Shown here piece by piece: positions 1 to 10,955 of a stretch of 10,955 bases of DNA (the first letter of the stretch is position 1; each line of letters begins with the position of its first letter). The notes under the pieces were generated by a model that saw only the letters and a program-made list of their open reading frames with translations, was not told the DNA's origin and did not search any database. The DNA comes from Candidatus Sumerlaeales bacterium (GTDB lineage Bacteria; Sumerlaeota; Sumerlaeia; Sumerlaeales; Sumerlaeaceae): the NCBI GenBank assembly GCA_038243585.1, contig JBBSQY010000074.1:1-10955 (forward strand). The letters run 5' to 3'. The position numbers and the translations under genes were made by a program.

Positions 1-190
1 TCACAAGTCCCAGTATAAAAAGGGATATACCGATTGCCCTGGATAGCCAGGTTAACATGGGCGCTTCCACAGATTCGATTCCATTCACGTGCCACCGCTG
101 GACCTGCCGGGGAATAGGAACCGCCAAAACGATAAGCAAAGCTCCCACAATTGCTATTAAAATTCCTGCTATTTCGTGTGTGATTTGCAT
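1..190 (-). CDS. Small membrane protein, hypothetical (partial, runs off the window start)
   Basis: Not in the ORF track; translated by hand. ATG at 190 with AGGAGG Shine-Dalgarno (203-198) 7 nt upstream. Open frame MQITHEIAGILIAIVGALLIVLAVPIPRQVQRWHVNGIESVEAPMLTWLSRAIGISLFILGLV... has two hydrophobic segments and no stop before position 1. Confidence 0.75.
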   Translation of the reverse strand, partial: MQITHEIAGILIAIVGALLIVLAVPIPRQVQRWHVNGIESVEAPMLTWLSRAIGISLFILGLV

Positions 191-341
191 GGGACAACCT
201 CCTGATGGGTTCGCACAAACACAAATGTCACCGTGTCTGTAAAATACACGTAGATGGTGGCAATCTTCACGTTTAAGGTAGGAGCACTCGCCTCTATTCT
301 TGCCCAAACAGACTTAAACAACTTTGTGAAAATGCCGTCCC

Positions 342-2855
342 ATGCGAACTGTGTCTGATACAATGAATGGTAAGCGGCATGGCTTTGGGTCCTCGTGGAC
401 GATTTCACTCCAGTGGCTGTTGGCCTTTTGGGCTACGGCGCTGGTCTTTTATTTTGAAGCGCGGGAAGGCCTTGTTCGGTGGCCCTGGCTTTTCGAGCCG
501 GTTACCGGTGGAATTTTCCGGGACAGCGGGTTTCCGGATCCGCGATTTGCGCGGCCCCCATCCGCCGATTCCCCGTTCTCCCCATATTTAGAGATCTTCA
601 GAAACTCTCTCGGTCCGTACAACATCCAATGGGGGAACGCCCCCTGGCGGGAATTGCTGATCGCCCTGGGAGTGCTCTTCGCATACACGGCGCTGGGGTG
701 GCTTTTCCTTTCGGCGTTTCGGATTTTTATGCCGCGCCTGGCAAAAGCCTGCCTGGCTTTGACGATCGGTTGCGCCGCAGTCGGCGTTGGAGGCGAGGCG
801 CTCGCGATGGCGCACCTGCTGACTCGGCCGTGGGTCGGCGCAATGTGGGCATTTCTATTTCTGGCGGCGGGCATTTGCTGGGTTTGGAATTTCCGCACAC
901 GTTCAAAGCCCCGAGCCATCTCCGCCGACACCCGCCTGACCCCGGTGGAACAGGCGCAGCGAGCGCGCGATTGGTTCCGCATGGTGTACTTGGGACCGCA
1001 ATCCGGCGGCGCATGGGTGCTGATGACAGCATACGTCCTGCTGTTTGGACTGATCACCTTTTTTGTCACGCTTCATGCCATTGGCGAGCCGGTAGTCTAT
1101 TGGGATTCGCTAATTTTGTATGTGGGTTATGCCCGGGGCATCTATCTCGAGGGCGGGTTTCCCGTGAAGGTGGTGGGGCAGGTCGGCATGGGGCTGGGGG
1201 CGAACTATCCGCACCTTTATGAAGTGCTGACGGCACAGACCGCGGCCCTGGCTGGGTACTGGAGCGACAGCTTCGCCCAGTTGCTGCCGCCGGTGGCCGT
1301 GACGGCCGCTATGGCGCTGGTCTATTATACGGCACTTGAGCTGTCGCGAAACAGGCTGATTGCCATGGCCGCCGCACTGATTACCCGAGCCGTGCCGTAT
1401 GGGCTGTCTTACACCCAATTCGCCAGCAACTACTCAATCGCGATTCTGTTTACGGCGGCGTTTATTTATCTGGCGGTGCGGCTCGTGCGCGATGGATTGC
1501 CGGGATATAGGAATCTGATGCTCCTCGTTGCCGCAGGTGCGGTTCACATCAACTACCTGATGTGGGGGCTGTGGCCCGTGGCTGCTCTGGCAATTTTAAT
1601 GGCCCATTGGCGCTACCGCCCGCTGGATCGGCGAAATCCAGAGTGGCAGCAATCCGAACCGGGCACGCCCCTGCCGGTTTATCCGCCGGAATTTATGGCG
1701 GAGCAATACCGCCCATCGCTGGCGCGGCTGCTGAAGCGGCGGGATTTCTGGACGTGGACGCTGCTGGCCCTGGCGCTGGCATCGCCCTGGTATGTCCGCA
1801 ATACCATCGTCACCGGAAATCCGGTGTATGCGTTCTACTCCAACGTGTTCCCCAGTAAAAATGTGAATCCCGACGTAATGAGAAGCGCCGAGCAGGAGTG
1901 GATGCTGAACGGGGACGGCCTTGCGAACGTTGGAAATACCTTACCCGAAAAGCTGCTTGGAAGCTGGCTCTTTTTTGTGACGGGAAACCAACACTGGAAG
2001 CTTGCGCCATTTTTCATGGCGTTCGTTATGCCCGGTTTCGTAATATGGGGGCTTTGGTGGCTGGCCCGGGCGCTGCCCGGCCGTCGCCGGCATTCTGCAG
2101 AGTATCTTGCCGGGCCCGACCCCGCCGTTTTCAGGTCCATGGCCGTGGTTGCGGCGCTGTTCCTGCTCCTGTGGTTTTACGCGTACGTCGTCGCCGATTT
2201 TTACCTCTACCAGATCATCATTGTGCTGCCCCTTTTTGGGGTGTTCGCAGCATTTCTGTTCATGTTTTGCCGCGGGCGCGGCGCGCGTATGCTGTTGCAC
2301 GTGCTGGTGCTTGTGACTGCTATTGCGCCGGGGCTGGCGATGTCGATTATGGGTTTTAAACTAAAAAAGACCGGCGTCTACGAAGGCATGGGTTCGCCGC
2401 AGTTTCAGGTTACCGCGCTGCGTAAGTTGTTTATGGATCCAAAAGTTTACTACCGCATGGAGTATGGCGGCGATATGGATATGATCGACCATCTGAACAT
2501 GCTGCCGGATGGAACGGCGGTCCTCACCCATGAGAATCGGCATCTACTGCTCGATCCGAAGCTTGAAATCGTGCATCTGGACGATTGGGAAGTTCAGGCG
2601 GGCTATGGCAAATCCGTGGAAGAACGTGTTCGGATATTGGATGAGTCAGGGGTCGAATACTACCTATATGTCCCGAATGAAGATCGTCATGTGGCGAACA
2701 GTTGGCTGGGGATGGAAGAGCTAATCCGCGACGGCTTTTTTAAACGAGAATATGAAACGCCGACGGCGGATGAGGGCGAGGGCGGGGGCGGGAAAAGCGA
2801 TTCCATCATCCCCAAAGGCAAAAACGTCCTGTACCAGCGGACGCAAAAGAAATAG
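342..2855 (+). CDS. Polytopic membrane protein, probable GT-C fold glycosyltransferase (ArnT/PMT-like)
   Basis: 837-aa ORF with many transmembrane-length hydrophobic segments. Acidic loop motif 'YWDSLILY' followed by 'NYPHLYE' and 'PWYVRNTIVTGNPVY', then a soluble C-terminal domain; this pattern resembles bacterial ArnT/PMT-like proteins. Start is uncertain (ATG 342 or ATG 363; no clear SD). Confidence 0.7.
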   Translation: MRTVSDTMNGKRHGFGSSWTISLQWLLAFWATALVFYFEAREGLVRWPWLFEPVTGGIFRDSGFPDPRFARPPSADSPFSPYLEIFRNSLGPYNIQWGNAPWRELLIALGVLFAYTALGWLFLSAFRIFMPRLAKACLALTIGCAAVGVGGEALAMAHLLTRPWVGAMWAFLFLAAGICWVWNFRTRSKPRAISADTRLTPVEQAQRARDWFRMVYLGPQSGGAWVLMTAYVLLFGLITFFVTLHAIGEPVVYWDSLILYVGYARGIYLEGGFPVKVVGQVGMGLGANYPHLYEVLTAQTAALAGYWSDSFAQLLPPVAVTAAMALVYYTALELSRNRLIAMAAALITRAVPYGLSYTQFASNYSIAILFTAAFIYLAVRLVRDGLPGYRNLMLLVAAGAVHINYLMWGLWPVAALAILMAHWRYRPLDRRNPEWQQSEPGTPLPVYPPEFMAEQYRPSLARLLKRRDFWTWTLLALALASPWYVRNTIVTGNPVYAFYSNVFPSKNVNPDVMRSAEQEWMLNGDGLANVGNTLPEKLLGSWLFFVTGNQHWKLAPFFMAFVMPGFVIWGLWWLARALPGRRRHSAEYLAGPDPAVFRSMAVVAALFLLLWFYAYVVADFYLYQIIIVLPLFGVFAAFLFMFCRGRGARMLLHVLVLVTAIAPGLAMSIMGFKLKKTGVYEGMGSPQFQVTALRKLFMDPKVYYRMEYGGDMDMIDHLNMLPDGTAVLTHENRHLLLDPKLEIVHLDDWEVQAGYGKSVEERVRILDESGVEYYLYVPNEDRHVANSWLGMEELIRDGFFKREYETPTADEGEGGGGKSDSIIPKGKNVLYQRTQKK

Positions 2856-2869
2856 CGTCCGCTGGTACA
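2830..2869. terminator. Perfect 15-bp inverted repeat between convergent genes; probable terminator or RNA-stabilising hairpin
   Basis: TGTACCAGCGGACGC (2830-2844), 10-nt loop, GCGTCCGCTGGTACA (2855-2869). It overlaps the stop codon of the GT-C gene and lies about 46 nt downstream of the symporter stop. No strong adjacent U-tract. Confidence 0.55.
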
Positions 2870-2915
2870 AACGGAATTAGACCGTTATGAAATGACCAAT
2901 TTGTGCTGGTCAGGT

Positions 2916-3632
2916 TTAGTGCTCTATGTAGTTTTTTGAAATACCCATTTCCTCAGGAGCGTGGAGCCTTAACATTTTCAGGTCCACGTCTGCGGGTACT
3001 TTGGTCTTTGTCATTTTGCTGATGACGACCATGAGGATGATAGATAGCGGCACGGCCCAGATGGCGGGTTGTTCCATCAGGACCCGGGCGAGAGGCGGAA
3101 CCACGCCAGCCTTTCCACTTTTGTCGATTATCATGACTGTCACGATGGTGCCGACGCTGGCGAAACCACCGACGAGCATACCTGTCGCAGCGCCTGGCAT
3201 GGTCAGGCCGCGCCACCAGCTGCCGAGTAGCAATAGCGGGAAGTAGCTGGCTGCGCCAATGGCGAAGGCCCAGCCGACCATTTTGGCGATGTCAAACTGC
3301 TCGACGAAAAGGCCAAGCGCGATGGATACGGCGCCAATGAATACCGTGGCCACCTTGAAGGCGACAAGTCGCGATTCCGGAGAAGAGTTCGGCCGGAAAA
3401 TTCGTCCATAGATATCATGAGCTACCGCGCCGGACATGCTGACGAGGAGGCCGCTGAAGGTAGACATGAACGCGGCGAACGCCCCCGCGCTAGTGATGCC
3501 GGAAAGGATGGCACCTAGAAGCGGCGAACTTAGCGCCGTGGGCAGACTGATGACTGCGGCGTCGGTACGGTTATTGGCGTAGAGGCTCGGCACAACGGCG
3601 CGCGCCAGTGCGCCCCAAACGGGAGTGAACAT
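2916..3632 (-). CDS. actP: ActP-like symporter, C-terminal part (238 aa)
   Basis: Begins at the ATG directly after the TAG, with no obvious SD. Contains the AFAAFMST sodium-site helix and a C-terminal 'MLRLHAPE' tail resembling this subfamily. Confidence 0.7.
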   Translation of the reverse strand: MFTPVWGALARAVVPSLYANNRTDAAVISLPTALSSPLLGAILSGITSAGAFAAFMSTFSGLLVSMSGAVAHDIYGRIFRPNSSPESRLVAFKVATVFIGAVSIALGLFVEQFDIAKMVGWAFAIGAASYFPLLLLGSWWRGLTMPGAATGMLVGGFASVGTIVTVMIIDKSGKAGVVPPLARVLMEQPAIWAVPLSIILMVVISKMTKTKVPADVDLKMLRLHAPEEMGISKNYIEH

Positions 3633-5831
3633 CTAGAAAACGCCAATAAGCACCATCACCCAGAAGGTGGTGCGCTTGGCGGCGCGACCATCTGGATTTG
3701 TGTAGAACCGTACCAGAATATGAGGCAACCCTGCGGTACCGCAGACCAGAGCCATGATGAGGGAATACGTGTAGAGCAGCGGATAGCCCTGTTTGCTGGT
3801 AAAGTCGCCGAAAGGGCGAAGCCAGCGCTGGTTATCCGGGGCGTTGGGAACGTTGGAATTCGCATCGAAAGTGACAGGTGCCGGCTGATTGAATGTCACT
3901 TTTGCCGGAATGGCAGACGCGCCGGCATGAGCCTCCAGCACCTTTACGTACACTGGATGGTCGAGCTGAATGGCTTCCCCCGCGGCGATCTGGCGAGACG
4001 TCGCCGATATGGCGTCACCGGCCTCGCCGGTGTTGTCGCCTAAATTGGTCACCGCGACATCCTGCCGGTCAGCAGGCATTTGTCCGCAGACATTGCTCAA
4101 AGTCAAAGCGCCGCCGCTGCCTTCCGTAGCCGTGAAATAATAAGACGGGGTGGCGGCGGATTTGTCACAGACACCGATGAGGTTCACGGTGCCCCCGCCG
4201 TTGAACACGACGTAGCCGTAGGGAGCTGATGCTCCGATGACAGCTGTGTTTCTCACAGTCATTTCGGGATCCGGATAGTTCCCGTTCACCCCTGTCCAGA
4301 ATGGATAGCCGCCGACGTCGTTGACGCACTCGACCGTGCTGTCGACAACGGTGAGGCCGACGGAGGCGTTGGATATGACATCGGACGCGCCCCGGATATG
4401 GCAGTTGGAAATGGTCGCGTCGGCGCCCGTGGGCAATACAAACACCGTATCATATCCGCCGCCGTTGGCGCCAGGGGCGCTGGTAACAGAGTCCAGAAAA
4501 CAGTTTTCAGCCAGAAAGTTAGCCGCGTCCGGACCGCCTTGCGCCACACCAATTTTCAGTGCTACAGAGTGGCCAGGGCGCGGATCTGTGGGCTCCGCCG
4601 CGTTAATCAGGGTCAAGCTGCGCAGGCTGCAATCCGGCGCGGCGATGACAATAAGTCCGCCATCGCCCGCTTGCGTCCAAGGCACACTGCCCGAGATGCG
4701 GACGGTGTCGCGCGCAACGCCGACAATATGGGTGCGCGGGACCGTGACGGTGACCTGAATATCGTTGGCGATGGTATACTTGCCGGGTTGAACAAGGATT
4801 TTTTTGTCAACGGCGGGATCTGTCGCCGCCGCCAGGGCGTCCTGCAGGGTCGCATACGGCTTGCTGCCATCAGCGGCAACTTCAAAGAGTTGCGCGTCCG
4901 CAGGTATTGCGTTTTGCTGCGCGATGGTTGCGGCTGAAACAGCGATATCATTTAAAAGGCCCGGTGTGGAACCAGCGTTAAGCTGTCCGGGAGTCGGATT
5001 GATTGTAAGCGTCGCGGTCGTGCCGTTGACTCCGGGCGTAAGAAGCGATGGTGCATTCACAGTGAAGTCTGGTTTTCCGCCGATGCTGAAACCTGCAGGC
5101 CCAACACTGTTCAATACGTTAGCAGGCGCGCCGGCAGAACCCTTCATGGTCAGCGTTTTCATTTCCGCGAACTGAGGCTGCGCCGCAGGATTCTTTACGT
5201 TGTCGTTCATACGGTCGCCGTACCAGCCAAACACGCTCATGAGCACGAACACCGGCACCGAGATCGCGAACAGCTTGACCCAGTATTGAAATGCCTGTAC
5301 GAAAGTGATGCCCTTCATGCCACCGATGGCCACATTAAATGTAATGACTGCGCCTACAACCACAATGCCGACCCAGTAGGGCCAGTCCATAATCTCGCCC
5401 ATGACCACCCCCGCGCCCTTCATCTGGGGCATGGTGTAGAAAAAGCCGATGAAAAGCACAAAGGTCACTGCGATCTTCCGGAAAAGGGGGCTGTCAAAGC
5501 GGCCTTCTGCAAAATCAGGAATTGTATAAGCCCCGAAGCGGCGCAGAGGTCCGGCGATAAACAGAAGCAAAAAGAGATAGCCGGCAGCATAGCAGACGGG
5601 ATACCAAAGCGTATCATAGCCATAACGCATGACCAGGCCGGCAACGCCCATAAAGCTGGCGGCGCTGAGGTATTCTCCGCTGATGGCGCCCGCGTTCATG
5701 CCGACGCCGACTGAGCGGGAGGCCACAAAGAAATCTGACGCGGTGCTGGAGCGACGTGTTGTCCAGATACCCAGACCAACCGTAGTGAGAATGATGAAAA
5801 TGACGAACGCGAGGGGGATAAACTCGATCAT
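3633..5831 (-). CDS. actP: ActP-like symporter, N-terminal part (732 aa) including the inserted pectinesterase-like domain
   Basis: ATG overlaps the upstream gene stop (TAATG). About six N-terminal TM segments, a long soluble insert, then GTAGLPHILVRFYT. Ends within a hydrophobic segment at LIGVF*. Confidence 0.75.
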   Translation of the reverse strand: MIEFIPLAFVIFIILTTVGLGIWTTRRSSTASDFFVASRSVGVGMNAGAISGEYLSAASFMGVAGLVMRYGYDTLWYPVCYAAGYLFLLLFIAGPLRRFGAYTIPDFAEGRFDSPLFRKIAVTFVLFIGFFYTMPQMKGAGVVMGEIMDWPYWVGIVVVGAVITFNVAIGGMKGITFVQAFQYWVKLFAISVPVFVLMSVFGWYGDRMNDNVKNPAAQPQFAEMKTLTMKGSAGAPANVLNSVGPAGFSIGGKPDFTVNAPSLLTPGVNGTTATLTINPTPGQLNAGSTPGLLNDIAVSAATIAQQNAIPADAQLFEVAADGSKPYATLQDALAAATDPAVDKKILVQPGKYTIANDIQVTVTVPRTHIVGVARDTVRISGSVPWTQAGDGGLIVIAAPDCSLRSLTLINAAEPTDPRPGHSVALKIGVAQGGPDAANFLAENCFLDSVTSAPGANGGGYDTVFVLPTGADATISNCHIRGASDVISNASVGLTVVDSTVECVNDVGGYPFWTGVNGNYPDPEMTVRNTAVIGASAPYGYVVFNGGGTVNLIGVCDKSAATPSYYFTATEGSGGALTLSNVCGQMPADRQDVAVTNLGDNTGEAGDAISATSRQIAAGEAIQLDHPVYVKVLEAHAGASAIPAKVTFNQPAPVTFDANSNVPNAPDNQRWLRPFGDFTSKQGYPLLYTYSLIMALVCGTAGLPHILVRFYTNPDGRAAKRTTFWVMVLIGVF
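4082..4886 (-). other. Inserted pectin-lyase-like parallel beta-helix domain (pectinesterase/CE8-like) within the symporter
   Basis: Motifs in the order expected for CE8: VAADGSKPYATLQDALAAA, ILVQPGKY, IVGVARDTVRI, LRSLTLIN, SVALKI, ENCFL, YDTVF, NCHIRGASDVI. Confidence 0.75.
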
Positions 5832-6184
5832 TATCTGTCGCCCTCCCCGTTGACGACGTTTGTTGGAGCGGCTGTTTCCTTACGCATGGTTGCGGTTATA
5901 TCAGATTCAATCTCATTGCTCCGGCGGATAAACCACCAGCTCAATATCCAGGTGATAGGATAGAACAAAACGGCCAGGAAAAACCACGTAGCCGTAAACC
6001 CAAACATTGGCATGTTTGCGACTTCCGGTAAAAAGTAATTTACGAGAGGCAGGCCAAACAGCATGACCAGAAAGATAGCGGCAATTTTCAGGCTGAGACT
6101 CATCTGACGGCGCATTACGGAATCGGCCAGGCTGCGCTGATCGTTCGGGTGCGAGTGGATGTTTTGTTCCAGGCGTGTTTGCAA
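5831..6184 (-). CDS. DUF485 / YjcH-like small membrane protein, the usual ActP partner
   Basis: 117 aa, two TM segments, 'MRRQMSLSL' N-terminal motif. TTG start with GGAGG 8 nt upstream. Translationally coupled to the symporter through TAATG, matching the known yjcH-actP arrangement. Confidence 0.85.
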   Translation of the reverse strand: MQTRLEQNIHSHPNDQRSLADSVMRRQMSLSLKIAAIFLVMLFGLPLVNYFLPEVANMPMFGFTATWFFLAVLFYPITWILSWWFIRRSNEIESDITATMRKETAAPTNVVNGEGDR

Positions 6185-6240
6185 GGGTAGTGCCTCCGGA
6201 AGTACAGGTTAGAAATAGGAAAGTCGGGGGGAGAACTGGA

Positions 6241-6268
6241 AGTGTAAAGGTTAAAAAGGTGCGAGCAA
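6241..6268 (-). promoter_or_regulatory. Candidate sigma70 promoter for DUF485-actP
   Basis: Minus strand TTGCTC-N16-TACACT in the 150-nt intergenic gap, about 56 nt upstream of the TTG start. Confidence 0.35.
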
Positions 6269-6334
6269 AGTGGGGAGGCAACGGCGAGAAATACAATTTT
6301 TCCGTTCTCCATGTGCTGCCATAACCATTCAAAA

Positions 6335-7531
6335 TCAGCCGGCTATAGGCAGATCATTTTTCCGAACAAGCACGTTAGCACCCTGGACGGGGCGGGTGGC
6401 GTAGATGGTCGCCTCGAGGCCAGTCCGTTTGAGATAAGCCGACGCCATCAGAGCCTTAAATTTGTCGACATTGTCTAACGGGACAAGTGCAACGGCACAG
6501 CCGCCGAAGCCGCCGCCGGTCATGCGACAGCCGTAGGCGAGGCCGCTGTCCCTCGCAATGTCGACGATCGTGTCCAGTTGTTCGCACGATACTTCATAAT
6601 CATCGCGCAGGCTGGCATGAGATTGATAAAGCGCCTTGCCCGCGGTATCCCAATCGCTGGCTTTCAGCGCCTTTACGAACTGCCGGACCCGCTCGTTTTC
6701 CGTCAAGTTATGCTTTACCCGTTTGCGAGTAATATCCGGCAGGGCAGCAGCGTGGCGGTCAAAAATTTCCTGCGGCACATGACGCAGGGTAGGATAGTTA
6801 TCGCCGGATAATTCGCACAGCAGGCGCAGACCCTCTTCACACTCCAGCCGGCGACGGTTAAAGTCGCTGGAGCGAAGTTCGCGGGATTTGTTGGAATTAA
6901 TAACCACGATGACGGCGCCGTCCGGATCAAAGGGAACCGTCTCGTAATCAAGAGTATGGCAATCGAGAAAAAGTGCGCTCGCATCTGCCCCTAGAGCCGA
7001 TGCGAATTGATCCATGATACCGCATCGCACGCCGACAAAATCGCTGTGTTCCGCAGCCTGAGCCAGCAGTGCGATTTCCTTCGCAGACAGCCCGGCGCCG
7101 CAAACTTCGTTGAGCAGCGTAGCAGCGCACACTTCAAAAGCGGCGGATGAGCTAAGCCCCGCGCCCAGGGGCACGTCACCGTTTATGGCCACATCCAGTG
7201 CTGGTGGATGGTGGCCGCGCAGATTAAATTGCTCGCACACCGCGAGCCAGTAACTATACCATTTCACGCCTTCCGGGCGGGGTAGCGCGTCAGCCGGGTC
7301 GTAGCTGAAAGCTTCGTCGTAATTGACAGAATGCAGACGAGTTTCCTCTGCGTCCGCTGGCCGAGCCGCCATCTTTATTTCGTATTCAATAGCTGCCGGC
7401 AGCACAAATCCGCCGTTGTAGTCGGTGTGCTCCCCTATAAGGTTGATACGACCCGGAGCCCGGGCGATTAGTGTAGGCTGGGTTTTAAAGGCTGACTCAA
7501 AGCTTTGTGTAATCGAGGCATCGGTAATCAT
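6335..7531 (-). CDS. galK: Galactokinase
   Basis: Galactokinase signature GRINLIGEHTDY, GHMP motif PLGAGLSSSA, CGIMDQ and RMTGGGFGG; 398 aa. Confidence 0.97.
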   Translation of the reverse strand: MITDASITQSFESAFKTQPTLIARAPGRINLIGEHTDYNGGFVLPAAIEYEIKMAARPADAEETRLHSVNYDEAFSYDPADALPRPEGVKWYSYWLAVCEQFNLRGHHPPALDVAINGDVPLGAGLSSSAAFEVCAATLLNEVCGAGLSAKEIALLAQAAEHSDFVGVRCGIMDQFASALGADASALFLDCHTLDYETVPFDPDGAVIVVINSNKSRELRSSDFNRRRLECEEGLRLLCELSGDNYPTLRHVPQEIFDRHAAALPDITRKRVKHNLTENERVRQFVKALKASDWDTAGKALYQSHASLRDDYEVSCEQLDTIVDIARDSGLAYGCRMTGGGFGGCAVALVPLDNVDKFKALMASAYLKRTGLEATIYATRPVQGANVLVRKNDLPIAG

Positions 7532-7580
7532 TTATGTCGGGCAGTAGTCCTTATATAGTGGCAGATATTAGAGTTAAGTG

Positions 7581-7610
7581 CTTCAATCGGGATGGTTGTG
7601 CTACTTCATG
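7581..7610 (-). repeat. Degenerate GTAG-type REP copy overlapping the galT stop codon
   Basis: Minus strand CATGAAGTAGCACAACCATCCCGATTG aligns without gaps to CATGAAGTAGCATAGGCGTCCCGCCTG (10565-10539). The first 12 nt are identical and TCCCG is conserved. Confidence 0.55.
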
Positions 7611-8641
7611 TTGAAATGAGTTTCTGATAACTCCCGCAGGCGCTGGGCGGCGTGTTCCGCGGTAATATCGCGCTGAGGCATGGCAAGCATCTCAAAGCCC
7701 ACCATGAATTTCTGGACCGTTGACGACCGCAGCAGCGGCGGATAGAAGTGCGCATGCATGTGCCAGTGAGGATGCTTTTGTCCATCCGTCGGCGCCTGGT
7801 GGAAACCCATAGTGTAGGGGAATGACACGTTAAATAGATTGTCGTAGCGTACGGTCAGCCGCTTCATAATATCCGCCAGCGCCCGCTCGTCGTCGGCCGT
7901 CATGTCTGCCATGGAAGCGATGGGCCGTCGGGGGGCGACCAATGTTTCAAAAGGCCATTTTGCCCAGAAAGGAACAACGGCAGCCCACAGGTCATTGCTG
8001 CAGATCACGCGCTCGTCGCGATCAAGTTCGGCGGCCAGATAATCCTGGAGCAGCGTATGTCCGCGGCTGGCGAAGTACTCCAGAAGGCGTTCATTTTCCC
8101 GCATGGATTCAAACGGAACCGTTTCCGTAGCCCAAATCTGGCCATGAGGATGGGGATTGCTGCATCCCATTATGGCACCCTTGTTTTCGAAAATCTGAAC
8201 GTACTGCACAAAATCCACAGCTCCGAGTTCCAGATACTGCTCTTTCCACAGGCGAACCACCCGCTCGATTGAAGGCACATCCATTTCCGCCACCGTCAGA
8301 TCATGGCGGGGCGAAAAGCAGATCACTCGACATATGCCGCGCTCTGCTTGCGCATTAAAAAGTGCGCTGTCCGGCATTTCGAGGCGCGGCGTATCTGGCA
8401 TAAGCGCGGCGAAATCGTTTGTAAAAAGAAAGGTCGAATCGTAATTCGGATTTGTGTCGCCGTCTGCCCGTTTATTACCGGGACAAAGGTAACATTTAGG
8501 ATCGTAGGCCGGGCGGTTGTCCGGGGACAGATCCTCCACTTTGCCCTGCCAGGGGCGGTTCAGCCGGTGAGGACTGACCAGTACCCATTCTCCAGTAAGG
8601 GGATTGAGGCGGCGATGAGGGGTTTTAAAGATGTCGTCCAT
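7601..8641 (-). CDS. galT: Galactose-1-phosphate uridylyltransferase
   Basis: [31 protein letters not shown], catalytic [12 protein letters not shown] and [12 protein letters not shown] 8641 ([11 protein letters not shown]) is preferred over GTG 8677 because it fits typical GalT N-termini. Confidence 0.97.
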
Positions 8642-8738
8642 ACTGGTCTTTTCCACGTGACAAGTAAAAGAATTCACCAGAGAGATGCTTTTTACAAACT
8701 AGCATACTCATTGCATCTGTGTAAACCTACCGCTCAGC

Positions 8739-8763
8739 GTGAAGTAGCATAGGCGTGCTACTT
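8739..8763. repeat. Collapsed REPIN remnant (short hairpin)
   Basis: GTGAAGTAGCATAGGCGT (8739-8756) is identical to 10435-10452 and runs straight into GCTACTT, the outer end of the opposite arm. It forms AAGTAGCA-N6-TGCTACTT. Confidence 0.75.
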
Positions 8764-8818
8764 TAAACGACGCGAATCGCCTGTGTCGTTTTAAATTTTG
8801 ATCCAGAGGTTAACCCTA

Positions 8819-10426
8819 TTGTCTTACCTTAAAAACGCGCCCGGTGCACTGGCTGTTGTCTTTATTTCCTACGCAGCCATTGCCGGCGGTGCTCCTTCCA
8901 CTGCCGCTCCGGATGCTAATGCTTCCAGCGGTTCACTAACCACCTACACCAACCCTTTTGGCTTCTCCATTGCCGATCCCTTTGTGCTTCAGGATGGTGA
9001 TACGTATTATATGTACGGAACCACGGACGCCGTGGTGGGGAGAGGGTTTGATGTTTACAAATCCACAAACCTGGCAGACTGGACCCGTGCCGCCAAGTGC
9101 TACGCTCCGACCGACGATTCCTGGGGCGGGTATAACTTCTGGGCACCGGAGGTGGTTAAAAAAGACGGCTATTATTATATGCACTATACGGTCTACAGCA
9201 GCAAAGAAGCCCGTCGAAACATTTTGGTGGCTCGGTCTGAATCGCCCGAAGGGCCGTTCATCGATTACGCGGGTCCTCTGTTTCCAGACAATAGCATCAT
9301 CGACAGCCACATCTATCATGACACAAAATCGGGCGACTACTTTATCTACGCTTCGCCGGAACGAGAGCCGCCGTCGCGGATCCTGGGCGCAAAAATCTCC
9401 CCCGATTTTAAACAATTAATGACATCGCCCACGGAATGCCTCGCAGCGGAATTCGGATGGGAGGATTTGTGGATCGAAGGACCTATCATCCACGAGCGCA
9501 ATGGCACGCTTTATATGCTCTATAGTGGTGGCGCGTGGTGGGAGTCGGAATATTCCCTTGGTTGCGCCACCGCACAATCCCCCCTGGGCCCATGGACGAA
9601 ATACGAATCAAACCCCGTGTTGAAAAACAATGAAACCGTTGACGGTCCCGGCCATAACGGACTGGCGTGGTCGCCGGATGGGACCGAGTTGTTCCTGGTC
9701 TATCACACCCACGCCGCCGACTGGACTGCCCGGCGCGTGGCGGCGCTGGACCGAATTCTATTTGAGAAGGCGGAGTCAGGCCCGGATGTGCTCACGATTC
9801 CGGGTGCGCCGTCGTCTGCTCCCCAGCCCCTTCCATCCGGGGCCGCGCCTCGGCAGATCGCTAAATCAGACGATTTCGATGGCGACAACGTCGATCTGAG
9901 CCAATGGCACATCTACTCTAACTACCCGGACAACTGGAAGCAGGCCAGAGGCGCGCTTCACATTTCTGCGGTTGATGGAGATTTCTGGCGGAGTCACGAT
10001 GACGGCCAAAATCTATTTCTCCAGCTTATGCCCACCGGCGATTTTGATATAGAAACCAGCCTGACCATGGACGCGACCCGCGAGAATGAACAGGCGTTTT
10101 TGACTATATGGGGTGATGAAGACAACCACATCATTTTCTCATCCGTGCATCTGAATGGGCCCCGATTTGCCGTGACCAGGGAGAAAAAAGGCAAGGCCGA
10201 CACCGCTTTATCTAACAATGAATTCGGCCAACAGGTTTGCCTTCGCATTGAAAAGCGCGGCGAGACTTTACAGTTTTTCGCGAGCGAGGACGGAAACACC
10301 TGGAAGTCCGTCGGGCGGGAATCGTCTCTAAAAAACCTGCACCCAAAATACGTTGGAGTAGGCGCATGGTCTCCCGGAAACGACCGAAAGACGACAGCGC
10401 GATTTGACTGGTTCCGGGTGAAGTAA
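8819..10426 (+). CDS. Secreted family 43 glycoside hydrolase with a C-terminal beta-sandwich (ConA-like) domain
   Basis: NP...IADP (base), WAPEV, IIDSH (pKa modulator), IEGP (acid), YSG, NPVL, GPGHN and YH motifs. A Pro-rich linker leads to an SDDFDG...FDWFRV beta-sandwich. Signal-peptide-like N-terminus. TTG 8819 has AGAGGT (8805-8810) upstream; the track start TTG 8798 is the alternative. Confidence 0.92.
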   Translation: MSYLKNAPGALAVVFISYAAIAGGAPSTAAPDANASSGSLTTYTNPFGFSIADPFVLQDGDTYYMYGTTDAVVGRGFDVYKSTNLADWTRAAKCYAPTDDSWGGYNFWAPEVVKKDGYYYMHYTVYSSKEARRNILVARSESPEGPFIDYAGPLFPDNSIIDSHIYHDTKSGDYFIYASPEREPPSRILGAKISPDFKQLMTSPTECLAAEFGWEDLWIEGPIIHERNGTLYMLYSGGAWWESEYSLGCATAQSPLGPWTKYESNPVLKNNETVDGPGHNGLAWSPDGTELFLVYHTHAADWTARRVAALDRILFEKAESGPDVLTIPGAPSSAPQPLPSGAAPRQIAKSDDFDGDNVDLSQWHIYSNYPDNWKQARGALHISAVDGDFWRSHDDGQNLFLQLMPTGDFDIETSLTMDATRENEQAFLTIWGDEDNHIIFSSVHLNGPRFAVTREKKGKADTALSNNEFGQQVCLRIEKRGETLQFFASEDGNTWKSVGRESSLKNLHPKYVGVGAWSPGNDRKTTARFDWFRVK

Positions 10427-10435
10427 GCACACTTG

Positions 10436-10563
10436 TGAAGTAGCATAGGCGTCCCGCCTGTGTACCCCGTCATCTAACTCCATGAGTTTTTAGACCACCA
10501 GGCAAAATCACTCCAAAAATATTACGCTTCCGCATTCACAGGCGGGACGCCTATGCTACTTCA
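10436..10563. repeat. REPIN-like element: two inverted GTAG-type REP units
   Basis: Perfect 27-bp inverted repeat, TGAAGTAGCATAGGCGTCCCGCCTGTG (10436-10462) and CACAGGCGGGACGCCTATGCTACTTCA (10537-10563), with a 74-nt spacer. Each arm is GTAG followed by an imperfect internal palindrome (CATAGGCG-TCC-CGCCTGTG). Confidence 0.85.
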
Positions 10564-10700
10564 TGCGCTCCGCCTGGCCCGTACTTCAAATTCCCGCATC
10601 TTTACTCCGCTAATTCTTTGACAGCACGGTTCTTGCGTTCCTAGTTCTCTCGTAAGAGCCATATCGGAGTTTTCGCATTTTAAAGTTTATCCGCAACCGG

Positions 10701-10955
10701 GTGTTTTTCCGCTACATAGTGTCTAGCAGATTCGTCGTCGCTACCGCCATTTTGGCAGGTGCCGTAACCTGCCATGCCCAGCCCGGCCCCAGCCTTGTGC
10801 CCGCAAACGGGGACGGTCAGCAGGCGGCGTCGGTGGCCGCGTCGGTTATTCCTCCCGAGTATGCGGCTTCAGATATCGCGCGCCTGGCCGGCGAATACAG
10901 TTATGGCAACGGGTTCGACGTGAATTGCACCCTTGAAATTTCTTCAAATGGACGA
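10701..10955 (+). CDS. Hypothetical secreted protein (partial, runs off the window end)
   Basis: Not in the ORF track; translated by hand. The frame is open after TAA at 10653. From GTG 10701: MFFRYIVSSRFVVATAILAGAVTCHAQPGPSLVP...AGEYSYGNGFDVNCTLEISSNGR, with a signal-peptide-like N-terminus. Start may be GTG 10719. Confidence 0.6.
   Translation, partial: MFFRYIVSSRFVVATAILAGAVTCHAQPGPSLVPANGDGQQAASVAASVIPPEYAASDIARLAGEYSYGNGFDVNCTLEISSNGR

Follow-up and report, generated by a model that had tools for sequence, protein, structure and literature searches.

How might a secondary transporter come to hold, within one of its own loops, a domain with the fold of a secreted enzyme, and what might that domain still do there? 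Secondary transporters are usually viewed as bare membrane bundles, and the enzymes that prepare their substrates are encoded apart. The question is raised by a gene on a single contig of a Candidatus Sumerlaeales bacterium, analysed in its entirety (10,955 nucleotides; hereafter, the window); the host is an uncultured soil bacterium. In the reading to which we give a probability of roughly one half, an ActP-like symporter has received a grafted CE8-like domain, which has been under selection since and is likely still to be an enzyme at the membrane surface, near the site of uptake.

What kind of transporter is this? Read through a single in-frame TAG, the frame amounts to 971 codons and a stop (Table 1), with a membrane part at either end, the N-terminal one 79–80% and the C-terminal one 81% identical to same-genus orthologues. 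Pfam SSF (PF00474) places the protein in the SSS family (TC 2.A.21), giving 121.4 bits for the N-terminal part (in two stretches) and 77.6 bits for the C-terminal part against a cut-off of 22.8; model positions 1–174 fall on residues 34–206 and positions 278–406 on the downstream ORF, with the loop splitting the model in between. An earlier note, made from the sequence alone, had called the protein an ActP-like SSS transporter, and the best NCBIfam matches are indeed to the VC_2705 family (TIGR03648, 188.1 and 103.2 bits, cut-off 320.75), MctC (NF058657, 162.5 and 87.1 bits, cut-off 670) and ActP (TIGR02711, 119 and 73 bits, cut-off 1099), all of these scores being lowered because the gene was taken as two ORFs with the insert included. 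As every match falls under its own curated cut-off, we class the symporter as ActP-like and not as ActP. Most likely it is a cation:monocarboxylate symporter of the ActP/MctC type. Like E. coli ActP (YjcG, paired with YjcH) and MctC (Corynebacterium glutamicum), it combines the SSF fold with an upstream DUF485/YjcH-like gene; it differs from them in scoring far under the equivalog cut-offs and in having a TM6–TM7 loop of about 475 aa in place of a short one.

The stop codon of the DUF485 gene shares one base with the ATG of the symporter, and the pair is kept in those relatives of the same genus and family that were examined, an arrangement best explained by translational coupling of the symporter to its partner. 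The same genome encodes an acetyl-CoA synthetase of the AMP-forming kind (Acs, 1018 bits, above cut-off), and a search of it with the symporter as query found no second copy of the symporter subfamily. The other neighbours (galK, galT and a GH43 gene) show no synteny in same-genus relatives and therefore tell us little about the substrate.

The soluble loop between TM6 and TM7 (3792–5213, reverse strand; residues 207–680) is flanked by '...VFGWYG' and 'WLRPFGDFTSK...' and runs for 474 residues without a stop, in close agreement with the in-frame soluble region that the earlier note had placed at 3790–5215. According to the review PMC7918813, SSS transporters have the N-terminus on the outer side, and those of the ActP/MctC kind comprise 500–700 aa with 13 TMs. 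The hydropathy cores (of which a simple threshold missed TM2) and the K/R-rich loops at residues 96–122 and 702–729 fit such an N-out topology, by which the TM6–TM7 loop would lie on the outer face.

Table 1. Features of the fused gene and its upstream partner, by position in the window
Feature	Position	Strand	Basis or remarks
Read-through symporter gene	2916-5831	-	ORF 3633-5831 (732 aa), TAG, in-frame ORF 2916-3632 (238 aa)
N-terminal membrane part, residues 1-205	5216-5831	-	TM1-TM6 by SSS homology; SSF model positions 1-174
N-half of family-typical loop domain, residues 206-281	4989-5215	-	Aligned in 9/9 relatives
Nested insertion specific to the lineage (residues 282-612; 331 aa, both linkers included)	3996-4988	-	Alignment to relatives
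Core of the predicted right-handed beta-helix, CE8-like (residues c. 309-580)	4092-4907	-	AF2 pLDDT >90 over most
Asp461 codon, first CE8 catalytic Asp column	4449-4451	-	Profile alignment to 1gq8, 1qjv, 2nsp
Asp484 codon, second CE8 catalytic Asp ('DFIFG' Asp) column	4380-4382	-	Profile alignment; 11/12 covering homologues
C-half of family-typical loop domain, residues 613-680	3792-3995	-	Precedes TM7
In-frame TAG (codon 733) within transmembrane helix	3633-3635	-	9/9 relatives have Tyr
Membrane part at the C-terminus, from TM7 on (residues 681-971)	2916-3791	-	SSF model positions 278-406
DUF485 (YjcH-like) small membrane protein gene, upstream of symporter	5831-6184	-	PF04341 34 bits, cut-off 28

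Was the loop enlarged in one step? The earlier note had written of a single insertion of some 475 aa; this is right for the length of the loop but not for its make-up, which is that of a family domain with a further segment nested inside it. About 150 aa of the loop form a small beta-rich domain common to all nine close relatives (P0003–P0011), while residues c. 289–608 are absent from all nine and from the orthologues in genomes G001, G002, G008 and G009. In an AF2 model covering TM6, the loop and TM7, beta strands of the N-half of this host domain occupy model residues 42–94 (pLDDT mostly 75–88) and those of its C-half, which ends in a conserved 'NVPNAP..W.RPFG.FTSK' motif, residues 430–472; low-confidence linkers (98–116 and 405–426) enclose a confident beta-helix, and the host strands lie outside it. 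The nine insert-less relatives are 62–86% identical to the symporter outside the insertion and have the same motif and DUF485 partner, but they are shorter (603–680 aa), with a Pro/Gly linker of about nine residues in place of the 331 residues found here and with Tyr where our record has TAG; measured against one of them (P0003, 649 aa), the net gain from the insertion is 322 aa. Their loci are titled Candidatus Sumerlaeales/Sumerlaeaceae, Armatimonadota and Isosphaeraceae. An Atlas feature search with the host loop domain gave a score of 0.79, which serves as a lead only, and the matches in a wide VIA structure search were filled by the beta-helix, not by the host domain. No direct or inverted repeats, as the signature of a mobile element, flank positions 3996 and 4988.

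On the evidence of its predicted structure, the nested segment is a right-handed beta-helix of the CE8 (pectin methylesterase) kind, which bears out the earlier note's proposal of a pectinesterase-like beta-helix within the loop. In Foldseek searches with the AF2 model, ranks 1–12 were all pectin methylesterases; VIA comparison with 12 CE8 entries gave Z-scores of 25.3–28.3 (rmsd 2.5–3.5 Å, 246–277 residues aligned), the next fold reaching 23.3; and in the wide VIA search, which is independent of Foldseek, CE8 entries took ranks 1–6 (Z 24.2–26.5). The Pfam scan suggested by the earlier note turned out as expected in respect of PF00474, which is split around the insert, but not in respect of PF01095: on this model the insert alone reaches 14.7 bits (E 0.013), where the cut-off is 27, and stays short of Pfam CE8 membership. 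Homology is nevertheless indicated by a profile built from the insert and 13 homologues, whose PDB matches include carrot PME (1gq8, E 1.2e-16) and PemA (1qjv, E 1.5e-16), and 7 of the 15 insert homologues (P0012–P0026) exceed the PF01095 cut-off themselves. The beta-helix is shared with CE8 enzymes (carrot PME 1gq8, tomato 1xg2, Dickeya PemA 1qjv) and with E. coli YbhC (3grh), and the insert aligns with the CE8 cap motif at the N-terminus and with the columns of the two catalytic Asp residues. The differences are that the insert is 15–21% identical to them and sits in a transporter loop, whereas CE8 proteins are secreted or lipid-anchored.

The insert's own family is rare, with 15 clusters among 1.84 billion representatives. 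Its members are 24–42% identical to the insert and have in common with it the motifs 'YxTIQxAL..DP..K.I.V.PG.Y', 'THI.G', 'CS', 'D..W' and 'SD(V/I)'. Unlike the insert, they either stand alone as proteins or form part of large ORFs whose N-terminal segments are tail-fibre-like (the latter including its relatives from the same phylum), and none of the 15 contains PF00474. Several have N-termini that, judged by eye, resemble signal peptides. One stand-alone member of 339 aa (P0012) matches the insert end to end, its residues 28–324 aligning with insert residues 24–325 (E 5e-42), a correspondence for which the grafting of a whole CE8-like protein would be the best explanation. Neither a paralogue nor a donor was found in the symporter's own genome, the best match in the phylum reaching only 108.9 bits, and a tblastn search of 50,697 phage records for a phage origin gave no match.

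Is the fusion more than an accident of assembly? A fragment of a beta-helix gene might have been misjoined into a transporter gene: the window is the whole of one contig in a MAG of 99 contigs with 3.6% contamination, and the GC content of the insert (0.599) is slightly above that of the flanks (0.55–0.59). Against this, both junctions are in frame, and an independent assembly of run X1 has one contig across positions 3400–5400 and hence through both of them. The N-side junction is bridged in addition by contigs from two other studies, namely X2 (4895–5045) and X3, a variant of about 92% identity that bridges 4762–5400 and also covers 4090–4779; for the C-side junction, X1 alone offers a bridge of 31 letters or more, and X1 may itself be the source sample. 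No joint bypassing the insert was reported, and GC3 of the insert (0.668) is close to that of the flanks (0.69). With covering contigs from three studies, those of X2 and X3 being read only where they cover the stretch, we rejected a chimeric assembly, to which we attach very little probability. The fusion is real DNA and is inherited, and the spanning of the junctions to which the earlier note had looked is provided by the contigs.

A less trivial doubt is whether the insertion is a mere passenger of illegitimate recombination, tolerated or harmful, in a gene that is decaying to a pseudogene. The TAG, which lies inside a transmembrane helix in the deposited record, would then be the first visible lesion, and the limitation of the architecture to one lineage would suit such an origin. 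TAG is moreover an ordinary stop in this genome, where it ends 421 of 1679 long ORFs, and the open codons that follow ORFs ended in this way have a median of 15, as they do for TAA and TGA. On the other hand, the X1 and X3 contigs, from the same or a related organism, read A and not C at position 3633, giving TAT (Tyr); the 331 codons of the insert contain neither stop nor frameshift; and no second subfamily copy was found in the genome with the symporter query. The comparison of X3 with the record speaks in the same direction. Among the 30 of 51 insert differences that were listed, 21 affect the third position of a codon (binomial P 4e-5), and 20 of the 28 insert codons changed by these listed differences are changed synonymously, while divergence is alike in the insert (51/690) and the host parts (13/149). 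This pattern of substitution indicates that the fusion is kept under purifying selection, and we consider decay improbable.

The TAG itself is best explained as an allele specific to the deposited record, or as a consensus error in it. The smooth continuation of the frame beyond it might instead suggest that TAG is decoded (by pyrrolysine, suppression or an alternative code) and that the deposited sequence itself yields the 971-aa protein; this idea, which we rejected on the genome-wide behaviour of TAG as a normal stop, has almost no probability in view also of the Tyr in relatives and the TAT in other assemblies. The 971-aa product of which the earlier note wrote accordingly exists for the deposited record only as a read-through of codon 733, though the other assemblies have it uninterrupted at that codon.

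How might such a protein have arisen and what might it do? The ancestor would have been a symporter of this subfamily in which the outer TM6–TM7 loop was already a small beta-rich domain. A surface loop of that domain, rich in Pro and Gly, may then have taken in the mature portion of a secreted, CE8-like beta-helix protein, and two flexible linkers of some 20 residues would tether the beta-helix over the transporter's outer face. There it would most likely still be an enzyme, its conserved pair of Asp residues acting at the membrane surface on a glycan that is esterified or acidic, and the tether would keep its activity, or a captured substrate, beside the site of uptake.

The state of the active site bears on this directly. 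Asp461 lies in the column of the CE8 'QD' Asp and aligns with the residue mutated in 2nsp (PemA D178A); of the 12 homologues covering this column, 11 have it conserved. Just before Asp461 lies an extra loop of 7–10 residues. Both glutamines of the CE8 oxyanion hole ('QAVAL' and 'QD') are replaced, by His421 and Tyr460, and they are retained in the homologues P0018, P0021 and P0023. For the Arg and Trp of the active-site 'GRPW', the profile alignments stop short, and the candidate segment 'ASAPYGYVVF' shows no evident Arg. These replacements, and the arginine that was not located, would suit a non-catalytic module that binds glycan or anchors in the envelope, keeping polymeric substrate, or polysaccharide of the cell's own envelope, close to the transporter and hydrolysing nothing. 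Right-handed beta-helices also act as adhesins and as receptor binders of tailspikes; the adhesin PfbA and the tailspikes reach Z 21–22, and both the tail-fibre-like segments in the same-phylum relatives of the insert and the pectinolytic genes that were not found in the genome are in keeping with binding. Yet a pure binder would have no reason to keep both catalytic Asp columns, as the insert and 11 of the 12 covering homologues do, and CE8 enzymes stand clearly above the adhesins and tailspikes in Z-score. We think a role in binding alone rather unlikely, and we prefer to see in the beta-helix a probable enzyme.

What its substrate might be is partly indicated by the gene content of the host. 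In the 89.7%-complete genome there was no match to PF01095, GH28 or pectate lyase (PF00544), which makes pectin an unlikely substrate; the domain probably acts on something other than classic pectin. CE8 enzymes release methanol and not a monocarboxylate, so that the picture of an esterase feeding ActP with its product has no direct support from this chemistry. A strict 'cleave-and-import' machine, in which an active esterase or depolymerase, grafted in from a secreted enzyme, would attack a polymer on the outside of the cytoplasmic membrane and pass its small carboxylate product or a captured substrate directly to the symporter of its own polypeptide, is doubtful in our opinion.

We found no second instance of this architecture. 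Sequence sets of 1.84 and 5.8 billion entries were searched and gave no other symporter with this domain, and of 139 stretches in JGI metagenome contigs that fitted a pattern, none was confirmed. Nor were fused forms found among proteins of 1342–3830 aa, a length range that is uninformative here. The literature searched contained no description of an SSS/beta-helix fusion, and the earlier note knew of none. In the SSS sensor-kinase fusions, the kinase modules are at the cytoplasmic C-terminus. Fusions of the CrbS/MxtR type resemble the present case in that an SSS membrane domain is covalently bound to a foreign soluble domain, but what they gain are domains for signalling (sensor-kinase, GAF, PP2C-type), whereas here the domain is nested in a loop predicted to be on the outer side; sensor-kinase and other signalling domains are the only partners named in the part of PMC7918813 that deals with SSS fusions.

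The gene thus appears to offer a natural case in which a complete secreted-enzyme fold has come to be nested in a predicted outer loop of an SSS transporter, where selection has since retained it, and it suggests that the LeuT-type fold tolerates a domain of 330 residues at the TM6–TM7 loop. Whether the scavenging of polymer-derived acids gains when an enzyme or a binding module is tied to a transporter is now directly testable, the junctions of the insert may serve as a ready template for engineered transporter–enzyme fusions, and the insert family represents a divergent CE8-like group with an altered active site. The site of insertion seems to be a permissive one. The earlier note gave the loop as much shorter in SSS transporters such as ActP and vSGLT. 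The named relatives of this subfamily are titled Sumerlaeales, Armatimonadota, Isosphaeraceae and Verrucomicrobia. A large loop at the site is not in itself peculiar to the present protein: four relatives in the scan carry unrelated spans of 385–416 residues at the same position. Three of these four are titled Verrucomicrobia/Verrucomicrobiota, and the TM6–TM7 site in this subfamily would appear to have taken unrelated inserts in several phyla.

The symporter is an ActP-like protein that carries, on flexible tethers, a nested CE8-like domain under selection. Its two ORFs together make up 971 codons, and in NCBIfam it scores best with the models for the VC_2705 family, MctC and ActP, every score being well under cut-off. 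The Pfam SSF match (PF00474) is split around a loop: model positions 1–174 correspond to residues 34–206, and positions 278–406 to the downstream ORF, while residues 207–680 (window 3792–5213) are soluble without interruption. The earlier note had read this stretch as a single insertion of about 475 residues; it is real (with a 2-base frame offset in the coordinates), but it consists of two parts. When the loop region was searched against 5.8 billion clustered proteins, nine relatives (603–680 aa) came back in addition to the window's own ORF; all have a loop of ~150 aa between '...FG.YG' and 'NVPNAP..W.RPFG.FTSK', and all nine lack the middle part. Compared with the nearest relative (P0003, 649 aa), residues 282–612 (331 residues, window 3996–4988) replace a nine-residue Pro/Gly linker, a net gain of 322 aa; likewise, query residues ~289–608 are skipped by the orthologues in two genomes of the same genus, whose open frames are 643 and 655 aa long, and by those in two same-family genomes. 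When the TM6–loop–TM7 stretch was folded from an alignment that combined relatives of the loop with relatives of the insert (mean pLDDT 75.7), host-domain beta strands (model residues 42–94 and 430–472) flanked the insert, and a confident beta-helix sat between two low-confidence linkers (98–116 and 405–426). In the loop, one domain is set inside another. The segment 'NVPNAP.N..W.RPFG.FTSK.GYPLLYTYS' (window 3792–3860), directly before TM7, is almost invariant across phyla. This conservation suggests that the loop domain closes with a lid or gate element that matters for function.

Coordinates of features in the window and of long-span relatives
Feature	Position	Strand	Remarks
837-aa ORF	342–2855	+	no Pfam or NCBIfam match
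Symporter, second ORF	2916–3632	-	238 codons, same frame after TAG
Symporter, first ORF	3633–5831	-	732 codons, terminated by TAG
DUF485 (YjcH-like) gene	immediately upstream of symporter		overlaps symporter start codon by 1 base
galK	6335–7531		adjoins transporter pair
galT	7601–8677		adjoins transporter pair
GH43 with beta-xylosidase-type C-domain	8798–10426		adjoins transporter pair
Long-span relatives	L070:7523–8764, L075:714–1961, L093:7523–8677, L095:7523–8707		three titled Verrucomicrobia/Verrucomicrobiota (L093 is an oddly titled record)

Alone, the insert scored only 14.7 bits (E 0.013, under cut-off) against Pfam Pectinesterase. Scanned exhaustively with HMMER, 1.84 billion representatives yielded 15 relatives, seven of which pass the PF01095 cut-off and none of which has an SSF domain. 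The best, a stand-alone protein of 339 aa, aligns over nearly the full length (35% identity, E 5e-42), so the insert is the counterpart of an entire small protein in its mature form. The AF2 model is all-beta (pLDDT 77, pTM 0.79); its top 12 Foldseek hits in the PDB are without exception pectin methylesterases, a Foldseek-independent structure search puts CE8 entries at ranks 1–6, and VIA-align gives Z 25.3–28.3 for twelve CE8 entries vs 23.3 for the next fold. With the insert-family profile also matching carrot PME (E 1.2e-16) and PemA (E 1.5e-16), the pectinesterase-like beta-helix proposed from the sequence is borne out. In profile alignments Asp461 and Asp484 occupy both CE8 catalytic aspartate columns (one of which holds the residue replaced in 2nsp, the D178A entry), and each is kept in 11 of the 12 homologues covering those columns. 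In CE8 enzymes two glutamines form the oxyanion hole, and at their positions the insert has His421 and Tyr460; an extra loop precedes Asp461, and no counterpart of the active-site arginine was located in the insert in these alignments. It is thus a CE8-like domain with the acid pair kept and the pocket remodelled. The aspartates may still be chemically active, the target being a glycan that is esterified or acidic rather than classic pectin, and we consider the nested beta-helix to be probably an enzyme (probability roughly 0.55); that it serves as a binding module is a more tentative reading.

The junctions were examined on contigs from three studies. X1, from a soil metagenome that is possibly the source, contains an independently assembled contig of 2542 bases over all of 3400–5400, with three differences; X2, from rock, has near-identical short contigs, one of which (4895–5045) crosses the N-side junction; and X3, a microbial mat, has contigs ~92% identical to the window, within the insert (4090–4779) and across the N-side junction (4762–5400). 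The N-side junction is therefore spanned in all three; a bridge of at least 31 letters over the C-side junction occurs in X1 only. No join that leaves out the insert was reported among these contigs. Among the 30 listed differences, of 51 on the X3 insert contig, 21 fall on the third base of a codon (P 4e-5, binomial), and 20 of the 28 codons so changed are synonymous. This bias, the similar divergence of insert (51/690) and a host part (13/149), and an insert GC3 in line with that of the flanks indicate that the fusion is older than the split of the window and X3 lineages and is under purifying selection. That the beta-helix is a passenger seems very unlikely.

The in-frame TAG is a minor allele or consensus error. 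Tyr stands at its position in 9/9 relatives, and the X1 and X3 contigs have A, not C, at 3633, giving TAT. The three X1 differences (3633, which creates the TAG, 5241 and 5253) are all at third codon positions and look like strain variation, co-existing strains having been merged or chosen by the binner. Recoding is ruled out: TAG terminates 421 of 1679 long ORFs in the genome, and the open stretch downstream of it is as short as with TAA and TGA.

The earlier note knew of no SSS/beta-helix fusion, and a second one was not found: a profile search of 5.8 billion clusters (80–1341 aa) gave 37 matches, PF00474 occurring only in the window's own ORF. 'Not found' is the right wording, because the search was bounded by word sharing and clustering and the representative library did not yield even the window's own protein. 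A literature search on SSS fusions returned SSS–sensor-kinase fusions only, the sole kind named in the relevant passages of the SSS review (PMC7918813).

The transporter's nearest named relatives are titled Candidatus Sumerlaeales and Sumerlaeaceae, followed by Armatimonadota, Isosphaeraceae and Verrucomicrobia. In the 61 of 80 kept loci with both motifs flanking TM6 and the loop in one frame (the other 19 were dropped), the motif-to-motif span is 97–258 residues in 57 and 385–416 in four (L070, L075, L093 and L095), against about 518 in the window's symporter. The beta-helix profile matched none of eight of the longest loops, these four included (best E 0.11); therefore this site is a hot spot at which unrelated sequences have been inserted. 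The four long spans, rich in Ala, Leu and Lys and unrelated to our insert, comprise two inserts each, because a conserved 'KAP.DSTWLSPFGPLTTKAAKAA' motif lies mid-span. Three loci (L071, L083 and L093) are titled 'uncultured Bifidobacterium sp.', yet their symporter genes are closest to Verrucomicrobia-type sequences, and the titles look doubtful.

Among 75 genomes of the phylum, 26, counting the window's own, carry members of the beta-helix family; most of these members lie in large ORFs whose N-terminal segments resemble tail fibres (e.g. '...LTGLADDDHTNYH'). The best match in the phylum reaches only 108.9 bits, so no donor was identified. In some of these genomes the CE8-like family has expanded (9 matches in G013, 11 in G049), and one locus (L013:1–2871) has two tandem copies in one open frame.

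The loop would face outward, to judge from SSS topology, the positive-inside pattern, the account of SSS proteins in PMC7918813 and the N-termini of free insert homologues, which by eye resemble signal peptides. The tether may hold the beta-helix activity beside the uptake site; direct handover of its product to the transporter seems unlikely. Sumerlaeota are described, in the relevant part of PMC8092238, as polysaccharide scavengers with acetate metabolism. The window is one entire contig of a 3.43-Mb, 99-contig MAG (89.7% complete), which has Acs and three SSF genes besides the symporter, and in which no PF01095, GH28 or pectate-lyase match was found. Synteny with same-genus genomes is confined to the DUF485–symporter pair, galK, galT and GH43 not lying beside the orthologues there. 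An ESM Atlas feature search linked the 837-aa ORF (0.99) to clusters carrying PMT_2/DUF8201, which suggests a putative GT-C-type membrane glycosyltransferase; if so, there may be an envelope-glycan link adjoining the transporter.
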